Shown here: positions 1 to 64,000 of the stretch, piece after piece | How positions within the stretch are numbered: the first letter of the stretch is position 1 | How the letters are laid out: each line of letters starts with the position of its first letter | Source: an uncultured candidatus Brocadiaceae bacterium | GTDB lineage: Bacteria; Planctomycetota; Brocadiia; SM23-32 | Assembly (NCBI GenBank): GCA_964521715.1 | Contig: CAZFSS010000002.1 | Location: forward strand, 151,828 to 215,827 | Reading direction: 5' to 3' | DNA: 64,000 nucleotides | Notes under the pieces: generated by a model | The model's input: the letters and a program-made list of their open reading frames with translations, nothing else | Told to the model about the DNA's origin: nothing | Database searches by the model: none | Translations under genes and position numbers: made by a program

Positions 1-208
1 GCTCGCCCCCCTGCCAGCCGAACTTGATCTCGTTCGGCCCGAGGGCCAGGTACTGCTCACAGGCCGCCTCGAAGACGTCGGGCGTCATGCGCGGCCTGTC
101 AACGCCGGGGTAGAGCCGGCCTGCGGACCGGTAGTAGCAGTAGTCGCAGGCCATGTTGCAATCGTGGCCGGCGGGCTTGAACAGGATGCCCAGGTTCGGC
201 TTTCTCAT
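1..208 (-). CDS. Radical SAM protein (anSME/SPASM-like), N-terminal fragment running off the window edge
   Basis: The reverse complement of 1..208 starts with ATG at 208..206 and reads MRKPNLGILFKPAGHDCNMACDYCYY..., with the CX3CX2C radical-SAM cysteine motif (CNMACDYC) near the N-terminus, typical of anSME-like maturases. Confidence 0.5.
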   Translation of the reverse strand, partial: MRKPNLGILFKPAGHDCNMACDYCYYRSAGRLYPGVDRPRMTPDVFEAACEQYLALGPNEIKFGWQGGE

Positions 209-388
209 CGGATCTGGCGAACGATGTCGGAGGCTGGCGGCGCGTGCCGCGCCCTGCCCTCAAGTCCGGGAACCGGTCCCCCTGGTAACACGAGGCGGGC
301 CGCGCCTTCCCTCCCGAAGAGGCGTCCTGCCTCGACCTGTCGGGCGGCGAAACCGGCCGCAGCCGGGCGCGCGGATCGCAACGCGGCG

Positions 389-1180
389 CTACTTGTGCGC
401 GCCGATCTTCTGCAGGAGCGAGTTGATCTTGTCCCGCAGCCGGGCGGCCATCTCGTAGTTCTCCCTGCGGATGGCGATTTCCTGCTCGACCTTGAGGCTT
501 TGCAGCAGTTCCTCGTCATTGAGGGGAACGTTGTGCTTCTCTCTCAGGCTGCGGCGCAGGTCAACAAGGATCTGCCTCTCGGGGTTGTCGCCCCACTGGT
601 CTTCCAGCTCGTACTCGATGCAGAAGGCCTCCACGTCGCGGATGCCGCTGTTGAGCGCGTCCAGCGCCTTGCGCGTGTCGCCGCCGTGCAGGTGGAGCAG
701 CATCTCGGCGCGGGCGCGATCCACCACGAGGCTGGGACGGTAGCGATCGTAGTTGAAGATGATGGCTTCGTCGACGCAGCACTCGCGGATCAGCTTGAGG
801 ATCTTCAGATTGTGGAGTGCGTCGCTGAGGGCGCGGCGGTAATCGGCCAGGTAGAAGAGGGCGCGGCTGCGCCGGTAATAGTCGAAGAGCTCCTCGGCCA
901 GCTCCGAAACCAGTTCGGCGCCCAGCTCCGGGGACGATCCCTCCGACCCGTCCCCGGACGAAGTCGGATGCGCCAGCACGTAGATGCAGTAATCCAATAC
1001 GCTGGGGAAGCCGTGGGGCTTCGTGCCGTCGGGCCGGCCGTCGATCTCCCACTGGATCACGCCGCTGCGGATGCGCAACTGGATCTTCATCGTCCCGTCA
1101 ACGCCCATCACCTTGCGCACGTTGCGGGACTCGTCCCGATCCTCGTAAGGCCAGTCGCCGATGACTATAGACAGGTCCAT
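389..1180 (-). CDS. Hypothetical protein with C-terminal UvrB/UvrC-like (UVR) motif
   Basis: 263-aa ORF. Its C-terminus (EELLQSLKVEQEIAIRRENYEMAARLRDKI) fits the UVR helical hairpin motif. The overlapping + strand ORF 164..1300 is Ala/Arg-rich antisense noise. Confidence 0.5.
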   Translation of the reverse strand: MDLSIVIGDWPYEDRDESRNVRKVMGVDGTMKIQLRIRSGVIQWEIDGRPDGTKPHGFPSVLDYCIYVLAHPTSSGDGSEGSSPELGAELVSELAEELFDYYRRSRALFYLADYRRALSDALHNLKILKLIRECCVDEAIIFNYDRYRPSLVVDRARAEMLLHLHGGDTRKALDALNSGIRDVEAFCIEYELEDQWGDNPERQILVDLRRSLREKHNVPLNDEELLQSLKVEQEIAIRRENYEMAARLRDKINSLLQKIGAHK

Positions 1181-1236
1181 AGTCGGGTCGTTTGCGTGTT
1201 TTGGTTCGGCATCGAGCCGCGCACGCGCCGGACGGC

Positions 1237-1677
1237 TCAGCCGGATGGCGCCGCGTCCTCCTGCTTCCCTTCCGCCTGCCGTTCCGAAGACCGCACGTAG
1301 CGCATGCGCAGGTCAGTCAGCACATTCTGCATGTAAGAGGCTTCGTCGCCGCTCAGGTTCCCCTGAGTCTTCTGCTGAAGCATGGCGATGGTGTCGATCA
1401 AGTATCCGGCTTCGAGGGCGTCTCGCTGCTTCTTGCCGGTCAGCGGGCTCTCCACGTCGCCGAGCGCAACAAGGGTCTGCGTGTAGAGGCCCGCCAGGAG
1501 CACCTCGATGCTCGGCTCCGGAAGCGGGCGGCTTCGGCCCTCCCGGGCTCCGGTCGGTCGCTCGCGCTCCGGCTGCTCCGCCCGCAGCCTCGCCTTCTCA
1601 TCGGCGACGGCCTTCTTCCAGTCCTCGTCAACGTGAAGCTCGGAAGCGTTCTGCTGCTTCTCGTTGTCTTCCGCCAT
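1237..1677 (-). CDS. DUF1844-like hypothetical protein
   Basis: 146 aa with acidic N- and C-termini and a central LLAGLYTQTLVALG segment typical of DUF1844 small proteins. Confidence 0.45.
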   Translation of the reverse strand: MAEDNEKQQNASELHVDEDWKKAVADEKARLRAEQPERERPTGAREGRSRPLPEPSIEVLLAGLYTQTLVALGDVESPLTGKKQRDALEAGYLIDTIAMLQQKTQGNLSGDEASYMQNVLTDLRMRYVRSSERQAEGKQEDAAPSG

Positions 1678-1884
1678 CTGGGTTTCCCAGCAATTGCACC
1701 GCGGACGCCGATCGGCTCCACATCAACTTATTATAGGAGAACGATTCGCGCAGCGCATTTCAAGAGACTTTTCCTCCGGCCGCCCGGGAGCTGGACAGCA
1801 CGGACGGCATGCCTTAGCATACGGCGGGCCGGCGGGAGTTGGCCGGCAGGCAAGAGGGCCAGGCGGACGGAGGCGGGTGCGGCA

Positions 1885-2877
1885 ATGGTTCTATGGGCCG
1901 GAGTGGATGAGGCGGGTTACGGTCCGCGCCTGGGGCCGCTCGTGGTGGCGGGAACGGCCTTCGCCGTCCAGGAGCGTGTGCCGCCGCCGGACCTATGGGA
2001 CCTGCTCGCCGACGCCGTCGCCAAGAACGCCAGAGGCAGCGACGGACGGCTGGTCGTCAACGACAGCAAGAAGGTCTACTCCCCCGCCACCGGCCTGAAG
2101 CGGCTGGAGGAGGGAGTGCTGGCGTTCCTGGCCGTCAGCGAGGAGGCGCGCCGGCGGGCCGGGCGCATTCGCCGCACCGGGGACCTGTTCGCCTTACTGG
2201 AGGGCGAGGGCGCATCGCCCGGCGATCCGTCGCCGTGGTTCCGCCGCGCGGCCGATCTGGCCCTGCCCCTGGAGAGCAACCTCTCGGCGCTGAGAAGCAA
2301 GGCTTCCGTGCTGCGGCGGGCCCTCCGCAGCAGCGGGATCCGGATGCTTTCCGCACGCGCGGCCGTGGTCTTGCCCCTGGAGTTCAACCGCGTCGTCGCC
2401 CGCACGAGGAACAAGTCCCTCCTGCTCTTCCAGAAGTGCGGGCTGATCCTTCAGGAGCTCTGGCGGCGCGCCGGCCCGGGCCAGTCGCACGTGCTCGTGG
2501 ACAAGCACGGCGGAAGGGCGCGCTACAGGCGGCTGCTGCTGGACGTGTTCCCGGCCTGCCGCTGCGACGTCCTGGAGGAGGGTGCCGTGCGCTCCGCCTA
2601 CCGCATCGCCGACCCCGGCCGGTCGGACCGCACCCTCATCATCACCTTCCAGGAGAACGGCGAGGCGCATGCTCTGCCCACGGCGCTCGCCTCGATGACG
2701 GCGAAGTACGTGCGCGAGCTCTACATGCGGGCCTTCAACGCCTACTGGCAGGAGCGCATGGAAGGGCTCAGGCCGACGGCCGGCTACTCCGGCGACGCCG
2801 GGCGGTTCCTGAGCGACATTGCGCCGCTGCTGCGCGCCGAGGAGGTGCCGGTCGAGGCCCTGGTCAGGCGCCGCTAG
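1885..2877 (+). CDS. Ribonuclease HII-like protein with long C-terminal extension
   Basis: ATG at 1885. The N-terminus GVDEAGYGPRLGPLVVAG and a later NDSKKV match the RNase HII catalytic motifs (GxDEAGRGP ... DSKK). The protein is 330 aa, well beyond the usual ~200 aa. The upstream part of ORF 1192..2877 is antisense to the DUF1844 gene. Confidence 0.55.
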   Translation: MVLWAGVDEAGYGPRLGPLVVAGTAFAVQERVPPPDLWDLLADAVAKNARGSDGRLVVNDSKKVYSPATGLKRLEEGVLAFLAVSEEARRRAGRIRRTGDLFALLEGEGASPGDPSPWFRRAADLALPLESNLSALRSKASVLRRALRSSGIRMLSARAAVVLPLEFNRVVARTRNKSLLLFQKCGLILQELWRRAGPGQSHVLVDKHGGRARYRRLLLDVFPACRCDVLEEGAVRSAYRIADPGRSDRTLIITFQENGEAHALPTALASMTAKYVRELYMRAFNAYWQERMEGLRPTAGYSGDAGRFLSDIAPLLRAEEVPVEALVRRR

Positions 2878-2938
2878 CAGGCTGTCAGGCGAGTCGCCTT
2901 GCATTCTCGCAGCCACCGCTCGGCAGCGGCCGCGACCT

Positions 2939-2966
2939 GTAGGGGCACGGCGCGCCGTGCCCCTAC
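2939..2966. repeat. Perfect 28-bp GC-rich palindrome GTAGGGGCACGGCGCGCCGTGCCCCTAC (copy 1 of a dispersed element; terminator/REP-like)
   Basis: Read directly from the sequence. It lies in the intergenic gap after the RNase HII-like gene. The identical sequence recurs at 54663..54690 and a one-mismatch variant at 50919..50946. Confidence 0.8.
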
Positions 2967-3038
2967 GTATCAGTCCGCGCAGGGGACGGTGAAGCGGAGG
3001 CAGTGCCGGAGGACTGACGCCAGATACGGAGGATCGCC

Positions 3039-4019
3039 ATGTCACGCAAGGTCTGGGTAAGCACGACGGCCTTTCACTACTCGGGCGGCCCGACTGTGCA
3101 GGCCAACATCGACAAGGCCGCCCGCCTGATCGACCTCGCCGCCCTGAACCGGCCCGACATCGTCTGCCTGCCGGAGACGTTCGGCTACGTCAACGTCCCG
3201 CACGAGCGGGCCGAGCAGGTGGCCGAACCCATCCCCGGCCCCACCACCGAGATGGCCATCGACCGGGCGAGGAAGCACGGCACGAACGTGATCTGCCCCG
3301 TGCTCCAGAAACTCGACGGCCGGGTCTACAACTCCGCCGTCGTCATCGACCGCGATGGGCAGATCCTGGGAACCTACGACAAGCTGCACCCCGTGACCAC
3401 GAGCTTCGACTTCACGGAGTTCGAGAGCGGCGTCACGCCGGGCCGCGAGCCGAAGGTGTTCGACCTGGACTTCGGCCGGATCGGCATACTGATATGCTTT
3501 GACATCCAGTGCGCGTGCGAGTGGGCGCGGCTGGCCGAGATGGGCGCCGAGATCGTGTTCTGGGCCTCCGCCTACGACGGCGGGTTCCACTTGCGCGCCA
3601 TGGCCTGGGACTACCACTACTACGTGGTCTCCGCCGTGCTATCCTCGCACGCCGGCATCATCGACATGACGGGCGAGGTGCTCGCCCAGACCGAGTCCCC
3701 GCAGGCCGTCGTCGGCCGCGAGATCAACCTGGAGAAGAAGGCCTTCCACACCGATTTCAACGGGTCGCAGATACCGGCCATCCGCCAGAAGTACGGGCGC
3801 GACGTGACCATCCACCGTTACCACCAGGAAGGCGTCATGACGGTTGAGTCGAACCGGCCGGGCCTCACGATCAGGGACCTGATGGCCGAGTTCGACCTGG
3901 AGTCGATCCCCGACTACGTCGCCCGCCACGAGCGCGCGGAATCCTTCACTCGGGCGGGCAAGAAGCCGCCGGCCCAGCCGCCGCGGCGCGTCAAGGCTCA
4001 GTGGGCGTCGCCGGAATGA
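3039..4019 (+). CDS. Carbon-nitrogen hydrolase (nitrilase superfamily) family protein
   Basis: 326 aa with nitrilase-superfamily architecture (E...K...C triad context; ILICFD motif around the catalytic Cys). Confidence 0.8.
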   Translation: MSRKVWVSTTAFHYSGGPTVQANIDKAARLIDLAALNRPDIVCLPETFGYVNVPHERAEQVAEPIPGPTTEMAIDRARKHGTNVICPVLQKLDGRVYNSAVVIDRDGQILGTYDKLHPVTTSFDFTEFESGVTPGREPKVFDLDFGRIGILICFDIQCACEWARLAEMGAEIVFWASAYDGGFHLRAMAWDYHYYVVSAVLSSHAGIIDMTGEVLAQTESPQAVVGREINLEKKAFHTDFNGSQIPAIRQKYGRDVTIHRYHQEGVMTVESNRPGLTIRDLMAEFDLESIPDYVARHERAESFTRAGKKPPAQPPRRVKAQWASPE

Positions 4020-4127
4020 GCGGGTGCGGGGCCCGGCCAGGCGGACCGTGCGGGTCTGCGGCCGGCCTGGCCCGGCGTCAGGAATGCCGGCCTGCGCGCG
4101 GGCGGCGGACCGATCGCCTCAGGTTAC

Positions 4128-4784
4128 TCAGAACAGCCCGGGCGGCTGCGGCGGCCCTTCGGCCAGCGCTATCACGATGAGCCGCAGGTCGTGCCACGCC
4201 TGCCCCTTCTGTCCGGGCGAGCGCAGCAGATAGGCGGGATGGTAGGCCGGCAGGACCGGAATGCCGTTGTAGAAGTGCCACTTGCCCCGCAGGTCGCCCA
4301 TCGAGCGGTTGGTGTCGAGCAGCGCGTTGGAGGCGGGGCGGCCCAGCGCGCAGATGATCTTCGGCCGGACCAACTCGATCTGCCTGTGAAGATAGGGCAG
4401 GCACGCCTCCACTTCGTCGGCGCGGGGATCGCGGTTGTTGGGCGGGCGGCTCTTCAGGATGTTGGTGACGTAGACCTCCTCCCGCCCCAGCCCCATGGCG
4501 AAGACCATCCTGTCCAGGAGCTTGCCGGCGGGACCCACGAAGGGGATGCCCTGCGCGTCCTCCTCCCGCCCGGGCGCCTCCCCGACGAACATCAGGGCGG
4601 CGTTCGGGTCGCCGCGCGCGAAGACCCCCTGCGTCCTGCTCCGGTGCAGCGGGCACCGGGTGCAGCGCATGACCTCCTCTTCGACCTTGCGCAGCTCGGC
4701 GGACGGCCCCGGCGCCTTAAACAGGGCGTCCACGCCCATCATCTTCTCCAGTTCCAGCCGCTTCTTGAGCCGGTCGGGGCGCAT
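4128..4784 (-). CDS. udg: Uracil-DNA glycosylase, family 4
   Basis: The CTRCPL...VFARGDP...LMFVGEAPGREED...GIPFVGPAG motifs are diagnostic of family-4 UDG. Start placed at the internal Met (MRPDRLKK). The 5' ~20 codons of the ORF are uncertain. Confidence 0.8.
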   Translation of the reverse strand: MRPDRLKKRLELEKMMGVDALFKAPGPSAELRKVEEEVMRCTRCPLHRSRTQGVFARGDPNAALMFVGEAPGREEDAQGIPFVGPAGKLLDRMVFAMGLGREEVYVTNILKSRPPNNRDPRADEVEACLPYLHRQIELVRPKIICALGRPASNALLDTNRSMGDLRGKWHFYNGIPVLPAYHPAYLLRSPGQKGQAWHDLRLIVIALAEGPPQPPGLF

Positions 4785-4853
4785 CGGAACTCCGCATTCA
4801 GGCGTCCATCGCGCCATGGTATAGGGCGGCGGGCCGGCATGCAACGGGACGCA

Positions 4854-5834
4854 TCATCGCCCGAGCGCTGCGACTCGGGCGGCCACGTCGCCAACGGACG
4901 GCCAGGCGCCCCCGGGCGCCCGGACCACCTGTACCCTCGGCCCGCGCGGCGCCCACACGCAGGGATCCGTCGGGCCGAAGACCGCCACGGTCGGCGCGCC
5001 CAGGGCGGCGGCCAGATGGGAGACCCCGCTGTCGTTCCCCACGTAGCAGCCGCAGTGCGTCAGAAGCGCGGCCACCCGGCCCAGGTCCAGGCCGGCTGCC
5101 CTGGCCAGCGGCACGCGCAACGGCAGGCGGTCCGCCACTTCCCGGCAGGCCTGCTCGTCCGCCGGGCCTTCGATCAGCAGGATCGGCCTCTCAAGCAGCT
5201 CAGCCAGGCGGGCGAAACGCTCGGGCGGCCAGCACTTCCGCCGCCCCCCGCTTCCCGGATGGATTGCGACCGGCCTGCGGCCCGCAGCCGGGCTGCGGCC
5301 CGCAGGCAAACGCGATGCAAGCCACCGCCCGGCCCGCTCGCCTTCCTCGCGCGGCACGCGTACGTCGGGGAACGGCAGGGGCTCCGGGGCGGGATCCGCA
5401 ACGGCCCGGGCGAAGTGCACGGCCGCATGACCGGGTCCCGGCGGCCGGACGGGCCACGTCAACACGGGGCCGGGGCAGAGACGCCGCACGTTGCTCACCA
5501 GGGCCTCATCCGTGCCGGAGCTGTAGATCACCACGGCGTGCGCCTGCGCGAAGGCGCCCGTGGGGTCCTCAGCCGCGCCGGCGATGAACAGCGGCGTCAG
5601 CAGCGGGGAGTCGAACCGCACGACGCGGACGGGGAAGGCGAGCAACGGCGCGATCTGCTCCGCCCAGGCGGAACCGACCAGCGTGATCGCCGCACGCGGC
5701 GCTTCCCGCAGCATCACCTGGAGCGCGGGCACTGTCAGCAGCGTATCCCCCAGGCCGCCGGGCCTGACGATGGCAACACGCGCCTCCCCGCGCCGGGGCA
5801 AGCCCGCCGCCACTTCCTGCCGCAGCCGCATGGC
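4854..5834 (-). CDS. Glycosyltransferase family 9 (heptosyltransferase-like)
   Basis: GLGDTLLTVPAL near the N-terminus and GNDSGVSHLAAALGAPTVAVFGPTDP near the C-terminus match GT9 (RfaF/WaaC family). Start assumed at MRLRQ. Confidence 0.7.
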   Translation of the reverse strand, partial: AMRLRQEVAAGLPRRGEARVAIVRPGGLGDTLLTVPALQVMLREAPRAAITLVGSAWAEQIAPLLAFPVRVVRFDSPLLTPLFIAGAAEDPTGAFAQAHAVVIYSSGTDEALVSNVRRLCPGPVLTWPVRPPGPGHAAVHFARAVADPAPEPLPFPDVRVPREEGERAGRWLASRLPAGRSPAAGRRPVAIHPGSGGRRKCWPPERFARLAELLERPILLIEGPADEQACREVADRLPLRVPLARAAGLDLGRVAALLTHCGCYVGNDSGVSHLAAALGAPTVAVFGPTDPCVWAPRGPRVQVVRAPGGAWPSVGDVAARVAALGR

Positions 5835-5959
5835 GCCCTCCTTGCATTCCGGCGCTTCGCTCGCCCTCGGGCCGACGTGATGGGTTCTGCTGGAGGCTCC
5901 AAGAAAAGGAGCCACTTCCCACTGGGGGCGGTGGCTCCTGAGTCTGCGGGCTGTCAGCG

Positions 5960-6295
5960 CTATTGCCCGTAAGCGACCGTCGTGAACTTCGCGTAGATGC
6001 CCAGGATGTTCTCGAACCTGTAGTCCGCGTAGTGCACTTTGGTGATGCCGCCGTTGTGGGCGGCCTTCTGGATGCTGGCGTCGCCGATGGCGATCAGGCC
6101 CAGTATGTTCTCAGCCGTCGCTTCGCCGCGCTTCTCGGTGATCGGCGTCTGGTCGTAGTTCAGGCTGAGCGGGGCGTCAACCTGCGCGAATAGCATGCCG
6201 TGACCAGGCACAACGGGCGCCGCGTAGTACCCGGCGCAGCCGACCGACAGCCAGAGAACCCCACAGAGGCCGACAAGGCACGCATACCGTTTCAT
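5960..6295 (-). CDS. TRL-like family lipoprotein
   Basis: Signal peptide plus lipobox (LSVGC) and a C-terminal GDASIQKAAHNGGITKVHYADY pattern typical of the TRL-like domain. Start at MKRYACLVG. Confidence 0.55.
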   Translation of the reverse strand: MKRYACLVGLCGVLWLSVGCAGYYAAPVVPGHGMLFAQVDAPLSLNYDQTPITEKRGEATAENILGLIAIGDASIQKAAHNGGITKVHYADYRFENILGIYAKFTTVAYGQ

Positions 6296-6593
6296 CGCCG
6301 TTTCTCCTCCAAAGAGCTGTAATCCCCGCCTGCAAAGCCACAATCTCCTGCCGGGTCACGTCTGTCCGCCGTCGCCGATCACCTCCTTCCCCGGACCCCA
6401 GCAAAGCCGGCAAACTGTCCTTTTACACCGGGGGCACGCGAATGTCAAGCAGGTGACAGCGCACGCCCGGTTGCCCCGGGCGCGCTCCAACCGGCGCTTG
6501 CCGGCCCCTTTGAAAACGCGCCCCGCCTTGGGCTAGAATGTAAGCGCTGGGTTCTGGGATGCGCACATTTCTGCCAAGCTCGCAGGTATCCAG

Positions 6594-7199
6594 ATGGCAA
6601 CCGAACCGATTCCGGCCGGGCAAGAGGAGTACGAGGAAGAGGAGGAGCGGCCGCGCAAACACCTCTCGGAGCGGCTGCTGGAGTCGCGCATCATCCTGCT
6701 GAACGAGACCATAACCTCCGAGCTGACCGAGGACGTGACGGCCAGGCTCCTGATCCTGGAGGCCGAGGACGGCAAGGCGCCGATAGACGTCTACATCAAC
6801 TCGCCGGGCGGCGGGGTGGACGCGGGGTTCGCCATCTACGATATGGTTCGCTTCATCTCCGCCCCGGTGCGGTGCATATGCACGGGCCTGACCGCCAGCG
6901 CCGCCGTCCTCGTGCTGCTGGCGGCCCCAAAGAAGGCCCGACTGAGCCTGCCCAACGCGCGGTTCCTCATCCACCAACCCTCCGGAGGCGTGGGAGGAAC
7001 CACCGCGGACGTCCAGATCGAAGCCACCCAGATACTGAAGATACGGCAGCGCATAAACGCCCTGATAGCCGAAGAAACGGGCCAGCCCATTGAGAAGGTC
7101 GAAGAGGACACCCGCCGCAACTACTGGATGGACGCCGAGGAGGCCGTCGAGTACGGGCTGATCACTAAGATCGTCACTGCCAAAAAGGACCTCAAGTAA
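6594..7199 (+). CDS. clpP: ATP-dependent Clp protease proteolytic subunit
   Basis: The motifs IYINSPGG, TGLTASAAVLVLLAAP and FLIHQPSGG place the Ser-His-Asp residues in ClpP context. 201 aa. Confidence 0.9.
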   Translation: MATEPIPAGQEEYEEEEERPRKHLSERLLESRIILLNETITSELTEDVTARLLILEAEDGKAPIDVYINSPGGGVDAGFAIYDMVRFISAPVRCICTGLTASAAVLVLLAAPKKARLSLPNARFLIHQPSGGVGGTTADVQIEATQILKIRQRINALIAEETGQPIEKVEEDTRRNYWMDAEEAVEYGLITKIVTAKKDLK

Positions 7200-7302
7200 T
7201 CCGCGCCTGGCCGGGCGTGCGACGGCGCGACTGGTCGACAGTCATGCGGTTACGGATGCTCCGGCGGGGCCCGCGGAGGGCGCGGTGCAAGGAGGCCGTG
7301 AC

Positions 7303-9390
7303 ATGAGGGCATGCCGAACCAACGCAATGATCTGGGTGCTCGCCGGGCTGCTGCTGTGGGGCGCGGCCGCCGGAGCACAGGAACAGGCTCCCGCCGAACA
7401 GCCGCCCCAGCCGCCGCAGGAGCGCCCGGCCAGTTACTCCGTGCGCGAGCTCTCCCACGAGACCTACCAACTGGGCTGCATTGACATGCAGAGCTGCGTC
7501 CAGATCCTGGGCCAGCTCGGCTACAACACGAGCGCGCCCTCAGGGCAGGTCCAAATGGCTCAGTTGCCGGCCGTCTTCCCCATGCCCTCTGGCAGCCCGC
7601 AGAGCATCGTCGTCGACCTCGGCGACGTGTCCAAGACGAAACTCACAGGCGAGACCCTGTCCGCCCCCGAGAACCGGCTGATGATCCTCTACCACAGCAG
7701 CCAGAGCGAAGAGGTGGCGCAGCTGAAGGACCTGCTCGAGGACACAATCGACGTCCCGGAGCGCATGGTGCTGATCGAGGGCATGGTCATCGAGCTGACC
7801 GAAGACAGCCTGAAGGAACTGGGAGTCGAACTGCGGGCCTACGGCGGCGAGCTGCAATGGGGCCAGTTCGCCTCCGAGGTGGGGGGTACAGGGGAGAGCC
7901 AGGCCGCCCTATACCTCTTCCACAACCGGACCGACCTGGCCGCGCCCGCCGACCTGAGGCACCGCGTTGAGGCGACCATCCGCGCCGTCGTCCAGGAGGG
8001 AGGCGCAGAGGTGCTCTCCAGCCCCTCCGTCCTCGTCCTGAACAACCAGAACGCCAACATCCAGGTGACCAGGCAGTTGCCAGTGTTCAATACAGTCCTC
8101 ACCCAGACCACCACAAATGTCAACATAATATGGGAAACCGTCGGCATCATCATGAACATCAAGCCCCGGGTGAGCACTGACGATTCGAACATCGCCATGC
8201 AGATCCTGGTCGAGGTCAGCGAGTCGCCCGAGTTCATCACCGTGCTGACGGGCGAGCGGGAACAAGCGCTCGCGCCCCTGATCGAGCGCCGGGTGGTGCA
8301 GACCGTCGCGCGCGTGCAGGACAACACGCCCTTCATCATAGGCGGCCTGATCCGCAACGAGAAGGCGAAGTCCACCGACAGGATCCCCTTCCTCTCCCGC
8401 ATCCCCCTGCTGGGGAACCTCTTCCAGAGCAAGAGCGACCGGCGCGAGAAGCGGGAGGTCATCATCGTACTCACGCCGCGCGTCATCAAGACGGCCAGCT
8501 CTCACCGCCCCGTCCTGCCGAAGGACACGGACCAGTTCGACTTCCTGGACAGCCGCCTGTTCCGCAACTCCTACCGCCTGAAGGCCGAGGACATCTTCGA
8601 CCTGGCCTTCCTCGAGGAGAACCAGACGATACTGGACGCCATGGCCCGCGTGCGCGGGTTCGTGGTCAGGCACCCCGAGTACGCCAAGCGCTCCCCCTTC
8701 CGGGAGATGGCCCAGGGCAGCATACCGGGCGAGGACGCCATTGTGATCCGCATGATCTACGAGGTCGCCAAGAAGCTCGAGCTGCACGAGCGAATCAAGA
8801 CGGAGCGGATGATCGTCTTCCAGGCGGACCCCGACAAACCCGCCGGCTTCAGCGTCAAGTTCCTCAAGCGACTGCTCGAACAGAGCAGCCCTGACGGGAC
8901 GATCGCCGGCTACTTCGACCGGCCGTATCCGAAGGAAGTGCTCTTCTTCCGCTACCAGCTGCCCATGGGCGACGGCATGAAGGAGGTGCTCTGCTCCCCG
9001 GTGGCGCATCTGGAGCGCAGGCTGGTCCAGAACCAGGACGAGGTGCAGGAAGTCCTGCAGGAGATCAACCGGCTCTACGACGATTACACCTACCATGAGT
9101 TCGCGTTCGTCCTGGACACGGACGCCGATCTGGTGCGGCTCAAGGCGGCCGTGGCGCTGCGCGAGGTGGCCAAGGTGAACAACTTCGAAGACCTGCTGGT
9201 GCTGCGCAGTTTCCGCGTGGGCCGCAGGATCGCAATGCCCCAGATGGAGGAGACCGAGAGGATCTTCCTGGTTGACCACGAAGTGGCCGAATACTTCTTC
9301 AAGAGCGACTACTACTACGCCGCCTTGAAAGCAACGCTGGAGCAGGGCTATAAGATCGTCGAGCAGGCCCTGGCGACGGAGGGACAATGA
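7303..9390 (+). CDS. Secretin-family outer membrane protein (GspD/PilQ-like) with ~300-aa C-terminal extension
   Basis: AAGGAGG RBS at 7288-7294 then ATG at 7303. Signal peptide present. The secretin core signature IPFLSRIPLLGNLFQSKSDRREKREVIIVLTPRVI matches the canonical C-terminal secretin motif. About 300 residues follow the secretin domain. Confidence 0.75.
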   Translation: MRACRTNAMIWVLAGLLLWGAAAGAQEQAPAEQPPQPPQERPASYSVRELSHETYQLGCIDMQSCVQILGQLGYNTSAPSGQVQMAQLPAVFPMPSGSPQSIVVDLGDVSKTKLTGETLSAPENRLMILYHSSQSEEVAQLKDLLEDTIDVPERMVLIEGMVIELTEDSLKELGVELRAYGGELQWGQFASEVGGTGESQAALYLFHNRTDLAAPADLRHRVEATIRAVVQEGGAEVLSSPSVLVLNNQNANIQVTRQLPVFNTVLTQTTTNVNIIWETVGIIMNIKPRVSTDDSNIAMQILVEVSESPEFITVLTGEREQALAPLIERRVVQTVARVQDNTPFIIGGLIRNEKAKSTDRIPFLSRIPLLGNLFQSKSDRREKREVIIVLTPRVIKTASSHRPVLPKDTDQFDFLDSRLFRNSYRLKAEDIFDLAFLEENQTILDAMARVRGFVVRHPEYAKRSPFREMAQGSIPGEDAIVIRMIYEVAKKLELHERIKTERMIVFQADPDKPAGFSVKFLKRLLEQSSPDGTIAGYFDRPYPKEVLFFRYQLPMGDGMKEVLCSPVAHLERRLVQNQDEVQEVLQEINRLYDDYTYHEFAFVLDTDADLVRLKAAVALREVAKVNNFEDLLVLRSFRVGRRIAMPQMEETERIFLVDHEVAEYFFKSDYYYAALKATLEQGYKIVEQALATEGQ

Positions 9391-9704
9391 TGCGGGGCAG
9401 TTGGCTCGCCCTGTTGGCCGCGGCGCCATGCGCGATCCTGGGGTGTTCGGCGCAGTCGGCGTCCCCGGGCACGCAGCCAGCTATCGCCGAGCTGGATGAC
9501 TCCTTAGCGCGCCGGTCCCCGCTGGCCGGACTGGAAGCCGGCACGCCGGCCGAGGAAGTGCGGAACCTGCTCGGAGAGCCGGCCCTCGTGGAGGAGAAGC
9601 AAGAGGACGGAAATGCGGAGGTCTGGTACTACGATGGCGGAGTCGTAGTGATGCAGAAAGGCAAGGTCGCCTTCAGCTACTCGACGGCTGCCTCGCAACC
9701 GTGA
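9387..9704 (+). CDS. Small lipoprotein (candidate pilotin-like partner of the secretin)
   Basis: Its ATG overlaps the secretin stop (ATGA coupling). Signal peptide with lipobox (AILGCS). 105 aa. Confidence 0.5.
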   Translation: MMRGSWLALLAAAPCAILGCSAQSASPGTQPAIAELDDSLARRSPLAGLEAGTPAEEVRNLLGEPALVEEKQEDGNAEVWYYDGGVVVMQKGKVAFSYSTAASQP

Positions 9705-9810
9705 TCCGCGGACGGCGGCATCGGCCGTCCCGAAGGCGGACCGCCGACGCAACGTCGCATTCCCCCGCTCATTGACCCATCGGTCCAGGACCGGACAGGC
9801 TGCAGCAGCC

Positions 9811-11535
9811 ATGAAGACCAGGGCCGTGAATCCGCTCAGCGCGATGGTCCAGCTGATCAAGCCGCACAAGTACCGGGTGCTGGGGGTGCTGGCGTGCCTG
9901 GCGGTGCTGTCGGTCTTCAACCTCGCCCTGCCGATGGTGTTGCGCTTCGTCGTCGACAACGTCTTCAAGGAACCGAAGGAGCCGTCCATCTCCAATGCCG
10001 CCGAACGCCTTGGCATCCTGCCGTACGTCCTCATCATCGTCTTTGTCGTCTACGGGATGCGGAACCTCTTGTTCTACCTGGCCAAGACCCGGGTCATGGT
10101 CGTCGGGGAGAGGACGGCGTTCGAGCTGCGCCAGCGGCTCATCCGCCACCTGCACGCGCTGTCGGTGGACTTCTATCAGCAGAACAAGCCGGGCAAGATA
10201 TCGGCCCGCGTCATGCAGGACGTGCAGGCCATCAAGGAGTTCATCCAGGAAGAGCTGGCCAACTCGATGCTGAACGTCCTGATGCTCGTCGTCGCGTCGG
10301 GCATCATGCTGTACATAGACTGGTTCCTGGCCCTCGTGACGCTGGCCGTGCTCCCCTTCCACGTGCTGGTCTACTACGCCTTCAGGAAGCCGATAGCCAC
10401 CTATGCCCGGCAGGCGAAGGAGCAAACAGCCGACCTGGGCGGCGCCCTGATAGAGCAGTTCGACGGCGCTCCGACCGTCAAGGCCTCCGCCACGCAGCTC
10501 ATCGAACAGGAGAAGATCCGGGAGTCCATGCGCCGGGGCATGCGGGCCCAGATCAAGCAGAGCTGGTACTACGTCCTGCAGAAGGTCGCGGCGGACCTCC
10601 TGGTGGGGATCGGCATCATCATCCTGTACGGCGTCGGCGGATACCTCGTCGTGTCCAGAGGCACGCTGCAGGCGGGGGACTTCGTGGCGTTCTTCCTCTA
10701 CGTGGGGTTGCTCTACCCGCGCCTGCTGGAGCTGGTCGGCCAGGCCGGCAAGTTCGCGCACACCGGCAGCTCGGTCGAACGGGTCTTCGAGATCCTGGGT
10801 ATTGAGCCCAGCGTGCGCGAAAGTCCGAAGGCCCTGCCTCACGAGATCTCCCGCGGCCGGATAGAGTTCCGCAACGTCACCTTCAGCTACGGCAACGGCA
10901 AGGTGCTGGACAACGTCTCGTTCTGCATCGAGCCGCGCGAACACGCCCTCGTCACCGGCCCGAGCGGGTCCGGCAAGAGCACCTGCACGAACCTGATCCC
11001 GCGCTTCTTCGACCCGCAGCAGGGAGCCATACTGATCGACGGCGTGGACGTGCGCGACTTCACCCTCACCTCGCTGAGGCGCCAGATCGGGCTCGTCTTC
11101 CAGGACTGCTTCCTGTTCAACGACACGATCATGGCCAACATCCGCTACGCCGCCCCCGAGGCCAGCGACCAGGCCGTCATCGACGTGGCCCGCCAGGCCT
11201 ATGCGGACGAGTTCATCGAGCGCCTGCCCCACGGCTACATGAGCATCATCGGCGAGGGCGGAATCCAGCTCTCCCAGGGCGAGAAACGGCGCCTGATGAT
11301 CGCCCGCGCCATCCTCAAGAACCCCAGGATACTGATCCTCGACGAGCCGCTCGTCTCGCTCGATCCCATCGCCAGGGAGAGAACCATCGAAGGGCTCGCC
11401 GAGCTGATGAGGAACCGCACCGTGCTGACCATAACCCACTATCCGGCCGAGCTCCCCTATGCCCATAAGCAACTGCACGTCTCCGACGGCGGGGTCACCG
11501 TCAGGGACCTGAGCGGCAAGATCCTGACGTTCTAG
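9811..11535 (+). CDS. ABC transporter ATP-binding/permease protein (type I exporter, MsbA-like)
   Basis: Six-TM N-terminal domain then Walker A (GPSGSGKST), ABC signature (LSQGEKRR) and Walker B (ILILDEP). The 871-aa antisense ORF 9769..12384 is an artefact. Confidence 0.85.
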   Translation: MKTRAVNPLSAMVQLIKPHKYRVLGVLACLAVLSVFNLALPMVLRFVVDNVFKEPKEPSISNAAERLGILPYVLIIVFVVYGMRNLLFYLAKTRVMVVGERTAFELRQRLIRHLHALSVDFYQQNKPGKISARVMQDVQAIKEFIQEELANSMLNVLMLVVASGIMLYIDWFLALVTLAVLPFHVLVYYAFRKPIATYARQAKEQTADLGGALIEQFDGAPTVKASATQLIEQEKIRESMRRGMRAQIKQSWYYVLQKVAADLLVGIGIIILYGVGGYLVVSRGTLQAGDFVAFFLYVGLLYPRLLELVGQAGKFAHTGSSVERVFEILGIEPSVRESPKALPHEISRGRIEFRNVTFSYGNGKVLDNVSFCIEPREHALVTGPSGSGKSTCTNLIPRFFDPQQGAILIDGVDVRDFTLTSLRRQIGLVFQDCFLFNDTIMANIRYAAPEASDQAVIDVARQAYADEFIERLPHGYMSIIGEGGIQLSQGEKRRLMIARAILKNPRILILDEPLVSLDPIARERTIEGLAELMRNRTVLTITHYPAELPYAHKQLHVSDGGVTVRDLSGKILTF

Positions 11536-11598
11536 GCGGGCGCGCAGCACCGAGCTGCGCGCGCCCATCCTCCGCAACCGCAACGGAGGCCGTCCTCG

Positions 11599-12387
11599 AT
11601 GGTGAACCACGCCCCCGAGCGCCCGGCAGCCGACGCGCTCAGGTGCCTCGTCATCATCCCCACGTATAACGAGCGCGAGAACCTGCGGCCCCTCTGCGCG
11701 GCCGTGCTGGCGCAGGGAACCGCCCTCGAAGTGCTCGTCGTGGACGACAACTCGCCCGACGGAACGGGCGACCTGGCCCGCGAACTGGCCGCGCGCGATC
11801 CGCGAGTCCACCTCCTCGAGCGCGAGGGCAAGCTCGGACTCGGCACGGCCCACATCGCCGGCTTCCGGTGGGCGCTGGCCCGGCACTACGAGCGCGTCAT
11901 CACCATGGACGCCGATTTCTCTCACCCGCCGGACCGCATACCGGCGATGCTGGAGGCAAGCCGGCACGCGGACGTCGTCATCGGTTCGCGCTACGTCGAG
12001 GGGGGCGGCCACAAGGACTGGCCCGTGCGCCGGCTCCTGCTCAGCTCCCTGTCCAACGTGGTGGCCCGCCTGGCGCTCCGGCTCGAGCCCGCCGACTGCA
12101 CGGGCGCGTTCCGCTGCTTCCGCCGCCGCGTCCTGGAGCAGATCGCCTTCGAAAACATCGTCGCCGCCGGCTACTCCTTCCAGGAGGAGATGCTGTGGCA
12201 TTGCTCGGGGCGCGGGTTCGCCATCGCAGAGGTGCCGATCGTGTTCGCGGACCGGCAGCGGGGGCGCTCCAAGATATCCTGGCGGGAGGTCTGGGGCGGC
12301 ATCTCGACCGTAATGCGCCTGGCGTTCGCTCCGCCCGGCCGCAAGCGCCCCGCCGGCCCTCCGGAGCCCCGCCGCCGATTGCATTAG
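11599..12387 (+). CDS. Polyprenol-phosphate mannosyltransferase (GT2, Dpm1-like)
   Basis: LVIIPTYNEREN...VVDDNSPDGT...ITMDADFSHPP motifs of the GT2 dolichol-P-mannose synthase family. Confidence 0.8.
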   Translation: MVNHAPERPAADALRCLVIIPTYNERENLRPLCAAVLAQGTALEVLVVDDNSPDGTGDLARELAARDPRVHLLEREGKLGLGTAHIAGFRWALARHYERVITMDADFSHPPDRIPAMLEASRHADVVIGSRYVEGGGHKDWPVRRLLLSSLSNVVARLALRLEPADCTGAFRCFRRRVLEQIAFENIVAAGYSFQEEMLWHCSGRGFAIAEVPIVFADRQRGRSKISWREVWGGISTVMRLAFAPPGRKRPAGPPEPRRRLH

Positions 12388-12405
12388 CCGCGCCGCACAG
12401 GTACC

Positions 12406-13356
12406 ATGTCACCGTCTCGGCGCCCATCGGAGCGATCCTTCTCGGACAGAAAGGAAGCAACATTGAAGACCAGCGGCGCACTCCTGCTGCTTCTCTCCCT
12501 TGCGCTCGCTGCGGCGGGCTGCACGGCTCTTCCGCCGGAGCAGTCGCGGGAGCTTGAAGCCCGCAGACAACAGGCGGCCAACGTGCTGGACACCTTCGCC
12601 GCAGCCATCCGGCAGGACACTCCGGAGGTGGTCGAAGCGCTGCTCGCCCCCGAGCTGTCCGGCGGCATGGCCAGGGAGCTGAGGAAGCGCGCGGAGAGCG
12701 TCGTCTGGCTTCAGCGCTACAGCGGCTACACGCTCGATTCGCAAGGGGCCCTGGATCGCGTGAGCCGCAAGGACTGGCAGCGGGGCGCCTTCCGCGTCGA
12801 AGTGCGCGCCTCCAACGACCAGGGCGAGCGCCTGAGGCACGAGTTCGGGCTGGTCCTGGTCGACGGCCACTGGCGCATCCGCGATTTCAAGCTCACCGAG
12901 CCGGCCCAGGGGGACGCCATCGATCCGCCGGCGGCCGTCAAGGCGGAAGTCATGCCGCAACTGGCCTTCATCCTGGAGAACATGAAAGAGGGACGCATGG
13001 CCGACGTCTTCTACGAGCTGCCGGACAGGGACGTCTGCCGCCGTCGCTCCGTGAAGCTTTCCTGGTGGCAGAAGATCTTCAGCGGCGGCGCCGGGGGCTG
13101 GCTCAGCCTCTATGACGACCTGGAAAGGGCCAAGCAGTTCCACTTCCCCGACTGGCCGGACCCCGACGAAGTCTACGCCTGGGCTTACGCGACGCCGGGC
13201 GGCATCATGGCGGTCTATGAGGTGCCCTACGTCTGGCGCGAGGGAGGCATAGACGAGCCCGACATGCTCAGCATCCGGGTTATCTTCATGAAGACGGACG
13301 ACCGGTGGCGGCTCTACACGCTGCGGCTGATCGGCAAAGGGATCGCCGACGCGTAA
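12406..13356 (+). CDS. Hypothetical lipoprotein
   Basis: N-terminal signal peptide with lipobox (LAAAGC). 316 aa with no recognisable catalytic motifs. The antisense ORF 12409..13143 is rejected. Confidence 0.5.
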   Translation: MSPSRRPSERSFSDRKEATLKTSGALLLLLSLALAAAGCTALPPEQSRELEARRQQAANVLDTFAAAIRQDTPEVVEALLAPELSGGMARELRKRAESVVWLQRYSGYTLDSQGALDRVSRKDWQRGAFRVEVRASNDQGERLRHEFGLVLVDGHWRIRDFKLTEPAQGDAIDPPAAVKAEVMPQLAFILENMKEGRMADVFYELPDRDVCRRRSVKLSWWQKIFSGGAGGWLSLYDDLERAKQFHFPDWPDPDEVYAWAYATPGGIMAVYEVPYVWREGGIDEPDMLSIRVIFMKTDDRWRLYTLRLIGKGIADA

Positions 13357-13401
13357 CGCGCCATCCGCGCCCGGCCCTCAGCGCAGCGGCGCCACCCACC
13401 T

Positions 13402-14406
13402 ATGGGAACCGAGCGGAACGATGCAGAGCGAGCGGCCGAGCTGAGGGTCTGCCCGGACGTGTCGGGGGACGAGCTGCTGAGGTACCTAAGCGTCCGCTTC
13501 GTCACGACGTCCAAGACGGCGCTGCGGCGCCTGATCGCATCGGGCCGGATCCGGGTCGACGGCGGGGCTGCGGAGCCGCGCCGCGTGCTCCGGGCCGGCG
13601 AAGTCATCTCGCTCCCGCCCGAGCTGCGTGCCTCGCCCCTGCCGGAGCAGACCGTCCCCATCAGCGTGCTCTACGAGGATGAAGAGCACCTGTGCGTCGA
13701 CAAGCCCGCGGGCCTTCCGGTGCTGCCGGGCCGCAAGGGAGACGGCGCCGAGTTCCACGAGTCCCTGGTCGCCATGCTCAACCGCAACGCGCCGGACGGC
13801 GGCCCGTACGTGCGCCCCCACCTGGCCCACAGGCTCGACCGCGAGACCTCCGGCGTGCTGCTCGTGGCGAAGTCCGACGGCGCCGGCCGCGCGCTCGGCA
13901 GGCAGTTCGAGCGCCGCCAGGTCGAGAAGACCTACCTCGGCATCATCGAAGGCGTGCTCCCCCGGGCCGAGCTTCGGCTCGACATTCCCCTGCAGCGAAT
14001 GCCCGGCAGCGCGCTGAAGATGCAAGCAGCCCGCCAGGGCGGCAAACCGGCCTCGACCCTGGTCAAGATCGCGGAGCCGTTCGGGCACTTCTCGCTCCTC
14101 GAGATCCGCCCCCTGACCGGCAGGCAGCATCAGATACGCGTGCACCTGGCCGCAGCCGGCCATCCGCTCGCCGTCGACCATCTCTACGGGCGGCGGGACG
14201 AACTGCGCGGAGCGCAGTTCAACGCGATCCTGGGAAGGGCCCGCGCCCGCGCGGATGCGGTCCTGCTCGCCCGCTGCCCCCTGCACGCGGCCTCCGTCAG
14301 GTACCGGCATCCGGGCACGGGCGAGCCGATGGAGCACCGGTCCCCCCTGCCGGCGGACCTGGCGCGGTTCCTTGAGCTTCTGAGGAAGGCCGATCCCCCG
14401 GGCTGA
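13402..14406 (+). CDS. RluA-family pseudouridine synthase (RluD/RluC-like)
   Basis: The catalytic motif HRLDRETSGVLLVAK, the S4-like N-terminal region and conserved GRQHQIRVHL are all RluA-family signatures. Confidence 0.8.
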   Translation: MGTERNDAERAAELRVCPDVSGDELLRYLSVRFVTTSKTALRRLIASGRIRVDGGAAEPRRVLRAGEVISLPPELRASPLPEQTVPISVLYEDEEHLCVDKPAGLPVLPGRKGDGAEFHESLVAMLNRNAPDGGPYVRPHLAHRLDRETSGVLLVAKSDGAGRALGRQFERRQVEKTYLGIIEGVLPRAELRLDIPLQRMPGSALKMQAARQGGKPASTLVKIAEPFGHFSLLEIRPLTGRQHQIRVHLAAAGHPLAVDHLYGRRDELRGAQFNAILGRARARADAVLLARCPLHAASVRYRHPGTGEPMEHRSPLPADLARFLELLRKADPPG

Positions 14407-14530
14407 CGGGCCGCGAGCGCCACGCCGACCCGGCCTTTTGTGGTTGCAATGCGGCGCCCCGGACTGTTACCTTGGAGCAGACTGCGGCCCCGGAACCCAC
14501 CCAACCGCACGCCCGATCGCGGGGAAACCG

Positions 14531-15607
14531 ATGGACGCCAGACAGCCCGTCCTCATCATGATCCAGGGGCCCGAGCCGGGCTGCGTCTACAAGCTGCGCG
14601 ATAACCGCGTCACCACGATCGGCCGCTCCTCCCGCAACACGGTCCGCGTCACCAGTCCGACCGTCAGCCGCTTCCACTGCGAAGTGGCCTGCATCAACGG
14701 CCGATGGGAGGCCAACGACCTCAACAGCAAGAAGGGCACCATGCTGAACGGGCGGCGGATCGCGGACAAGGCGGACCTGAATCCCGGCGACCTGATCCGC
14801 CTGAGCACCACAGTCTTCCGGTTCGACCTCGTGGAAGAGAGCGCGTTGCAGGACAGCGCCCTGATAGCCATAAAGGAAGCCGAGCTCGACCAGCACCTCG
14901 TCGCCAAGGGCGAAGGCATCGGCACGCTCGACGAGATCCGCCTGAGGAGCCGCCTGGAGCGCGAGCAGGCCATGGAGGATCGCCAGTGGAAGCGCTCGGT
15001 CTGGAAGAGCAACCTCGCGTTCCTGGGCGCCGTGGCCGCCGCGACGGCCGCCCTCGTGGCGGGGGCGCTGGCCTGCACCGAGGGCGGCGGTCCCCCAGGC
15101 GTCAGCCCGCTGGCCGGCAAGGAGGCCGCAGCGCTGCAGGCATACGAGCAGGCTATGGCAGCCCTGAATGCCGGCGACCGCGCCGGCGCGATGGCGCGCC
15201 TCGCCCGGATGCAGAACGACTTCGCCGGCACGGAAGCGGCCAAGCGCGCCTCCGAAGCCCGCTCCGAGGCCCTCTGGCTTGCGGTCCAGGAGGGCTTCTC
15301 GAGGGTCGGCGCGCACGAGGCGGAGGCCGACTACGCCGCCGCGCTCGGCCAATACGACCAGCTCGATGGACTCGAGCCGAGCGGCCCGGCCCGGGAGCTG
15401 ATTCGACAACGCCGCCAGTACACGCTTCGGCTCGCCCACGCCGCCTTCAGGACGCTGGAAGAGAACGCAAGCGAGCGCGTCGACGGGGGCGACCGGCAGG
15501 CGGCCCTGGACCTGTACCGCAAGGCGGCGGACAGCATCGGCGTCCCCGAACTCGCCGAGAAAGCCAGGCAGAAGGCGGCGGAACTGGAAGCCGGAGCCGC
15601 CGGCTGA
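14531..15607 (+). CDS. FHA domain-containing membrane protein
   Basis: ATG at 14531. The FHA signature (TIGRSSRNTVRV...SRFHCEV...NDLNSKKGTMLNGRRI) is followed by a TM segment and an Ala-rich, TPR-like C-terminus. Confidence 0.75.
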   Translation: MDARQPVLIMIQGPEPGCVYKLRDNRVTTIGRSSRNTVRVTSPTVSRFHCEVACINGRWEANDLNSKKGTMLNGRRIADKADLNPGDLIRLSTTVFRFDLVEESALQDSALIAIKEAELDQHLVAKGEGIGTLDEIRLRSRLEREQAMEDRQWKRSVWKSNLAFLGAVAAATAALVAGALACTEGGGPPGVSPLAGKEAAALQAYEQAMAALNAGDRAGAMARLARMQNDFAGTEAAKRASEARSEALWLAVQEGFSRVGAHEAEADYAAALGQYDQLDGLEPSGPARELIRQRRQYTLRLAHAAFRTLEENASERVDGGDRQAALDLYRKAADSIGVPELAEKARQKAAELEAGAAG

Positions 15608-15631
15608 CGCAGAGGCAAGGAGGCCACACGC

Positions 15632-16540
15632 GTGGCAAAGCAAGCGACTCAACGTCTGCGCACGAATGAAGAGCGTCTGGTGGAGCAATCGGTCCTCGGC
15701 GAGGTATCGTCGCCCGTGAGCCGGGGAACCTGGAGGGTCGGGCCCGACGGCGCCGCCTCCATCCTGCCGGGCGTCGGCGGGATCACCTACAACTGCAAGG
15801 TGGGCGACAGCGCCATCGAATGGGAGGCCGACCACGTCGAGCCCGGCGTCTCCGTCAAGAACGACAAGGACGACCGGAACACGGCGCTCAACACGCTCGC
15901 CTGCGTCGGCAACGTCGCCCGCGTGGTCAGCGGCGACGCCAAGGGCAGGACCGGGGTCGTCACCGGCAAGCACGGCGGCATCGAACACGTCCTAGTCGAC
16001 TTCGCCGACGCCGTGCTCGACGCGCTGGTGGTCGGCGACAAGGTGCAGATACGGGCCCGCGGCCTCGGCCTGAAGCTGCCCGACCTGCCCCACATCGCGC
16101 TCATGAACCTGGACCCCGGTCTGCTGGAGAAGATGGCGCCGCAACGGGATGGAGACCGGCTTCGCGTGTGCGTCACGTGCGTGGTACCGGCCGCCGTCAT
16201 GGGAAGCGGCCTCGGCGCGCCCCACACCTTCAGCGGCGACTACGACATACAGCTCTTCGATCCGGAAGCCGTCGCGGAGCACGGCCTGGCAAAGCTGCGG
16301 CTGGGCGACATCGTGGCGGTCCAGGACGCCGACCACACGTTCGGCCGCATCTACAGGAAAGGGGCGATGAGCATCGGCATAGTCGTGCATAGCTGCTGCA
16401 AGACGGCCGGACACGGGCCGGGCCTCACGTCGCTGATGAGCAGCGCGGACGGCCGGATCGTGCCCGAGGTCGATCCGTCGGCCAACATCGCCGGGTATCT
16501 GAAGATAGGCTGCAAACGCCCCAAGCGCAGGCGCAAGTGA
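15632..16540 (+). CDS. DUF4438-like hypothetical protein
   Basis: 302 aa. It sits in one operon between the FHA gene and the Ser/Thr kinase. Its last codons overlap the kinase ORF. Confidence 0.5.
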   Translation: MAKQATQRLRTNEERLVEQSVLGEVSSPVSRGTWRVGPDGAASILPGVGGITYNCKVGDSAIEWEADHVEPGVSVKNDKDDRNTALNTLACVGNVARVVSGDAKGRTGVVTGKHGGIEHVLVDFADAVLDALVVGDKVQIRARGLGLKLPDLPHIALMNLDPGLLEKMAPQRDGDRLRVCVTCVVPAAVMGSGLGAPHTFSGDYDIQLFDPEAVAEHGLAKLRLGDIVAVQDADHTFGRIYRKGAMSIGIVVHSCCKTAGHGPGLTSLMSSADGRIVPEVDPSANIAGYLKIGCKRPKRRRK

Positions 16541-16554
16541 CGGCCGTGGCAGGC

Positions 16555-18945
16555 ATGGAACCCAGGCAGTTCGCCAAGTACACGCTGCTCGAGCACATGG
16601 GCAAGGGGGCCGTGGGCAGCGTCTACCGCGCCCGGGACAACCAGGACGGCAGCATCGTCGCCGTCAAGATGTTCGAGTCCACCGCGGAACGCCCGCCCGA
16701 GATGGCCCGCAAGCTGCGCGACCGAGAAGTCCGCATGCTCGTCAGCGTCCAGCACCCCAACGTGGTCAGGTTCCTGGGCTCCGGCGAGGAGGGGGACCAG
16801 TTCTACTACGCCATGGAGCTCGTCGAGGACAGCCTGCTGCGCTGCATGCGGGGGGACGGGGACTTCGAGCTGGTCGACAAGATCCACATCCTCCGCCAGA
16901 CCGCCAGCGCCCTGGTGGCCATCCACCACCAGGGCATCGTCCATCGCGACATCAAGCCGGGCAACATACTGCTGGACCGCGACCCCAACGGCGCCATCCA
17001 CGTCAAGCTCACCGACATGGGCATCGCCAAGAACGTGAGCGAGACGGACATCGTGCGCGAGCAGATCCCCTCCCACATCCCGGGCACGCCCAAGTACCTC
17101 TCGCCCGAGCAGATCCAGATGCTGCCCGTGGACGGACGCGCGGACGTCTTCGGCCTCGGCGTGGTGGCCTACGAGCTGATCATCGGCAGGCCGCCCTTCC
17201 ACGCGGACTCGAGCCAGGGCTACCTGGTGGCGAACGTCGAGCAGCGGCAGGTGCCGCCCCGCCAGGCCGCCGAGTTCGTGCCCGACTTCCTGGACGCCAT
17301 GATCGAAAAGATGCTGGCCAAGGACAGGGAGGAGCGCTACGACTCCGACGCGCTGCTGCGCGACCTGGAGCTCGCCCAGCAGCACCTGATCAGCGGCGCC
17401 CCGCTGGTGGAGCGCACCAACCCCGGCTCCCTCTTCTACGAGCCGCCGCCCTCGGAAGCGCGCGGGGCCGAAGAGCCCGGCTTCATCCGCTCCATAACGC
17501 CCGTCTCGTGGAGCCTCAGCGGCGCCATCGTCATCGCCGGCGCACTGGCGCTCCTGATGCTCTGGCCCCCGGCCAGCCCGGAGGCCCAGGCGCAGCCCGG
17601 CCCGCTGCCCGTGCAGCCCTCCCCGGCGGCCGAGCGCCTGCAAGAGGCCGCCGCCGCTGCGGACGCCGGCCGGTACTGGCAGGCCCTGTGGCTGCTGCGC
17701 GCCGCCCAGACGGAGGACGCTCCCGCCGAGCTACAGCAGAAGGCGCGCGAAGCGTCCCGCCGCGTGCAGGATGCCCTGGCCGAGGACGCCTACGCCGCCG
17801 CCATGAGGATGCTGCAACAGAACCGCCGGGACGAGGCCCAGATCGCCCTGCTCCGCATGGAGGAGTTCCTGCCCGACGCGCAGCGAACCGGCCGGCTCAG
17901 GGACGCGCTGCGCGAACGCGAGCAGGCCGAGTCGCTCGACGAACGCTGGGACGCCGCCGTCCGCAGAACCTACACGCTCGTGACCGAGCGGCGTCATAAG
18001 GAGGCCCTGGCCGTGCACGCGAAGCTGCTGGAGGAATTCGCCGACGACCCGGCCCGCCTCCAGTCGGCCCATCGCATGATCGGCGACCTGCTCGAGAACT
18101 GGGCCCGGTACCTGCTCCAGGTCCCCCCGGACCCCGACGCCATCCGGGAGCTGCTCGACGCCGTCGACGCCTACCGCGCCGCGATCCCCGATCGGCCCCC
18201 GGCTTCCCTCGTGACGCAACTCCGCCTGAAGCTTGCCGAAGCGTACGGCGACCGGCAGCAGTACGCCCTCGCCATCGAGCAGTACGAAGCGGCCGCCCTC
18301 GCGGGGGACGAGGAAGCGGCGAAGCAAGCCCGGGAAGCGATCGAGCGACTGCGCGCGCGCATGACCGAAAGCCCGCAGGAAGCAGAAGACGTCGCGCAGC
18401 GGCTGGAGCGGGACGGGTTCGCCGGCGAGCTCTGGCAGGAACGAACCGACCCCGGCGGAACACAGGCCCTGGCCGACGGCGCCCTCCAGCTCAGGGCACA
18501 GGGCGGGACGGCCGAGACCGTCCTCATGCGCGAGTTCGCCCATCCGGTCCGCACCCTGGGTTTCAGCGCGGCCGCGCAGATCAGGACTTCGGCGAACGTC
18601 CTGGAACGCCCCGGGCACGTCCGGTGCGGGATCGGGATCAGGGATGCGACCGGCAACGTGTTCGAACTCTGCTTCGACGGCGGCTCGTACCTGGTGGCCA
18701 GAAGGTCCGGCCAGGTCTCCGCCGGGGGAGCCGTCCGGAAGGCGTTCGGCGACGAAGGCACGAGCTGGCACAAGCTGGGCCTGCGCTACAACTACGAGAC
18801 GGCCCAGCTGGCCGCCCTGATCGACGACGAGGAGGTGCAACGCTACGACCTGACGCTCTCGGAGTTGCGGCTGCACGTCTTCCTGGCGACGCCGGCCGGA
18901 GTCGCCGCGGGCGCCGACTTCAAGGACCTTTCCTTCCGTCCCTGA
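16555..18945 (+). CDS. Serine/threonine protein kinase with long C-terminal extension
   Basis: Hanks kinase motifs are present: GKGAVGSVY, VAVK and HRDIKPGNILL (the DMG of DMGIAK stands in for the canonical DFG). A TM segment, an Ala-rich region and a ~200-aa C-terminal domain follow. ATG at 16555 preferred; the track start at 16537 is GTG. Confidence 0.85.
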   Translation: MEPRQFAKYTLLEHMGKGAVGSVYRARDNQDGSIVAVKMFESTAERPPEMARKLRDREVRMLVSVQHPNVVRFLGSGEEGDQFYYAMELVEDSLLRCMRGDGDFELVDKIHILRQTASALVAIHHQGIVHRDIKPGNILLDRDPNGAIHVKLTDMGIAKNVSETDIVREQIPSHIPGTPKYLSPEQIQMLPVDGRADVFGLGVVAYELIIGRPPFHADSSQGYLVANVEQRQVPPRQAAEFVPDFLDAMIEKMLAKDREERYDSDALLRDLELAQQHLISGAPLVERTNPGSLFYEPPPSEARGAEEPGFIRSITPVSWSLSGAIVIAGALALLMLWPPASPEAQAQPGPLPVQPSPAAERLQEAAAAADAGRYWQALWLLRAAQTEDAPAELQQKAREASRRVQDALAEDAYAAAMRMLQQNRRDEAQIALLRMEEFLPDAQRTGRLRDALREREQAESLDERWDAAVRRTYTLVTERRHKEALAVHAKLLEEFADDPARLQSAHRMIGDLLENWARYLLQVPPDPDAIRELLDAVDAYRAAIPDRPPASLVTQLRLKLAEAYGDRQQYALAIEQYEAAALAGDEEAAKQAREAIERLRARMTESPQEAEDVAQRLERDGFAGELWQERTDPGGTQALADGALQLRAQGGTAETVLMREFAHPVRTLGFSAAAQIRTSANVLERPGHVRCGIGIRDATGNVFELCFDGGSYLVARRSGQVSAGGAVRKAFGDEGTSWHKLGLRYNYETAQLAALIDDEEVQRYDLTLSELRLHVFLATPAGVAAGADFKDLSFRP

Positions 18946-19148
18946 CCCCCCCTGCTCTTGCTCCTACTCCTGCTCGCAGGCAGGTGCTAGGTTTTAGGTG
19001 CTAGGTGCCAGGAACTGCCCCTACTCCTGCTCCCGCTGTTCGTTGTTCGTTCCTCGTTGTTCGTTCCTCGTAGTCACTGTCCACTGTCGTTACCGTTGTT
19101 CGGCGTTAGTCGTTACTGACAACTGGCCACTGACAACCGGCAACTGAC
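18946..19148. repeat. Low-complexity word-based intergenic repeat element (copy R1: CTCCTACTCCTGCTC / GGTGCTAGGTGC / GTTCGTTGTTCGTT / ACTGGCCACTGACAAC words)
   Basis: Read directly in the convergent gap between the STK and ADH genes. Shares long word strings in the same orientation with 20380..20545 and 50095..50180. Confidence 0.7.
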
Positions 19149-20159
19149 TTAACTGTCGTACTCCAGGATCACGCCCAGCGCTTGCGTGCGGTCGTCCACC
19201 AGCATGTGGAAGGCGTCCACGGCCTCCGCGAACGGGAACCGGTGGGTGATCATCGGCGCCGTCTGGATCTGGCCCTTGCTGACGAGGTCGAGGAAGAGCT
19301 GTCTGTTGCGCACGCGCGTCCACTTGTTGTGCGGGCTGGCGCTTTGCGGGTGCATGGCCGAATGGGCGCCCAGCAGTTGCACGCCGCGAGAGTGCAGGTC
19401 CGTGTAGAGGTCCATGGGCGGCGTGTCGCCGCGGGGCGAGCCGAGCGCCACGACGCGCCCGAGCGTGGCGGCTACCTGGAGCGCCGTAGGGAAGACTTGC
19501 GGGTTGCCGGTCGCCTCGATGACGACCTCGGCCATCTCCCCGCCCGTGAGTTCCTCGACGAGCGCCACGAGGTCCGTCTGCGCCGGGTTGGCGATGGCTG
19601 TGGCGCCGAGCCCCTTGGCGATCTCCAGGCGCTTGTCGCTCAGGTCGACCCCGATGAGCGTTTGAGCGCCGGCTGCGCGCAGGATCTGAAGGGCGAGCTG
19701 GCCAACGATGCCCATGCCGAAGATGACGGCCGTCTCGCCCAGCACGACGCGGCCTATGCGCACGCCGTTCATGGCCGTGGCGCCGAGCGTGTGGAACGTC
19801 GATTCCTCGAACGAGATGCCATCCGGAATGCGCAGGACGTCGCCCCGCTCGGCTATGGCGCGCGTGGCGTGCCGTCCGCCCGTGCAGACGCGGTCGCCTT
19901 TCTTCAGGTCCGTCACGGCCTTGCCCGCGGCAAGGACGGTCCCGGCCGCGGAATAGCCCGACCTGATGGGATACTTGTGCTGGCCCATCTGGATCGGCTT
20001 GGTAATGCCCATCATGTAGGCCAGCTCCGTGCCCGTGCTGATCAGCGTGGCGCACGTCTGGATCAGCACCTGCTCGTCCTTGAGCTCGGGCACGTCAAAC
20101 TCCTCGATCTCCACGACCCCCTTGCAGGGGAACACCGTCTGCCTCGCTCTCCCGGCCAT
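19149..20159 (-). CDS. Zinc-binding alcohol dehydrogenase family protein (MDR superfamily)
   Basis: The GHE-like N-terminal domain, Rossmann motif GMGIVGQLALQILRAAGA and C-terminal MDR fold are present. Start set at MAGRARQ. The upstream 111 codons of the track ORF come from the repeat region. Confidence 0.8.
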   Translation of the reverse strand: MAGRARQTVFPCKGVVEIEEFDVPELKDEQVLIQTCATLISTGTELAYMMGITKPIQMGQHKYPIRSGYSAAGTVLAAGKAVTDLKKGDRVCTGGRHATRAIAERGDVLRIPDGISFEESTFHTLGATAMNGVRIGRVVLGETAVIFGMGIVGQLALQILRAAGAQTLIGVDLSDKRLEIAKGLGATAIANPAQTDLVALVEELTGGEMAEVVIEATGNPQVFPTALQVAATLGRVVALGSPRGDTPPMDLYTDLHSRGVQLLGAHSAMHPQSASPHNKWTRVRNRQLFLDLVSKGQIQTAPMITHRFPFAEAVDAFHMLVDDRTQALGVILEYDS

Positions 20160-20379
20160 TCCGGATCCTCCGCTTCTGCCCTCTATCCCTCGCCCCTCGC
20201 AGGCCGGCGGTCCGTCCGCCGTACGGCGGCCAAGCCCTGCACGAACGGGGCTGCTGGACGACTGGCCCAGCATCTTACCACACCGGCGCGGTGAGGTGCG
20301 AAGTCGCGCCCCCTCCCCGCCGCAATCCTTGCCCCTGCCTTGCCCGCCGAAGCCCTCGCGGAGGCGGGTCGTGCTCTTG

Positions 20380-20545
20380 CTCTTACTCCTGCTCCGCGCG
20401 CCCGCTGTTCCCCTTCGGTTGCGCTCAGGGCCTTCGGGTTGCTCCCGCCGTTCGGCGGGCAAGCGTTGTTCGTTGTTCGTCGTTACTGGCAACTGGCCAC
20501 TGGCAACTGGCCACTGCCGTTACCCTCCCACTGCTTGACGCCCCA
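20380..20545. repeat. Word-based intergenic repeat element (copy R2), direct repeat of R1 on the other side of the ADH gene
   Basis: CTCTTGCTCTTACTCCTGCTC ... GTTGTTCGTTGTTCGTCGTTACTGGCAACTGGCCACTGGCAACTGGCCACTG matches R1 in the same orientation. Confidence 0.7.
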
Positions 20546-20620
20546 AGGCTTTGGCTGTAGCCTGTAGCCGCGTGGGGGCATGCGCTCCCCTTCCCCCACA
20601 GGGCCGCGACAGAGGGGCAG

Positions 20621-21973
20621 ATGGCTCTCTTCGACGATCAGCAGAGCGGGCAAGCTCTTGAGCCGCCCTCGGATGCACCGCTGGCCACGCGGATGCGGCC
20701 GCGCACGCTAGAGGAATTCGTCGGCCAGGAGCACTTCGTCGGCGAGGGGCAGCTTCTCTGGCGGATGATCAAGGCCGACCGGCTCGCCTCCCTCATCTTC
20801 TACGGCCCGCCGGGCACGGGCAAGACGGCGCTGGCCTACGTGATCGCCCGCCGGACGCAGGCGCACTTCGAGCCCATCGACGCCACCACGTCCAACGTGG
20901 CCGAGCTCCGCGAGGTCCTTTCGAAGGCCGTCGAGCGCAAGGGGCGCGGCCAGCGGACCGTCCTGTTCATCGACGAGCTGCACCGCTTCAACCGCGCCCA
21001 GCAGGACGTGCTGCTGCCGGATGTCGAGAAGGGGACCGTCATCCTGATCGGCGCAACGACCCACAATCCCTTCCACTCGATCAACTCGCCGCTCCTGTCG
21101 CGCTCGCAGATATTTCAGTTCAAGCCGCTCGGCCGCGAGCACCTGCGCGAGCTGTTGCTTCAAGCGCTGCGGGACGAGGAGCGCGGGCTGGGCCGGCATC
21201 CCGTGGACCCCGACGACGACGCCCTCGACCTCCTTGCCGAGATGTGCGACGGCGACGCCCGGCGCGCGCTCAACTCGCTCGAGGTCGGCGTGCTGAGCAC
21301 CGAGCCGGGGCCGGGCGGGCGGGTCCGCTTCGACCTGGCCCTCGCCGAAGCCTCCATCCAGCGCAAGGCCCTCGTCTACGACCGCGACGAGGACGAGCAT
21401 TACGACACTGCCAGCGCCTTCATCAAAAGCATGAGGGGCAGCGACCCGGACGCCGCCCTCTACTGGATGGCCAAGATGCTCGAAGGCGGAGAGGACCCGC
21501 GCTTCATCGCGCGCCGCATCGTCATCTGCGCCGCAGAGGACGTGGGCAACGCCGCCCCTTACGCCCTGGTGCTGGCGACCGCCGCTCAGCAGGCCGTCGA
21601 GTTCGTCGGCATGCCAGAGGCGAGGATCCCCCTCGCCCAGGCCGTCACCTACATCGCCTGCGCGCCGAAGAGCAACGCCTCCTGCATGGCCATTGACGCG
21701 GCGGAGAAGGACGTGCGGGAGGGCCGCACGCTCCCAGTGCCCGACCATCTGAAGGACGCCAGCTATCCGGGCGCCGAGCGCCTCGGGCACGGCAAGGGCT
21801 ACAAGTACGCGCACAGCTACGAGGGGCACTGGGTAGACCAGGACTACATCCCCACCACGCGCATCTACTATCGCCCGACCGAGCAGGGGCACGAGAAGAA
21901 CCTCAAGGCCCGCCTCGACGCCATCCGCAAGGCCCGCGGAATCGAAGACAAGCCGCAGGACGACGCCAGGTAA
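20621..21973 (+). CDS. rarA: Replication-associated recombination protein A (AAA+ ATPase RarA/MgsA)
   Basis: Walker A GPPGTGKT, Walker B LFIDELHRF, sensor motifs and the MgsA C-terminal domain. 450 aa. Confidence 0.9.
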   Translation: MALFDDQQSGQALEPPSDAPLATRMRPRTLEEFVGQEHFVGEGQLLWRMIKADRLASLIFYGPPGTGKTALAYVIARRTQAHFEPIDATTSNVAELREVLSKAVERKGRGQRTVLFIDELHRFNRAQQDVLLPDVEKGTVILIGATTHNPFHSINSPLLSRSQIFQFKPLGREHLRELLLQALRDEERGLGRHPVDPDDDALDLLAEMCDGDARRALNSLEVGVLSTEPGPGGRVRFDLALAEASIQRKALVYDRDEDEHYDTASAFIKSMRGSDPDAALYWMAKMLEGGEDPRFIARRIVICAAEDVGNAAPYALVLATAAQQAVEFVGMPEARIPLAQAVTYIACAPKSNASCMAIDAAEKDVREGRTLPVPDHLKDASYPGAERLGHGKGYKYAHSYEGHWVDQDYIPTTRIYYRPTEQGHEKNLKARLDAIRKARGIEDKPQDDAR

Positions 21974-22006
21974 CCACAACGACACAACGAGCACGACGAG
22001 GCACGG
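21974..22006. repeat. Left arm of inverted repeat flanking the GxxExxY gene (AACCACAACGACACAACGAGCACGACGAGGCAC)
   Basis: Its reverse complement matches 22418..22450 at about 80% identity, and it matches the left arm of the hairpin element at 23605..23700. Confidence 0.65.
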
Positions 22007-22008
22007 AG

Positions 22009-22413
22009 TTGGGAGAAGGGGTGCAGTTCGAGCCGGTCCCGCCGGAGACAGAGGCCGTTGCGGCGAACGTCATCGAGGCCGCATTCCGCGTCCACCGCGC
22101 CTTGGGCCCGGGCCTGCTCGAATCTGCCTACGAGGCCTGCGTGTGTCACGAACTAGGCAAGTTGGGCGTCCCATTCGAGCGCCAGATCGACGTCCCCCTC
22201 GAATACGACGGCGTCCGCCTGGGTATAGGTCTACGCCTGGACCTGCTGGTCGGTGAGCGCGTCGTCGTTGAACTGAAAGCCGTGGAGAGGATCCAGCCGC
22301 TCCATGAAGCCCAGTTGCTGACGTACATGAAGTTGACGGGGGTGCGTCTCGGGCTGCTCCTCAACTTCGACGTGAAGCAGTTGAAGGACGGCATAGTGAG
22401 GATGGTCCTGTGA
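22009..22413 (+). CDS. GxxExxY family protein (PD-(D/E)xK-like)
   Basis: 134 aa with the motif GLLESAY (G-x-x-E-x-x-Y) and the overall pattern of the GxxExxY family. Bracketed by inverted repeats. Confidence 0.7.
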   Translation: MGEGVQFEPVPPETEAVAANVIEAAFRVHRALGPGLLESAYEACVCHELGKLGVPFERQIDVPLEYDGVRLGIGLRLDLLVGERVVVELKAVERIQPLHEAQLLTYMKLTGVRLGLLLNFDVKQLKDGIVRMVL

Positions 22414-22417
22414 TGCC

Positions 22418-22450
22418 CGTCAACGTCGTGGGCGTCGTGTCGTCGTGGTT
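22418..22450. repeat. Right arm of inverted repeat flanking the GxxExxY gene (GTCAACGTCGTGGGCGTCGTGTCGTCGTGGTTCC)
   Basis: Reverse complement of the 21974..22006 arm. Contains CGTCGTGTCGTCGTGGTT, the exact complement of the left arm of the 23605..23700 hairpin. Confidence 0.65.
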
Positions 22451-22464
22451 CCCGTAGAGGTGCA

Positions 22465-23604
22465 GTGGGGGGCATGTTCAGGAAGAGGCCACAGGCAGCG
22501 CGGCGCTGGTGCCCGAAGTGCAACGAGCCGATGGGGCCGATGCGCATCGAGGGCACCGAGGCCGACCTGTGCCTGAAGTGCATGGGCATGTGGTTCGAGG
22601 CCGGCGAGCTCTCGCGCGCCTCCGGGCTGAAGATCACCGAGGCACCCACCGGCAGCGCGCTGGCCGGCGCCAGGCGCACGCCCTACCGCTGCCCCTCCTG
22701 CGCCGTCCCCCTGTACGAACGCGAGCTCGACCCCGGCTCCGAGATCCTCATCGACCAGTGCCCCAGGTGCTCGGGCCTGTTCCTCGACCGCGACGAGTTC
22801 GGCCGCGCCCAGAGCTACTTCCGCGCCAAAGGCGCCCCGCGGCTCAAGAGGCGGCGCCCCACGGAGCCGCCGCGCCGCCCCGTCTACACCACGGCCAGCG
22901 ACATAGACGAGGACGGCACGGGCGCCGTCTTGTTCCAGTTCATGACGGGCCTGCCGCTCGAAGTCGGCATGGCCACCACGATCTTCCCGTTCCTGACGGT
23001 CGGGCTGCTGCTGGTCAACACGGCGGCCTTCGTCCTTGCGGCGACCGAGGGCCTGCGGGCGTCGGTGTTCGGATGGGGGCTCGTGCCGTCCGAGGTGCTC
23101 GGGGGACACCGGCTCTACACCTTCCTTACCTCGATGTTCATGCACGGCGGCGTGATGCACCTGGTCGGCAACATGTATTTCCTGTACTTGGTGGGGGACA
23201 ACCTGGAGGAGCGGCTGGGGCGGCTGAAGCTCCTCGGGCTCTACCTTCTGTGCGGGCTGATGGCCGGCGTGGCGCACGTGGTCGGCAATCCCCACTCGAC
23301 GGTGCCGGCCGTCGGCGCGAGCGGGGCGATCTCCGGCCTGATCGCCGCTTACGCAGTGTTCTTCCCGCGCGCGCGGTTCGTGATCCGGTGGTTCTGGTTC
23401 TTCTGGTATCACGTCAAGTTCGGCGTGCCGGCGTGGGGGTACTTCGTCTTCTGGGTGTTGCTTCAGGTCTTCTTCGCGTCGCTGGGCTTGCCGGGCGTGG
23501 CGTGGTGGGCGCACGTGGGGGGCTTTGCGTGCGGGATTGCAGTCGCGTGCTTCGTGCGCTGGCACGAGATGCAGCAGAAACCCTTGCAACCCGCGCGCCG
23601 GTGA
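22465..23604 (+). CDS. Rhomboid family intramembrane serine protease with N-terminal double zinc-ribbon domain
   Basis: Two CxxC...CxxC ribbons (CPKC...CLKC; CPSC...CPRC), then multi-TM rhomboid core with catalytic GASGAISG and a downstream His (AHVGG). Confidence 0.8.
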   Translation: MGGMFRKRPQAARRWCPKCNEPMGPMRIEGTEADLCLKCMGMWFEAGELSRASGLKITEAPTGSALAGARRTPYRCPSCAVPLYERELDPGSEILIDQCPRCSGLFLDRDEFGRAQSYFRAKGAPRLKRRRPTEPPRRPVYTTASDIDEDGTGAVLFQFMTGLPLEVGMATTIFPFLTVGLLLVNTAAFVLAATEGLRASVFGWGLVPSEVLGGHRLYTFLTSMFMHGGVMHLVGNMYFLYLVGDNLEERLGRLKLLGLYLLCGLMAGVAHVVGNPHSTVPAVGASGAISGLIAAYAVFFPRARFVIRWFWFFWYHVKFGVPAWGYFVFWVLLQVFFASLGLPGVAWWAHVGGFACGIAVACFVRWHEMQQKPLQPARR

Positions 23605-23700
23605 AGACGTCAACCACGACGACACGACGTGCACGACGAGGGCACAGCAATCAGAGACCGGCGTTACGTAGTGGTCGTCGTGCCGTTGTGGTTAGAAGGG
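23605..23700. repeat. Hairpin (inverted-repeat) element of the CACGAC-word family, both arms adjacent (MITE/REP-like)
   Basis: AACCACGACGACACGACGTGCACGACGAGGGCAC ... GTGGTCGTCGTGCCGTTGTGGTT is seen in the sequence. Its arms are homologous to the two arms flanking the GxxExxY gene. Confidence 0.6.
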
Positions 23701-25252
23701 AACGTCCGCACGCGATCTCGAAGTCGTCCACGTTTACGCTGCCCGAGGTGTCGGGCCCGAACTCGAGCCGCACGCACTGCCACTGCGTCCAGTCGAGCGG
23801 GAAGCTGCTGAGGGGGATCTCGACCTCCGCCCATCCGCCCTCCAGCTCCGTCACGCCGACGGCATCGGCAGCGGCAGCGGCCGACTTCCCCGCGGCGTCG
23901 CCCATGACCACGCGGAACGCCTCCGGCGGCCGCGCATCGCCGCGCAGGACGAAGCTGAACGTCCCCCCGGCCTCGCGATACTCCGACAGGTCATTGGGAT
24001 GGTAGGGGCCGAGCTCGACCGACGCCCCGCCCTGCTGCCACATGATGCGGAGGGAGGGCGGCGCCTGGCCGAACAGATCGGGGTCCGCCTTCACCTCAAC
24101 GGCGCCGCGCGTCCTGGGCGACGGGCCGGCGAACGGCGTCTCGCCCGAGCATATGGGGAAGGCGTAGTCGGTCGTCCTGGGGCCGAAGTCGGCGGGGACC
24201 TCCTGGCCCGCGGCGGCGAACGCGTTGAGCTCCTTCATCCACTGCGCGGTGCGAGGGCTGAGCTCGGGGATGACGCGGAAGGTGCCCGGCTCCGGCACGG
24301 GATAGAACCAGTGAAAGCCGTATGCCCGGATGCCTTCGCGGATGATGGCCTTCATGTACCAGACGATCTCGGGGTTCTCGCCGTCCGCGGTGAGGCGGGG
24401 CTCAGCGCCGAACTCGCCCAGGAACAGGGGCTTGCCCACCTCGCGGGCGGCCGCGACCTGCCCGCGCACCATGCGGACGTAGTCCCGCTCCGTGTGCCAG
24501 TTGTAAGTCCACGGGTCGTTCGTGTAGGCGTGGATGCTGGTGATGTCGATGCCGCGGGAGGCGTTGATGTTGACCCAGCCCCGGCGGCTCTCAGGGGTGT
24601 CCGGCCAGTGCATGCCGCCGTCCACGCCGCTGCTGATGAGGTGATTGGGGTCGACGGCCTTCAGGTCCGCGGCGGCCTGCTCGTAGAAGCGCCTGGTCCC
24701 CGGCAGATCGTCCGGACTGCCGCGGTACTCGTTGGCCACCTCCCAGAAGAGGATCTGCGTCTCGTCCTTGTAGCGCGCGCAGAAGTCCTGGACGAATTCC
24801 TTCCAGGCGCGGTAGGCTTCGCTATCGACGTCGAACCTGCTGCCGGGCGCGGCGCTGGCGGGCAGTTCCGTGAAGGTGAGGATCAGGTATATCCCGTCGG
24901 TCCTGCATGGATCGACGAACACCCGGTCGAACTCACGGTAGAAGGCGTCGCGGTCCTGCCGCCATCTGTCGTAGGTGGCGGCATTCTCGCCCTCGCCGGT
25001 GCCGGGGACCCACGTGCGGATGGCGTTGAAGCCGTAGTCCTTGCAGTTGCGCAGGCCTGATGCGAACCACGGCCCGTTGAACTTGAACCAGTGGCCCACG
25101 GCCGGGTCGCAGCAGTTGGCCCGAATCGAGAAGGGCCGTCCGTCCTTGCAGAACGTGCCGTCCCTGATCGTCAGGAAGCCCCGCTGCGGGCCGTCACCCG
25201 CCGCGACGCCTGCGCCCAGAACCGCGACGGCCGCCGCCACTGCGCCGCACAC
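23651..25252 (-). CDS. Glycoside hydrolase family 5 (clan GH-A) protein with C-terminal beta-sandwich domain, secreted
   Basis: Catalytic acid/base motif ILFWEVANE and nucleophile motif PLFLGEFG are present, with a signal-like N-terminus. The start is uncertain: GTG at 25252 is proposed, and the track ORF extends to 25612. Confidence 0.7.
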   Translation of the reverse strand: MCGAVAAAVAVLGAGVAAGDGPQRGFLTIRDGTFCKDGRPFSIRANCCDPAVGHWFKFNGPWFASGLRNCKDYGFNAIRTWVPGTGEGENAATYDRWRQDRDAFYREFDRVFVDPCRTDGIYLILTFTELPASAAPGSRFDVDSEAYRAWKEFVQDFCARYKDETQILFWEVANEYRGSPDDLPGTRRFYEQAAADLKAVDPNHLISSGVDGGMHWPDTPESRRGWVNINASRGIDITSIHAYTNDPWTYNWHTERDYVRMVRGQVAAAREVGKPLFLGEFGAEPRLTADGENPEIVWYMKAIIREGIRAYGFHWFYPVPEPGTFRVIPELSPRTAQWMKELNAFAAAGQEVPADFGPRTTDYAFPICSGETPFAGPSPRTRGAVEVKADPDLFGQAPPSLRIMWQQGGASVELGPYHPNDLSEYREAGGTFSFVLRGDARPPEAFRVVMGDAAGKSAAAAADAVGVTELEGGWAEVEIPLSSFPLDWTQWQCVRLEFGPDTSGSVNVDDFEIACGRSLLTTTARRPLRNAGL

Positions 25253-25575
25253 CTTAAGAGCCTCTAACAGAATGACCCGTGGCCGCGACGGAGCGGATTT
25301 CCCCGCAGGCCAAGGAGCGTCGGGCGCCGGCGCACTAGGGGTCCGATGCGCCAAGCCTGCGCGACGCCGGAATGCGGCGAAGGACGCCCGTCCCTTCGGG
25401 TTGCGCCTCAGGCCGGCGTCTGCTGTGTCAGGTCTCCTCGCCGTGCCTGACCCTGGCACGGGCTCGGAGCCCTTCCTTGCATCCATCCGGCCGGAGGCGC
25501 AACGCGGCTCACGCGGCATTCCGTCAGAGGCTCTAAGCCCATAGACGCCCGTCATGCCCCTTCCCTCCCCAGGAT

Positions 25576-25670
25576 CGCGCCGTGCCATCCCGAGCGGTCC
25601 GCAGCTCCGCACCTGTCATCCCGAGCGGTCCGCAGCTCCGCACCTGTCATCCCGAGCGGTCCGAAGCTCC
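25576..25670. repeat. 31-bp tandem direct repeat (CATCCCGAGCGGTCCGCAGCTCCGCACCTGT), about 2.7 copies, with internal palindrome CGGTCCGC/GCGGACCG
   Basis: Read directly in the intergenic region upstream (promoter side) of the GH5 gene. Confidence 0.8.
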
Positions 25671-25835
25671 GCGGACCGCGAGGGATCTCGCGCCCGGGAG
25701 GGCGGCGGCTGTCGGACCGGCGAGATTCCTCTTGCGCCATACGGCGCACTCGGAATGACACAGGGTGACCTCGCGCCCTGCCACCCGTGCCTCTCGCTCC
25801 GTGACTCACGTATTCTGCACCGGCGGCAAGGTTTG

Positions 25836-28700
25836 TCAAGGGTTGGGCGCGGCGGCGCCGGCGAGTGCCCGCTTGTAGAAGAACCTGGCCTGCGCGGCCT
25901 GCGGCCCTTCCGGCTCGAACTCCATGGCCCTGCGCAGGTTCTCCAATGCCTCCGTCCGGCGGCCCGCGGCCAGGCATCTGCGCCCGGCGGCCAGGTACAG
26001 GGAGGACAGGGCCGTTTGCCGGAGGAACTCGGCATTCCTGTCATCCGGGTTCAGCGCCAGGCACCGGCCGAAGGCGGCCTCCATCTGCTGGAACGTGCTC
26101 ACGTAGGCCTCGGCGCTGACGGGCAGCGCGTCCAGCACCACCCAGTAGTATTCGGCTGCGCCCAGCTCGGCCGTGGCCCCGGACCAGCGGGCGACGCGCT
26201 CACGCACCTCGGCGCTCTCCTCTGGCGGGACGTTGACCAGCCGCGGCCAGACGGACTGCCTCGCCGCATGAAGGAGCCGGACGTTGCGCGGATAGCCCGC
26301 CGGCGAACGGGGCCGGCCGCAGTGGAACTCCACAAGCGGACGGTCGTCGGTATGCAGCGGCCCGGGCCCGATAAGGTCCCGCAGCGCCTCGTCCGCGCAG
26401 CAGAATCCGTCCAGCAGGTCGTACACGTCTTGCACGTCGCAGCGGGCGAGGTGGGCGCGCGCCGCGGGCCGGTTCACGCGGGCCCGGACGTCCTGGAAAT
26501 CGATGCGCAGGGGCTCCTCGGTGCCCACCAGCACGCAATGACCCGGAGTGCACTTATACCAGACGCTGGTGTAGGGGAACTCCGCCTGGAACGAGCGGAT
26601 CAGCGTCTTGAAGTCCTCGTGCGGCATTGCGTGCAGGGGCAGCCACTGGCACATCACGCCGCCGGGCGCCAGGATGCGCTTGCACTCCCTGTAGAAGTCC
26701 GTGGTGTAGAAGCTGGCGTTGCCGCTGCTGACGCCCGGGTGGATGATGCCGGCCTGAATGACGTCATACTTCTGCTTTGTCCCGAGCACGTAGTTGCGCC
26801 CGTCGTCGACGTAGAGGCGGACGTGTTCGTCCGACAGGATGTCGTTGTTCACGTGCTTGAAGAAGCGGTTGGCTTCGATCACCCCGCCGCTCAGTTCCAC
26901 CACGTCTACGTCCAGGTCGTGAACGCGACAGGCCCAGGCGGTGAACCCGATGCCGAAGCCGATCAGCAGCGCCCGCTTCGGGTGCGGGTGCAGCAGAACG
27001 GGGTAATGGGCGATCATCTCGTGGCTCGGCCGGTCCAGGCGACCGGTCTCGGCCACGACGCTGTGGTTGACCAGCAGAAGGCGCGTGTGCTCGTAGGCGT
27101 CCACGACGGACACGGTGCTCTCGACGCCATCGTCGTAGTCCAGAAGCTCGCGCTGCTCGATGGCCTGGAGCACCTGGCTGGCGTCGACCAGAGGCACAGG
27201 GCGCAGCACGAGCAGCAATGCCACGGGCACCAGAGCGGCCGCCGAAACGCCGAGCCCCACCCGCACAGACCGCCTGAGCCGGCGCACGGGGTCGGCCCGG
27301 AACACCCAGGCCGCCAGGCCCAGGTTGATCAGCGCCGTCGCGATGATGGTCCGCTGGACCCCTAGCAAGGGGATCAGGACGAAGCCTCCGGCGAAAGCGC
27401 CGAAGATCGAGCCCAGCGTGTCCAAACAGCCGATGACGCCCATCTTTCGGCCCAGCTTCGCCAGGGCCGGCACATAGATGCGGGAGACCACCGGCATCGT
27501 GGCGCCCATAAAGGCCGTGGGCGGCAGGATGACCAGGCAGGTGACAGCGAACGAGCCGAACGTCGCCCCCGCCCAGTGCCATCGCAGCAGCGACTGCCGA
27601 AAACCGGCGTGGAAGCGCATCATCCACGGCAGCAGCGGTATCGTGATGAGGGCCGTGACCGCTATGCCCAGCTCGATCAGGCCCAACACCCGATACGGGT
27701 CGGGCGTGCGGTCCACCCACCGCTTCACCGCGAACGCGCCCACTGACAGCCCTGCCAGGAACGTGGCCACGATGGCGGTGATGGCGTAGATGTTCGTCTG
27801 AAGGAAGAAGATCAGCATGCGCATCCAGGCCATCTGGTAAACGAGGGAGGTGAAACCCTCGATGCCGAAGACCCAGAGGGCCACCTTCACCGCGCCGGGC
27901 AGTGGGGGTGCCGCGGCGGGTTCCGGCATCGGCACGGCCGCATCAGGCGCGCCCTTCGGTCCCAGGCGCCGGTCCAGGGCCAGCGCCCCCAGCGCCACGG
28001 CCAGGTTCAGCGACGCCGCCAGGGCGTGCGTGCCGTTGACGCCGAGCAGCTCGATGAAGGCATAGCCAGCCAGCATGCATCCGATGAAGGCGCCCAGGTT
28101 ATTGGCCGAATAGAGCCCGGCCACCTCCTTGCCCAGGCGTTCTGCGTGCGAGACGTAGGCGCGCGAGAGGACCGGCAGCGTGCCGCCCATCAGCGACGTA
28201 GGCACCAGCAACACCGCGAACGAGAGCCCGAACCGCACCAGGCTCATCACGTAGTGGTTCTGCCCGAAGGGCCCGTAGAACGCCACGTAGACGGGCTCCA
28301 GGGCTTCGGCGATCAGCGGGAAGAGCGCTCCGAAGGCACCGATCCCGAGCTCCAGCATCGCAAAGAGCACCAGAGGCCGGCGCCACCGGTCCGCCAGCCG
28401 CCCGAAGTAAAGGCTCCCCAGGGCCAGGCCCGCCATGAACGTCGTGACCACCGCGCTGGTGGCGTAGACGGTCACACCGAACACGAGGTAGAGCTTCCTG
28501 GCCCACACGATCTGGTAGACCAGGGCCGCAACGCCCGAGAGGAAGAACATCAGCAGCATCACGTAAGCTGCTCCCCGGGACGCGCGGGCCCGACCGACCG
28601 GTTCCGATGTGGTTCCAGCCTGGGACACCAGAGCCCTCTGGCTGCGATCCTGAAGCACACCAAAGGTCTGGATTCTCGACGAAAGGTTCGGACGTTTCAA
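25836..28700 (-). CDS. Fused MFS-like transporter / spermidine synthase-family (polyamine aminopropyltransferase-like) protein with C-terminal TPR
   Basis: An N-terminal ~14-TM region is followed by a spermidine-synthase fold (GGGDGGV-like motif; VELSGGVIEANRFF...DVIQAG) and C-terminal TPR-like repeats. The real start may be the internal Met near 28559. Confidence 0.7.
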   Translation of the reverse strand: MKRPNLSSRIQTFGVLQDRSQRALVSQAGTTSEPVGRARASRGAAYVMLLMFFLSGVAALVYQIVWARKLYLVFGVTVYATSAVVTTFMAGLALGSLYFGRLADRWRRPLVLFAMLELGIGAFGALFPLIAEALEPVYVAFYGPFGQNHYVMSLVRFGLSFAVLLVPTSLMGGTLPVLSRAYVSHAERLGKEVAGLYSANNLGAFIGCMLAGYAFIELLGVNGTHALAASLNLAVALGALALDRRLGPKGAPDAAVPMPEPAAAPPLPGAVKVALWVFGIEGFTSLVYQMAWMRMLIFFLQTNIYAITAIVATFLAGLSVGAFAVKRWVDRTPDPYRVLGLIELGIAVTALITIPLLPWMMRFHAGFRQSLLRWHWAGATFGSFAVTCLVILPPTAFMGATMPVVSRIYVPALAKLGRKMGVIGCLDTLGSIFGAFAGGFVLIPLLGVQRTIIATALINLGLAAWVFRADPVRRLRRSVRVGLGVSAAALVPVALLLVLRPVPLVDASQVLQAIEQRELLDYDDGVESTVSVVDAYEHTRLLLVNHSVVAETGRLDRPSHEMIAHYPVLLHPHPKRALLIGFGIGFTAWACRVHDLDVDVVELSGGVIEANRFFKHVNNDILSDEHVRLYVDDGRNYVLGTKQKYDVIQAGIIHPGVSSGNASFYTTDFYRECKRILAPGGVMCQWLPLHAMPHEDFKTLIRSFQAEFPYTSVWYKCTPGHCVLVGTEEPLRIDFQDVRARVNRPAARAHLARCDVQDVYDLLDGFCCADEALRDLIGPGPLHTDDRPLVEFHCGRPRSPAGYPRNVRLLHAARQSVWPRLVNVPPEESAEVRERVARWSGATAELGAAEYYWVVLDALPVSAEAYVSTFQQMEAAFGRCLALNPDDRNAEFLRQTALSSLYLAAGRRCLAAGRRTEALENLRRAMEFEPEGPQAAQARFFYKRALAGAAAPNP

Positions 28701-28865
28701 GCACGGGCCAATCAGCGGCCGCCGGCCCCTGAACCGCTCCCACGACTTGAGGGGGGCCGTCCGCCGAGCGCTTGACAGCCGCGCGGGCAGGACGCAGAAT
28801 CTCCGGAGTCACACTGCCGGTGCGTGCAGATGCGCTCTGCATCGAGCCGGGAGAAAGGAACTGCA

Positions 28866-29573
28866 ATGGACCGCACCGAGAAGCTGCACATCGCGGCGTT
28901 CGGAGCGCACGCCGGGGACGTGGAGTTCACGTGCGCCCACGTGCTCGCCAAGTACGCCATGCACGGGCACAGGGCGACGATCGTGCACGTGACGCTGGGC
29001 GAGGCCGGGCACCCCGGGATGTCGCGTCAGGACTATGCCGAACAGCGCAAGGTCGAGACGCGCGCGGCGGCCGAGATCCTGGGCGCTGAGGTCCGCTACA
29101 TGCCCTACGCCGACGGCGAGCTGACGGCGTCCCCGGAGACGGAACTCGCCGTCTGCGACCGGATCCGCGAACTAAAGCCCGACATCGTGCTGACACACTG
29201 GCGCGGCAGCCTCCACCAGGACCACGTGCTGACCCACCACCTGGTGACGCGAGCGGTGCTGCTGGCGCGGCTCGATTCGGTCCGGCGCGATCTGCCTCCC
29301 CACGCCGTCGGGAGCGTCTATTTCGCGGAGAACTGGGAGGACCCGCAGGACTTCGTGCCGGAGGTCTACGTGGACATCGAGGAGTCGTATGAGAGGTGGC
29401 TGGAGGCGGCAAACAGGCACGCGTTGTTCCGCGGCGAAGTCGTCAGGTTCCCCTACCAGGAGTACTACAAGGCACTGGCCCGCGTGCGGGGCGCCGAGTC
29501 GGGCTGCCAGCACGCCATCGCCCTCATGCGGCACAGGCCGGTCGAGAAACGCGCCCTCCAGTTCCTGCCGTGA
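28866..29573 (+). CDS. PIG-L family deacetylase (LmbE-like)
   Basis: The IAAFGAHAGDVEFTCAHVLAKY ... HQDHVLTHHL motifs (His-x-Asp-Asp and HxxH zinc site) fit PIG-L/LmbE. ATG at 28866. Confidence 0.75.
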   Translation: MDRTEKLHIAAFGAHAGDVEFTCAHVLAKYAMHGHRATIVHVTLGEAGHPGMSRQDYAEQRKVETRAAAEILGAEVRYMPYADGELTASPETELAVCDRIRELKPDIVLTHWRGSLHQDHVLTHHLVTRAVLLARLDSVRRDLPPHAVGSVYFAENWEDPQDFVPEVYVDIEESYERWLEAANRHALFRGEVVRFPYQEYYKALARVRGAESGCQHAIALMRHRPVEKRALQFLP

Positions 29574-29615
29574 TCGCACCCGGGGGGCCGGCGCCCGCCA
29601 CGGAGGCTCACGCCA

Positions 29616-30569
29616 ATGAAGCCCGGCATCAGGGACTACCGGATGGACGACGCGGAGGCCGTGGTCGAGCTGTGGGACCGCTGCCTCGTGCGCGATCCCA
29701 TCACGCGCGGCATCTTCGAGGACAAGGTCCTGCTCGACCCCAACTTCGACGTCGGGGGCTGCAAGGTGGCTGAAGCGGACGGGCGCATCGTCGGCTTCGC
29801 CCACGCCGTCGTGCGGACGACTCCCTACCCGCGCGGCTTCGAGGCCCTGCTGGAAGCCGACCGGGACAAGGGCTGGATCGTCGCCCTGTTCGTCCATCCG
29901 GACCAGCGCCGCCGGGGCATCGGCAGCGCGCTGCTCGATGAGGCGCTCCAGTTCATCCGCGCCCGGGGCAGGAAGCAGGCGATCCTCTTCAACTACACGC
30001 CCAACTACCTGCTCGTCGGCGTGGACCGCGAGGGCTACCCCGGCGCGCTCGAGTTCTACCGCCGTCACGGGTTCGAGCCCGGCGGGGAGACCGTGGGGAT
30101 GGGCATCGACCTGAACGGCTTCGTCGTGCCCGAGGCCGTCTGGCAGACGGAAGCGAAGCTGAAGGAAGGCGGCATCGAGGCGCGCCCCTTCGACCGCCGC
30201 TACATCGTGCCCGCCGTTTCCTTCTTCCTGGAGCACTTCCCCACCTGGCTCCACTACTTCGAAGACAAGCTCGCGCGCGGCCACGAGCCGGACGAGATGG
30301 TGATCGTGCTGCGCGGCGACGAGGTCGTCGGCTACTGCCAGCACCGCTATTACCACCACGTCGAGCGCACCGGCCCGTTCGGCGTCCGGGCCGACCTGAG
30401 GGGCAAGAAGGTCGGCACCGTGATGCTCCACAAGCTGCTGGAGCGCATGGCCCAGAAGGGCTACAAGTACGCCTGGTTCACGTCGACCGACCTGGGGACG
30501 GCGGATTACTACGCGAAGGCGGGCTACAAGGTGATACGCCGCCACGTGGGGATGGCCAGGGGGCTGTGA
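29616..30569 (+). CDS. GNAT family N-acetyltransferase (tandem GNAT domains)
   Basis: Two acetyl-CoA binding motifs (QRRRGIGSALL; RGKKVGTVMLHKLL) in 317 aa. Confidence 0.7.
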   Translation: MKPGIRDYRMDDAEAVVELWDRCLVRDPITRGIFEDKVLLDPNFDVGGCKVAEADGRIVGFAHAVVRTTPYPRGFEALLEADRDKGWIVALFVHPDQRRRGIGSALLDEALQFIRARGRKQAILFNYTPNYLLVGVDREGYPGALEFYRRHGFEPGGETVGMGIDLNGFVVPEAVWQTEAKLKEGGIEARPFDRRYIVPAVSFFLEHFPTWLHYFEDKLARGHEPDEMVIVLRGDEVVGYCQHRYYHHVERTGPFGVRADLRGKKVGTVMLHKLLERMAQKGYKYAWFTSTDLGTADYYAKAGYKVIRRHVGMARGL

Positions 30570-30588
30570 CCAAGGCCCGTGCCGCCGC

Positions 30589-31878
30589 TCAGGCGCGGCA
30601 CTCCTGTTCGATGCGGCGGCAGACCTCGACGGCGGTCTGGATGCGCTCCCCGGGCTGCTTGGCCATCATCTGCTGGATGATCCCGGAGGCGCTGAGGGCC
30701 AGGTCCCTGCGCACCCGGTGCGGGGGCACGAGCGGCTCGTCAAGGTGCTTCTGGCAGACCTCCAGCGCCGTCCCGCCAGTGAACGGCGGCTGCCCCGTCA
30801 CCATGTGATACCACGTGGCCCCCAGGGAGTAGATGTCGCTGCGCGCGTCCGCGCGCCTGGCGTCCCTGATCTGCTCGGGCGCCATGTAGGAGGGCGTGCC
30901 CATGCCCACGCCGCTGGGAGTGAGCGCCGTCAGGTCGGGATCGGCGCGGCGCACCAATCCCAGATCGGCCAGCTTCGCCACGCCTTCGCGCGTGACAAGG
31001 ATGTTGCTCGGCTTGATGTCGCGATGGATCACGCCTTGCTCGTGCGCGTAGGCCAGCCCCCTGGCGGTCTGCATCACGATTCGGGAGGCCTCGCCCGGCG
31101 CCAGGGGCCCCGACTCCAGGATCATGTCCCGCACGCTCTTGCCGGGGACGAACTCCATGGCGTAGAAGTAGCGCCCGCCGTCCTCCTCAAACGCAACGCC
31201 CCTGACGATGTTCGGGTGTTCGAGCTTCATCGCCGCCTGGGCTTCGCGGAAGAAGCGCGTCAGCAGCGGACGCTTTCTGGCCACGTCGGCCGGCAGCACC
31301 TTGAGGGCCACGGTGCTGTCGTCCGGGCCGTGCGCGAGCCACACGCTGCCCATGCCGCCCTGGCCGATCTTGCGCACGATGGCAAACTGGCCCAGCGTGT
31401 CCACGTCGAGGTCGCCGGCCGCCTGCCGCAGCCTCTCGGCCGCCTCCTGGTCGAGCAGGTTCTGGAGGACGGCGCAATCCCACAGCGGGATGATCGACCC
31501 CTGCTCCCGCTTCCTGGCCTGGAACTCCAGGCATCGGCGCAGCTGGTCGCGCGTCAGCGCCCGTTGCGTCAACGCAAGCCGCCCGAACCGGTCCTCCTGG
31601 GGCGTGCCCACCGCGGCGACCACCATCGGCAGCGCGGCCGCCTGTGCGTGGGGCTTCTCGGCAGTCGGCTCGCCGAGCCCCCGCTTAGGCTTACCGTCGC
31701 GAGGCGGCCCGATCGGTTTACCCCATGGCTCCAGGTCGAACCGAGGGCTGATCCACCTGTTATACACCGCCCTGCTGAGGTGGTAGAGGCCGCCCAGTAT
31801 CAGCGCGACTGTCCCCATGCCCAGCAGGATGGCCGCTGGTCCCAAGAAGACTCGCAGGTCGATAGAGCCGATCTGCAC
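30589..31878 (-). CDS. Serine/threonine protein kinase with N-terminal TM anchor
   Basis: Kinase domain with GQGGMGSVWLA, VALK, HRDIKPSNILV and DLGLV motifs. N-terminal TM helix. Confidence 0.8.
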   Translation of the reverse strand: MQIGSIDLRVFLGPAAILLGMGTVALILGGLYHLSRAVYNRWISPRFDLEPWGKPIGPPRDGKPKRGLGEPTAEKPHAQAAALPMVVAAVGTPQEDRFGRLALTQRALTRDQLRRCLEFQARKREQGSIIPLWDCAVLQNLLDQEAAERLRQAAGDLDVDTLGQFAIVRKIGQGGMGSVWLAHGPDDSTVALKVLPADVARKRPLLTRFFREAQAAMKLEHPNIVRGVAFEEDGGRYFYAMEFVPGKSVRDMILESGPLAPGEASRIVMQTARGLAYAHEQGVIHRDIKPSNILVTREGVAKLADLGLVRRADPDLTALTPSGVGMGTPSYMAPEQIRDARRADARSDIYSLGATWYHMVTGQPPFTGGTALEVCQKHLDEPLVPPHRVRRDLALSASGIIQQMMAKQPGERIQTAVEVCRRIEQECRA

Positions 31879-31949
31879 AGTTTACGATTCCTATCGGAGG
31901 GCGCAGCGCACCGGGTCGCGCAGGACTATAGTCGTGGGGGAGCCGACTG

Positions 31950-32861
31950 TCAAGACGGGCGTGCAGCGGCCCGCCCGCCCCCGCCGACCGGGCCCTCCTC
32001 GACAGCGGCGGACCGCTGAAGCAGCGTCACCAGCGCCCAGGCATAAAGCATCGAGTCGGCCAGAATCTCGATCCCGTGCAGCCCCCGCATGAAGAGCGGC
32101 AGCCAGAAGCTCTGGATCAGTCCGAACAGCCCTACCAGCGCGAAGTGCGCGAACCCGAGGGCCAGGATCAGCCGCCCCCGCGGCCCCGACCAGGCCACCA
32201 GGATGGGAAGCGAAACGAGGAGGAACAGCACGCTGCGCACCATCTGGACGGGGATGATCGTCCCCCAGCCCGGCATACGCAGCCCGAAGGCCCCCTCCCT
32301 GTAGTAGTCGGCCACGATCAGCCCGACGGGCGTGCCGAACAGGAAGTAGACGGCGGGGAAAGCCAGCACCGCCAGCCCAAGGCGCCACGCCCACGACGCG
32401 TCCCGCCGGCCCGAGAAGAAACGCCTCAGGTCCTCGCAGAGGCGGCCCTCGCCGTCCTCAGCCCTGAACAGCAGCGCCACCAGCCCCGCGCACATCAGGC
32501 ACGGCAGCAGAACGAGCGCCGCCATCGCGCCCGTCCCGCGCATCGTCGTGAAGACATGGGCCTCTATGGCGGTGTTGACGCCCAGCGTCACGAACGCGAA
32601 CGCACCCAGCATCGTCCACCGAGTCCCGAACCGGCCGCACAGACTGCGGGCGACCGGCGCCAGCCCGAGCACCACCACAAGGCTGCCGAGGAGCAGGCCG
32701 GCGGCCATCGTGGCTTCATCTGCCCCCTCCGGCATGGCAGGGAGCTCGAGCCCGAGCGCCTGGACCAACGCGGCGCCCGCCATCGTGCCGACGACGTAAG
32801 CCGCCGCACAGACGGGCACCTTCCACAGATAGGACAGGGCAGTTCCGATCGCAGTTCTCAC
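31950..32861 (-). CDS. Integral membrane protein, hypothetical
   Basis: 303 aa with 8 or more hydrophobic helices. The overlapping + strand ORFs are Arg/Pro/Gln-rich artefacts. Confidence 0.5.
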   Translation of the reverse strand: MRTAIGTALSYLWKVPVCAAAYVVGTMAGAALVQALGLELPAMPEGADEATMAAGLLLGSLVVVLGLAPVARSLCGRFGTRWTMLGAFAFVTLGVNTAIEAHVFTTMRGTGAMAALVLLPCLMCAGLVALLFRAEDGEGRLCEDLRRFFSGRRDASWAWRLGLAVLAFPAVYFLFGTPVGLIVADYYREGAFGLRMPGWGTIIPVQMVRSVLFLLVSLPILVAWSGPRGRLILALGFAHFALVGLFGLIQSFWLPLFMRGLHGIEILADSMLYAWALVTLLQRSAAVEEGPVGGGGRAAARPS

Positions 32862-33016
32862 GGGCGTCGGCTCCTCCGGTCAGGGCGCCCCGAGCCCCAA
32901 CGACAGCGGCAGCGGACGGCATTGTACCGCTGCGGCGCCGCGCCCGCCACAGGCACAATCTTGACAAACAAGGGCGGCCGACGTACGCTTGCCATCGGAT
33001 ATCGAGGAGGCGACCT

Positions 33017-34177
33017 ATGGACGGGCCGACCGGGGGCAGCGCCGTGGAGCGGGGTGGCGTGAGCGCCGGCGACTTCGCCACCGAGGTCCTTGCCGGCCTG
33101 GTCCTGGTGGGCCTGGCTGCAACGCGGCTCCACAACTTCCTGCTCTTCCACAGCCTCGCCGAGATCTTCAGCATCGTCGTCGCGTGCGGCACCTTCATGG
33201 TCGTGTGGAACGCACGCCGGTACGTCGTCAACAACTACGTGATGTTCATCGGCATCGCGCTGTTGTTCGTCGCCCTGGTGGACACGCTCCACATGCTGGC
33301 GTACAAGGGCATGGGGGTGTTCCAGACGCCGGGCAGCAACCTGACCGTCCAGCTCTGGATGGTGGCCCGCTTGCTGCAGGGCGTCTCGTTCCTGCTCGCG
33401 CCCATTTTCATCCGCCGCAGGCTCAGGGCCGTTCCCGTGCTCGTCTTCTACGTCCTGGCCACGTTCCTCCTGCTCGCGTCGGTCTTCTACTGGGACCTGT
33501 TCCCCGTGTGCTACACGGAGGGCGCCGGGCTTACGGCCTTCAAGAAGGCCAGCGAATACGCCGTATGCGCCGTCCTGATCGGCTCGATGTTCCTGCTGCT
33601 GAAGAACCGCCGCTCGTTCGACCGCCACGTGGTGAGCGTGCTGGTCCTGTCCCTGGGGTTCACCATAGCCTCCGAGCTCGCCTTCACGCTGTACGTGGAC
33701 GTCGACAGCCCCGTCAGCATGCTGGGCCACCTGCTGAAGATCGTGGCCTTCTACCTCATTTACAAGGCCGTCATCGAGGCCAGCCTCGTGCGGCCCCACC
33801 GGACCCTATACAGGGAGTTGAAGGAAAGCGAGGAGGCCCTGCGCGCCAGCGAGCTGCGCTTCCGCCGAATGGTCGACGAGAGCCCGGACGGCGTGGTCGT
33901 GGTCAGCCAGGGCGGAATCGTCCGCTACATGAACCCCGCTTCCCAGGCGCTCCTGGGCGCGAAGGCCGACGCGATGATCGGCAAGCCTTTCCAGCACTCA
34001 ATCAAGCCGGGCAAGACGACGCTGCTGAGCATCGCGCCCGTGGAAACGGGCACGGTCACCCTCAGGGCCCGCATGGTCGGGACGCAGTGGGTCGGCGAGC
34101 CGGCCTACCTGCTGACCCTGCACGACATAAGCGACCAGCACCCCGTCGACACGGAGCCGCAGGCCCGGCTGCCGTAG
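33017..34177 (+). CDS. Membrane sensor protein (MASE-like multi-TM N-terminus + PAS domain), no output domain
   Basis: A seven-TM-like N-terminal region is followed by a PAS fold (RFRRMVDESPDGVVVVSQGGIVRYMNPASQALLG). The protein stops straight after the PAS domain, at the island boundary. Confidence 0.6.
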   Translation: MDGPTGGSAVERGGVSAGDFATEVLAGLVLVGLAATRLHNFLLFHSLAEIFSIVVACGTFMVVWNARRYVVNNYVMFIGIALLFVALVDTLHMLAYKGMGVFQTPGSNLTVQLWMVARLLQGVSFLLAPIFIRRRLRAVPVLVFYVLATFLLLASVFYWDLFPVCYTEGAGLTAFKKASEYAVCAVLIGSMFLLLKNRRSFDRHVVSVLVLSLGFTIASELAFTLYVDVDSPVSMLGHLLKIVAFYLIYKAVIEASLVRPHRTLYRELKESEEALRASELRFRRMVDESPDGVVVVSQGGIVRYMNPASQALLGAKADAMIGKPFQHSIKPGKTTLLSIAPVETGTVTLRARMVGTQWVGEPAYLLTLHDISDQHPVDTEPQARLP

Positions 34178-34435
34178 GCGCGGCGCGGTTTCTGAGGGCA
34201 GATGTGGGCCGGGGCAGCGCAAGCGAGAGGATCAACCGAAAGACCAGAAGGCGGGGCAGTCGGACGGCCCGGGAGGCCGAGATCGACGAGCTGGCTGCTG
34301 ACCTCTGGGGCCTGTCGAAGGCGGAGCTGAAGGACATCCAGGATTCCTTGGCGGACCTAATGGAATGAGTGGTTGAGGCGTCGGCGGACATGTCGGGTCA
34401 AGTCACACATCACGGGTGGGTCGAAGGGGAATCCA

Positions 34436-36049
34436 ATGCCGGGTACTAGGCCGTTCGGTACGAAAGACATAGGCGGCGAGCTATTGCCGATCCTCACGCG
34501 GGGCATCTACCGTGACCCGCTGGACACGCTTAGGGAGTACGTCCAGAACTCCATAGATGCTGGCGCTCACCATATCCAGGTCGCGATCACCTCTGACCTC
34601 ATCTCGGTGCGCGACGACGGAGCGGGCATGACGCGACAGGTCGCCGAGCGCGCCATCCGCTTGGGCATGTCCGACAAGGACCCTACTCAGGACGTTGGTT
34701 TCAGGGGCATAGGTGTCTACAGCGCTTTTAACGTATGCCAGAAGCTGGAAATCTACACGCGCCCGCGAGCCGGAGAGCCTTCCAAGTTGGTGTTCGACTT
34801 TGCGAGAACCCGCGAGAAGCTTCAGGACGAAGAGCAGCGCAGGCTGAACGGCAAGCCCTCAGGGCTCGACTTGGTGGCCCTATTGGGCGACTCGGTGTGG
34901 GTCGAGGAGTGCAGCGAGTGCCCAATAGCAGCAAGCGGCACAGTGGTGTTACTGGTAGGCATCCGGGGTGACGTGTACGGCCGACTGACAGACCGAGGGG
35001 CGGTCCGTCAGTATCTGGAGTCAGTTGTACCGCTACCGTTCCCGCCGGCGTTTGCCTATAAGCATCAGATAGAGGCCAGGTTCCGACAGGATGATTACCG
35101 GGTGGTGGACATGGAACTCACCATAGACGGACGGAACGAGGCCATTTGCAGGCCGTACCGGGACTCCATGTTCACACACGGCAAAGGGATTGGGCCGAAG
35201 TTCTACCCTCTGAGCCATGTTCTGGCTCGCGGCAAGCTGGGGTTCGCCTGGGTCTGCCTTAACGACGCACGTAGGTACCTGCCCGACCGGGCATTGCGCG
35301 GCCTTCTGGTCAAGAAGTTCGGCTTCTCTGTTGGTGACAGGGATTACTTCGCCCGCTACTTCTCGCGCCAGGTCTTCAACAACCGTGTGACGGGCGAGAT
35401 CATCGTTACCCGTGACGAGCTCGTTCCGAACGCTGCAAGGTCTGAGTTCGAACCTAGCCCCATCCGAGATGCTCTTTACCTCGCCTTCTCCAACCTGGCG
35501 GCCAAGGTTTCGAGGTGGGCCAACCAGGTTCAAGAGGAACTGAAAGCCAGAGAAGAGCTTCAGGAGATCTCTCCTGAGGTCTTCAGAATCGCCGAAGAAG
35601 TTCCTCTGTCGGAACGGGACGTACCTAAGCTATTGTCTCTGAATAACGTACTCTCCTCCTACGAGAGCAGGCTCAGGACTCACCACGCGAAACTGAAGAA
35701 GATGAACCCAGGGCTGCTCAGGCGGACGCTGACGGCGCTTGCTCAGACCCAGGACACCATCGCCGAGGTGCTAAGCGCTCAACAGCTCGGAGGTGAGGCG
35801 CGCAAAGGGCGGGTAAGACGGGCCGGGAGGCTGCTGGTTACCGCACCATCCGAAGAGGAGCTCGCCCACGCGCGGGAGAAACCCCATACCCTGGTCGACA
35901 TCGTTGGCTATCTCGGCATGGACCTCAGCGCTGACGCCACCCTTCTTCTTGAGTACATCGACAGGGAAGTCCTGCAGCGGAAGCTCTCGCCTGTAGAGTA
36001 CGCCGAGTGCATGGCGGATCTCCTTGCGTTCCTGGAGGAGAGCCTGTGA
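34436..36049 (+). CDS. GHKL-superfamily ATPase (Hsp90/MORC-like, HATPase_c_3) with ~400-aa C-terminal region
   Basis: Bergerat-fold motifs are present: N-box LREYVQNSIDAGA, G1 box ISVRDDGAGM, G2 box VGFRGIGVYSAF (compare Hsp90 IGQFGVGFYSAF). An RBS-like GAAGGGGA precedes the ATG at 34436. The stop is 2 nt before the next gene. Confidence 0.7.
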   Translation: MPGTRPFGTKDIGGELLPILTRGIYRDPLDTLREYVQNSIDAGAHHIQVAITSDLISVRDDGAGMTRQVAERAIRLGMSDKDPTQDVGFRGIGVYSAFNVCQKLEIYTRPRAGEPSKLVFDFARTREKLQDEEQRRLNGKPSGLDLVALLGDSVWVEECSECPIAASGTVVLLVGIRGDVYGRLTDRGAVRQYLESVVPLPFPPAFAYKHQIEARFRQDDYRVVDMELTIDGRNEAICRPYRDSMFTHGKGIGPKFYPLSHVLARGKLGFAWVCLNDARRYLPDRALRGLLVKKFGFSVGDRDYFARYFSRQVFNNRVTGEIIVTRDELVPNAARSEFEPSPIRDALYLAFSNLAAKVSRWANQVQEELKAREELQEISPEVFRIAEEVPLSERDVPKLLSLNNVLSSYESRLRTHHAKLKKMNPGLLRRTLTALAQTQDTIAEVLSAQQLGGEARKGRVRRAGRLLVTAPSEEELAHAREKPHTLVDIVGYLGMDLSADATLLLEYIDREVLQRKLSPVEYAECMADLLAFLEESL

Positions 36050-36050
36050 C

Positions 36051-37010
36051 ATGGCGGCGATGTTCGCGGACCATCCACGAAAGAAGGTAGTGCGCGAGGA
36101 CTGGGATACTCCCGTCCTCAACTTCCTGCACGACAGGTGGAACCACGGATACTTCTACTTTGGGCTGCCGGGGCCACAAGCCTTGGACATCAGGCTGTGG
36201 CGCGAGATGATCCGCCGGGTGGTCGCGTTCGAAATCGAGGAAGCGCACTCCAGAGATCCGAGGAGATCGATTGTCGAGCTCAACAGGCAGTTGGCGCTAC
36301 TTGGGGTGCCGTACTCAGTGTACTGCGGTCCTTTGGAGGAAGTCGTGTTGGGCGGCGTAGACTATGATGGTAGGCAGCTCGAGATCAAGGAGTTTGTTAC
36401 GCTGTTCAACCTGGACTTCTGCAATTCCATCACCGGAGCAGTGCGAACGGCTCATGGCAAGAGATACCTGCGTTTCGAGGCCCTCCGAGAGATCGTGAGC
36501 TTCCAACGACGACTCTACCGTGCTGCAGGGGTCTCCCGGTTTGTGATGCTGGTCACGGTACAGGATGCTTTCCACGTCCGACAGCTTAGGAGCTTCGTGT
36601 CAAACCCCGACCTGCCATCGGAGACAGCCGACTACTTAAGTGAGGTCCTAAGGGACAGAGGTCTACCGGACAAGGCCTTCGCATGCGATACCGCTCTACT
36701 GAAGGCCTTCGTCTTCACGTGTCTCAGAGAGTACCTGAGAGGGCAAAACGCCACTTCAGTCTTTCTGCCGCCCGTCGTCTACTATGGTGCTGCCGGACAT
36801 ACTCAGATGATGCACTTCGTCGTCGTGTGCGCCATGGAGAGGGAGGATACCGCCCTGGTTGAGGATCCCCAGGGGGCGGCGGATTTCCTTGGCATGCAGG
36901 TGTTGCGGGCCGACGAGCGGGATATCAAACCAGAGGCGGCTTGCGGCCCAGTGCGCGCTGTGGTCACTGATAGCGTCTCAGTTGTCAGGAACTACCTCTT
37001 CGATGAGTAG
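36051..37010 (+). CDS. Hypothetical protein, possible divergent Rossmann-fold (methyltransferase-like) protein; middle gene of the island operon
   Basis: 320 aa. A beta1-loop-helix-beta2 pattern (YFYFGLPGPQALDIRLWREMIRRVVAFEIEE) and a later LFNLDFCNS resemble SAM-MTase motifs I/II/IV, but weakly. The start is 2 nt after the upstream stop and the end overlaps the next gene by 8 nt. Confidence 0.55.
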   Translation: MAAMFADHPRKKVVREDWDTPVLNFLHDRWNHGYFYFGLPGPQALDIRLWREMIRRVVAFEIEEAHSRDPRRSIVELNRQLALLGVPYSVYCGPLEEVVLGGVDYDGRQLEIKEFVTLFNLDFCNSITGAVRTAHGKRYLRFEALREIVSFQRRLYRAAGVSRFVMLVTVQDAFHVRQLRSFVSNPDLPSETADYLSEVLRDRGLPDKAFACDTALLKAFVFTCLREYLRGQNATSVFLPPVVYYGAAGHTQMMHFVVVCAMEREDTALVEDPQGAADFLGMQVLRADERDIKPEAACGPVRAVVTDSVSVVRNYLFDE

Positions 37011-38535
37011 AACTGCGAAGCACGTCCAGGCAGTAAGGGGCTTCAGCCGCAGTCGACTCGGCGGGCAGCCTCGCCGTCGGACTGCGCTGCTCATCAACCC
37101 GCCCGTCTACGACACGCAATACTGGGCGCAGTGGAGCCAGCCGTACGGCTTGCTGAGAATCGCCGCACTGCTCAGGAAACACCGCTACAAGCGCATCGAG
37201 CTGTTCGACTTCATGGAAACCGATGGACAGCGAAAGGTCTACCAGCACCGGATCAACCGCGAAGAGGAGTACTCTGAGCGAGACCAGCCCTCCCGCCCTA
37301 CTCAGCCGGTGAAGATCGGCAAGAACGGTGAAGAGCTAAGCCTGTACAAGCAGCACTTCGGCAAGACGTGGGCGGAGTTCGACGAGTGGCTCGACGAGAA
37401 GGGCTTCACCGGCAAGCATCCGCCGCACGAAGTCTGGATCTCCGCCATCATGACTTACTGGTGGGAGAGCGTACGAGACCTGACCGTCCGGTTGCGGCGC
37501 CGGTTCGGCAAGCACACCACGATCCTACTCGGTGGTGTTTACCCAACGCTCTGCCCTCAGCACGCGGCCAGGATGACCGAGGCCGACATCGTGGTCGCAG
37601 GCGAGGTGAAGGAGGCGAACGACCTCTGGACGGACCTGTCCCTCTATGAGACCCCGCCTGACTATGCCATCATCACCCCGACGCGCGGCTGCCCCTACAA
37701 CTGCGGCTATTGCGCTCAGAAGGCCCTGAACCGCGGCCGTCGGAAGCCCTGCCGTCGCGACCCAGACGACCTGCTGGCGGAAATGAAGGACAAGCACGAC
37801 CGCTACGGCATCCGCGAGTTCGCGTTCTACGCCGACTACCTCCTCTTCGACTACGAGCACTGCTTGCTGCCACTGCTCCGGCGCATCGTTGAAGAGGGGT
37901 TGCCGTTCAAGCTGCACGCACCAGAGGGCCTGCACGTGCGCACGCTATGCCAGTCCCAGGAGCTCGTCGACCTGCTGAAGGCCTCTGGCTTCGAGAAGGT
38001 CTACCTGCCCTTCGAGCACATCGACCAAGACTACCTAGCTGCCCTGAACCGGGACCATGTGGGGATTGAACACTTCGTGAAGGCAGTGCGTATGATCGAG
38101 AAAGCGGGGTTCCGCATGCGCAACCTGGAGGTCAACGCCTTCGTTCTGTACGGCCTGCCCCAGGAGAAGATCGACGACGTGGTAAGGAGTGTGCTCTTTG
38201 TCTCAGAGGTGGTGGGCTCGATAATCCCCATGCTATTCACCCCCGTGCCGACGACTCAGGTCTACGAGGACTTTCTGCCATTCATCCGGGAGCGAGGATG
38301 GGATCGGGACCTGCACATGCTGAACGGCAAGCTCTATCCGTTCCTCGAGCTGAACGAAGGCTCCGTGAGCGACTACGTTGACCTCCAACGGCTGATGTAT
38401 ATGCTGAACGCGCACTACCGCAGCGCTTCCTTCCGTCCCTTTGGCAACACTCTAGTGGCCCAAAGCTTCCGAAACAACCTAGCGAACGGATTCAGTGAGC
38501 GCGTCGCTCGGATGGCGGCGGGTGCCGACACGTAA
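37003..38535 (+). CDS. B12-binding domain-containing radical SAM protein (class B radical SAM)
   Basis: The N-terminal LLINPPVYDTQY...LLRIAALLRKHRYKRIELFDF matches the cobalamin-binding domain of class B rSAMs. The canonical CX3CX2C cluster motif (TRGCPYNCGYCAQ) follows at about residue 240. 510 aa. ATG overlaps the end of the upstream gene (GATGAGTAG). Confidence 0.75.
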   Translation: MSRTAKHVQAVRGFSRSRLGGQPRRRTALLINPPVYDTQYWAQWSQPYGLLRIAALLRKHRYKRIELFDFMETDGQRKVYQHRINREEEYSERDQPSRPTQPVKIGKNGEELSLYKQHFGKTWAEFDEWLDEKGFTGKHPPHEVWISAIMTYWWESVRDLTVRLRRRFGKHTTILLGGVYPTLCPQHAARMTEADIVVAGEVKEANDLWTDLSLYETPPDYAIITPTRGCPYNCGYCAQKALNRGRRKPCRRDPDDLLAEMKDKHDRYGIREFAFYADYLLFDYEHCLLPLLRRIVEEGLPFKLHAPEGLHVRTLCQSQELVDLLKASGFEKVYLPFEHIDQDYLAALNRDHVGIEHFVKAVRMIEKAGFRMRNLEVNAFVLYGLPQEKIDDVVRSVLFVSEVVGSIIPMLFTPVPTTQVYEDFLPFIRERGWDRDLHMLNGKLYPFLELNEGSVSDYVDLQRLMYMLNAHYRSASFRPFGNTLVAQSFRNNLANGFSERVARMAAGADT

Positions 38536-38567
38536 CAGCAAAACCCGAACCTAGCCGGAGGGTCGCC

Positions 38568-39221
38568 ATGTTCGCAAGAGTCTGGTTGTCTGCCGTTCTG
38601 GCCCTTTTGCTCGTGCTCGGCGGCGCCGCGCCCGCGGCCCCTCAGCCGGGCCAGCCTCTGCCCCTGCTCGCCCCGCAGACCGAAGGCGGTAAGCCTCTGA
38701 TGCAGGCGCTCAAGGCGCGCCAGTCGTCGCGCTCCTACAGCAGCGAGCCGCTGCCGGCGCAGGTGCTGTCCAACCTTCTCTGGGCCGCCTGCGGCGTGAA
38801 CCGCCCCGAATCCGGAAAGCGCACCGCGCCCACCGCCGTCAACTGGCAGGAGATAGACGTCTACGTCGCCACGGCCGACGGGCTCTACCTGTTCGACGCG
38901 CACGCCCACGCGCTCAACCCAGTGCTGAGCGAGGACATCCGCGCGCTGACCGGCACCCAGCCCTTCGTAGCGCAGGCGCCTGTCAACCTGGTCTACGTGG
39001 CGGACTTCGCGCGCATGGGCCGGGCGTCCCAGGCGGACAGGGATTTCTACTCCGCCACGGACACGGGCTTCATCAGCCAGAACGTCTACCTTTACTGCGC
39101 TTCCGAGGGACTGGCAACCGTGGTCCGGGGCCTGGTTGACCGCCCCGCCCTGGCCAAGCGCATGGGCCTGCGGCCCGACCAGAAGATCATCCTCGCGCAA
39201 TCGGTCGGCTACCCGCAGTAG
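38568..39221 (+). CDS. Nitroreductase family protein with N-terminal signal peptide
   Basis: A signal peptide is followed by nitroreductase-fold motifs (KARQSSRSY...LSNLLWAACGVNRPESGKRTAPTA...). 217 aa. Confidence 0.65.
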   Translation: MFARVWLSAVLALLLVLGGAAPAAPQPGQPLPLLAPQTEGGKPLMQALKARQSSRSYSSEPLPAQVLSNLLWAACGVNRPESGKRTAPTAVNWQEIDVYVATADGLYLFDAHAHALNPVLSEDIRALTGTQPFVAQAPVNLVYVADFARMGRASQADRDFYSATDTGFISQNVYLYCASEGLATVVRGLVDRPALAKRMGLRPDQKIILAQSVGYPQ

Positions 39222-39297
39222 CGCGGGCGCTAGGCCGGGGAACACAGCGAGGAGCCCGAGCAGCACAGGATACTTCAGCCCCGAGGGGATGCTACTG

Positions 39298-40209
39298 ATG
39301 GAGAAGACGGTGCTTTCGTTTTTCTGCGACGACACCAGTCCGTACGGGCGGCCGGCGGACGCGTTCAAGACCTTCCTGGACTTCATCTCGGCCGAGGGCG
39401 CCGGGGGGGAATCCACCGTCCTCCTGGCGCCGGGCTCCGGCGAACGCACGCTGAGCCAGCCCACGACCGATCTCGAACGCCGGTACGTCCAGCAGGTCCG
39501 GCGCGCGTTCGACTGCGGGATCGACACGCACATGGAGGTCATGACGCACGGCGGGGTCTATGACTTCGAGCGCGGCTGCGTGCCCGAAGGCGTCATCCAC
39601 GAGGGGCTCTGGCTCCACGAGCCGGACGTCTCGGTCGCCACTTACGAATCCTACCTGGGGCACATCATCGAGGAGGGCGAGAGGGCCGGCATCCGGTTCA
39701 CCGGCTTCACCTGGCCCGGCTGCGGATGCGAGGCGTGCACGAAGCGATACGCCGAGCTGCGCGAGCGGGGCATCACCGACCTGAACCCGAACGTCTGGCA
39801 GGCGTTGCTGAACCTGGCCAGGCGCGGCAAGTTCCGCGGGCCCACCGTGCCGTGCTTCGTCCACGGAAGGGAGCAGGTGCGCCTGATGGCGGCCGACGGC
39901 AAGTATGCCGTCTACGACATGCCCGTCTACGCGGACGACTGGTTCGGCATCTGGGAGAATGACCCGGCGCGCGTGAACGCCGACTACTACATCGCTGCGG
40001 ACGGCCGGTCCGGCCGCTTCGTCGAGATCGTGAAGTCCGGCGCGCCCTACTGCTTCTACTACTGCCACTGGCAGGGCGCCAACCCGGCCGACGGCGTCGG
40101 GTGGAAGGCGTTCCAGGAGGTGATCCGGCGCGTCAACCGCCACCTGAGCGACCGCGTCGAGTGGATGCGGCCGAGCGAGTTCACGGACCGCTGGCATCAG
40201 CAGCACTGA
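39298..40209 (+). CDS. DUF2334-like (polysaccharide deacetylase-like) hypothetical protein
   Basis: The N-terminal LSFFCDDTSPYG resembles the hDDvsP motif of DUF2334. 304 aa. The last ~60 nt are duplicated at 41147..41208. Confidence 0.45.
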   Translation: MEKTVLSFFCDDTSPYGRPADAFKTFLDFISAEGAGGESTVLLAPGSGERTLSQPTTDLERRYVQQVRRAFDCGIDTHMEVMTHGGVYDFERGCVPEGVIHEGLWLHEPDVSVATYESYLGHIIEEGERAGIRFTGFTWPGCGCEACTKRYAELRERGITDLNPNVWQALLNLARRGKFRGPTVPCFVHGREQVRLMAADGKYAVYDMPVYADDWFGIWENDPARVNADYYIAADGRSGRFVEIVKSGAPYCFYYCHWQGANPADGVGWKAFQEVIRRVNRHLSDRVEWMRPSEFTDRWHQQH

Positions 40210-40295
40210 GAGCCTCTGACAGGACCCCGCGCCTGTGGCGTCGGCACGGCCCAGGCGCACAAGCTTCGAGCCGGGCGTACCTCGCGCCAGCGGCG

Positions 40296-40324
40296 TTGAT
40301 TCGGACGCACGCGGCCTCCATAAT
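40296..40324 (+). promoter_or_regulatory. Sigma70-like promoter candidate for the MNT/HEPN cassette (-35 TTGATT, 17-bp spacer, -10 CATAAT)
   Basis: TTGATTcggacgcacgcggcctcCATAAT is read directly, about 70 nt upstream of the AGGAGG RBS and GTG start of the nucleotidyltransferase gene. Confidence 0.35.
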
Positions 40325-40395
40325 GGTCATTGATCGGCGGCCCGGGCGTGCACCCCACAGGACCCGATCCGCCCGGACAATCAGGAGGAAGATCG

Positions 40396-40677
40396 GTGGA
40401 CACCAAGCTGAGAGAGCGCATTGGGCGTGCCGCTCTGGTCCTGAAAGCTGCGGGGGCGAGCGAGGTGTACGTCTTCGGCTCGGCTGCGTCGGGCGAACTG
40501 CGCGAAAGCTCCGACATCGACCTTGCCGTGTCGGGTCTGCCTCCCGAGAAGTTCTTTGTGGCGATGGCCCAGGCGGGGGACGCTCTGGGCCGTGGGCTCG
40601 ATCTCGTCGACCTGGACGAGGAGTGCCCTTTCACCCGCTACCTGAAGGAAGAGGGAGAGCTGCAGCGCGTGGAGTAG
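40396..40677 (+). CDS. Nucleotidyltransferase domain protein (minimal NTase, MNT-type antitoxin-like)
   Basis: The GSAASGELRESSDIDLAV motif is the GS...DxD NTase signature. AGGAGG RBS then GTG at 40396. The track ORF starts earlier, at 40330. Confidence 0.7.
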   Translation: MDTKLRERIGRAALVLKAAGASEVYVFGSAASGELRESSDIDLAVSGLPPEKFFVAMAQAGDALGRGLDLVDLDEECPFTRYLKEEGELQRVE

Positions 40678-40720
40678 GCTTCGGAAGCAGGCGGCGGTTG
40701 AGTGTGAGCAGATCCAGGAG

Positions 40721-41131
40721 TTGCTCGACGTCCATCGTCCCGTGCTGCAGAAGTGCGCCGCTGCTGAACCGGACCCCATCGAGCTCTCCGCGCTCGGCGC
40801 GATGTTGCATGCGTTCTACACTGGCGTCGAGAACATCCTGAAGCGTATCACGGTCGAGCTGGGCGAAGACCTGCCGCGCGGCGAGGCATGGCACCGGCAA
40901 CTGCTGAACGCCATGGCGCGTGCTGGGCGTAGCCGTCCGGCTCTCATTTCCGAATCGCTGCGGGACGCGTTACGTCCCTACCTCGAGTTCCGCCACGTGT
41001 TCCGGCAGGCGTACACATTCCAGCTCAAATGGCCGCGGATGGCCAGGCTCGTCGTCGAGTCCGAGGCCATCTTCAAGCAGTTCGAGAAGGAGCTCGACGC
41101 TTTCCTGGAGGCCGACAAAGGGGCGGGGTAG
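40721..41131 (+). CDS. HEPN-domain protein (HI0074 / NTase substrate-binding-like; toxin-like partner of the MNT)
   Basis: 136-aa helical protein with an R-x6-H HEPN-like motif (RPYLEFRH) and the usual adjacency to a minimal nucleotidyltransferase. Confidence 0.6.
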   Translation: MLDVHRPVLQKCAAAEPDPIELSALGAMLHAFYTGVENILKRITVELGEDLPRGEAWHRQLLNAMARAGRSRPALISESLRDALRPYLEFRHVFRQAYTFQLKWPRMARLVVESEAIFKQFEKELDAFLEADKGAG

Positions 41132-41146
41132 TTGGAGTTACCTCCG

Positions 41147-41208
41147 GCGACCGCGTCGAGTGGATGCGGCCGAGCGCGTTCACGGACCGCTGGCACCAGC
41201 ACCACTGA
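41147..41208. repeat. ~60-bp direct duplication of the 3' end of the DUF2334-like gene (copy 2; copy 1 at 40149..40209), bracketing the MNT/HEPN cassette
   Basis: CGACCGCGTCGAGTGGATGCGGCCGAGCG[A/C]GTTCACGGACCGCTGGCA[T/C]CAGCA[G/C]CACTGAG is about 95% identical between the two positions. Confidence 0.8.
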
Positions 41209-41234
41209 GGGCCGCCCAAGAGAAAGGACAGGCG

Positions 41235-44009
41235 ATGCAGCACCAGGAGCAGCATCCGCAAATGGCACGCATCCAGAAGCCGAAGCGGGAAGGCACGGGC
41301 GGCGCCGCCGTCGCCCTTGCAGCGATCGTTCTGGTCGCCGCGTTTCAGGCGGCTTCACCGGCAGAAGGGACGGACATGAAGAACCTGGTTTCCAACGGTG
41401 ACTTCTCGGAGATCTGGCTCGGCAGCCCCGCAGGATGGGAAACTTCGGGAAACGAGCAGAACGTGGACCAGCGCCTGGAGGCCGTCCTGGAAGGCGGCAA
41501 CCGTTACGCGAAGCTAACCTGCACGCGCTGCGAGGGAAGCGGCGGCTCGGACCACGCGATGATCGCGCAGATTGGCGGCGCCGCGCTCGAAGAGGGCAAG
41601 TCCTATGAGTTCTCCTGCCGGGCGCGCGCCGAGGGCCTCAAAGGGCGGACCGTCAACGTGGCCATGCGCGACACGGACGGCTGGCACGAGTGCGGGCTGA
41701 GCGCCGACCTCGTCCTGCGCGCCTCCTGGAAGGAGTTCCGCAACGTGTTCCAGGCAACGCGCTCGGTGGGGCCGACGGGGCGGCTCCAGTTCTGGTACAC
41801 CGAGCCGGGCACGTTCTACCTGGACGACGTCAGCATCGTCGAGGTCGCCGTCGGCGATGTCGAGTTCACCGACGTCGTCCCGCCAACAGGCGGCAAGAAC
41901 CTGGTGCCGAACGGCTCCTTCGAGGTCGGGGCGGGCGGATGGTCATCGTTCGGCAATCCGGCTGGCTGGGGCAATATGTGCCGCTTGCACGGGACGATCG
42001 AGCCGTCAGGCGGCGCCGACGGCCGGGCGTTCCTGCGCGTGCCGATGGGCGAAGGCCGGGCGCCCACCTTCTACTTCGACTACTTCGCGCCCGTTGCCAG
42101 GCGGCCAACGATGGCGCTGGCCGCGAACCTGGGATGGATCCCCGTCGAGGCCGGCCAGCCCTACACGCTCTCCTGCGACATGCGGGCCGACGTCGACGGC
42201 GTCGCGGCCACCATCGGCGCGTTCGCCAAGGCGCCGGAGGGCCGTTCGTGGGAGAACTCGCACCACCACGCGCAGAAGGTCAGGCTCTCGACCTCATGGC
42301 AGCGCTGCTCCCTCACGTTCCGCCCCGCCTACCGCTACGTCTTCGTCACCGTCGGGCCGGACCTGGATGAGGATGCGCGCGTGGACGTGGACATCGACGC
42401 CGTCCAACTGGAGAGGGGCGAGCGGGCGACGCCCTTCGAGCCGCGCAGCCCGGTGGAGGTGGCCGTCGAGCCCTCCGCGCCCGGTGGCATCTTCGCGGTC
42501 GGCGAGCCGGCCGCGCTCCACCTGCGGGCGTGCAATCACAGCGACGGCGCTGAGGCCGTGCGCTTCTCCTTCCAGGTCGCCGACTTCTTCGGCCGGCCCG
42601 TCGCGCTGCCGGGGGCCGCGCTGGAGGTCGCCCCGCGCGGGATCGCGGAGGGGCAGGTGCAGCTCCCCGGGGACTGGCGGGGCTACTACCGTGTCCGCGC
42701 CAGCTACGACTCCGGGAGCGGCAGCAGCTCCCAGGACGTGCGCCTCGCCTTCGTCCCGCCGCAGACGCGTGACGATTCGGTCATCGGCATCAATCACGCG
42801 TTCAACGACGCCTACCTGATCCAGCTCGCGCGCAAGGCCGGCATCACGTGGTACCGCGACTGGTCGCTCAAATGGCAGCACCTGGAGCCCGAGCCCGGCC
42901 GGCTCGACTGGCAGGTCGGCGACGTGCAGATAGACCGGGTGCTCAGAGAGGGCGTGCACCTGATGGCGCTGCTGCCGCCGTTCCCGTCCGCGAACTGGTC
43001 ATCGACCGCCGACCCGGACATGCAGGCGTCCTCGTGGGAGGCCGGCCGCCAGGCGTGGGCGCCGAAGGAGCCGCAGAAGCTCGCCGAGTTCGTCGGAAAG
43101 GCCGTCTCGCGTTACAAGAACCGAGTCAAGGTCTGGGAGTTCCTGAACGAGCCGATCTTCACCTCTTACGCCCTGCCGCGCGCGGGCGGCTACGAGCCGG
43201 CCGACTACGTCCGGCTGCTGGCCCCGGTTTCGGCGGCAATGCGGCAGGCCGATCCCGACTGCAAAGTCATGGGCGGCATCGCCGGCGGGACGGGCACCTA
43301 CACGCGCGAGGTCATCGGCGCCGGGTGCCTGGACTACGTGGACATCTTCAACCTGCACATCTACCCCGGGGCCGCCGCGCCCGAATCGTTCCTGGACGGC
43401 ATGGACGCGCTTCTGGCCCTGATGGACGAGCACGGCGGGCGCAAGCCGATCTGGATGACCGAGTTCTCCTACTACGCCGAGGACGACCTGCCGCGCCGGC
43501 CCTTCATCCCGGCCCCGGACTCCTGGTCGGAATCGCGCCTGCTGGCCGACGAGCGCGAATGCGCCGAGATGACGATCCGGTTCTGCGTCATCATGATGTC
43601 GCGCGGGGTGGAGAAGGTCTTCATCCACTCCGGCTCGAGCGGCACTGTGAACATGCCGAACACGGAATGCTGCGTCTTCAAGTACGGCGGCGCGCCGGCG
43701 AAGGTGCTTCCGGCCATCGCAGTGTTCACGGACTTGATGGGACCGTCGCCGAAGTGCGTCGGCCAGGCGCGGCTCGGCGAGGACGCGTACATCTTCGGGT
43801 TCGAGACGGGGGAGCGCAGTGTGCTGGTGTGCTGGAGCGCGTTCGACGAGGCGGAGGTCGCGCTGCCCGAGGGCGCGCGGTGCCTCGACTTCATGGGCAA
43901 CGAGCTGCCGGCGCGCCGCGTCCCCCTCACCCCGACGCCCATCTACCTGATCGGCCCGCCCGGCGCGGGCGAACAGCTCGGCCGGTCACTGGGCAAGGTT
44001 GGCTCTTGA
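41235..44009 (+). CDS. Secreted glycoside hydrolase (clan GH-A) with two N-terminal carbohydrate-binding-module-like domains
   Basis: RBS AGAAAGGA then ATG at 41235, with a signal peptide. Two CBM4/9-like beta-sandwich segments (NLVSNGDFSE...; NLVPNGSFEVGAGGW...) are present. The catalytic core carries acid/base VWEFLNEP and nucleophile PIWMTEFS. Confidence 0.7.
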   Translation: MQHQEQHPQMARIQKPKREGTGGAAVALAAIVLVAAFQAASPAEGTDMKNLVSNGDFSEIWLGSPAGWETSGNEQNVDQRLEAVLEGGNRYAKLTCTRCEGSGGSDHAMIAQIGGAALEEGKSYEFSCRARAEGLKGRTVNVAMRDTDGWHECGLSADLVLRASWKEFRNVFQATRSVGPTGRLQFWYTEPGTFYLDDVSIVEVAVGDVEFTDVVPPTGGKNLVPNGSFEVGAGGWSSFGNPAGWGNMCRLHGTIEPSGGADGRAFLRVPMGEGRAPTFYFDYFAPVARRPTMALAANLGWIPVEAGQPYTLSCDMRADVDGVAATIGAFAKAPEGRSWENSHHHAQKVRLSTSWQRCSLTFRPAYRYVFVTVGPDLDEDARVDVDIDAVQLERGERATPFEPRSPVEVAVEPSAPGGIFAVGEPAALHLRACNHSDGAEAVRFSFQVADFFGRPVALPGAALEVAPRGIAEGQVQLPGDWRGYYRVRASYDSGSGSSSQDVRLAFVPPQTRDDSVIGINHAFNDAYLIQLARKAGITWYRDWSLKWQHLEPEPGRLDWQVGDVQIDRVLREGVHLMALLPPFPSANWSSTADPDMQASSWEAGRQAWAPKEPQKLAEFVGKAVSRYKNRVKVWEFLNEPIFTSYALPRAGGYEPADYVRLLAPVSAAMRQADPDCKVMGGIAGGTGTYTREVIGAGCLDYVDIFNLHIYPGAAAPESFLDGMDALLALMDEHGGRKPIWMTEFSYYAEDDLPRRPFIPAPDSWSESRLLADERECAEMTIRFCVIMMSRGVEKVFIHSGSSGTVNMPNTECCVFKYGGAPAKVLPAIAVFTDLMGPSPKCVGQARLGEDAYIFGFETGERSVLVCWSAFDEAEVALPEGARCLDFMGNELPARRVPLTPTPIYLIGPPGAGEQLGRSLGKVGS

Positions 44010-44040
44010 CCACGCTGAAGCGATCCAGCTAAAAGCCCTT

Positions 44041-44964
44041 TCACTTCTCGCCCCCCCGGTCCGTCTCGACATGTCCATCATCACCATCCTGACGGCGCGC
44101 CCGCCGCACCGCCTCAATGAGCAGGTTGATGAGATCTTCGCGAGCCCGCATATAGCCTGACTGGCCAACGGCGGCCTCCTTCAGCATGTCGCTGGCGCTG
44201 GGTCTCTCGCGCTTGCGTTCGGCAAGATAAAGGAGGACAACCAGATAGATCACATAAGCCGTCAGAAGCATACAGACAATGCCCCATACAGCTGGGTTCC
44301 GCACGGGGCTCGACCCCCTGCTGACGCAACCTGCCAGATCGCCCAATGAGCACTGCTTCGGACTGGGGCCCTCATCTTGGCTGACAACGATGTTATCAGT
44401 TACTGTGGGAGCGACTAAAGGCACTTGCTGGCCAAGCTCAAATCGAAAGATCGCCAGAAGGAAAGCTCCGGGCGCTAGGCGCTGACCTTCGTCGCGTGCT
44501 CTCACTATCAGGAAGCTAGGACGAGTTGCGTTGCCTCCGTTCCAAGCTTCCAGCTTGCGACGGCAATCGCCGTCGAGTTCACCCCACACGCCAGGATATA
44601 CCTGGACGAACGTCCTTGTTGCGCCGCTTGGAAGCGGAACTGTGGCGCTGACTTTGCGCGCAGTTCCGCTTCCTACGTTGACGACCAATAGCGACAACTG
44701 AACCGAGGCCACAGCCGTGCTATCGGCCTCAACCACGGAGTTCCACGTCGCACACCACCGGACATCAGGGCCTGCGAGTAAGCGTGCCACAGCAGGCCAG
44801 ACGAAGGGAATCACAATCAAGATGACAGCGGCGAGCCCGCGGAGGATGTGCTTTAAGCTGCGCGTGATCCAGGCCCCTAGCCAGCAGTTGACCCCTCCGG
44901 TCCAGCCGGATCCGAGACCGCAGGATACTCCCCCTCCCGCACCGCAGGCGCGAACGCACTCCAA
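44041..44964 (-). CDS. Hypothetical 2-TM membrane protein in a low-GC cassette
   Basis: N-terminal TM (LAAVILIVIPFVWPAV) and C-terminal TM (VWGIVCMLLTAYVIYLVVLLYL). Lower GC than the surroundings. The 5' end overlaps the upstream ORF by 88 nt, so the true start is uncertain. Confidence 0.35.
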   Translation of the reverse strand: MECVRACGAGGGVSCGLGSGWTGGVNCWLGAWITRSLKHILRGLAAVILIVIPFVWPAVARLLAGPDVRWCATWNSVVEADSTAVASVQLSLLVVNVGSGTARKVSATVPLPSGATRTFVQVYPGVWGELDGDCRRKLEAWNGGNATRPSFLIVRARDEGQRLAPGAFLLAIFRFELGQQVPLVAPTVTDNIVVSQDEGPSPKQCSLGDLAGCVSRGSSPVRNPAVWGIVCMLLTAYVIYLVVLLYLAERKRERPSASDMLKEAAVGQSGYMRAREDLINLLIEAVRRARRQDGDDGHVETDRGGEK

Positions 44965-45515
44965 AGCTGGTCGAAAAGCTGCAACAGCCGACCAGCCGTC
45001 TTAGGGTCGTTGAAGCACGCCTCTGCTTGGACGGTCAAGTCGGCCTCGTTGGTTGCCCCTGCAAACTTGTACGGATGTGGATCCTCCAGGCGATAGCCGC
45101 GGTCATCGACCACTGTGAAGTGTGGCACGCGATCGCCATACTCACGGCTTCCACTGAAACGCAGGGCAAACCTGTCCGGGAAGTCCTGGCTCAGTGCTGC
45201 GACGCTTTTGCAGAGCTGTGCGGTGCCACCGGCTGGGCGTTCGTCCCAGACCAGGATGCGGGTATAGAGGTCTCTGGCCCTGTTTCGAAGAAGTGGGGCG
45301 AGCTCATCGAAAACGACATGGGGAAGCTCACCCGTCAAGAGGCAGACGGTAGAGCCAGCGCTCTCGATCAACTCCTTCAACACGAAGATGGCCGAGGTGA
45401 TAGTGCGGTTTGGTATACGTGCGGCGCCTCTCGTCTTTCTCTGCAGGCGCACCATCCCCCGGTACTCGACGGAAAGGTCGTCTTCTCGGTATTTGAATGG
45501 CTTCTCGTCACCCAT
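44877..45515 (-). CDS. Hypothetical protein (low-GC cassette, upstream partner of the 2-TM protein)
   Basis: 212 aa with no family recognised. Lower-GC codon usage. Confidence 0.4.
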   Translation of the reverse strand: MGDEKPFKYREDDLSVEYRGMVRLQRKTRGAARIPNRTITSAIFVLKELIESAGSTVCLLTGELPHVVFDELAPLLRNRARDLYTRILVWDERPAGGTAQLCKSVAALSQDFPDRFALRFSGSREYGDRVPHFTVVDDRGYRLEDPHPYKFAGATNEADLTVQAEACFNDPKTAGRLLQLFDQLWSAFAPAVREGEYPAVSDPAGPEGSTAG

Positions 45516-46150
45516 GGCCGGTGCCTCAACCAGAATCGACTATCAGGCTAACCAGAGGATACACTCTCGAAGAACTTCAGGAGGGCGATCGTACGGACTT
45601 GGCTGGTTTGCTACCCCTGAACAGGGGAATAGGCGCAAATCAAGGGAAACTCAGAAAAAGCAAGGCGAAAATGAGCCGCCAGCCTCGTCCTCCGGCGCCG
45701 TCGCAGGCGCCTTACGGCGGCGGCGACTCATACGGTTCTGGGACTTGCCCCCGCGGAGGCCGAGGTCGGCCCCTGCTGCCGGACCCGAACAACTCACTCA
45801 ACCGCGCCAACGTGTCCATGGTACCCATGGCCTGCTCCCATCGGTAGAGTAGGGACTGCATTCACAATGTCTCTGCTCACAGTGGCCCCCCATCCGGCTG
45901 GGCCCTCCCCGCTTCTTCACCATGTCGCCACACTGTAGCACCACGGAAACGGCATGTCAAGGCCAATTCCGACGTTTTCGCGATTTTCCAGACCTCCGAG
46001 AACGTGGTTCCACAGCCCACGACACATGCACAGGAAGGACCTCCTTCTAGGTCATCGGATAGGGCTCGTTGCGCAAAACGGGGATATGTCGAGTGGCAGT
46101 TTCTGGGTAGGTTTCGTAAAATCCACTCTATCAAAGTCGCGACACCCTTG

Positions 46151-47047
46151 TCAAGTAGCCAGATCTGGTTCTTGAACTGCCTGTGGGCCAATGCCGAAGC
46201 CCAGCATCCGGAATTGGGACGCCAGGCGGTCCCGGGCCCTCGCCAGGGGATCACCGCGAGGGATCAGGGGCTTGCCCGCGCCGAAGTCCGAGTTGCAGTC
46301 GGCAAAGGCGGCGTGGCCGCGGGCGTTGTCCCCGCGCGCGCTGACGTGCTGCAACCCGTCCTTCCACCGGTACACGTAGCTGATGTCCTCGTCGGCCGGG
46401 TTCCAGGTGTAGAGCTTGCCCGCGCGCCGGAACGCCTCGAGCAGCGCCTTCGCCTGACCGCTCACCCTCGGCGGATAGCCGCCGAGCCTCAGCGCCTCCT
46501 GCCGCTCGAAGACCATCTGGCCCTCGAAGACGTTGTGGCACGGGCCGCGCACCTCAAATCTCTCCCTCGGGCCAACGGCCCACCAGGCCGCGCGCGCCTT
46601 CGCGCAGCGCGGCAATGCACAGTGATCAGTGCAGAGTGATAAAGGAACGGATTCAACGGCTACGTCAAGGGGCCAGGGGCGGCCCGTTAGGGCCGAGACG
46701 CACATGGTGAGGTGCCAGGGCAGGTACAGATCGTCGTCGTCCCAATGCGCCACGAGCGGTGTCCCGGCAGCTTCGAGAAGGGCCTGCCGTTTGTGGCCGA
46801 GCGTCGGGAACCGCACCGGATGGTTGACCACGTGGACGCAGTCGGGCGCGCTCCCGAGGGCGATGGGCACCGGCGCGTCGTTGAGGACGAGGAGATGCTT
46901 CTCGCCGGGGTAGTCCTGCAGGAGGAAGCAGGCGACGGCGTCGCGCAGGCGCTCAAACCGACCGTACGTCGGACACAAGGCCGTCACGGACGGCCAGTGG
47001 CCAGTGCTGAGTGGCGAGTGATGAGTGGAGGGCAACAGATCAGGCAT
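46151..47047 (-). CDS. Glycosyltransferase family 2 protein
   Basis: VTALCPTYGRFERL...LLVLNDAP is the GT2 N-terminal signature. Its start overlaps the stop of the upstream GT2 gene by 8 nt. Confidence 0.65.
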   Translation of the reverse strand: MPDLLPSTHHSPLSTGHWPSVTALCPTYGRFERLRDAVACFLLQDYPGEKHLLVLNDAPVPIALGSAPDCVHVVNHPVRFPTLGHKRQALLEAAGTPLVAHWDDDDLYLPWHLTMCVSALTGRPWPLDVAVESVPLSLCTDHCALPRCAKARAAWWAVGPRERFEVRGPCHNVFEGQMVFERQEALRLGGYPPRVSGQAKALLEAFRRAGKLYTWNPADEDISYVYRWKDGLQHVSARGDNARGHAAFADCNSDFGAGKPLIPRGDPLARARDRLASQFRMLGFGIGPQAVQEPDLAT

Positions 47048-48032
47048 GGGAGTCTCTCTCGAGGTCGCAGGCCCAGCCGTGGTCGAGGCGGTCGACGGGT
47101 TCGCCGTACGGCGAATAGATCATCTCGAACCGGCGACGAGCTTCGAGGATCACGCGGGGGCGCTGCGGGCCTCCTCCGCGCCAACTCCCGGAGCTATGGA
47201 GGCCGAGCCCTCCTCCGGTCCGACTCCAGGAGCTATGGAGGCCAGAACCTCCTCCGCTCCAAACGCCGGAGCTACGGAGCCCAAGCCCACCACCCGACGG
47301 CCAGGAGCGGCGGATGCGGTCCTGGCGACTGCGAAGAAGCATGCGGAGCGCGCGGCGGTGCTGAACCTCTTCCGACATCCCGGCCAAACCCGCGAAGTTC
47401 TGGAGCCGGCCCGGGCAGCCGGCCCGCATCCAGGCGCGCGCGGCCTGGCGCTCGACCAGGCGCCGGTCGGGCTTGACGCCCTTCATGTGAAAGAGCAGCG
47501 GCCCATCGCTTCGGCCGGGGCTCACGCTGCCGAGGTCCTTGAGGGCGGCCGCGCTGCCGCCTGCCCAGCGGCCGCCAGGCAGCAGCCGGCGGTTCCAGAA
47601 GACGTGGCAGCGGTCGTAGTGGCGCAAGCGCTGGGTCGAGTGATCGAAGTCGCCCCACATCTCGCAGAGCTGGAGGTGAACGAGGGGCCGTTGCCCCGCC
47701 GTACGGCGGGCGGCCAGTTCGCGGATGATCCCCGCGTTGTATTCGGCGAGCACGTCGTCGGAGTCGAGCCAGAAGAGCAGGTCCGAGTCGGTCGCAGCCA
47801 GCAGGCGGTTGCGGGCCTCGATCCAGCCGAGCTGGCGCTCTCCCTCGTGCCGCAGCAGGCGGATGTGCGGATGCTGGCGCGCGACTTCGAGCACCACGTC
47901 GGGCGTCAGGTCGTCCGAGCAGTCATCGAGCACGACGATCTCGTCGAAATAGGGCGCGATGCTGTTCAGAGAGAACCACAGCGCGTAGTCGTCGTTGTGG
48001 GCGGGGATGAGGGCTGTGAGGCGGTCCTTCAT
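47040..48032 (-). CDS. Glycosyltransferase family 2 protein with Gly/Ser-rich tandem-repeat C-terminal region
   Basis: LTALIPAHNDDYAL...VVLDDCSDD (GT2). The C-terminus SWPSGGGLGLRSSGVWSGGGSGLHSSWSRTGGGLGLHSSGSW is encoded by a ~45-bp imperfect tandem repeat at 47170..47295. Confidence 0.7.
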   Translation of the reverse strand: MKDRLTALIPAHNDDYALWFSLNSIAPYFDEIVVLDDCSDDLTPDVVLEVARQHPHIRLLRHEGERQLGWIEARNRLLAATDSDLLFWLDSDDVLAEYNAGIIRELAARRTAGQRPLVHLQLCEMWGDFDHSTQRLRHYDRCHVFWNRRLLPGGRWAGGSAAALKDLGSVSPGRSDGPLLFHMKGVKPDRRLVERQAARAWMRAGCPGRLQNFAGLAGMSEEVQHRRALRMLLRSRQDRIRRSWPSGGGLGLRSSGVWSGGGSGLHSSWSRTGGGLGLHSSGSWRGGGPQRPRVILEARRRFEMIYSPYGEPVDRLDHGWACDLERDSHA

Positions 48033-48069
48033 AAGGTCCGGGGCCCTTTCATCGTTCTGCCTTCAGGGT

Positions 48070-48630
48070 TCAGGGTTCCTTGACGACCCACCAGCACCAC
48101 GCCGGCCCCGTGCGCACTCGGTCGCCGAACGCCTCATCCACGGCACGCCTGACGCCCCACGCGTGATCCCACCGCCCGTAGTCGTGGCCGGAAAGGACTC
48201 CGTCCCTGCGCACCTTCGGCCACCAGAACGCGATGTCCTCGCGGACGAACTCGTATGCATGATTGGCGTCAATGAACGCGAAGTCCAGGCTGCCGTCGGG
48301 GACCAGCGCGGCGGCGTCGCGGCTGAACTCGCGCAGCACGACCACGCGGTCGCGGAAGGGCTCGATGCGCCGGCGGAATCGCTCGCAGGCGCGGTCCAGC
48401 AGGCGCTGGTTCGGCCATGCGATCCTGCGGCCCGCCCTGTCCGCGTCGTACTCCGGGTAGTGCCGCCACGGGTCCACGCAGTAGAGCTTCCGCAGGCCGG
48501 GCAGCCGCTTGAGGAGCGCGGCGCTGGTGCGGCCCTCTTTGACGCCGATCTCGGCGCCCACGGCGTGCGGCCGGTCACGGAGCAGCTCCGCCAGCACGCC
48601 CCAGCGCGTCGTCGCCTTGATGCGGTTCAT
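48070..48630 (-). CDS. Class I SAM-dependent methyltransferase (TylF/CmcI-like)
   Basis: ELLRDRPHAVGAEIGVKEGRTSAALL (motif I) and LDFAFIDANHAYEFV (the characteristic DxxH..Y pattern). Start at MNRIKA, overlapping the upstream gene by 4 nt. Confidence 0.65.
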   Translation of the reverse strand: MNRIKATTRWGVLAELLRDRPHAVGAEIGVKEGRTSAALLKRLPGLRKLYCVDPWRHYPEYDADRAGRRIAWPNQRLLDRACERFRRRIEPFRDRVVVLREFSRDAAALVPDGSLDFAFIDANHAYEFVREDIAFWWPKVRRDGVLSGHDYGRWDHAWGVRRAVDEAFGDRVRTGPAWCWWVVKEP

Positions 48631-49283
48631 CGCAGCGGGCTCCTCCAGCGTCTGGCGCCGTGGTGATGGATGAGGCCGGGGGCCTCGCCCTTCCAGGCGA
48701 AGCTGTGCTCCCGGCAGGTCCAGTGGGCCACGGGCCAGCCGGCCTCGAGCACCGCCAGGGCGAGGGCGTACTGGTCCAGCATCCACCAGTTTGTCTTGTT
48801 CTGCCGGCGCTGGGGGTCTTCCAGGCCGGCCTCGCGCACCGCCCGCATCCAGCGCGGCCACGACTCGGCGAGCGTAGACGCAACGTGCGCGCGGCACAGG
48901 AACACGCCGGCGTTGAAGCCCGGCCGCGCCGGCAGGCCGAAGTGCCCGCACAGTGCCGACCACTGCGGCCCCCGAACCGATCCCTCGCTCCAGGCCGAGC
49001 CGACCCGGGCGTTGAACTCCGCCGCGCCGGCCGTCAGGAGGCGGAGCGGCCCGGTCACCTCCGTGTCTGCGTCGAGGAAGAGCACCCACGAGTCCGGCGG
49101 CGCGCCTCCGGCCGGCAGTGCGGCGGGCTTGACGCCGTAGGCGTAGTCGCCGGGGTCGACCTCGACGATGCGCACCCGAATGCCGGGATTATGGCGGGCC
49201 GCCGTGTAAGCGCTGGCGGCGGCCATGCGGCGATAGCGCGGATGCGGCGTGACGGCGTAGCAGACGGTCAGTTCGTCAGACAT
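48627..49283 (-). CDS. Putative nucleotide-diphospho-sugar transferase-like protein
   Basis: A LFLDADTEV segment (DxD-like) in 218 aa. Coupled to neighbours by 4/8-nt overlaps. Confidence 0.4.
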   Translation of the reverse strand: MSDELTVCYAVTPHPRYRRMAAASAYTAARHNPGIRVRIVEVDPGDYAYGVKPAALPAGGAPPDSWVLFLDADTEVTGPLRLLTAGAAEFNARVGSAWSEGSVRGPQWSALCGHFGLPARPGFNAGVFLCRAHVASTLAESWPRWMRAVREAGLEDPQRRQNKTNWWMLDQYALALAVLEAGWPVAHWTCREHSFAWKGEAPGLIHHHGARRWRSPLR

Positions 49284-50070
49284 ACCCGAGCGCCGCCAGT
49301 TTCTGCTCTGTGCTTTCATCGCCGCGCGAGACGTCCCGATCGCGCGACTCGATCGCCAGCCACGGCACTTCGTAGAGCGCGGGGTATTGCCAGTGGCACT
49401 CATGCCCGAAGTTGCCGTCCACCTCGGGTTCGCAGAGGCACTCGCCGTGATCGGAGGTGACGACGACGGTGCCGTCAAGCTCCCGCGCGAGGAGGCGCGC
49501 CGCGTTCCAGGCGAGGCGCAGGTTGCCCTCGTAAGCACGGCACAGGAGCGCGGCGTCGAGCGCGCCCCGCTTCACCAGTTGGTCGGGACGCTTGAGCCCG
49601 TGGCAGGCGCGCCCGAAGTCGTGCGTGCTTCTGCCCCACCGCGCCGCGGCCAGCGGCGGCGAACCGATGTAGGGCGAGTGGGGTTGCAGATAGTGCACCA
49701 CCACGCGCCGGCCGTCGAGCAGTCCGAACTGACGGTAGCCGCTCACGATGCCGTTGACGCTGAGCGGGTGGACCGACGGTATCTCCAACTCGGTGAGGCG
49801 GCCCCACTGCGTGCGCCAGACGCTGACCAGCTCGATCCCCAGCCCGAGGGCCCGCACTTCGCGGTCGACGACGGGATTGGCCGTGAAGTAGAGCACGCCC
49901 AGCTCCCGAAGCAGCGGCCCAACGCGCGCGATCCACTGGGCGGTGCAGACGGCAGGCGAGCGGACGGCCTGCGCGCCCGCAACGCCCATGCGCCGCACGT
50001 GCGCCCCAAAGCAGTCGGCGCGGCAGGCGTCCAGGACGATCAGCGCGTCCCAGGGCACGCGGCGGATCAT
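49276..50070 (-). CDS. Alkaline-phosphatase superfamily protein (sulfatase/phosphotransferase-like)
   Basis: VLDACRADCF near the N-terminus and VTSDHGE later match the metal-binding signatures of this superfamily. Start at MIRRVPW. The upstream codons of the track ORF come from repeat R3. Confidence 0.45.
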   Translation of the reverse strand: MIRRVPWDALIVLDACRADCFGAHVRRMGVAGAQAVRSPAVCTAQWIARVGPLLRELGVLYFTANPVVDREVRALGLGIELVSVWRTQWGRLTELEIPSVHPLSVNGIVSGYRQFGLLDGRRVVVHYLQPHSPYIGSPPLAAARWGRSTHDFGRACHGLKRPDQLVKRGALDAALLCRAYEGNLRLAWNAARLLARELDGTVVVTSDHGECLCEPEVDGNFGHECHWQYPALYEVPWLAIESRDRDVSRGDESTEQKLAALGYV

Positions 50071-50094
50071 GTCAAGCTGAGACTCCACGCGGGA

Positions 50095-50180
50095 CCCCAG
50101 GTGCTGGGTAAGAGGTGCTGGGTGACAGGTTCTAGGTGCTAGACGTTCGTTGTTCGTTGTTCGTTGGTCGTTGTTCGTCA
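50095..50180. repeat. Word-based intergenic repeat element (copy R3: GGTGCTAGGTGCTAG / GTTCGTTGTTCGTT / CACTGTCCACTGGCC)
   Basis: Shares the same words and orientation as R1 (18946..19148). Confidence 0.65.
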
Positions 50181-50390
50181 CTGTCCACTGGCCGCTGGCT
50201 TCTGTCGTTCAACGCCGGCGCGGAGAAAGCCGAGGCCGAGCGCCCCCAGGGCAGCCCAAATGAAGTCCGGGATCTCCACGCCGCAATACGACAGCATCCC
50301 GCAGAGCAGGATTGTCGCGGCGATCAGGTAGGTGCGTTTCCCCACGATCCACGAGCGGATTGGCTCGGGGGGCTCGACTTCATCGCTCAT
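50178..50390 (-). CDS. Small membrane protein (70 aa), hypothetical
   Basis: Two hydrophobic helices. Overlaps the upstream small ORF by 11 nt. Confidence 0.4.
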   Translation of the reverse strand: MSDEVEPPEPIRSWIVGKRTYLIAATILLCGMLSYCGVEIPDFIWAALGALGLGFLRAGVERQKPAASGQ

Positions 50391-50565
50391 CTCGCATCTC
50401 CTTGATCGCTTGAGCCCACCTGGCGTCGGCGGCGTCGGCGCGGCCGAAAGCCGCCTGTATCTCTTCCGCGGTCACATCCTTGCCGGAGCTGATGGCCCGT
50501 TCGACGAGCACCGCCAGCTCGCCAATAACTCGCAGCAGCACCAGCGTCTCCGTCAGTTCATTCAT
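50380..50565 (-). CDS. Small hypothetical protein (61 aa)
   Basis: Helical and acidic. Overlapping stop/start contexts couple it to its neighbours. Confidence 0.35.
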   Translation of the reverse strand: MNELTETLVLLRVIGELAVLVERAISSGKDVTAEEIQAAFGRADAADARWAQAIKEMRDER

Positions 50566-50914
50566 CGTTTCTGGCCTCCACGTCCATGAGCGCCTTCGTC
50601 AGCGCCGCCATTGCGCGGTTGTAGTTCTCGACCGCGGAAGTCTCCGGTTCGCCGGACTCCAGGGCGGCGCGCCATGCGTCGAGCGCGGCACGCGCGGCGG
50701 CGCGCCACACGTCTATCCGGGCCGCCTGTGCGTCGTCGATCAACCCGGCGCTGCGGAGGTCCGCCAGCATGCTGACCGTCGAGGCGTAGGCGTCCGTGGC
50801 CGTGCGGAGCTGGGCGCGCTGCGAGCTCGCGCAGCCGGCGACGACCATCAGTGCCAACCAGAGCGCCAGCAGAAAGGACACCCGTCGCCCCACGTCTATT
50901 CGCTTCCTCATTGC
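50558..50914 (-). CDS. Hypothetical lipoprotein (118 aa)
   Basis: Signal peptide plus lipobox (MVVAGCASS). Ala-rich helical body. Confidence 0.5.
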   Translation of the reverse strand, partial: AMRKRIDVGRRVSFLLALWLALMVVAGCASSQRAQLRTATDAYASTVSMLADLRSAGLIDDAQAARIDVWRAAARAALDAWRAALESGEPETSAVENYNRAMAALTKALMDVEARNDE

Positions 50915-50918
50915 TTCC

Positions 50919-50946
50919 TCCCGGGCACGGCTCGCCGTGCCCCTAC
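50919..50946. repeat. Variant copy of the GC-rich palindrome (GGGCACGGCTCGCCGTGCCCCTAC)
   Basis: A one-mismatch version of the 28-bp palindrome at 2939 and 54663. Lies between the lipoprotein gene and the GT ORF. Confidence 0.6.
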
Positions 50947-50949
50947 CGG

Positions 50950-53322
50950 TCACCGTCCACTCGCCACTGGCCTCTGCCGTGCGGCCATCCATGCCTTGAT
51001 CGCGCGGATGGCGCGGTCGCGATTCTGCCAGTGGCCCGGCTGGGCCGTCGCGGCGGCGCTACGCTGCAGCAGGTCCTTGCAGCGATGGCCAAGCCTGGCG
51101 GGGATCCGGTGCCAGGCCGGCCGCCCGCCGCTGATGCAGAGCGAGACGTAGACGTCGTCCTCGCGGTGGCTCAGGCCGTCGAAGTCGGCGAGCGTCGGGA
51201 TTTCCAGCGGCACGCGCTCCAGCAGCGCCCGCCGCATCAGCATGAACCGGCCCTTCACGACGTCGCACGCCGTGCCCGTCGTCGTCCCGTTGTGGTGGCG
51301 GCCGTGCCGGTAGTCCTTGCCCTCGACCTCCGACCAGCCGAAGAAGCCGACGATGCCGTCCGGGCATTCCTCGCGGCAGGCGGCAATCGCGTCCTCGAGC
51401 ACGCGCTCGTCCGCGAAGACCAGGTCGTCGTCCATCGAGCAGACGAACTCGGTGTCGGCCAGCGCGGCGAGCGCCCAGCGCGGGAAGCAGCCGAGGTTCC
51501 GGCTCGACTGCACGGAAAGCTCGACCAACTCGTGATCCGGGGCCCGGCCGCCCTCGGGCGCGTTGTCCCAGAGGAAGACCTGCGGCCGGAGCGTCTGCGA
51601 AGCGAGGCAGTCGAGCAAGGGGCCGAAGTTCTCCGGCCGTTTCCAGTTGAGCAGGCAGACGGTCACGGACGGGTCCACCACGGATGGATTCACCACGGAG
51701 ACACGGAGGTCACCGAGAACGGCAGGAACAGGGGGAACGGCCCCGGACGGGGCCTGGGGAACGGCGACGGTAGGGGCGGTGTTTTGTGTCTTGCCGTTAT
51801 CAAGGTTCTTGTCTTTCTCCGTGCTCTCCGTCCGGCCTTCGCAGCCGATGCTGCTACGGCGGAGTAGGCTGTCTCCGTGGTGCGCTTTGAGCGCCTTCGC
51901 CTCCGTCTTGAGCTCGTTGTCCTCGATCTGGTTGCGGTCGGCGGCGGGGTTGACGATGACCTTGCCGTGCGGAGCGAGCAGGCGGCGAGCCAGCGCCGCG
52001 CATTCTTCCTGCATCTCTCCGCCGACGAGCACCAGGTCGAACTCGCCGCCGATTTCCTGGCCGGCCCGCGGGTAGTCCCGGCCGAGCTTCGCCTTGAGGA
52101 GCTTGATCCCGTTGGCACCACAGATATCCCACCAGTTGTCCGCGCGATGGCCCGGCATCTCGACGGCGCTGATCTCGGCCTTCGGCAGGATCCTGCGCGC
52201 CAGGAGCGTGGCCTCGCCGGGCCGCCATTGGAGCACGCGCGCGCCGGCGCCGCCCGGCTTGTCCGCCGTACGGCGGACGATCTCACGGCAGGCGGTCTCC
52301 ACCTCCGGCAGCCACTCGTGCTCGGGGTGTGGCGCGTCTACGGTCGCGTGCTTGCCGCAGAGGTGAGTGAAGACGTCCTCGACGGGCCGCGTCCAGCGCA
52401 CGGGCGTGTTGCACTCGGTGGCAGCACGAAAGGCTTCTTCGGCGAGCCGGGCAACGGCCTTTGCGCCGAGCTGCCTGGCGCACCATCCTTCGAACCGCCT
52501 CTGCCAGACCTCGCGACCGAACAGCAGCGCCGTGCAGCGCGCGGCGTTCTTCCACTTCTCGGTGCCCGCGTCGGGGACCGGGTTCGCCCCGCGATAGAGA
52601 TGGCGGAAGACGACGTCCCGGCTGAAAAGCACGGGGATATCGAGCAGGAAGGCCTTGACGGCGATGGCCTGTTCGCTGAAGCCCCAGCGCCCGGCCGTGT
52701 CGTCCCAGAGCGTGCCGGTGGCCGCCTCCAGCCGCTCGGCGGTGGCGCGGCCCATCACGTAGCCCGCCCCCATCGGCGCGGGCGAGCGCGCCCATTGCTC
52801 CGTCGGCGCCTTGGCTATGTGCGACCACTTAGGCTGGAGGGCTTCCTTACGGTTGCAGAACAGGTCGCAGCAGAACAGGCGGTTGCCCTTCTGGTGCTCC
52901 AGCCCGTTGCTGCCCGCGCAGACGAAGCACTCGCTTTGCAGGGCGCGCCGGGCCAGCACCTCCAGGCCGCCGGCAGGGAACCGCATGTGGGCGTCGTGGA
53001 AGCTGACGACGTTGCAGCCGAGCTCCACCGCGAGCTTCCAGCCGGCGTTGCGGGCCCGGCCGACGCCGGCCGGTCTCTCGTGCCGAACGAGGCGCACGTT
53101 CCCGAGCTCACGAGCGAACGAGCAACTGTCGTCCGTGGAGCCGTCGTCGACCAGGATGATCTGAAGGTCCGCGTCGCCGACCGATTCGGCGAGCGAACGC
53201 ACGGTCTGAGCCACCTGTCCGCCCTCGTTCAGAGCGGTGACGACGGCGCCGATGCGGAGGGCGGGGACGGCGCCAGGGCAGTCAGGGTTGCACTCGGCAG
53301 GGCTGACGACGCGGACGGCCAC
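50950..53322 (-). CDS. Multi-domain glycosyltransferase ORF (GT2 domain + methyltransferase-like region + second GT domain) containing an in-frame hairpin-repeat insertion; may be two genes fused by the repeat
   Basis: Contains the GT2 signature IGAVVTALNEG...ILVDDGSTDDS, then FDLVLVGGEM...LLAPHGKVIV (MTase-like C-terminus), then the repeat-encoded linker, then VTVCLLNWKRPENFGPLLDCLASQ... (a second GT domain). No in-frame stop separates the parts. Start is uncertain: no ATG is present; GTG at 53322 is proposed, TTG at 53613 in the track. Confidence 0.45.
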   Translation of the reverse strand: MAVRVVSPAECNPDCPGAVPALRIGAVVTALNEGGQVAQTVRSLAESVGDADLQIILVDDGSTDDSCSFARELGNVRLVRHERPAGVGRARNAGWKLAVELGCNVVSFHDAHMRFPAGGLEVLARRALQSECFVCAGSNGLEHQKGNRLFCCDLFCNRKEALQPKWSHIAKAPTEQWARSPAPMGAGYVMGRATAERLEAATGTLWDDTAGRWGFSEQAIAVKAFLLDIPVLFSRDVVFRHLYRGANPVPDAGTEKWKNAARCTALLFGREVWQRRFEGWCARQLGAKAVARLAEEAFRAATECNTPVRWTRPVEDVFTHLCGKHATVDAPHPEHEWLPEVETACREIVRRTADKPGGAGARVLQWRPGEATLLARRILPKAEISAVEMPGHRADNWWDICGANGIKLLKAKLGRDYPRAGQEIGGEFDLVLVGGEMQEECAALARRLLAPHGKVIVNPAADRNQIEDNELKTEAKALKAHHGDSLLRRSSIGCEGRTESTEKDKNLDNGKTQNTAPTVAVPQAPSGAVPPVPAVLGDLRVSVVNPSVVDPSVTVCLLNWKRPENFGPLLDCLASQTLRPQVFLWDNAPEGGRAPDHELVELSVQSSRNLGCFPRWALAALADTEFVCSMDDDLVFADERVLEDAIAACREECPDGIVGFFGWSEVEGKDYRHGRHHNGTTTGTACDVVKGRFMLMRRALLERVPLEIPTLADFDGLSHREDDVYVSLCISGGRPAWHRIPARLGHRCKDLLQRSAAATAQPGHWQNRDRAIRAIKAWMAARQRPVASGR
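51660..51850. repeat. Large imperfect inverted-repeat (hairpin) element of the CACGGAG-word family, lying in-frame inside the GT ORF
   Basis: The left arm CACCACGGAGACACGGAGGTCACCGAGAACGG is complemented by the right arm GTTCTTGTCTTTCTCCGTGCTCTCCGT...GTCTCCGTGGTG. A second copy with the same architecture lies at 53400..53540. Confidence 0.65.
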
Positions 53323-53399
53323 CGGGTCGCGCCGGCAGTTGAGCCGCTTCGAGCAGGAGCAGGATCGCGAGGCGAAGATGCACCAGGCCTCGTACCGCC

Positions 53400-53540
53400 C
53401 CTTCACCACGGAGGCACGGAGGCCACCGAGAACGGCGGAATCGGGGGGCACGACCACGCCAACAGACCCGGAGGCTTTGTTGCCGGTACCAGAGCCCTTG
53501 TCTTTCTCCGTGTTCTCCGTGTCTCCGTGGTGGACTTGCT
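53400..53540. repeat. Second copy of the CACGGAG-word hairpin element
   Basis: CACCACGGAGGCACGGAGGCCACCGAGAACGG ... CTTGTCTTTCTCCGTGTTCTCCGTGTCTCCGTGGTGGAC. Confidence 0.65.
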
Positions 53541-53581
53541 CCCAGCGGCCCACCGGCAGGCCGGCGGCACGGCGCTGGGCA

Positions 53582-54001
53582 TCAGCCAACCGCTGGCGCA
53601 GACTCGGCGTCAAGGTCGAGCCCCTCCTCCTGGGCGGCCTCCTTGGCCACGACCTGGCTGACCATGCCGCCGGCGACCGCCTCGACGAGGAAGTCGCCCT
53701 GCACTTCCGGCCCGGTGATCTTCGCGAGCGCCAGCGTCAGCAGCGGCTTGCAGCGCTCCCGTTCGACTTCGAGCGCAGCCTCCTCGGCCTCCTTGCGCTC
53801 GGCCTCCATGTCCACCGGCTCGAGGCCCTGCCAGAAGCCGGAGGGGCAATTCGCATCCGGCCCCTCCATGAAGCCGTCGTCGAGTTCGAGATCGCCGCCG
53901 CGCCAGTCGCAGTGCGGCCACGCCCAGACCGTCTCATGGCGGGTGTGGCGGTGCGGGCACGTGTGGCAGCGGTTGATTCGGGCCAGCTTGATTCCGTCCA
54001 T
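53582..54001 (-). CDS. Hypothetical protein with N-terminal Cys/His cluster
   Basis: ATG at 54001 preceded by an AGGAGGT RBS. 139 aa. A CHTCPHRH...HCDW metal-binding-like cluster sits ahead of an acidic helical C-terminus. Confidence 0.5.
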   Translation of the reverse strand: MDGIKLARINRCHTCPHRHTRHETVWAWPHCDWRGGDLELDDGFMEGPDANCPSGFWQGLEPVDMEAERKEAEEAALEVERERCKPLLTLALAKITGPEVQGDFLVEAVAGGMVSQVVAKEAAQEEGLDLDAESAPAVG

Positions 54002-54010
54002 CGTTACCTC

Positions 54011-54640
54011 CTAGGCTGCGGGTGTGGTCGACGTGCCAGAGCACCAGAGCACGGTGCAGCTCGGGTCGGTCGTCTCGGTGCATACGCAACCTTCCCCGAC
54101 GCACCATGGGTTGTATTCGTGGCTGCACTCCCAGGTCAGGTAGTCGCCGGTCGGGTCGCACTCCGGGTCCGGCCAGGGCGGGATGGTGAAGATGAAGCGG
54201 CAGTTTCGCCAGCCGCCGAGCCATACCGGGCAGATGCACTGGATCCAGATGACCCAGTGGTGGAAGTCGCCGCCCTGCCGCGAGTCCCACAGGATGATGG
54301 AGTAGCGTTCGCCGTTCGGGCCGACCCAGCGCTTCGCCCAGGTGCAGTCATGCTCCCACTCCAGCACGTGCGCGCCGTTCAGAACGGACATGTCGCCGAC
54401 GGGATATTCGGCCTCGGTGGTGGTGCCGCCGACTCCGATGCAGAGGCAGTTGCGCCCCTGGATGCCGGCGATGTCGACGCAGATGTGGTCCGGCATGGGC
54501 GGGTCGCAGGCGTTGCAGCCGTTCTGCGGCCCGCCGCTGGGCGTCGTCGTGCTGCCCGGGTGCAGGCACTGGATGATCAGGTGGGCGGCTGCGCTCTTCA
54601 GCAGCCGGCCGCTGGAGGCCGATTTCTTCAGGTGGGCCAA
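54011..54640 (-). CDS. Cys/Trp-rich secreted protein sharing a repeated Cys-rich domain with the giant tail-like protein
   Basis: NCRFIFTIPPWPDPECDPTGDYLTWECSHE is homologous to NCRFVAWGPDTPCDPTGQYELQECEDGGC in the 1038-aa protein. The track start is TTG. Confidence 0.45.
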   Translation of the reverse strand: MAHLKKSASSGRLLKSAAAHLIIQCLHPGSTTTPSGGPQNGCNACDPPMPDHICVDIAGIQGRNCLCIGVGGTTTEAEYPVGDMSVLNGAHVLEWEHDCTWAKRWVGPNGERYSIILWDSRQGGDFHHWVIWIQCICPVWLGGWRNCRFIFTIPPWPDPECDPTGDYLTWECSHEYNPWCVGEGCVCTETTDPSCTVLWCSGTSTTPAA

Positions 54641-54662
54641 GTGTTACTCCGTGCTCCGAGAA

Positions 54663-54690
54663 GTAGGGGCACGGCGCGCCGTGCCCCTAC
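54663..54690. repeat. Perfect 28-bp GC-rich palindrome GTAGGGGCACGGCGCGCCGTGCCCCTAC (copy 2; extended to 32 bp by AAGTAG/CTACTT)
   Basis: Identical to 2939..2966. Sits between two minus-strand phage-region genes. Confidence 0.8.
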
Positions 54691-54698
54691 TTCAATGT

Positions 54699-56761
54699 CT
54701 AACACGGCTCGGGCGTGTCGATGGTCACGCGCACCTCAGGGCTGACGGCGACGAGGGCGCCCGCCGCGTCATACGTGAAGTCCCGGTAGAAGGCGTAGAG
54801 CTTCTGGTCGCCCGAGTGGTTGTAGGCCATGCGCACCAGTTGCGTGACGACCACGCAGCCGTAGCCGAGAGTCCAGGAATCGTCGAAGGCCTCGTCGGTT
54901 TCGGCTGTGCTCCCGATCTCGAAGCAAGGCCCCTCCGTGGTGGTGGAGGCCGGGGCCGGGGCCTCGGTGGTGTGTCTGACGGCGGGATTCTGGATCTGGC
55001 AGTCGTAGATGTCCTCGCTGAGCGCCAGCTCCCGCTGGGCGAACAGGTTGAGCTCGAGGCGCCGCTTCAGCTCCGAGTAGTCCTCCAGCATGTAGAACGT
55101 GTTGGCGACGGAGATGTCGGTCCTGGCCTGGTCGAAGTTGTAGAGCACCTCGACGGCGTTCACGCGGAGGGCCGACCACTGCATGGGGTCCGTCGGGCCG
55201 GGCGTCGTCGTGGTGCCAGCGCCCGAGGACGTGCTGCCGCCGGGGGTCGTGCTCGTCGTCGTGGGGCCCAGATTGACCACGTTGTAGCGGCGCAGCAGGC
55301 CGAACCTGTCGAAGTCCACGCCGTCGCACCGCAGCGCGCCCTGCCGCCGCACGTCCCTGAGCAGGCGCAGCAGGCGCTCGGCCAGGATCTCCATCGCCGT
55401 CTCGTCATCGGCGGTGCCGGGCTGGGGCCAGCTCGTCACGTGCCGGAACGCCGTGTCGTACACGGTCCGCGTCCGCTCGTAGCCGTAGCAGGCGTACGCG
55501 TCCCCCGAAGGCCCGGCCTGGACCGTGAAGGGGACTTCCGCCCAGTACCATCCCCACAGCTTCTCGCCGGGGCCGAGCGACGGCACGTGCGGGAATGCGA
55601 TCATGCGGCTGGCCAGCAGCCAGTAGACGTCCGACTCGGTGTAGAACGTCTTCGCCCCGGCGTCCGTGCCGACGTATATGCGCGGCAGGTGGCTCAGGAT
55701 TCCCGAGCCGGCGGGGGGCGTGTAGGCTCCGGCCTCGTCGATCGGCTTGCCCGTGACTGCCCGCTTGGGTTGGGCCACCGCGCGGTAGGCGGCGGCGAAA
55801 TCCCGCCAGGGCGCCGCCACCAGCTCCAACTCGCCCAGGTCGCCCGTGCCCGGGTTGCCCGTGCCCTCGATGTTGGCGGGCTGCTCCTCAACGGTGCGGT
55901 CGGTCCCCTGGATGACGATGGTGGAGCAGACGCCGTCCAGGCTCCAGTCGAGCTCGTTGCCGAGCAGCTCGTAATCTGTGCCCGCCTCGTCCTGCCAGTG
56001 TCCGAGCCGGCCGGCCTGGAGGTCCTCGGCCGGGAGCGAGTCCATGTCCACGACGACGAGCGCGCCGCTGGCCGGGTCGATGTACCAGCCCCAGAAGCCG
56101 CCGTTCAGCGCCAGCAGCAGGCTGATTGCGTCCGCCACGCTCGTGTTGTCCACGCTGAACTCGCCGACCACGCTGTCCAGGCTCAGGATCGTCCCCGCGT
56201 CGTGGTCGGCGATGTCCGCAGCGGTCAGATACTCGTCGGTGACGCAGTTGGCGTTGCCGTGGTGGCCGGGGATGTCGGACACGGCGCCGCCGTCCGTGGT
56301 GGTGCCCCCGTGGGTCACGGGGAGGCCGAGGGCGTGCTCCAGGATGTCGATGATGATCTCGCCGGCGGTCCACTTGCCGCCGTCCTTCCCCGGCGAATCT
56401 TCCCCGCCCTGGCCGTCGTAGCAGGTATGCCCGCGGCGGTTCCAGACGTAGAAGCCGCGCCCGTTGATGCGGACGGGTTCGTTCTCCAGGCGGAAGCGCT
56501 TGTCGGACGCCACGTACGTGACGCCTTCCTCGCCGACGCCGCCCGGGCGGACGTCCGTGACGTTGCCGCGGAACAGCACGCGCCCGGAGTCGTCGTTGAT
56601 GCGCACCGCGTCCCACAAGCCGGCCGGCCCGCCGTACGGCGGGTCGTGCCGGGCCGCGCAGAACAGCTCCGCCTGCCAGGCCCGCACGTAAGACGCGCGG
56701 ATGCTCCTGATCGTCAGCTCCCTGTTGCGCGCGCCGTTGATGAACAGCCGGATGCCCATGA
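54699..56761 (-). CDS. Phage tail-like structural protein with Thr/Pro-rich linker (687 aa)
   Basis: ATG at 56761. A large beta-rich protein with a TTTSTTPGGSTSSGAGTTTTPGPT linker, lying in the phage structural block. Confidence 0.5.
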
Positions 56762-56770
56762 CTCCTCGCT

Positions 56771-59700
56771 TCAGACGTAGAGAGTGACCTCGGACGGACA
56801 GTCGCTGCAGGTGCCGCCCGTCTTCGAGTAGGTGCCGCCCGGACACGATTGCGCGTAGGCCGTCTTCTGATAGATGCAGGTCTTGCCGGTCGGGCCGTGC
56901 GTGACGGTGAACTTCCATGCGCCCGCCAAGCAGGTGAGGTTGCCGGAGGTGCACGAGCCGGCCGCCTGGCTCATAGGCCAGATGCAGTCGCTCGACCGCG
57001 TCCACTTCATCGTGGTGCCGGAGCACGCGACTGCGTGGCCGCACTTCATGCCGGCGAAGCCCGCGCACGAGTAGGTCGCCGCGCATGTGCCCGTGCAGTA
57101 CGACGAGCTCGGGCAAGCCGGGACCGGCGGCGCTTCAGTCGTCGTCGTAGCCTCTTCCGTGGTCGTAGTCGTCCCTGGAAGAGTCGTGGTGCTCGTCGTG
57201 GTTCCCGCCTTCGTCGTAGTCGTCGCACACGGGGCCACAACGCACGTGGCGCCAACCGATTTCTCGCAACTGCCCCCGTCGGCGCAGCCCGCGTCGTTGC
57301 AGTCCAGCTCGCTGTAGACCCCTGCCGGCTCGCAGGGCCAATTGTCGTCCGGGCCCGCCCAAATCTTCGAGCACCCGCCGCCGTACGGGCCGACGGTCAG
57401 GCCCACGTTGTAGCGATTCACGCCCGTGCGGGCGACTTCGACGGCCACATCCTCGTCCTGGTACAGCCAGTAGCAGTCCGGATGCTGCCGGGTGGCCTGC
57501 CAGGTGCCGTTGCCGGCTGCGAAATCTCCGCCCAGCCCGGCGAACGTCACGCAGTAGGCCTCGAGAACGGGCGGCTCGCAGTCGTCGCAGTCCGGCTCCT
57601 CCGTCGTCGTGCTGCCCGGCTCCGTTGTCGTTGTCGTCTTGGGAAGGGTCGTCGTGCTCGTTGTGCTCGTCGTGGTTTCCTGGGGCCCCGGCGCCTGGCC
57701 GCAGCGATAGACGTCGAGCCACATCCCGCAGCACTCGCCCATCTCGGCGTTCTCGTAGCGCCCGTCCGGGCAGTCGGAGCAGTTCCGCGCCATCGGGAAC
57801 TTGAACGTGCAGTCGATCCCATCGCCGTGGACGGTGAAGTACCAGTAGGCCTGGTTGTTCGCTTCATCGTACGTGCAGTCGATTTTGCTGACGGTCAGGC
57901 CGTCCGGCGCCTCGGTATTGAGCCAGAAGCATTCGCTCCGGCCGTTGCTCCAGCGGATCCAGCCGGCCTCGCTCCCGCACCATCCCGGCCACCACGCCTC
58001 ATAGCACTCGTCGCACATGTTCTGGCAGTACGCGCCCGTCGGGCCGCAGGTATCGGCGTAGACCGTGAGCGAGTCGCCGACGTAATCCGCGCAGCAGGCC
58101 GGGCCGGAGACCAGGTCGAATGCCCCCTCCGGGCAGGCCGGCGTGTGGGCCGCCAGCTCGTAGACGCAGTTGAGGCAGCCGCACGTCCCGCAGTAGGCCG
58201 TGAACGTCCAGACCCCCTCGCCGACGCAATGAATTGCATTGAGCGTCCAGCCGGACGGAATCGTCCCCGGGACCGGCTCCCAGACGCACACCTCCTCCAT
58301 CAGCTCGAACCGCGCGGTCCCCGCCGAACACTTCTTGCCCGGCGGCGGCGGGCAGGGATACGCCGGCAGGTCCACATAAAGTTCCGAGCAACAGTAGTTG
58401 CACAGGCCGCCGCAGAGGCACCCATCCAGCTCGTCTCCGTCGTCCGGCCCGAAGACCCAGATCGCGCTCTCGGCCCCGCTCTCCTCACAGGTATTCCCGT
58501 CGAAGCAGCCGCCGTCCTCACACTCCTGCAGTTCGTACTGGCCGGTCGGGTCACACGGCGTGTCCGGCCCCCACGCCACGAACCGGCAGTTTGGGTTCAG
58601 CGCGTAACTGATCTCCCAGCGGCCGTTCGCGGCGTCCCATTCGAGCGCCAGGTCGAGCCCGCCGTAGGTCTGTTCCCAGCGGCAACCGTTCTCCCAGTCC
58701 AGCCAGTGCACGCCGTTCAGAGGGGCGAAGTCGCCCGTCATCTGGCAGAACAGCACCCGGTAGTCGGCCTTTAGCGGCGGCTCGCAGCCGCCCTCCGTGG
58801 TCGTCGTTCCCGGCAGAGCGGTGGTCGTCGCCGGCGGCGTGCTCGTTGTGGCAGGTGGCGTCGTGGTGCCGCCGGGCGCCGTCGTCGTCGTGCCCGGCTC
58901 CGCCGTGGTCGTGGTACCCGCCTCCGCCGTGGTCGTGCTGGCCACTTCCCCCGTCGTGCTGGTCACTGCCGTCAGCGTCGTCGTCGTGCCCGTCGTGCTC
59001 GTCGTGGTTTCCGCGGGCGGCGTCGTCTCCGGCGGCTCGACCGGATGCGTCGTCGTGGTGGGCAGCGGCGCCTCCGTCGTGGTCCACTCCGCGCAGTTCA
59101 CCTCCATCGCGAAGGTGGCCTCGAACGCCGTGTGCCGCCTGTCCGTGTGCACCGGCCGCATGTCCTCCAGCACGACGCCGGCGAACGTGTTTCCGTTTCC
59201 GGTCAGGTCGACGGGCCGCGGGCCGATCTCGCGCTCCAGGTCCTCCAGGTAGCGGGCGAGGTTCTGGGCGCTCACGGCGGCATAGGACCGGACGATGAAG
59301 CGGATGGCCGCGCCGCGCGCCGGCCCGCGCGCCCTGGCCCCGCGCGCCCGCGGGATCTCGCGCAGCGGGTAGTCCCGCTGCATGTCGATCCGCATGCCTT
59401 CAGCGTGGTGACCCAGCGCCACGCCGCCGGCGGCGTAGTCGAGGAGCGTCCCCGTGCCGGCATAGACGTCCGGCGCGTCGGGCGCCGGGAATGACGGCCA
59501 CGGCTCGCTCGACTTCTCCGGGCTGCCGAACTGGAGCGACAGGTCAACGAAGCGGTAGGCGCGCACCTCCGCCAGGCCGTCAACGCAGACGCTCTCGCCG
59601 AACGTGGCCCGCTTGGCGAAGTTGTCCTCGAAGGCAACCGTGCCCGGCGCCGAGCAAGCCAGTGCCCGCAGGCGCTCGTAGGCGTAGCGCTCGGCGTCGC

Positions 59701-59887
59701 CCAAGTTCGCGCGGAGCCGCTGCCCGGTGACGTGAACGCCCATCACGCCGCCGCCCGAATCGAAGAGCGCGGCAGGCTCGCCGTGCGGCGTCAGCGACGC
59801 GTTGCGGCGCACCGCCCCCGGCGTGGCGAAGACGTGCTCGCCCAGCTCGATCGCGATCTTGCCGTCGTCGAAGTATCCCTGCCCCAT
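56771..59887 (-). CDS. Giant phage tail/fibre-like protein (1038 aa) with Thr-rich linkers and three or more copies of a ~80-aa Cys-rich repeat domain
   Basis: ATG at 59887. An N-terminal ~290-aa domain is followed by long T/P/A linkers and repeated W..W..C.W...NC.F..GPD.PCDPTG.Y.L.EC modules. Confidence 0.55.
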   Translation of the reverse strand: MGQGYFDDGKIAIELGEHVFATPGAVRRNASLTPHGEPAALFDSGGGVMGVHVTGQRLRANLGDAERYAYERLRALACSAPGTVAFEDNFAKRATFGESVCVDGLAEVRAYRFVDLSLQFGSPEKSSEPWPSFPAPDAPDVYAGTGTLLDYAAGGVALGHHAEGMRIDMQRDYPLREIPRARGARARGPARGAAIRFIVRSYAAVSAQNLARYLEDLEREIGPRPVDLTGNGNTFAGVVLEDMRPVHTDRRHTAFEATFAMEVNCAEWTTTEAPLPTTTTHPVEPPETTPPAETTTSTTGTTTTLTAVTSTTGEVASTTTAEAGTTTTAEPGTTTTAPGGTTTPPATTSTPPATTTALPGTTTTEGGCEPPLKADYRVLFCQMTGDFAPLNGVHWLDWENGCRWEQTYGGLDLALEWDAANGRWEISYALNPNCRFVAWGPDTPCDPTGQYELQECEDGGCFDGNTCEESGAESAIWVFGPDDGDELDGCLCGGLCNYCCSELYVDLPAYPCPPPPGKKCSAGTARFELMEEVCVWEPVPGTIPSGWTLNAIHCVGEGVWTFTAYCGTCGCLNCVYELAAHTPACPEGAFDLVSGPACCADYVGDSLTVYADTCGPTGAYCQNMCDECYEAWWPGWCGSEAGWIRWSNGRSECFWLNTEAPDGLTVSKIDCTYDEANNQAYWYFTVHGDGIDCTFKFPMARNCSDCPDGRYENAEMGECCGMWLDVYRCGQAPGPQETTTSTTSTTTLPKTTTTTEPGSTTTEEPDCDDCEPPVLEAYCVTFAGLGGDFAAGNGTWQATRQHPDCYWLYQDEDVAVEVARTGVNRYNVGLTVGPYGGGCSKIWAGPDDNWPCEPAGVYSELDCNDAGCADGGSCEKSVGATCVVAPCATTTTKAGTTTSTTTLPGTTTTTEEATTTTEAPPVPACPSSSYCTGTCAATYSCAGFAGMKCGHAVACSGTTMKWTRSSDCIWPMSQAAGSCTSGNLTCLAGAWKFTVTHGPTGKTCIYQKTAYAQSCPGGTYSKTGGTCSDCPSEVTLYV

Positions 59888-59941
59888 CAGGTAGCCCCGT
59901 GTTCCCTCTGGCCGTTGATCGGCGCGGCCAATGGATTCCGG

Positions 59942-60184
59942 CTAACTCCTGGCCGTCGCCAGCCGTTTGAGCTGCCGCTTGACGCGATCAAGGTCTTCCT
60001 TCATCGAGTTGACGATTGCCAGGTTCCGCTGGTGCAATCGAAGGCTCTGCTCGGCGAGAGCCGCAACCAGGCTCCGGACCGACTCCAGGGCGCGCTGCTC
60101 CTGGCGCCAGCGCTCGGCCGACTCCTCGCAGGCTTCGCGAAGGCGTTCCAGCTCGGCATCGAGGGACGGTCTGATCTCGCTCAC
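59942..60184 (-). CDS. Small coiled-coil protein (80 aa), possible assembly chaperone
   Basis: Its stop overlaps the start region of the downstream gene. Heptad-like helical sequence. Confidence 0.4.
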   Translation of the reverse strand: MSEIRPSLDAELERLREACEESAERWRQEQRALESVRSLVAALAEQSLRLHQRNLAIVNSMKEDLDRVKRQLKRLATARS

Positions 60185-61107
60185 GGGCTCTCCCCTTCGG
60201 TGGTGGTCCGGGCCAGGTTCACGGCGTACACCAGGTCGTCCCCCTCCTCGTCGGTCCCTGCTTCCGTTCGAAGGACGGCCCGCGCCAGACGGGCGGGCTC
60301 GGCCTCCTCTGCGCTTTCCTCGGCGTGGAGCACGGGAAGCGCCAGGTCAAGGACGTGCCCCTCCGGGTGGGCGAAGGCGGCCTCGAAGCTCAGCGTCCCG
60401 CCGCTGCGCACGGCCGCGTTGAACGCGTCGCCGTCGTCCAGCTTCCGTAGCTCGACGGAGACGGCCCGCTGGCCGGCCGCCAGGAACGCAATCGTCCCGC
60501 CCCGGTTCGGCCCAGCCGCAAGATGATTCCGCACTCGCAGCGTGAACTGCTCGACTCCGGTGACCTCCGCGCCGTCCAGCTTCACGACGGCCCCATCGAA
60601 CACGAACGGCACCGGGCTCAGGCCCCCATAGTCGAAGTCGCCCTCCTCGAGACCGGGGGCCGCCTCTTCGGCCGCGGCCTGCAACGCGAATCGGAACTCG
60701 GCATCGCGCCCGAGCGCCGACGCGACGACGTCGAGTCCGTCCGCCTTCACGCCCAGGTAGCGGCGCGGGTCCGCCGGCGTGTAGTAGTCCATGCAGTAGC
60801 CGGGCAGCTCGCCGTCCTGACGGTCGAGCGCCACGTCGAGCAGAAGCTCCGCAACCTGCGGCCAGGGCAGCGTGACGAAAGCGCCGCTCACCAACTGCAA
60901 GTAGCTGACGTGCACCGACCTGCGCCAGCCGCCGTAGTAGGTGTCCGGCCGGAAGCGCGGGCTGGCGGCCTTCAGGCTGAAGCCGTCCCCGAGCACCGGC
61001 ACGGCCTGCCACGCAGGCTCGTCCGGGCAGGAGCCCCACGCCTCCTCGCGGCAGAGGCGCAGATGGCGCCGCCGCCCGTAGTGCCAGTTGCCGCTCGGTC
61101 CGCCCAT
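60181..61107 (-). CDS. Phage structural protein, hypothetical (tail-associated)
   Basis: 309 aa from the internal ATG at 61107. The position is consistent with a phage structural gene, though no family was recognised. Start is uncertain (the track ORF extends to 61308). Confidence 0.4.
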   Translation of the reverse strand: MGGPSGNWHYGRRRHLRLCREEAWGSCPDEPAWQAVPVLGDGFSLKAASPRFRPDTYYGGWRRSVHVSYLQLVSGAFVTLPWPQVAELLLDVALDRQDGELPGYCMDYYTPADPRRYLGVKADGLDVVASALGRDAEFRFALQAAAEEAAPGLEEGDFDYGGLSPVPFVFDGAVVKLDGAEVTGVEQFTLRVRNHLAAGPNRGGTIAFLAAGQRAVSVELRKLDDGDAFNAAVRSGGTLSFEAAFAHPEGHVLDLALPVLHAEESAEEAEPARLARAVLRTEAGTDEEGDDLVYAVNLARTTTEGESP

Positions 61108-61157
61108 GCCGTTCCTCGCCCTGATGCCTATGCTCGCCCTCGTCGCGGGCCTTGACG

Positions 61158-61607
61158 CTAGATCCTTCGCCAGAGCAGCTCGACGTCGATCGTCGCCGTC
61201 CAGATGAGGCGGGCCGCCTCCTCGCGCGGAACGGCCGACCAGACGACGCGCTGCACGCGCAGCCCCGTCAAGCCGTCCGACGCCAGCCCCAGGCAGTCCT
61301 CGTTGCACGCCCGGACGCGGTCGAGCACGAGGGCGACGAGCTCCTCACAGGGCTGCACGTCCTGGCCGGCGGTGGCCACCTCGACGCGGAGGACCTGCGG
61401 CATCTCCCTCTCAACGTTCGCGACGTGAACTTCGGCGCCCTCGGCCGGGGCGACGCTGAGCGCGGGGCAGAACGCCGGTTCGACGTCGTGACGGCGCTTG
61501 AGCCCCGGCCCGAAGTCGAACCACGTCTTGACCCGCCCGTCTATCTCGGAGTCGCCCTGCAACGCGGCGATCAGCCCGAGCCGGCCGTCTGTCAGGAAGT
61601 TGCTCAT
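61158..61607 (-). CDS. Phage structural protein, hypothetical
   Basis: 149 aa, in the phage block between the connector and tail genes. Confidence 0.4.
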   Translation of the reverse strand: MSNFLTDGRLGLIAALQGDSEIDGRVKTWFDFGPGLKRRHDVEPAFCPALSVAPAEGAEVHVANVEREMPQVLRVEVATAGQDVQPCEELVALVLDRVRACNEDCLGLASDGLTGLRVQRVVWSAVPREEAARLIWTATIDVELLWRRI

Positions 61608-61618
61608 TGCATCCTCTG

Positions 61619-62050
61619 CTAGAGCGGCTCGTCCCGGCCGAAGAGCCTCGGCTGGGTCTCGTAGCGCACCCGCGGAGCGGCCGCGCTCTCATTGGGAGTC
61701 GGCTCGAAGCCGAGCGAGACGGCCCCCGCCACCACCTGTTGCAGCCAGGCGACGTCGTCCTCGTACTGGGCGCGCACGTCGTCCGTCACGCTGTCCCGCC
61801 CAAGCCGCAGGAAGTAGACCGCCAGATTGACGGCCCGCGTCTTGAGCGCCTGCGGGCACTCGTCGTCGGGCTTGACGACGGGCACGCTGAACCTGACGGC
61901 CAGGTAGCTGTCGATCAGGGCCTCGGCGCTGCCGATCGCCTGTGCGACCACGGCTTCGTCCGGCTCTGCGTCGCCGTCGTAGTCGGCCAGCGCAGCCAGG
62001 TCCTGCTCGCCGATCCTGGTCTGAACGTCATCGAAGGTGCAGTAAGCCAT
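61619..62050 (-). CDS. Phage head-tail connector protein (gp6-like)
   Basis: The N-terminal MAYCTFDDVQTRIGEQDL...DEAVVAQAIGSAEALIDSYL matches the gp6-like connector family pattern (Y.tledvk..l.i....dd..l..li.aA...ie.y). Start at the internal ATG 62050. Confidence 0.55.
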   Translation of the reverse strand: MAYCTFDDVQTRIGEQDLAALADYDGDAEPDEAVVAQAIGSAEALIDSYLAVRFSVPVVKPDDECPQALKTRAVNLAVYFLRLGRDSVTDDVRAQYEDDVAWLQQVVAGAVSLGFEPTPNESAAAPRVRYETQPRLFGRDEPL

Positions 62051-62149
62051 GTCCGACTCCCACTCGTCCTGATGGTCAAGGGGGGCGGGGGACTGGGCCG
62101 CCCTGAGACTGCCCAAGGGCGGCCCCCCGTTGATGCCGGCCTCTGGCCG

Positions 62150-63037
62150 CTATCCTCCCCCGCTACTCGCGTGCACGAGCCACGGCGCCAGCAGGGCCAC
62201 GGCGCAGCGCCGCCTGCCCTTGTAGGCGTAACGCTCCCGGTAGAAGGCGTCCTCGTCGCCGGGATCCTCCTTCGCCGTGAACTCCGGCCCCTCGCGGTCC
62301 TGAAGCACCATGGGCTTGACGGGGTCGGTGTCCATGACGAACCACACCTGGCTGTCGCCGAGCCGGCTCAGCACCAGCAGGTCGCATTTCTTGTACATGC
62401 GGTTGGACTGGCCGCCGTCGAGGTACTGGATCTCCAGTATCCCCTCGGCCGCGGCGCGGTTGGCGGAGCCGCAGACGAGCAGGTCGGCCTGCAGGCCGAG
62501 GCGCGCCCCGTCCGGGCCGGCATGCCCCTCGAGCGCCGTCATGGCCGCCTCGAAGTTTTCGCTCGTCAGCGCTGCGTCGTCGCGGTTGGACCAGGCCGCC
62601 CCGCCGACCCATTCGTGCCCGGCGCTGAAGACGGTGGTGCCGTCGATCCACTGGTCGGTGAACCCGGCCAGGAGCGCCTCGGCGGCGAGCCGCAGCGGAT
62701 AGAGGGCCGCGCGGCGGCCGAGCTGCCGCACCCCCGGCGCGTAGACGCCGACGTTGTCGTCTGCGATGTCGTTGCGGTGCACCTGCACGATGCGGGCGAA
62801 CGTCCTGTTCGGCACGCTCTGCACGAAGGCGCCGATGCTGGTGATCGTCACCTCGTCGAGGACCTCCTCCAGGTCGCCCAGCAGCGTGGCCACGGGATAC
62901 TTCTCCGTGCCGCTCGTGCTCGGCACGACCTCCATCAGGCGCAGTATGCGCTCGTTCTCCGTCGTCTGAACGGCCTCGGTGAAGGTGGCCTTGAGGCCGG
63001 TGAAGACGGCTTCCAGATTCCCCTGCGTGATCTGCAT
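62150..63037 (-). CDS. Phage major capsid protein (Mu gpT-like major head subunit)
   Basis: MQITQGNLEAVFTGLKATFTEAVQTTE... resembles the conserved N-terminus of Mu-like gpT major head proteins. 295 aa from the internal ATG. The track ORF starts with TTG at 63100. Confidence 0.55.
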   Translation of the reverse strand: MQITQGNLEAVFTGLKATFTEAVQTTENERILRLMEVVPSTSGTEKYPVATLLGDLEEVLDEVTITSIGAFVQSVPNRTFARIVQVHRNDIADDNVGVYAPGVRQLGRRAALYPLRLAAEALLAGFTDQWIDGTTVFSAGHEWVGGAAWSNRDDAALTSENFEAAMTALEGHAGPDGARLGLQADLLVCGSANRAAAEGILEIQYLDGGQSNRMYKKCDLLVLSRLGDSQVWFVMDTDPVKPMVLQDREGPEFTAKEDPGDEDAFYRERYAYKGRRRCAVALLAPWLVHASSGGG

Positions 63038-63105
63038 GCTTCGCACCTCCGTTACGGGTCGGATCGGCGCCTCACGCCGTACGGCGGACGGGCGCCGCAA
63101 TCGGG

Positions 63106-63570
63106 TTACACGCCGGCCGTCGTCGTGGTCGCCGGGGTCCAGCTCTTGCCGGCCAGGACGGCCGCGTCGATGGACACCCAGCAGTCCCCTGCGCCCTCGA
63201 TCCTGTCGATGACGCCGACAGCCACGTCGTTGTCCACGTCGTCGGCGACGGCCACGGTGTGGTCGTCCGCGGCGTAGACCTGAGCGCTGAGGGCCGACTG
63301 GTCGAGCGCGGACGCGGAGTCGAGGCGGTAACGGCCCCGACGCCTGACGACGACGCTCACGTCCCCGTCGCCGCCGTTGCGGTTATCGGCCTGGGCTGTG
63401 GCGACGCCCTCGAAGACCAGGCCCGCCGTGTCGGCCGCCGGCACGGCGTAGCCGTCCACGTCGCTGCACACCAGGGAGCCGGCGAAGATGCGCGTCTCCG
63501 CGCCCACGGGGATCGAGAGCAGGTCCCCGAGGCTGTACTCCGTGTTCCTGTCAGAAGCTAAGGCTGCCAT
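63106..63570 (-). CDS. Phage-associated hypothetical protein (possible head decoration/DUF2190-like)
   Basis: 154 aa immediately upstream of the capsid gene. Asp/Val-rich beta protein. Confidence 0.4.
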   Translation of the reverse strand: MAALASDRNTEYSLGDLLSIPVGAETRIFAGSLVCSDVDGYAVPAADTAGLVFEGVATAQADNRNGGDGDVSVVVRRRGRYRLDSASALDQSALSAQVYAADDHTVAVADDVDNDVAVGVIDRIEGAGDCWVSIDAAVLAGKSWTPATTTTAGV

Positions 63571-63632
63571 TCATCCACCTCCTCAAGTGGTTTGGTCTGT
63601 GCGGGCCGGGCGCGGCCGCTAGTCAGCGGCCG

Positions 63633-63878
63633 CTAGTCCGCTGCCGCAACAAACGCCTCCGCCGAGAGCCCGAGCTGGCGGCAGACGGATTCCTCGGCCT
63701 CATCGAGCCGCCGGCCGCCGGCCTTGCGCGGCGCGGGCTGCGGCGCGCGCTGCGGCTGCATCAGGACGGGCATGGCGTTGAGCACGTGCCGCGTCGCTTC
63801 GAGGTCGTTCAGGGCCTCCCGCAGGTAGAAGTCGCGGTGCGCCGGCGGGACCTTGCCGGCCGCGACCGCTTCGTCCAC
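63633..63878 (-). CDS. Small phage-associated hypothetical protein
   Basis: 81-aa ORF in the phage block. Weak evidence. Confidence 0.3.
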   Translation of the reverse strand: MDEAVAAGKVPPAHRDFYLREALNDLEATRHVLNAMPVLMQPQRAPQPAPRKAGGRRLDEAEESVCRQLGLSAEAFVAAAD

Positions 63879-64000
63879 CAGCGCGCCTGCCTCCGCGTCG
63901 CGCTGCGACTGCTGGAGGGCTTCGACGGCGTTGAGTATCCCGAGCTCGGGCGCGTCCGGTTCGAGGCCGAGCCTGGCGCGCAGCGCGTCAAGGCACGCGC

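Follow-up and report, generated by a model that had tools for sequence, protein, structure and literature searches.

A GxxExxY nuclease-family gene enclosed by three-unit inverted repeats, and gene-less hairpins of the same repeat family, in a Brocadiaceae bacterium

Two reports on REPIN/RAYT systems describe a low-copy gene flanked in inverted orientation by a repeat that is also dispersed as gene-less doublets; these doublets multiply as units, and the elements reside in the chromosome and are mostly stable in vertical descent (PMC3337134, PMC3116915). The REP unit is a short palindrome with a 5-13-bp stem and an unpaired GTAG or CGTC tag (PMC3733652). The 23S rRNA intervening sequences (IVS) with S23p of Coxiella and Leptospira are sporadic and have long been suspected to be mobile, with their ORF acting in mobility (PMC4990558). 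For GxxExxY/PDDEXK_3 the function is given as unknown, and Rpn/YhgA-like (PDDEXK_2) is entered as a putative transposase in a table of the same work (PMC3424549).

Here we describe, in the window (the whole 64-kb stretch of DNA analysed), a long inverted repeat whose loop holds a GxxExxY gene. In the searchable literature naming GxxExxY, PDDEXK_3 or PF13366, neither this gene-in-hairpin layout nor flanking repeats are described. The systematic nesting in three-unit inverted repeats gives a very large protein family a concrete, testable role, and it defines a new class of repeats that also occurs as proliferating gene-less hairpins.

Cassette and gene-less hairpins in the window

The window contains four copies of an arm of about 30 nt, AACCACRACGRCACRACGNNCACKACG. 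Each consists of a conserved outer end, AACC, followed by three CACRACG units of 7 nt in tandem. The A1/A2 pair brackets the GxxExxY/PDDEXK_3 gene, the A3/A4 pair encloses no gene, and a further gene-less hairpin belongs to a sister arm family:

21972-22001, + strand: left arm A1, AAC followed by three CACRACG units and AGG
22009-22413, + strand: GxxExxY/PDDEXK_3 gene, 134 aa from TTG 22009
22421-22450, - strand: right arm A2, reverse complement of A1
23612-23641, + strand: left arm A3 of the gene-less hairpin, 7 nt past the rhomboid stop codon
23642-23665: ORF-free loop separating A3 from A4, 24 nt from full arm to full arm
23666-23693, - strand: right arm A4 of the gene-less hairpin
53404-53532: second gene-less hairpin, sister arm family with units CACGGAG, arms of 29 nt with 86% complementarity, 71-nt loop

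The initial annotation had described reverse-complementary arms at 21974..22006 and 22418..22450 that tightly bracket the GxxExxY gene, and both arm types back to back with a short spacer within 23605..23700. Both descriptions are borne out. Positions 21969-21998 and 22424-22453 are 83% complementary over 30 nt at a spacing of 425 nt. The back-to-back arms are the gene-less hairpin 23612-23693, in which 23612-23638 and 23667-23693 are 81% complementary over 27 nt at a spacing of 28 nt, a loop figure measured between the shorter 27-nt arms of A3 and A4. A1 and A3 are direct copies with 90% identity. With up to three mismatches, the 30-nt consensus matches three of the four arms, nothing else in the 64 kb and nothing in 100 dinucleotide-preserving shuffles; the fourth arm is recovered by a 14-mer search.

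The whole cassette (21972-22450) measures 479 nt, including the 30-nt arms and the 134-aa ORF. A1 starts inside the stop codon of RarA (gTAACCAC), where the first arm bases complete the TAA, and it ends 7 nt before the TTG start; A2 starts 7 nt after the TGA stop of the GxxExxY gene. GAGG at the inner end of A1 is positioned to serve as the gene's ribosome-binding site. The same arrangement of A1, stop codon and ribosome-binding site is found at the orthologous loci L207 and L213. In the gene-less hairpin, the converging GH5 ORF (23651-25612, - strand) has its final ~14 codons in A4. Neighbouring genes owe ORF tails and stop codons to the arms, which are also the probable origin of many spurious low-complexity peptide tails seen in annotations. 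The hairpin at 53404-53532 lies upstream of a GT2 glycosyltransferase gene on the - strand, and its CACGGAG unit type flanks GxxExxY genes at other loci (e.g. L157, L158, L191). The flanking genes are RarA upstream, then rhomboid and GH5 downstream of the cassette, with no recombinase next to it among them. An integron gene cassette, which would lie in a tandem array beside an intI integrase with one attC per cassette, was rejected on these flanking genes and because the gene is single and has arms to its left and right.

The gene caller places the start at GTG 22021, which yields 130 aa, and TTG 22009 is homologous to the ATG of L213. The 130-aa GTG-start version is already on record; the 134-aa TTG-start protein has no exact match. 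Only two profiles match the ORF, TIGR04256 GxxExxY (E 3.9e-41, 140.1 bits, cutoff 35) and PF13366 PDDEXK_3 (E 8.5e-40, 136.2 bits, cutoff 22), and no Y1 (HUH) transposase of the IS200/IS605 type is among them. The motif G31-L-L-E34-S-A-Y37, D74, E84-L-K86 is present (130-aa numbering). Across 40 homologues, G31, E34, Y37, D74, E84 and K86 do not vary; the PD-(D/E)XK residues among them are E34, D74, E84 and K86. The AlphaFold2 model (pLDDT 95.8) has Cas4 and lambda-exonuclease-type nucleases as top fold matches. A PDB sequence search gave nothing meaningful, PADLOC a weak Cas4 match only and PHROGs no match. Clustered at 50% identity, the family numbers 32,139 representatives (E <= 1e-3).

Arms and GxxExxY genes in other genomes

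The initial annotation had named, as one part of what would refute a moving cassette, that other GxxExxY copies lack the flanking repeats. This is not what we find, because other GxxExxY genes do carry them. Three-unit inverted repeats enclose 41 of 69 metagenome GxxExxY genes (59%) and 5 of 1468 control intervals (0.3%), an enrichment of ~175-fold, where a gene counts as enclosed if an inverted repeat >=20 nt long and >=80% identical lies within 150 nt; about 40% of the genes have no detectable arms at that criterion. Arms of the CACRACG family bracket related GxxExxY genes at the unrelated loci L024, L051 and L215 (between tldD and pmbA), and the layout recurs between folP and folK and at fabD-fabG. 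The same bracket is seen in three finished isolate replicons; finished replicons of Bacteroides, Sphingomonas, Bernardetia and Gemmatirosa have arms around or beside the gene, which in Gemmatirosa lies between two complete hairpins. The repeat class is found in Planctomycetota, Bacteroidota, Pseudomonadota, Gemmatimonadota and Sumerlaeota. The gene-in-hairpin layout is a family-wide association of GxxExxY across several phyla. Many contigs carrying GxxExxY genes are only about 1-2 kb long, and judging by these, assemblies may break at the repeats.

Arm family and gene are co-inherited. Sharing of the arm family with the nearest protein neighbour was counted 30 times among 45 (7.6 expected) and 31 times among 56 (9.5 expected), with a permutation p of 5e-4. 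This agreement is limited to close relatives (>=65-70% identity), and at ~55% identity the proteins with CACRACG arms are not monophyletic. Co-inheritance therefore fits the data better than a strict specificity of each enzyme for its arms.

Gene-less copies are the common form of the repeat. The exact 27-nt pattern of the CACRACG arm occurs at >120 genome loci, mostly in Planctomycetota, where by our own estimate ~0.02 chance matches are expected in 596 Gb, and this arm sequence is kept across orders. Convergent pairing is its near-universal state. Among 83 convergent pairs, 77 are gene-less (61-198 nt) and the remainder includes GxxExxY cassettes. Loops of gene-less hairpins range from 7 to 130 nt. 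Certain hairpins turn up with an unchanged loop at several unique loci, and a 184-nt hairpin with an identical 130-nt loop is present at six unique loci of one MAG; the gene-less copies proliferate as whole units. In L213, the orthologue of hairpin 23612-23693 is present and has expanded into an array. Preferred places of insertion are the loops of hairpins and gene 3' ends, and other hairpin families are found nested inside loops. As separate observations, a 147-aa ORF (L114) and a membrane-like ORF (L079), neither with a Pfam family, also lie between arms.

The earlier likening of the solo hairpin to a MITE holds in its terminal inverted repeats, its small size and its many unique loci, but not in target-site duplication: by eye, there are no direct repeats in the 12-nt flanks of the 77 hairpins or around cassettes, and the flanks extend the palindrome instead.

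As anticipated, presence and absence are polymorphic among relatives. At the orthologous rarA site, the gene is intact in L207 and L213, reduced to a remnant in L204 and absent in L208, which keeps an arm beside the RarA stop codon; L205 holds another hairpin at the site. Gain or loss has thus occurred here. L205 also has a true Y1_Tnp with REP arrays, which are of quite different appearance. On short time scales the location is stable and movement is rare, since identical proteins on 7-10 contigs always have the same neighbours and none was found in differing contexts as a sign of recent hopping. The locus is stable across samples and relatives. The proposal that the GxxExxY gene moves as a cassette between hairpins is partly supported in that arms and gene form one unit and relatives are polymorphic, but no movement was caught in the act: neither a transposition event nor an excision product nor a clean filled/empty pair with identical arms was seen. 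Either the ORF would hop from one hairpin to another, or hairpin and ORF would move together. Carriage by phages was rejected on the near-absence of genes and arms from viruses, with no match in INPHARED and only 7 gene loci and 1 arm match in IMG/VR.

Sequence constraint on the arms and alternative readings

The arms are under strong sequence constraint that is independent of pairing. Between cassettes whose genes are 54-56% identical (27-35% at third codon positions), 22-25 of 27 arm positions are identical. At the variable positions, A/G and T/C change independently in the two arms, and neither strand bias nor excess clustering within hairpins nor compensatory changes are detected; a test for strand-specific wobble tolerance was negative. 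Without compensatory changes, it is the sequence and not the pairing that is conserved, which argues against selection for a stem. Folding z-scores of the hairpins are only about -2. No T-tracts or intrinsic terminators are predicted at any arm, and a sigma-70 promoter scan found none at the arms. An Rfam search of the window region and 20 related loci returned no family for any arm type. The initial annotation had considered that the arms might be common terminator-like sequences. They are indeed common without the gene in Planctomycetota, but the lack of T-tracts and the conservation as sequence rather than stem show that they are not plain terminators.

A module acting at the RNA level, like the 23S rRNA IVS, is doubtful in our view, and it is compatible with the reading that we prefer below rather than a full alternative to it. 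The arms would pair in a read-through transcript and RNase III would cut the ~30-bp stem, releasing or insulating the GxxExxY mRNA while the message of the host operon stays functional; the gene-less hairpins would serve in processing or stabilisation. In size and shape the cassette is like the Coxiella IVS with its 428-444 nt, 28-bp terminal stem, small ORF and RNase III cleavage (PMC4990558). Consistent with read-through, no own promoter is detected and cassettes lie between co-oriented operon genes (rarA-rhomboid, fabD-fabG, folP-folK, tldD-pmbA), and the upstream neighbour is co-oriented in 46 of 58 cases, the downstream one in 39 of 51. Mismatches speak both ways: G.U slightly outnumbers A.C on the sense strand (45 vs 29), but G.T and A.C are equally frequent and mixed within single hairpins, and both transition mismatches of the window's own arm pair are A.C on the sense strand. 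The missing compensatory changes, an arm sequence conserved far beyond the requirements of a stem and the negative Rfam search also count against this module.

We likewise find it unlikely that the hairpins are host elements, for example sites for a conserved host protein, and that GxxExxY is a passenger or homing gene which lands in their loops by arm recombination and takes no part in spreading the gene-less copies. The numerical excess of gene-less CACRACG pairs (77 of 83) would be expected from this, as would the nesting of other hairpin families, which makes the loop a general landing place, the arm without a gene at the RarA stop codon of L208, and the loss of grouping among sharers of an arm family at ~55% protein identity. 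Sampling centred on the gene tells against it. There, all three-unit inverted repeats found but one enclose a GxxExxY gene, a search for clustered same-family hairpins in up to 3 kb of flank fetched for each metagenome gene gave a single gene-less one, and GxxExxY is the sole recurrent cargo between arms. No candidate host factor was identified.

An inverton, in which the ~30-bp inverted repeats flip the promoter-less gene relative to read-through transcription for ON/OFF switching, would suit the flanking repeats and the missing promoter, but is highly improbable: all independent assemblies of the locus (window, L001-L003, L207, L213, L214) show one orientation, no recombinase lies next to the cassette, and the gene-less hairpins with 7-130-nt loops are left unexplained. 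That an ordinary gene merely happens to lie beside generic terminator-like palindromes, as the hairpins at gene ends and between converging genes might suggest, is already refuted by the enclosure enrichment and by arm conservation beyond the gene across orders, and the covariation of arm family with protein, the lack of T-tracts and the weak folding z-scores also contradict it.

Proposed mechanism and relation to known systems

We lean towards reading 21972-22450 as a self-contained, selfish hairpin cassette with a PD-(D/E)XK nuclease gene in its loop, and 23612-23693 as a gene-less derivative of the same repeat family. We infer both the movement and the part of the nuclease in it. A sequence-specific factor would read the arms, most economically the enclosed nuclease, which would nick or cut cognate arms or hairpins. 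Recombinational repair, with the ~30-bp arms as homology, could then place a copy of the element, either carrying the gene or lacking it, at a new or empty site. The cassette of this lineage would have entered at the 3' end of rarA and, having no promoter of its own, would be read through from rarA. Counting against movement, PD-(D/E)XK enzymes to our knowledge hydrolyse DNA and cannot perform strand transfer by themselves.

A tentative extension, possible but not one we would call probable, is that GxxExxY proteins are dedicated enzymes of an unrecognised cross-phylum class of hairpin repeats and the PD-(D/E)XK counterparts of RAYTs. A given paralogue would recognise the 7-nt units, three per arm, of the arm family that flanks it, and it would be responsible for both spreading and maintaining the gene-less copies. 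Given the near-identical architecture, the mechanism could also account for IVS-type elements.

Among known systems, REPIN/RAYT shares with the cassette a low-copy gene flanked by a repeat that is also dispersed as gene-less inverted doublets, and here too the hairpins multiply as units and are chromosomal and largely vertically stable. In contrast, a ~130-aa PD-(D/E)XK nuclease stands in place of the Y1 HUH transposase, each arm is made of three direct 7-nt units that are not self-complementary and lack a REP tag, and several GxxExxY paralogues with different arms can share one genome (L024). The 23S rRNA IVS resemble the cassette as 430-480-nt elements with ~28-30-bp terminal inverted repeats, one small ORF and a sporadic distribution. 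They differ in that the cassette lies between protein-coding genes (rarA, rhomboid) and not in an rRNA helix, its ORF is PDDEXK_3 and not S23p, and its arms show no pairing covariation. A MITE with its autonomous partner offers the same picture of short non-coding copies at many unique loci and rarer gene-bearing copies with the same ends, but here no target-site duplication is seen, there is no recognised transposase, and hairpin loops and gene 3' ends are favoured.

Free-standing homing endonuclease genes, like the gene here, encode a small nuclease between conserved housekeeping genes and are present in some relatives but missing from others. The GxxExxY gene, however, is embedded in a repeated hairpin and not in a unique target, and as the arms stay intact after insertion, the homing logic of a target destroyed by insertion does not apply. 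Rpn/YhgA-like nucleases, which have recombination-promoting activity, are also PD-(D/E)XK nucleases that are multicopy in some genomes. They belong to another Pfam family and are larger than GxxExxY, and we know of no report of three-unit inverted repeats flanking them.

The cassette in the window

Four copies of one sequence of about 30 nt, with the common pattern AACCACRACGRCACRACGNNCACKACG, bracket the GxxExxY gene and a spacer downstream of it. Each arm has an AAC outer end followed by three CACRACG units with 1-2 purines between units. The genes surrounding the cassette are ordinary.

Features of the rarA region in window coordinates (arms located by sequence reading and repeat finder)
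20621-21973, + strand, RarA/MgsA, neighbouring gene
21972-22001, + strand, arm A1
22421-22450, - strand, arm A2
22465-23604, + strand, zinc-ribbon rhomboid protease, neighbouring gene
23612-23641, + strand, arm A3
23651-25612, - strand, GH5 glycosidase, neighbouring gene
23666-23693, - strand, arm A4

The initial annotation had described a GxxExxY gene between inverted repeats and a solo hairpin of the same family downstream, and the repeat finder recovers both. Over 30 nt, A1 is 83% complementary to A2, and the two fit tightly around the ORF, which the profile search identifies as a clear GxxExxY/PDDEXK_3 protein. In the solo hairpin, complementarity between A3 and A4 is 81% across 27 nt at a spacing of 28 nt, and A3 is 90% identical to A1. 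With up to three mismatches, the 30-nt consensus matches three of the four arms, nothing else in the 64 kb and none of 100 shuffled sequences; the fourth arm was found by a 14-mer search.

The arms are closely interlaced with the coding sequences. A1 opens with the RarA stop codon TAA (21971-21973), so that the arm supplies the stop, and its inner end GAGG lies 7 nt ahead of the GxxExxY TTG start, which is homologous to an ATG in the related locus L213. Another 7 nt separate the GxxExxY stop codon from A2, and A4 encodes the final ~14 codons of the GH5 ORF (23651-23693). Relatives likewise have host ORFs that run into arms, folP in L225 being one, and the RarA tail varies among relatives with the identity of the hairpin behind it. 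Scans for sigma-70-like promoters and intrinsic terminators gave no prediction at any arm, and the hairpins gain only modestly in folding over shuffled sequence (z ~ -2). Upstream, short tandem units crowd the divergent spacer (20340-20520) that separates rarA (+) from an alcohol-dehydrogenase-like gene (-); they comprise three copies of GTTGTTC, two of ACTGGCAACTGGCC, and GCTCTTGCTCTTACTCCTGCTCC.

The AlphaFold2 model of the protein, built with 40 homologues, is confident (pLDDT 95.8, pTM 0.89). E34, D74, E84 and K86 are invariant together with the G-x-x-E-x-x-Y residues. A sequence search of the PDB found no close solved relative, and Foldseek returned weak matches only (E >= 1.5e-3), to Cas4 SSO0001, an alkaline exonuclease, lambda exonuclease, splicing endonucleases and Hjc. 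It has the look of a minimal, active PD-(D/E)XK nuclease. PDDEXK_3 is listed as a family whose function is unknown and which has undergone multiple horizontal transfers (PMC3424549).

Arms and hairpins in other genomes

Repeats flank other GxxExxY genes as well. From 80 GxxExxY loci fetched in a metagenome sample, 69 genes had enough flanking sequence, and 41 of these lie inside an inverted repeat (minimum 20 nt and 80% identity) whose arms are within 150 nt of the gene, compared with 5 of 1468 random 380-nt intervals from the same loci. One arm design is found throughout. The outer end reads (T)nAAC or CAC and is followed by 7-nt units, three as a rule and four in some arms, spaced by 1-2 nt. 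Left arms contain hardly any T, and right arms hardly any A. The unit sequence varies by family (CACRACG, CACRAAG, CACRGAG, CACCAAG, CGCRGAG, CGCCAAG, CGCCGAG, CAGTGAG). Since finished isolate replicons carry arms around or beside the gene, the arms are not an assembly artefact.

GxxExxY genes with arms on finished replicons
Bacteroides finegoldii, radA / GxxExxY / FAD protein, arms 30 nt, 90%
Sphingomonas parapaucimobilis, fabD / GxxExxY / fabG, arms 25 nt, 92%
Bernardetia, ade / GxxExxY / manC-like, arms 28 nt, 86%
Gemmatirosa, GxxExxY between two perfect CGCAGAG hairpins, arms 35 nt, 100%

Other bracketed contexts are folP / GxxExxY / folK and tldD / GxxExxY / pmbA. Most neighbours are co-oriented with the cassette (46 of 58 upstream, 39 of 51 downstream), which is close to what is usual among adjacent bacterial genes. 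GxxExxY is a large family: clustering at 50% identity leaves 32,139 representatives at E <= 1e-3 and 13,877 at E <= 1e-10. In the viral collections searched it is almost absent. At L135 (34-1011), concentric left arms (34, 129, 224) and right arms (787, 883, 980) surround a single gene. Proteins of 275-295 aa (P0241-P0249) contain two GxxExxY domains, seen as two matched stretches, so fused tandem copies exist.

Scanning one genome per species (596 Gb) for the exact 27-nt pattern of the CACRACG arms yielded at least 120 loci, where by our own estimate ~0.02 chance matches are expected. Most of the matches listed are in Planctomycetota (Pirellulales, including the finished Lacipirellula limnantheis I41 chromosome, Planctomycetales and Brocadiia); the few in Sumerlaeota, Acidobacteriota, Chloroflexota and Betaproteobacteria MAGs may be mis-binned. 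With four mismatches allowed, the matches listed contain 83 arm pairs in plus-then-minus order, of which 77 enclose no gene and form hairpins of 61-198 nt whose loops vary greatly. The six long pairs include L024 and L051, where the arms enclose a GxxExxY gene in a window-like layout, a cut copy (L103) and an unrelated ORF without Pfam family (L114). L024 has a second GxxExxY gene 1.3 kb from the first, with a different arm, TGAACCGCCAAGGACGCCAAGAGCGCCAAGGGG (33 nt, 94% complementary).

The gene-less hairpins multiply as whole units. A 184-nt hairpin with one 130-nt loop is present in six copies at six loci of a single MAG, and similarity ends ~15 nt beyond the arms. Direct repeats indicative of target-site duplication were not seen when the 12-nt flanks were inspected; the flanks tend to lengthen the palindrome (TTGAACCAC...GTGGTTCAA). 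In many loops an entire hairpin from a different low-complexity family is nested, such as GGAACCGCCGATGAACGCAGATAAACGC at no fewer than nine loci (L015, L038, L047, L048, L082, L083, L086, L104, L117), and loops seem to be preferred as landing places.

The window itself has a second gene-less hairpin at 53404-53532, of a sister family with CACGGAG units (arms 29 nt, 86% complementary, 71-nt loop), upstream of a minus-strand GT2 glycosyltransferase; within the window, arms of this type flank no GxxExxY gene. A perfect 34-nt palindrome, GAAGTAGGGGCACGGCGCGCCGTGCCCCTACTTC, lies at 54660-54693. Single arm-like stretches without partner at 57649-57677 and 58981-59009 (CGTCGTGCTCGTCGTGGTT), in a region rich in GTCGTCGTG, probably belong to a Thr-rich coding linker on the - strand, and caution that unpaired pattern matches can be coding sequence.

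History of the rarA site

Orthologous sites were located via the RarA homologues of close relatives.

Sites orthologous to the rarA site of the window (RarA identity in brackets)
L207 (91%), with L213 and L214 carrying the same locus: window-type arm behind the RarA stop, followed by a GxxExxY orthologue of 82-83% identity and by three gene-less hairpins in tandem
L204 (92%): insert at 5342-7393 with MNT-HepT toxin-antitoxin pair and DUF6308-like ORF, then a duplicated 58-aa RarA 3' fragment, arm A1 and a GxxExxY remnant limited to the first ~20 codons; arms from a further family, AATGACAAGT, enclose the whole
L208 (85%): left arm only (TGACCACGACGGCACGACGAG) behind the RarA stop, gene absent
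L205 (87%): hairpin of another family (GAATGAT units), gene absent
L206 (87%): different neighbouring gene

At rarA, the gene is present or decaying only in the clade with 91-100% RarA identity, and the arm adjoining rarA is older than the gene. Both points favour entry of the gene into a site already bearing an arm; the outgroups may instead have lost it. In the rhomboid-GH5 spacer of L213, the orthologue of the window's gene-less hairpin is expanded into an arm array. Tandem arrays at L213:3405-3840 and 4900-5290, made up of complete hairpins and of solitary right arms, show that the repeat expands locally in this sister lineage. In L205 (6600-8100), the same spacer carries a Y1 transposase (PF01797) in place of the hairpin, with REP-like arrays on both sides in the classical RAYT/REPIN arrangement.

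A cassette with CACRACG arms and a 69% identical protein lies between tldD and pmbA in another organism, so the unit changes location over longer times. Over short times location is stable, since GxxExxY proteins recurring in identical form on 7-10 contigs were in every case flanked by the same genes.

Constraint on the arms and nature of the element

We lean towards reading the window element as a selfish hairpin cassette with gene-less derivatives. The nuclease would read and cut its own arms, and copying would proceed via recombinational repair with the arms serving as homology.

A role at the RNA level is unlikely in our judgement, even with the nearly identical dimensions of 23S rRNA intervening sequences (PMC4990558), as arm variation shows constraint on sequence and not on pairing. 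In 80 gene-less hairpins, 21 of 27 arm positions are ~97% invariant, and the other six are A/G in the left arm and T/C in the right arm, varying independently between arms. Watson-Crick pairing at these positions is no more frequent than under independence; 117 G.T and 104 A.C pairs occur, mixed within single hairpins exactly as the binomial predicts. Around genes, G.U on the sense strand slightly exceeds A.C (45 vs 29). The lack of a pairing excess and the mixed mismatch types point to selection on arm sequence instead of base pairing at the variable positions, which argues for a factor that would read sequence over a purely structural RNA or DNA stem.

The nearest protein relative has the same arm family in 30 of 45 cases (7.6 expected by chance) and, in an enlarged set, in 31 of 56 (9.5 expected). 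Protein identity is 57.3% within and 53.3% between arm families (permutation p = 5e-4). The agreement stems from relatives at least ~65-70% identical; at ~55% identity, CACRACG arms do not mark a monophyletic group of proteins. Gene and arms are thus shown to be co-inherited, which falls short of proof that each enzyme is specific to its arms. Across the window, L024 and L051, arms are identical at 22-25 of 27 positions and genes share 54-56% of nucleotides (27-35% at third codon positions); the arms outlast the gene. That the hairpins are host elements and the GxxExxY gene a mere passenger is, in our view, doubtful. Inversion switching and chance adjacency of gene and arms are essentially excluded.

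No Rfam family matches the arms, and the searchable literature does not name GxxExxY in this context; curators' free-text notes on TIGR04256 may speak of flanking repeats. We rate the proposed selfish cassette as an inverted-repeat-bounded element with MITE/REPIN-like derivatives, a known general kind of which this variant is new. Known REP families differ in structure from the arms described here (PMC3733652). The REPIN/RAYT system shares the layout of cassette and hairpins, whereas the cassette here is built on a PD-(D/E)XK nuclease and three-unit arms.

Follow-up and report, generated by a model that had tools for sequence, protein, structure and literature searches.

A mobile three-gene cassette coding for a GHKL ATPase, a predicted methyltransferase-fold protein and a radical SAM enzyme, a candidate DNA-directed conflict system

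In a 64,000-nucleotide stretch of DNA from an uncultured candidatus Brocadiaceae bacterium (the window), we found that three adjacent genes form a cassette which is known from dozens of uncultured microbes and travels together as a horizontally mobile, low-GC island. Their combination corresponds to no PADLOC system, to no curated family (NCBIfam) and to no description in the searchable full-text literature, in line with the original prediction that it is not a described module. Because the cassette is mobile and linked to DNA machinery of the restriction type, we think that it most likely represents a so far undescribed system of DNA-directed immunity or modification. The more precise reading, i.e., a self-contained DNA-acting cassette of the modification-dependent, restriction-modification-like immunity or conflict class, we infer from sequence and consider about evenly balanced between true and false. 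The features of the locus are the following:

34436..36049, + strand: gene A, 537-aa GHKL (Bergerat-fold) ATPase, apparently of Hsp90/MutL/sacsin type
36051..37010, + strand: gene B, 319-aa protein with a predicted class-I SAM-methyltransferase fold, Trm1-like; sister of the uncharacterised PP_RS20740 family
37003..38535, + strand: gene C, 510-aa radical SAM enzyme of class-B-like architecture, its N-terminal domain being Rossmann/B12-binding-like
34423..34431, + strand: Shine-Dalgarno-like purine-rich stretch GAAGGGGAA, read from the sequence, 4 nt 5' of the gene A ATG
34200..38600, no strand: low-GC island bearing the cassette, GC 0.58-0.64 against about 0.68 around it

The three ORFs are intact and lie on the + strand between 34436 and 38535, with a GC content of 59.9% in the core against 68.1% in the flanks (20 kb each side), which confirms the predicted operon on a low-GC island. 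The TGA of gene A ends at 36049 and the ATG of gene B starts at 36051, leaving a gap of 1 nt (TGA-C-ATG) and not the 2 nt first given, while genes B and C do overlap by the 8 nt announced (ATGAGTAG, 37003-37010); the three genes are translationally coupled. A consensus scan revealed no sigma-70-like promoter 5' of gene A, the promoter-like sites of the region being internal only, and no + strand terminator was found 3' of gene C. Around the cassette, there are no meaningful direct or inverted repeats that could serve as mobile-element borders, no tRNA was found at its borders, and no Rfam element, cobalamin riboswitch included, is present at the locus. A 54-aa ORF 5' of gene A (34204-34368), whose tail resembled by eye the C-terminal helix of a Type IIG enzyme (TaqI_C-type), has no Pfam match and was set aside.

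That the trio is conserved as a unit in other genomes was borne out by a neighbourhood survey of 80 metagenomic B loci. Gene A is directly upstream of gene B in 62 of 65 loci, and in 46 of the 50 loci for which the two flanks are available B is accompanied by both A and a radical SAM gene. Since the trio recurs in dozens of unrelated contigs, this arrangement is far beyond chance. The genes flanking the cassette are unrelated from locus to locus, and the GC content of the core is lower than that of the flanks in all 27 homologous loci (mean difference of -7.9 points). Its distribution is rare and patchy, with 402 clusters at 50% identity among 1.84 billion proteins.

Gene A carries a Pfam HATPase_c_3 domain (E 1.3e-13; 51.6 bits for a cut-off of 25), and its three ATP-binding boxes, all present and invariant among 37 homologues, place it in the GHKL superfamily: the N box (E34, N38, D41), the G1 box (D60-G62-G64-M65) and the G2 box (G88-F89-G91-G93). 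The family profile matches MutL, HtpG, TRAP1 and MORC3 over residues ~13-177 only, and its fit to MORC is equal or inferior to that to MutL, HtpG, TRAP1 and sacsin; a SACS domain match is found in 16 of the 37 family members. Beyond the GHKL domain, the protein comprises a conserved central region of ~200 aa, with motifs that include LRGLLxKKxGFSxGxR and PNAARxxFE in the homologue alignment, and a C-terminus that is helical and variable. In MORC and paraMORC families the GHKL domain is followed by an S5-fold transducer domain with a conserved basic residue; in gene A, the alignment with PDB and Pfam profiles is limited to residues ~13-177, and the single-sequence AF2 model (pLDDT 36) is unusable. 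Of the Hsp90/MORC-type GHKL originally proposed, the GHKL part and its Hsp90 side hold: gene A is probably of Hsp90/MutL/sacsin type, whereas a MORC or paraMORC identity is putative. It has no conserved helicase or nuclease partner. Like the trio, MORC and paraMORC systems have an N-terminal GHKL with all ATP-binding motifs, a sporadic and laterally mobile distribution and an operon link to a methyltransferase-type gene. However, they associate with helicases and nucleases, neither of which is in the trio; a superfamily II helicase is found in about 70% of MORC neighbourhoods, nucleases are also common, and a radical SAM partner is not mentioned in that work (0 occurrences of "radical"; Iyer, Abhiman and Aravind 2008, PMC2292703).

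Gene B has no match in our local Pfam copy. Its AF2 model (pLDDT 94.4) shows the fold of class-I SAM methyltransferases, with Trm1 as the nearest of them. The model displays seven strands in a Rossmann-like fold, motif I is glycine-rich, strand 4 is followed by a motif IV loop, and the protein retains the SAM-loop and N-L-D-F catalytic-loop motifs. The earlier description as "Rossmann-like" was thus correct, and the fold can now be specified further. Structurally, B is matched best by Trm1, TlyA, RlmO, TYW2 and RsmD-type RNA methyltransferases. Because these nearest neighbours are tRNA and rRNA methyltransferases, RNA is a possible substrate. B shares 9-13% sequence identity with Trm1 (the tRNA m2,2G26 methyltransferase) and differs from it by an N-terminal helix of its own, in which K11 and R15 are invariant, by a C-terminal half of ~150 aa, and by being a mobile operon gene where Trm1 is a housekeeping gene. 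Membership of the PP_RS20740 family (NCBIfam NF047698 / Pfam PF28273), itself described as a hypothetical protein (PMC9630843), was rejected: the match reaches 27.7 bits over residues 8-54 only, against a curated cut-off of 200 bits, and the precomputed Pfam match is "faint". B rather represents a sister family. In P0375, a distant relative of B, a C-terminal extension that resembled a PD-(D/E)xK nuclease by eye had no Pfam support.

Gene C belongs to the radical SAM superfamily, with a Pfam Radical_SAM core of 65.7 bits (cut-off 29.5) and a CxxxCxxC motif (CPYNCGYC, residues 230-237) whose C230, C234 and C237 do not vary among 26 homologues. The radical SAM part of the original prediction is therefore secure. 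The match to the B12-binding domain PF02310 (26.9 bits) falls short of the gathering score (32.1), so that "class B" describes the architecture of C, and cobalamin use is putative. The class B methylases TokK, CysS, TsrM and Fom3, and their look-alike AprD4, have the same succession of an N-terminal Rossmann-type domain and a radical SAM core with CxxxCxxC. The nearest solved relatives are borderline (AprD4 and 9ccb with E ~0.01, TokK 0.44, CysS 0.63), and AprD4 is an enzyme of this architecture that we take to be B12-independent. Known class B substrates are small molecules, peptides or proteins, and we know of no class B enzyme that acts on DNA. More than 750 homologues of C exist, the best sharing 60-80% identity across phyla.

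Two lines tie the cassette to DNA conflict systems, namely the families found next to it and its larger relatives. Among 143 ORFs neighbouring the trio, Pfam families of restriction-system DNA methylases are the most frequent (N6_Mtase, 5; Eco57I, 4), followed by PIN toxins (3) and integrases, with Type ISP, HsdM_N and ResIII also represented; further trios adjoin transposases and RES-Xre toxin-antitoxin genes, and in the window an MNT/HepT toxin-antitoxin pair lies 1.8 kb downstream of the cassette. The anticipated co-localisation with defence genes is thus observed for restriction-modification, toxin-antitoxin and integrase genes. The defence-island signal is only moderate, because most neighbours are housekeeping genes and restriction-modification methylases occur in about 5 of 26 loci. 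No helicase or nuclease recurs beside the minimal trio in the loci surveyed.

The second line comes from cassettes that share gene C. Its subfamily is found at 7 loci (Neomoorella glycerini CP046244, Desulfovirgula and Anaerolineae MAGs) in a NurA-HerA-Type IIG-radical SAM cassette. Comparison with PDB entry 7f6d confirmed the NurA and HerA assignments, and the Type IIG enzyme matches PADLOC PDLC03630 with >1100 bits. Like the trio, this NurA-HerA cassette, likewise undescribed as a system, joins an ATPase, a methyltransferase-type enzyme and a radical SAM protein (60-70% identity to gene C), and is mobile with an integrase nearby; it differs by having a full Type IIG enzyme and HerA-NurA in place of the GHKL and B. 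Larger versions of the A-B-C locus also encode a pair homologous to this NurA-HerA (NurA-like, 29% identity, E 2e-36; HerA, 37%, E 1e-119), and IMG/VR contigs contain related radical SAM and GHKL pairs with a SNF2 helicase and two ParB_N-like proteins. NurA-HerA is confined to the extended trio variants, and SNF2 to the IMG/VR radical SAM-GHKL loci.

At the family level, no component matches a described anti-phage system in PADLOC-DB v2.0.0. In this database, A matches the TmtA, MzaB and Type II REase models over its GHKL domain only (E 2.5e-7 or weaker), B has no match, C has a single one (PDC-M51A, E 0.0046), and the mad2/mad8-type matches concern proteins of related or neighbouring loci and none of A, B or C. 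Dnd/Ssp phosphorothioation, Dpd 7-deazaguanine, BREX and MADS follow the same logic as the trio, in that several genes on an island together form a module marking DNA, with ATPases and swappable, optional nuclease arms, but have no component in common with it at the family level. These multi-enzyme DNA modification-restriction systems likewise recruit HerA-type ATPases (PMC10853773).

The original proposal of a nucleic-acid modification-plus-sensing system finds contextual support in the Trm1-like B, the NurA-HerA-Type IIG cassettes and the extended trios, and we retain it as what we infer from this context. In such a system, B, through its Trm1-like amino-methyltransferase fold, would bind SAM and a base in DNA, and C would perform a radical, probably methyl-transfer, step at or beside the same site, creating an unusual self-mark. 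A would dimerise on ATP like MutL, Hsp90 or MORC and clamp DNA, and may license or couple B and C, or read the marked state. NurA-HerA would be the degradative arm in the larger relatives; the minimal trio, having no recognisable nuclease, would thus rely on the central domain of A, on host nucleases or on modification alone. In a tentative elaboration that we think rather doubtful, B would first N-methylate an exocyclic amine, after which C, acting as a radical SAM methylase of the B12 type, would add a methyl group to the carbon so introduced or to an adjacent one, by analogy with the step-wise methyl extension of CysS. The resulting ethyl-type or hypermodified base would be a self-mark that phage methylases cannot copy, read or enforced by A, or by NurA-HerA/Type IIG in the sister cassettes.

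We count several observations against DNA immunity. There is no recognisable nuclease or helicase within the minimal trio; B and C are absent from plasmids (PLSDB) and from viral contigs (IMG/VR), where the relatives of A are distant A-like GHKLs only; the acidic residue ending strand 2 of B varies across the family (E, Q or D); gene C is unusually conserved for a defence gene (mean column identity of 67%), and its subfamily is also found solitary, amid unrelated genes, in three Anaerolineae genomes.

Gene C might, alternatively, be the killing or blocking arm, which upon infection would make an antiviral nucleotide analogue like viperin or damage nucleic acid by hydrogen abstraction; B would then regulate by binding SAM or a nucleotide, and A would serve as an ATP-driven sensor switch (abortive-infection-type). 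Prokaryotic viperins (pVips) are established radical SAM defence enzymes that make antiviral nucleotide analogues, and are the only ones of which we are aware. Such an effector would fit a trio devoid of nuclease, as well as the place of C as the hub common to cassettes with Type IIG-HerA-NurA, GHKL-B and GHKL-SNF2-ParB, and its conservation, far higher than that of its partners, would fit a universal small-molecule or nucleic-acid substrate. However, pVips are single-gene systems from another radical SAM family, with neither methyltransferase nor GHKL partner, and no viperin model is among the NCBIfam or PADLOC matches of C. Moreover, the intact methyltransferase-type active-site loop of B argues for catalysis over sensing, the fact that C is paired with either a Type IIG methylase or a methyltransferase-fold protein points to a role in modification, and constitutive radical chemistry on self molecules needs a control mechanism, none being evident. 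We regard this effector reading as unlikely.

It is quite improbable, in our view, that B and C modify tRNA or rRNA, for instance as a mobile resistance or translation-tuning module like Cfr or Erm, with A as an Hsp90-like assembly factor. The structural matches of B would agree with it, and radical SAM RNA methylases do exist (RlmN and Cfr, the latter being mobile), but related cassettes contain DNA enzymes as partners (Type IIG, NurA-HerA, SNF2, ParB-like), the neighbour enrichment is in DNA methylases of restriction systems, and the distribution of the trio is rare and patchy. As for the cofactor or natural-product tailoring initially offered as an alternative, many B12-type radical SAM enzymes do act in tailoring, and C weakly matches the NCBIfam models of P-methyltransferases, BchE, HpnJ, BzaD and the like, in all cases however far below the family cut-offs. 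We reject this reading, which we hold to be very improbable, because, across 26 long loci, no biosynthetic genes recur beside the trio; furthermore, the trio is self-contained amid unrelated housekeeping genes, and GHKL ATPases are not normally part of such pathways.

If the DNA-directed reading is right, the cassette would belong to an undescribed family of mobile conflict systems whose hub is a radical SAM enzyme combining with at least three partner sets: GHKL and a Trm1-like fold; Type IIG and HerA-NurA; or GHKL, SNF2 and ParB-like proteins. Beyond the nucleotide products of viperin, we know of no precedent for radical SAM chemistry on DNA in immunity; were base modification true, C would be the first known radical SAM enzyme acting on DNA in this context, and would come with a new epigenetic base. 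Work on the cassette could bring to light a DNA modification not seen before, an additional role of Hsp90/MutL-type ATPases, and enzymes of a new class for use in biotechnology. With its three coupled genes in ~4.1 kb, the cassette is directly amenable to heterologous expression. Even without a defence role, B and C would be two uncharacterised families with intact predicted active sites and a strong genomic link.

We demonstrated that genes A, B and C form a conserved, mobile and low-GC unit, whose members are translationally coupled and retain intact catalytic signatures.

Genes of the cassette and the toxin-antitoxin pair downstream of it
34436-36049, + strand: gene A, GHKL ATPase, intact ORF of 537 aa
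36051-37010, + strand: gene B, class-I SAM-methyltransferase-fold protein, intact ORF of 319 aa
37003-38535, + strand: gene C, radical SAM enzyme, intact ORF of 510 aa
40330-41131, + strand: MNT (Polbeta/NTP_transf_2) and HepT-like toxin-antitoxin pair, 1.8 kb downstream of C

The original prediction of three intact + strand ORFs at 34436-38535 was confirmed with two corrections, which concern the A-B junction and a sub-threshold B12-binding score in C. A purine-rich GAAGGGGAA lies 4 nt 5' of the ATG of A. The gap between A and B is 1 nt and not 2 nt as first reported (the TGA of A ends at 36049 and the ATG of B starts at 36051); the 8-nt overlap of B and C is exactly as described (TAG of B at 37008-37010, ATG of C at 37003). 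GC content is 0.58-0.64 over the cassette versus ~0.68 around it (59.9% for the core versus 68.1% in the 20 kb on each side), and searches for flanking repeats, tRNAs and Rfam elements found none at the island borders.

The genome contexts of B homologues show A-B and then a radical SAM gene, in surroundings that are otherwise unrelated. By scanning metagenomes with the B alignment, we confirmed 166 loci and fetched 80 of them for a tblastn census. A lies directly upstream of B in 62 of the 65 testable loci, a radical SAM gene is found at most 1.2 kb downstream of B in 44 of 55, and both partners are present in 46 of the 50 loci with both flanks available; the three genes, grouped at first from the window alone, are thus kept together as a unit. 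The A-B order is constant; C is variably placed, being upstream or on the opposite strand in some loci. The radical SAM partners fall into three homologous subtypes, i.e., a short form of ~370 aa (35 loci), the 'L013 type' of ~540-700 aa, named after locus L013 (16 loci), and the ~510-aa form of the window (10 loci), all with CxxxCxxC and an N-terminal Rossmann-like segment. Two further trios were reached from C homologues: one in an Acidoferrales MAG (L186; A-family E 5.7e-194, B-family E 1.7e-76), the other on a 4.2-Mb contig (L184), where a more distant GHKL and a distant B relative (E 1e-12) are accompanied by a DUF87/HerA-like ATPase, a RES-Xre toxin-antitoxin pair and an IS21 element. 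The GC of the A-B-C core is below that of the flanks in all 27 long loci (mean difference -7.9 points), whose host flanks range from 35% to 69% GC, and different trio loci have no flanking genes in common.

Judging from its sequence, A looks like an active GHKL ATPase of the Hsp90/MutL/sacsin/MORC kind. Indeed, it matches HATPase_c_3 in Pfam (51.6 bits), and its Bergerat ATP-binding boxes do not vary among 37 aligned homologues: the N box REYxQNxxDA (E34, N38, D41), the G1 box DDGxGM (D60, G62, G64, M65) and the G2 box GFRGIGxYS (G88, F89, G91, G93). Matches of the family profile to MutL, HtpG, TRAP1 and MORC3 are confined to residues ~13-177 (E ~1e-6), and 16 of the 37 members carry a sacsin (SACS) domain in Pfam. 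The central region is well conserved (VVPLPF, RPY, GFAWVCxNDAR, LRGLLxKKxGFSxGxR, TGE...PNAARxxFE), and the C-terminal third is helical with little conservation. Two A homologues (L149 2733-4307 and L163 2892-4499) each contain a single in-frame TAA stop, which may reflect pseudogenes, sequencing errors or recoding.

B gave no match in the Pfam scan. With 44 homologues as input, AF2 produced a confident model of it (pLDDT 94.4, pTM 0.93), for which Foldseek returns 352 PDB matches at E<=1e-3; the best 50 of these are all class-I SAM methyltransferases. In this model, the invariant residues are predicted to sit at methyltransferase motif positions: Y36-G38-L39-P40 and D46 in the SAM loop after strand 1, with G41 nearly invariant; G93 and E96 after strand 3; and N120-L121-D122 at the end of strand 4, followed by the nearly invariant F123 and C124. 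The N120-L121-D122 motif is reminiscent of D-(L/I)-D-P-F-G, the catalytic loop in Trm1, and of the (D/N)PP(Y/F) loop found in amino-methyltransferases. The B superfamily is rare: at 90% identity it comprises 216 clusters in a set of 5.8 billion proteins, and at 50% identity 402 representatives in a set of 1.84 billion. Further B homologues come from a Pyrinomonadaceae MAG and a Nanoarchaeota MAG. The sole curated family touching B is PP_RS20740 (NF047698, equivalent to PF28273), named for a hypothetical protein of Pseudomonas putida (PMC9630843); membership was rejected, the match reaching 27.7 bits against a cut-off of 200 and covering residues 8-54 only. A distant member of the superfamily (P0375, 454 aa) has a C-terminal extension of ~150 aa containing D...ECK, whose likeness to a PD-(D/E)xK nuclease was seen by eye only and has no Pfam support.

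C had been described as a B12-binding radical SAM enzyme. The radical SAM assignment stands (Radical_SAM in Pfam, 65.7 bits; CPYNCGYC at residues 230-237, behind an N-terminal Rossmann-type domain); the B12-binding match, at 26.9 bits, is under the gathering score of 32.1. Every NCBIfam match of C is far under its family cut-off, and the solved structures nearest to its family profile are AprD4 and 9ccb (E ~0.01), TokK (0.44) and CysS (0.63), so that B12-dependence is only putative. The subfamily is large (>750 clusters), with 60-80% identity across Chloroflexota, Bacillota, Bipolaricaulota and Acidobacteriota and a mean column identity of 67%.

Close C homologues (60-70% identity) also sit in a second conserved cassette, apparently undescribed so far, which associates a NurA-like protein (~377 aa), a HerA ATPase (~560-590 aa), a Type IIG restriction/methylase enzyme (~1090 aa; PADLOC PDLC03630, >1100 bits) and the radical SAM gene, with DUF3800 or PDDEXK_3 as optional small genes. 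It was found at L018-L021, L093, L095 (Neomoorella glycerini CP046244, 1628004-1645524) and L185, and adjoins an integrase at L093. Its NurA and HerA profiles match the Deinococcus HerA-NurA complex (PDB 7f6d) with E-values of 1.8e-5 and 5.5e-61, respectively. Three extended loci (L013, L014, L176) combine a NurA-like protein, HerA and a second GHKL with A, B and the radical SAM gene. In these loci the NurA-like protein and HerA are homologous to their counterparts in the Type IIG cassette, with identities of 29% (E 2e-36) and 37% (E 1e-119), respectively. On three IMG/VR contigs, all devoid of B, a GHKL of this second type comes immediately after an L013-type radical SAM gene (L179 5891-9461; L181 1408-8783; L183 6376-13478). 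Next to the L181 pair, Pfam identifies an SNF2 helicase and two proteins weakly resembling ParB_N, and ORFs of L183 match these neighbours in size and N-terminal sequence. The window-type radical SAM gene stands solo among unrelated genes in three Anaerolineae loci. Since the radical SAM enzyme is combined with ATPases and DNA-acting proteins in several alternative sets, we regard it as the hub of these systems, and it is mainly for this reason that we take DNA as their arena. The second-type GHKL also heads a different operon in IMG/VR locus L180 (7989-16033), with a UvrD-like helicase, a 358-aa protein and a large DEAD/Helicase_C protein (Pfam) and no radical SAM gene; L182 (549-7421) has ORFs of similar sizes and order.

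The contextual links of the cassette comprise restriction enzymes, NurA-HerA, SNF2, ParB-like proteins, toxin-antitoxin pairs and integrases. Among the 143 ORFs within 4.5 kb of the trio at 26 loci, the commonest Pfam families are N6_Mtase (5), Eco57I (4) and PIN (3), together with Type ISP domains, HsdM_N, ResIII and phage integrase (2), and PADLOC detects Type I, Type II and Type IIG methylase models and mad2. At L177, an apparent Type I restriction-modification system, called from gene sizes, order and the neighbour census, lies directly 3' of the trio (ORFs of 510, 409 and 967 aa). This defence-island signal is real but moderate, because most other neighbours are housekeeping genes.

The role first proposed, i.e., nucleic-acid modification plus sensing, is partly supported: the context favours it, and the function as such we infer. 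We give even chances to a DNA-directed conflict or modification system, which may involve new DNA chemistry. In such a system, B would bind SAM and a nucleobase, and C would perform a radical step, probably a methyl transfer, producing an unusual mark. A, in the manner of MutL, Hsp90 or MORC, would serve as a dimerising clamp driven by ATP that couples or licenses the enzymes or reads the mark, and in the larger versions degradation would fall to NurA-HerA. That the cassette carries out a specific two-step hypermodification chemistry is rather unlikely, and the chief weakness of a restriction-modification-like model is that the minimal trio has no recognisable nuclease.

On the other hand, C could be a viperin-like or DNA-damaging effector, which we hold to be quite unlikely. 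An RNA-modification cassette, to which the structural neighbours of B are the one pointer, seems distinctly improbable, and the natural-product or cofactor cassette raised in the original prediction is very improbable, as no biosynthetic genes recur. We file the cassette, under the preferred reading of a DNA-directed system, among island-borne, GHKL-associated, modification-type conflict systems.

The original prediction did not recognise the combination as any described module, and this holds: PADLOC v2 gave no system-level match, and full-text literature searches returned no described system joining a radical SAM enzyme with a GHKL/MORC ATPase, HerA/NurA or Type IIG. The founding MORC/paraMORC paper describes helicase and nuclease partners and does not mention radical SAM enzymes (PMC2292703), whereas such helicase and nuclease partners are missing from the trio. 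Membership in PP_RS20740, viperin or any PADLOC system was rejected, and the cassette is probably not a MORC/paraMORC member. The cassette is compact, conserved, undescribed and directly testable.

Several genes surround the island in the window. A nitroreductase-family gene (38568-39221, +) starts 32 nt after C in the same orientation, and no + strand terminator separates the two; it is probably outside the system, since it is not kept beside the trio in other organisms. Upstream, a MASE3 and PAS sensor gene (33017-34177, +) terminates exactly at the left border of the low-GC island and encodes only 386 aa, lacking an output domain; in L095, the full-length relative reaches 949 aa and includes HisKA, HATPase_c and REC domains. 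The island insertion may have cut this gene short. Between it and A, a 54-aa ORF (34204-34368, +) without a match in a Pfam scan ends ...EIDELAADLWGLSKAELKDIQDSLADLME, a tail that looks like the helix at the C-terminus of TaqI_C-type (Type IIG) enzymes; the ORF could be what is left of a restriction-modification gene. Another patch of low GC (0.60), at 44000-46200, carries ORFs on the - strand that encode 307 aa (membrane-like) and 212 aa.

Follow-up and report, generated by a model that had tools for sequence, protein, structure and literature searches.

The described systems closest to the locus presented here are the paraMORC proteins, of which five families (1-5) have been distinguished, all with a GHKL ATPase domain, an S5 domain and a family-specific C-terminal extension, and encoded in restriction-modification-type operons together with helicases, nucleases or methylases (Iyer, Abhiman and Aravind 2008, PMC2292703). 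The MORC family was itself defined partly by a GhXhhpXXRhl motif in the S5 domain (PMC2292703), and in MORC2 the residue Lys427 coordinates the gamma-phosphate of ATP (PMC5811534).

The window analysed here is a stretch of 64,000 nucleotides from an uncultured candidatus Brocadiaceae bacterium, in which a gene for a GHKL ATPase (gene A) opens a three-gene cassette of ~4.1 kb. The literature searched holds no description of a cassette of a GHKL ATPase and a radical SAM enzyme, and we know of no defence or DNA-modification system that joins a GHKL ATPase, a methyltransferase-fold protein and a B12-type radical SAM enzyme. The cassette and the gene remnant at its upstream side are as follows:

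34273..34368, + strand: remnant of an Eco57I/PglX-like N6-methyltransferase gene (last 31 codons), just upstream of gene A
34436..36049, + strand: gene A, 537-aa GHKL (Bergerat-fold) ATPase with a transducer-like domain and a helical C-terminal region (open reading frame, Pfam, AF2, Foldseek)
36051..37010, + strand: gene B, 319-aa class I (Rossmann) methyltransferase-fold protein, distantly PP_RS20740-like, with the motifs YxGLPG, AFE and NLDFC
37003..38535, + strand: gene C, 510-aa radical SAM enzyme with a putative B12-binding domain and the motif CPYNCGYC

The three genes are tightly packed, with 1 nt between the stop of gene A and the start of gene B, and with the ATG of gene C overlapping the stop of gene B by 8 nt. 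The 537-aa product of gene A was predicted identically by the gene callers in four metagenome assemblies; the NCBI version, of 521 aa, drops F7, D11 and G13, three invariant residues of an N-terminal strap that has low pLDDT in the model. The gene A family comprises 609 clusters at 50% identity, out of 1.84 billion, and phage genomes are essentially devoid of its relatives, the single record being an unannotated one of 8.9 kb. In a viral library, gene A draws only generic GHKL matches (Hsp90, topoisomerase II, RIIA).

The ATP-binding domain of gene A

The first 200 residues of gene A form the strap and the ATP-binding domain, as delimited by secondary structure, pLDDT, invariant columns and alignment with the N-domains of MutL and Hsp90:

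34436..35035, + strand: residues 1-200, N-terminal strap and Bergerat ATP-binding domain
34529..34567, + strand: motif I / N-box LREYVQNSIDAGA, residues 32-44, with E34 as predicted general base, N38 as predicted Mg ligand, and D41
34601..34630, + strand: motif II / G1 box ISVRDDGAGM, residues 56-65, with D60-x-G62-x-G64
34694..34729, + strand: motif III / G2 box VGFRGIGVYSAF, residues 87-98, with G88, G91 and G93
34937..34942, + strand: motif IV, G168-T169, T169 being kept in 134 of 146 relatives

The N-box, G1 and G2 that the initial annotation had read in gene A are present exactly as quoted there, and motif IV can be added to them. The match to the Pfam family HATPase_c_3 (PF13589; E 1.3e-13, 51.6 bits versus a cut-off of 25) is far beyond chance. 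In a profile alignment to solved MutL structures (9n2k, 5x9y), the residues E34/N38/D41, D60/G62/G64, S79/K81 and G88-F-R-G91 pair with the MutL motifs. The ATP lid extends between G1 and G2 (residues 65-88), includes the invariant S79 and K81, and has a pLDDT of 62-74 in the AF2 model, a lower value that is expected of a mobile ATP lid. The G2 box is a hybrid, its GFRG being of the MutL type and its G-I-G-x-YSAF of the Hsp90 type.

None of the motif residues varies across 59 homologues of 38-68% identity. When conservation is counted more widely, among ~145 diverse representatives and paralogues, E34 and N38 are both kept in 144 of 144 sequences, K81 and G88 in 146 of 146, and G91 and G93 in 147 of 147, the counts in the G1 box being 127/145 for D60, 144/145 for G62 and 145/145 for G64. 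To judge from these columns, all four Bergerat motifs of gene A are under strong purifying selection.

A two-domain fold with a predicted arginine finger

The structure prediction that the initial annotation had suggested bears out its reading of gene A as a Bergerat-fold protein. The AlphaFold (AF2) model, with a pLDDT of 88 and a pTM of 0.82, finds Hsp90, MORC and MutL proteins in Foldseek (GRP94, Hsc82, TRAP1, MORC2/3/4 and MutL; E 7e-14 to 1e-11, probability 1.00). The alignments, of 360-430 columns, span both domains of the two-domain GHKL modules used as targets (MutL N-terminal domain, 333 aa; MORC4, 390 aa; TRAP1, 365 aa), with TM scores, by target, of 0.5-0.57. Beyond the ATP-binding domain, the model divides as follows:

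35036..35458, + strand: residues 201-341, transducer-like (S5-like) alpha/beta domain, by Foldseek fold match
35426..35452, + strand: transducer loop PNAARSEFE with R335, predicted gamma-phosphate finger
35459..36049, + strand: residues 342-537, all-helical C-terminal region, by AF2 model and charge

An S5-like transducer after the GHKL domain had been proposed beforehand, and residues 201-341 supply it by fold, the profile of this domain alone finding no match among PDB sequences; the two-domain layout puts gene A in the GHKL + transducer class, alongside the ATPase modules of MutL, MORC, Hsp90 and type II topoisomerases. The domain is basic, with a family-wide mean pI of 9.5 and a net charge of +6.4. 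Its loop follows the pattern P-x3-[KR]-x-[DE]-F-[DE], with the spacing of KPTHNKQDFD in MORC3 and of EPTHNK427QDF in MORC2. R335 is found in 136 of 137 relatives, the remaining one having K, and is the sole invariant basic residue of the second domain, where K294, R302 and R317 vary among relatives. By motif spacing only, R335 is predicted to be the counterpart of the gamma-phosphate lysine of MORC. The GhXhhpXXRhl motif was not found in gene A by eye in the family alignment, the nearest segments being RGLLVKKFGF and GFSVGDR (with Arg at +6 instead of +8). Since the motifs are intact, the fold is modelled with high confidence and the transducer domain carries R335, catalytic competence of gene A is a reasonable expectation from sequence and model. 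A histidine kinase was also considered and rejected: gene A has no HisKA/DHp, matches HATPase_c_3 (MutL/MORC) and has a transducer domain.

About 400 residues after the ATPase motifs had been described as lacking recognisable nuclease or helicase motifs, and as possibly containing, besides the transducer, a novel effector or recognition domain. Of these, ~100 still belong to the Bergerat fold and ~140 are the anticipated transducer, and the last 196 consist of long helices. This C-terminal region includes a helix of 50 residues (342-392) and a basic linker (448-475), and its tail, which ends in LEESL, is acidic (pI 4.5). These helices are less conserved (majority fraction 0.40-0.48 versus 0.65), have no catalytic-looking cluster of invariant residues, and in sequence searches of residues 342-537 against Pfam, NCBIfam and PADLOC match nothing, an effector family included. 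A novel effector or recognition domain is not supported here, and the region is presumably a dimerisation, adaptor or partner-binding module. The effectors are likely to be the separate genes B and C downstream instead of the C-terminus of gene A.

The partner genes

The initial annotation had not connected genes B and C with gene A; they are now the candidates for effector and recognition activities. The AF2 model of gene B (pLDDT 94.6) matches NNMT, 2igt, Abd1 and GNMT in Foldseek at E ~1e-5, with a probability of 1.00 for these and KsgA, but TM scores of only 0.3-0.5. The invariant columns of the family fall at G38-L-P-G41, in the place of motif I, at A59-F60-[E/Q/D] after strand 2, and at N120-L-D-F-C124 on strand 4. 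Pfam searches with gene B matched no methyltransferase family, and the comparison with PP_RS20740 gives 27.7 bits, far under the cut-off of 200. The sole paper found for PP_RS20740, on furfural tolerance, calls it hypothetical.

Gene C is a radical SAM enzyme (Pfam Radical_SAM, E 7e-18, 65.7 bits versus a cut-off of 29.5), with the CxxxCxxC motif present as CPYNCGYC. Its putative B12-binding domain scores 26.9 bits with PF02310, below the cut-off of 32.1, and its homologues carry the NCBI name 'B12-binding domain-containing radical SAM protein'. The closest NCBIfam models are P-methyltransferases, BchE and lipid enzymes, every score falling short of its cut-off by a factor of 5-10. Enzymes of this radical SAM subfamily are also found in PglX/MAD2-like methyltransferase cassettes that have no gene A, and some occur singly, with ordinary metabolic genes nearby; plasmids yielded no close relative of gene C. 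A recombinant origin of gene C, from one parent of the A-B-C type and one of the methyltransferase-cassette type, was rejected because its identity to the closest homologue stays uniform from end to end. Genes A, B and C show no nuclease or helicase domain, and none that is recognisable as DNA-binding.

Linkage and genomic surroundings

A sample of 61 distinct informative loci, from Planctomycetota, Chloroflexota, Armatimonadota, Acidobacteriota, Bacteroidota, Nitrospirota, Proteobacteria and archaea, describes how constant the cassette is. The ATPase gene is accompanied by a radical SAM enzyme of the gene C family at 57 of them and by an adjacent gene B at 49, and at none are both missing. 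Among the close relatives of gene A these figures rise to 28 of 30 for the radical SAM enzyme and 30 of 30 for B. There are archaeal pairs of A and the radical SAM enzyme without B, methanogens are among the archaeal members, and the distribution is patchy across phyla. The recurrence of this pairing in dozens of distant bacteria and archaea indicates that gene A, the radical SAM enzyme and usually the methyltransferase-like protein make up a system that has not been described before, moves horizontally and is probably directed at DNA.

In the Brocadiaceae window, the methyltransferase remnant is 76% identical over 29 aa (E 1e-11) to the C-termini of the methyltransferases at loci L098 and L095, and in other genomes its parent methyltransferase sits just upstream of a radical SAM enzyme of the gene C family. 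The GC content dips to 0.58-0.59 versus 0.68, and 1.8 kb further downstream there is an MNT-HepT pair. The borders of the island are not marked by flanking repeats, direct or inverted, and a promoter and terminator scan of this high-GC DNA was uninformative. Neighbours include Type I restriction-modification genes, an N6_N4 methyltransferase with UvrD, ParE, DUF2442/DUF4160, HNH and IS elements, these defence-type neighbours having been read case by case at only ~8 loci. A Rhizobium locus carries a third gene with a DGQHR domain, and distant paralogues of gene A on conjugative plasmids adjoin DGQHR (DndB/DpdB-like), ParB, a DEAD helicase and a PIN_8 nuclease. The loci look like defence islands and conjugative-plasmid cargo.

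PADLOC v2.0 gives only partial N-terminal matches for A (TmtA, MzaB), none for B, and for C an E of 0.005 to PDC-M51A; applied to relatives of the cassette proteins, it finds nothing beyond such partial matches. Since the cassette is absent both from PADLOC v2 and from the literature searched, what argues for a defence role is its context.

Comparison with described systems

With the paraMORC proteins, gene A shares the four-motif GHKL domain followed by an S5/transducer domain and a family-specific C-terminal extension, the sporadic and laterally mobile distribution, and methyltransferase-type genes in the operon. Its partners set it apart from them: instead of SF2 helicases or restriction endonucleases, gene A has an unusual protein of methyltransferase fold and a radical SAM enzyme of the B12-domain kind. 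The spacing of the finger loop is that of MORC2/3/4, but the predicted finger is Arg in gene A, and the finger is Lys in MORC.

At the sequence level, the best match of the ATP-binding domain is MutL (E-x3-N-x2-D, DxGxG, the S-K lid and GFRG), whose N-terminal domain also matches gene A over its two-domain fold (TM 0.56). However, gene A is devoid of the C-terminal dimerisation/endonuclease domain of MutL, has a different gene context, and scores at most 35 bits with MutL models whose cut-offs are 180-937, the best of them (35 versus 180) covering residues 28-111 only. The Hsp90 proteins (HtpG, TRAP1, GRP94) are the top Foldseek matches and share with gene A an Hsp90-like N-terminal helix, ELLPILTRGIYRDPLDTLREYVQNSIDA, which aligns with a segment of Hsp90/TRAP1, the G-I-G-x-YSAF box, an arginine, in gene A the predicted one, instead of a lysine as finger and, by analogy, a constitutive C-terminal helical region. 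In contrast, the lid of gene A is much shorter, there is no Hsp90 C-terminal domain, and the predicted finger ends the second domain as in MutL and MORC, whereas that of Hsp90 stands at the domain start. HtpG/Hsp90 models reach 15.8 bits versus 371 and 20.8 versus 455, so the similarity is structural only.

MzaB (of MZA), TmtA (of Tiamat) and the restriction enzymes BbrUII/HgiDII have a defence-island setting in common with gene A and weakly resemble it, with E values of 2.5e-7 to 3e-10, over no more than its first 110-135 residues; the likeness is confined to the ATP-binding core, with scores of 39 versus 550 and 26 versus 850, and their architectures and partners are other ones. On the side of gene C, prokaryotic viperins and the Dnd/Dpd systems likewise leave catalysis in a mobile cassette of conflict type to a radical SAM enzyme, and DGQHR (DndB/DpdB-like) proteins are linked to distant cassette members. 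Gene C differs from viperins in its B12-binding-type N-domain (class B-like), and the cassette differs from Dnd/Dpd in having no TGT, Dnd or Dpd core genes.

Possible roles of the cassette

These observations make it fairly probable that gene A is a paraMORC-like ATPase which controls a radical SAM partner in a nucleic-acid-directed conflict system. ATP would enter the Bergerat pocket formed by E34, N38, D60, G62/G64, G88-G93 and T169; the N-terminal strap would then close together with the lid, which spans residues 65-88 and carries S79 and K81, and the two would pair the N-domains, and R335 from the basic transducer domain would sense or stabilise the gamma-phosphate and complete the active site. 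The helical C-terminal region may keep the dimer together, dock the partners, or both. Gene A would be in this case a regulatory or mechanical subunit that ties the radical SAM partner's activity to the recognition or clamping of a target, the enzymatic partners being B and, above all, C, and the system would most likely act on nucleic acid in a defence or restriction-modification-like role. Motifs, fold, conservation, operon coupling and gene linkage are observed in this analysis, and ATP hydrolysis, dimerisation, a DNA substrate and a defence role are what we infer for the gene A system.

A bolder form of this proposal, which we offer as tentative and rather doubtful, is that the cassette represents an unrecognised class of conflict system, where a MORC-like ATP-driven clamp would recognise nucleic acid or entrap it and so license radical chemistry, be it a new DNA/RNA modification or a modified nucleotide effector, and where the radical SAM enzymes would be exchangeable effector or modification modules that PglX-type methyltransferase cassettes and DGQHR cassettes use as well.

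Among the alternatives, the one that survives best, although we consider it unlikely, would make gene A an Hsp90-like chaperone, maturase or 'reactivase' of a B12/iron-sulfur radical SAM enzyme, spending ATP on cofactor loading or exchange, or on the opening of the enzyme, and having no direct role on nucleic acid. ATP-dependent reactivases serve the B12 diol and glycerol dehydratases, and the most constant partner of gene A is the radical SAM enzyme (57 of 61 loci, among them the archaeal pairs without B), a pairing that fits a chaperone equally well. The chaperones of the Hsp90 family are likewise the top structural matches, ELLPILTRGIYRDPLDTLREYVQNSIDA aligns with Hsp90/TRAP1, and paralogues of gene A weakly match the NCBIfam model 'HSP90 family protein'. 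However, a dedicated chaperone is at odds with gene A-like paralogues that pair with a PIN_8 nuclease in place of the radical SAM enzyme, and with a gene C subfamily that works without gene A, in methyltransferase cassettes and alone; moreover, gene A has the MORC/MutL type of finger loop and of S-x-K lid motif, its middle domain is strongly basic, and HtpG models give 16 bits versus 371.

It is still less probable that the cassette serves housekeeping or biosynthesis, such as post-translational or cofactor/lipid methylation, with gene A as its assembly ATPase and no part in conflicts. B12-radical SAM enzymes are mostly biosynthetic, those most similar to gene C in NCBIfam (P-methyltransferases, BchE, lipid enzymes) included, archaeal methanogens have members, and some radical SAM homologues adjoin ETF and ferredoxin oxidoreductase genes. 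But those NCBIfam scores lie 5-10 times below the cut-offs, and the family is small (609 clusters), patchily distributed across phyla and, in this window, inserted beside a gene remnant in a GC dip. Conserved biosynthetic neighbours are missing, and it is restriction-modification, toxin-antitoxin, DGQHR, PIN nuclease and plasmid genes that recur.

Hsp90 also uses an Arg and a G-x-G-F-Y-S. That gene A binds ATP without hydrolysing it (a pseudo-enzyme or nucleotide sensor), or that its motif match is superficial, is scarcely credible: a Tyr stands at G93+2 instead of the alpha-phosphate-contacting Lys of MORC2 (PMC5811534) and the predicted finger is Arg instead of Lys, but across a very divergent family E34, N38, all glycines, T169 and R335 show 92-100% conservation, which would be unexpected for a non-catalytic scaffold.

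Significance

An intact GHKL ATPase is in itself ordinary, and what matters is its partnership with a radical SAM enzyme and a methyltransferase-fold protein. A MORC/MutL/Hsp90-like family of ~600 clusters at 50% identity, distributed in bacterial and archaeal phyla, is nearly always linked to B12-domain radical SAM enzymes of one family and to a divergent methyltransferase-fold protein, in a cassette small enough for the hypothesis to be directly testable. Should the cassette act on nucleic acids, the radical SAM chemistry of prokaryotic immunity or epigenetics would reach beyond that of viperins, and, if the proposal is true, it would offer a bacterial model of how a MORC-type ATPase controls a catalytic partner.

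A GHKL ATPase with a transducer domain

Gene A encodes a GHKL (Bergerat-fold) ATPase, whose domains were delimited in an AlphaFold2 model built from the family alignment (pLDDT 88, pTM 0.82):

34436..36049, + strand: gene A, ORF of 537 aa
residues 1-27: N-terminal arm, low confidence
residues 28-200: Bergerat alpha/beta sandwich
residues 201-341: second alpha/beta (transducer-like) domain
residues 342-537: helices only, the first one of 50 residues

The N-box, G1 and G2 strings quoted in the initial annotation are all present, at residues 32-44, 56-65 and 87-98, and Pfam HATPase_c_3 matches residues 32-127 (E 1.3e-13, 51.6 bits, cut-off 25). When the PDB sequences are searched by sequence and by profile, motif I (LREYiqNaiDA), motif II (DdGaGM) and the lid/G2 region (SeK...GFRGiG) pair with vKELVENAIDA, DNGEGM and TSK...GFRGEA of MutL, and the motifs also align one-to-one with Hsp90/TRAP1. 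These alignments, together with the Pfam score and a fourth GHKL motif at G168-T169, show that the resemblance is not due to chance. Among 59 homologues of 38-68% identity, the alignment columns E34, N38, D41, D60, G64, G88-F-R-G91, G93, Y95 and S96 are invariant. Searched with a profile, 1.84 billion cluster representatives yield 609 relatives at E <= 1e-30, and the catalytic residues, 92-100% conserved in about 145 of the most diverse relatives plus distant paralogues, are under strong purifying selection. F7, D11 and G13 are invariant as well, which, with the same start used by other gene callers, establishes the 537-aa start as correct; the NCBI product (P0001, 521 aa) begins 16 codons later and drops these three residues (window 34436-34483).

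A structure prediction had been proposed as a check of the fold, and the model indeed matches Bergerat-fold ATPases in the PDB. Foldseek recovered N-terminal fragments of GRP94, Hsc82, TRAP1, MORC2/3/4 and MutL (E 7e-14 to 1e-11), with TM (by target) of 0.51-0.57 for two-domain fragments and alignments of 360-430 columns, which therefore extend over the transducer domain as well as the GHKL domain; a viral library search agrees with this picture. Model confidence in the Bergerat domain is lowest between G1 and G2, as fits the expected ATP lid. The predicted catalytic competence of gene A is well supported by sequence and model, and the earlier guess of an S5-like transducer proved right from the two-domain matches to Hsp90-family, MORC and MutL modules, a domain for which no sequence-level match was found among solved structures. 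The suggestion of a built-in novel effector domain finds no support, since residues 342-537 are only helices and match no nuclease, helicase or other effector family in Pfam, NCBIfam or PADLOC. Conservation in this helical region is below that of the two catalytic domains, and the final 60 residues are acidic (pI 4.5). Throughout the family the transducer domain is basic, with a mean pI of 9.5 and a net charge of +6.4.

The second domain carries a family-invariant loop, P331-N-A-A-R335-S-[D/E]-F338-E339, with a spacing identical to that of MORC3 KPTHNKQDFD, MORC4 KPAYNKQDFE and MORC2 EPTHNK427QDF. In the MORC2 crystal structure, this loop's Lys427 coordinates both the gamma-phosphate and the attacking water molecule, and “completes the functional ATPase” (PMC5811534). 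R335 is kept in 136 of 137 relatives, the remaining one having Lys, and from spacing and conservation we predict it to be the transducer finger of gene A. Other basic residues (K294, R302, R317) are invariant in the close family, not more widely.

Gene A is therefore a member of the GHKL superfamily, within the “GHKL + transducer” class. Assignments to MutL, HtpG, MzaB, TmtA or BbrUII-type enzymes were rejected, their scores being far below cut-off and confined to the first ~135 residues. As it lacks GhXhhpXXRhl, the motif that defines MORCs (PMC2292703), we call it paraMORC-like and not MORC.

A conserved partnership with radical SAM enzymes

Gene A heads a tightly coupled operon, in which gene B starts 1 nt past the stop of A and the ATG of gene C overlaps the stop of B by 8 nt. 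GC content is 0.58-0.59 over the cassette vs ~0.68 around it. Gene B (319 aa) matches no Pfam family in the library searched and only faintly resembles the PP_RS20740 family. Its model (pLDDT 94.6) shows the Rossmann fold of class I methyltransferases (Foldseek E ~1e-5, TM 0.3-0.5), and its invariant YxGLPG, AFE and NLDFC appear to lie where methyltransferase motifs I, II and IV fall. Gene C (510 aa) encodes a radical SAM enzyme (rSAM) with CPYNCGYC (Pfam E 7e-18), a sub-threshold match to a B12-binding domain and generic similarity only to class B radical SAM families.

Loci were gathered by exact-protein look-ups, by scanning 185,579 species genomes (79 loci) and from plasmids, and all their ORFs were scanned with our own profiles for A, B and rSAM. 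The count covers 61 distinct loci in which the A-family gene is intact and at least 3 kb of sequence lies downstream. An rSAM of one BLAST-connected family occurs in 57 of them, B adjoins A in 49, the two are found together in 45, and no locus lacks both. For close relatives (E < 1e-100), B is present in 30/30 and rSAM in 28/30.

The commonest architecture is A-B-rSAM, as in the window. Others are rSAM-rSAM-A-B, A-rSAM lacking B (in archaea, methanogens among them), A-B-DGQHR (in a Rhizobium), and rSAM-A'-A-B or A-B...rSAM-A', where A' denotes a further GHKL gene, a distant paralogue. Of the 61 loci, 21 have a second A-like paralogue. A' (~535 aa, matching the A profile at E ~1e-36) often lies directly upstream of A (L002, L021, L031, L034, L037, L050, L061, L062 and others), sometimes with an rSAM of its own before it. 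This suggests that two-ATPase, heterodimer-like versions of the system exist. Conjugative plasmids of R. leguminosarum (pR132505, L087) and N. aromaticivorans (pNL1, L088) carry DGQHR-rSAM-A' beside an A-like/PIN_8 nuclease pair. Their DGQHR protein is DpdB-like and the PIN_8-paired GHKL divergent; genes for a ParB-like protein and a DEAD helicase are found upstream in L087.

In a distant branch (L043, L046, L054, L055, L057, L085), B is followed by a DUF5131 protein of ~250 aa, a relative of “radical SAM mobile pair protein A”, and most of these loci have two tandem B12-type rSAM genes upstream of A. Locus L005 holds three different HATPase_c_3 systems within 17 kb: A with a frame-broken B and an IS element alongside; a 573-aa GHKL with PP_RS20740-like and DUF87 ATPase genes; and a 434-aa GHKL with radical SAM-like genes.

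Hosts are found among Planctomycetota, Chloroflexota, Armatimonadota, Acidobacteriota, Bacteroidota, Nitrospirota, Elusimicrobia and Proteobacteria, and among the archaeal Thaumarchaeota and Euryarchaeota, a patchy spread such as cassettes that move laterally typically show. The ~8 loci inspected, an anecdotal sample, have among their neighbours type I restriction-modification, N6/N4 methyltransferase with UvrD, ParE-like, DUF2442/DUF4160, HNH, IS transposases and DUF5131.

A rebuilt locus

The cassette of the window is flanked by the following features:

33017-34177, + strand: MASE3 + PAS sensor, 386 aa, ending inside the PAS region, without output domain
34273..34368, + strand: methyltransferase remnant, last 31 codons (EAEIDELAADLWGLSKAELKDIQDSLADLME*), 76% identity, E 1e-11
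38568-39221, + strand: nitroreductase-family protein with a signal-peptide-like N-terminus, directly after gene C
40330-41131, + strand: toxin-antitoxin pair of an MNT nucleotidyltransferase and a HepT-like protein, 1.8 kb downstream of the cassette

The subfamily of gene C is very conserved (>750 matches, the top 120 at 61-80% identity) and occurs elsewhere in a different cassette, composed of unknowns of ~375 and ~590 aa, an Eco57I/MmeI/PglX/MAD2-like N6-methyltransferase of 900-1100 aa, the rSAM and a ~250-aa protein. The remnant upstream of gene A matches the C-termini of methyltransferases preceding this same rSAM subfamily in L095 (N. glycerini CP046244) and L098; the rest of the ~1000-aa Eco57I/PglX-like enzyme is gone. 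This remnant and the sensor without output domain tell us that the locus is rebuilt, with the A-B pair now where a methyltransferase once preceded the rSAM; the sensor was probably truncated in the process. A full MASE3-PAS-HisKA kinase lies 2 kb from the homologous rSAM of N. glycerini (L095 10791-13640), possibly by coincidence.

This second cassette (L095, L098, L100) is uncharacterised, with an rSAM 70-80% identical to the window subfamily, a faintly HerA-like ~590-aa unknown, and sometimes a DUF3800 or 445-aa protein between methyltransferase and rSAM. From its occurrence in different cassettes, the rSAM behaves as a conserved catalytic module common to several DNA-methyltransferase/DGQHR/GHKL systems; evolution is faster in A and B, and gene C shows no recombination breakpoint. 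The complete relative closest to the window cassette (68% for A, 61% for B, 72% for C) has A-B-C beside a housekeeping gene. Upstream of A in this relative (L099), a 70-aa HATPase_c_3 fragment (1349-1561) is another sign of GHKL gene turnover at these loci. The nitroreductase gene also follows gene C in other assemblies of the same genome (L089-L092); it was not seen after the rSAM in related cassettes and is thus probably unrelated.

A possible mechanism

By analogy with the established GHKL mechanism of MutL, GyrB, Hsp90 and MORC, ATP binding would close the lid and N-terminal arm of A and dimerise its N-domains, with R335 sensing the gamma-phosphate. The helical C-terminus may hold the dimer or dock partners, and the basic transducer surface could line a cavity for nucleic acid. 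Gene A would be a clamp or switch, driven by ATP, through which its rSAM partner is licensed, resembling the role proposed by Iyer et al. (PMC2292703) for paraMORCs, which would work with nucleases and helicases in restriction-modification operons. From its context, we infer for the cassette a role in biological conflict, directed at DNA or RNA. The constant A-rSAM pairing would be equally accounted for if A were an Hsp90-like chaperone or reactivase of the B12/Fe-S enzyme; we consider this main rival rather unlikely, as it leaves unexplained that A-like proteins pair with PIN nucleases, that the lid and the predicted finger of A are of MORC/MutL type, and that the same rSAM works elsewhere without A.

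The cassette is not in PADLOC v2, and our literature search found no paper on a GHKL-radical SAM system. The real interest of gene A lies in its conserved partnership with a B12-type rSAM and a methyltransferase-fold protein, an undescribed variant of the paraMORC theme for which the function put forward here is a proposal.
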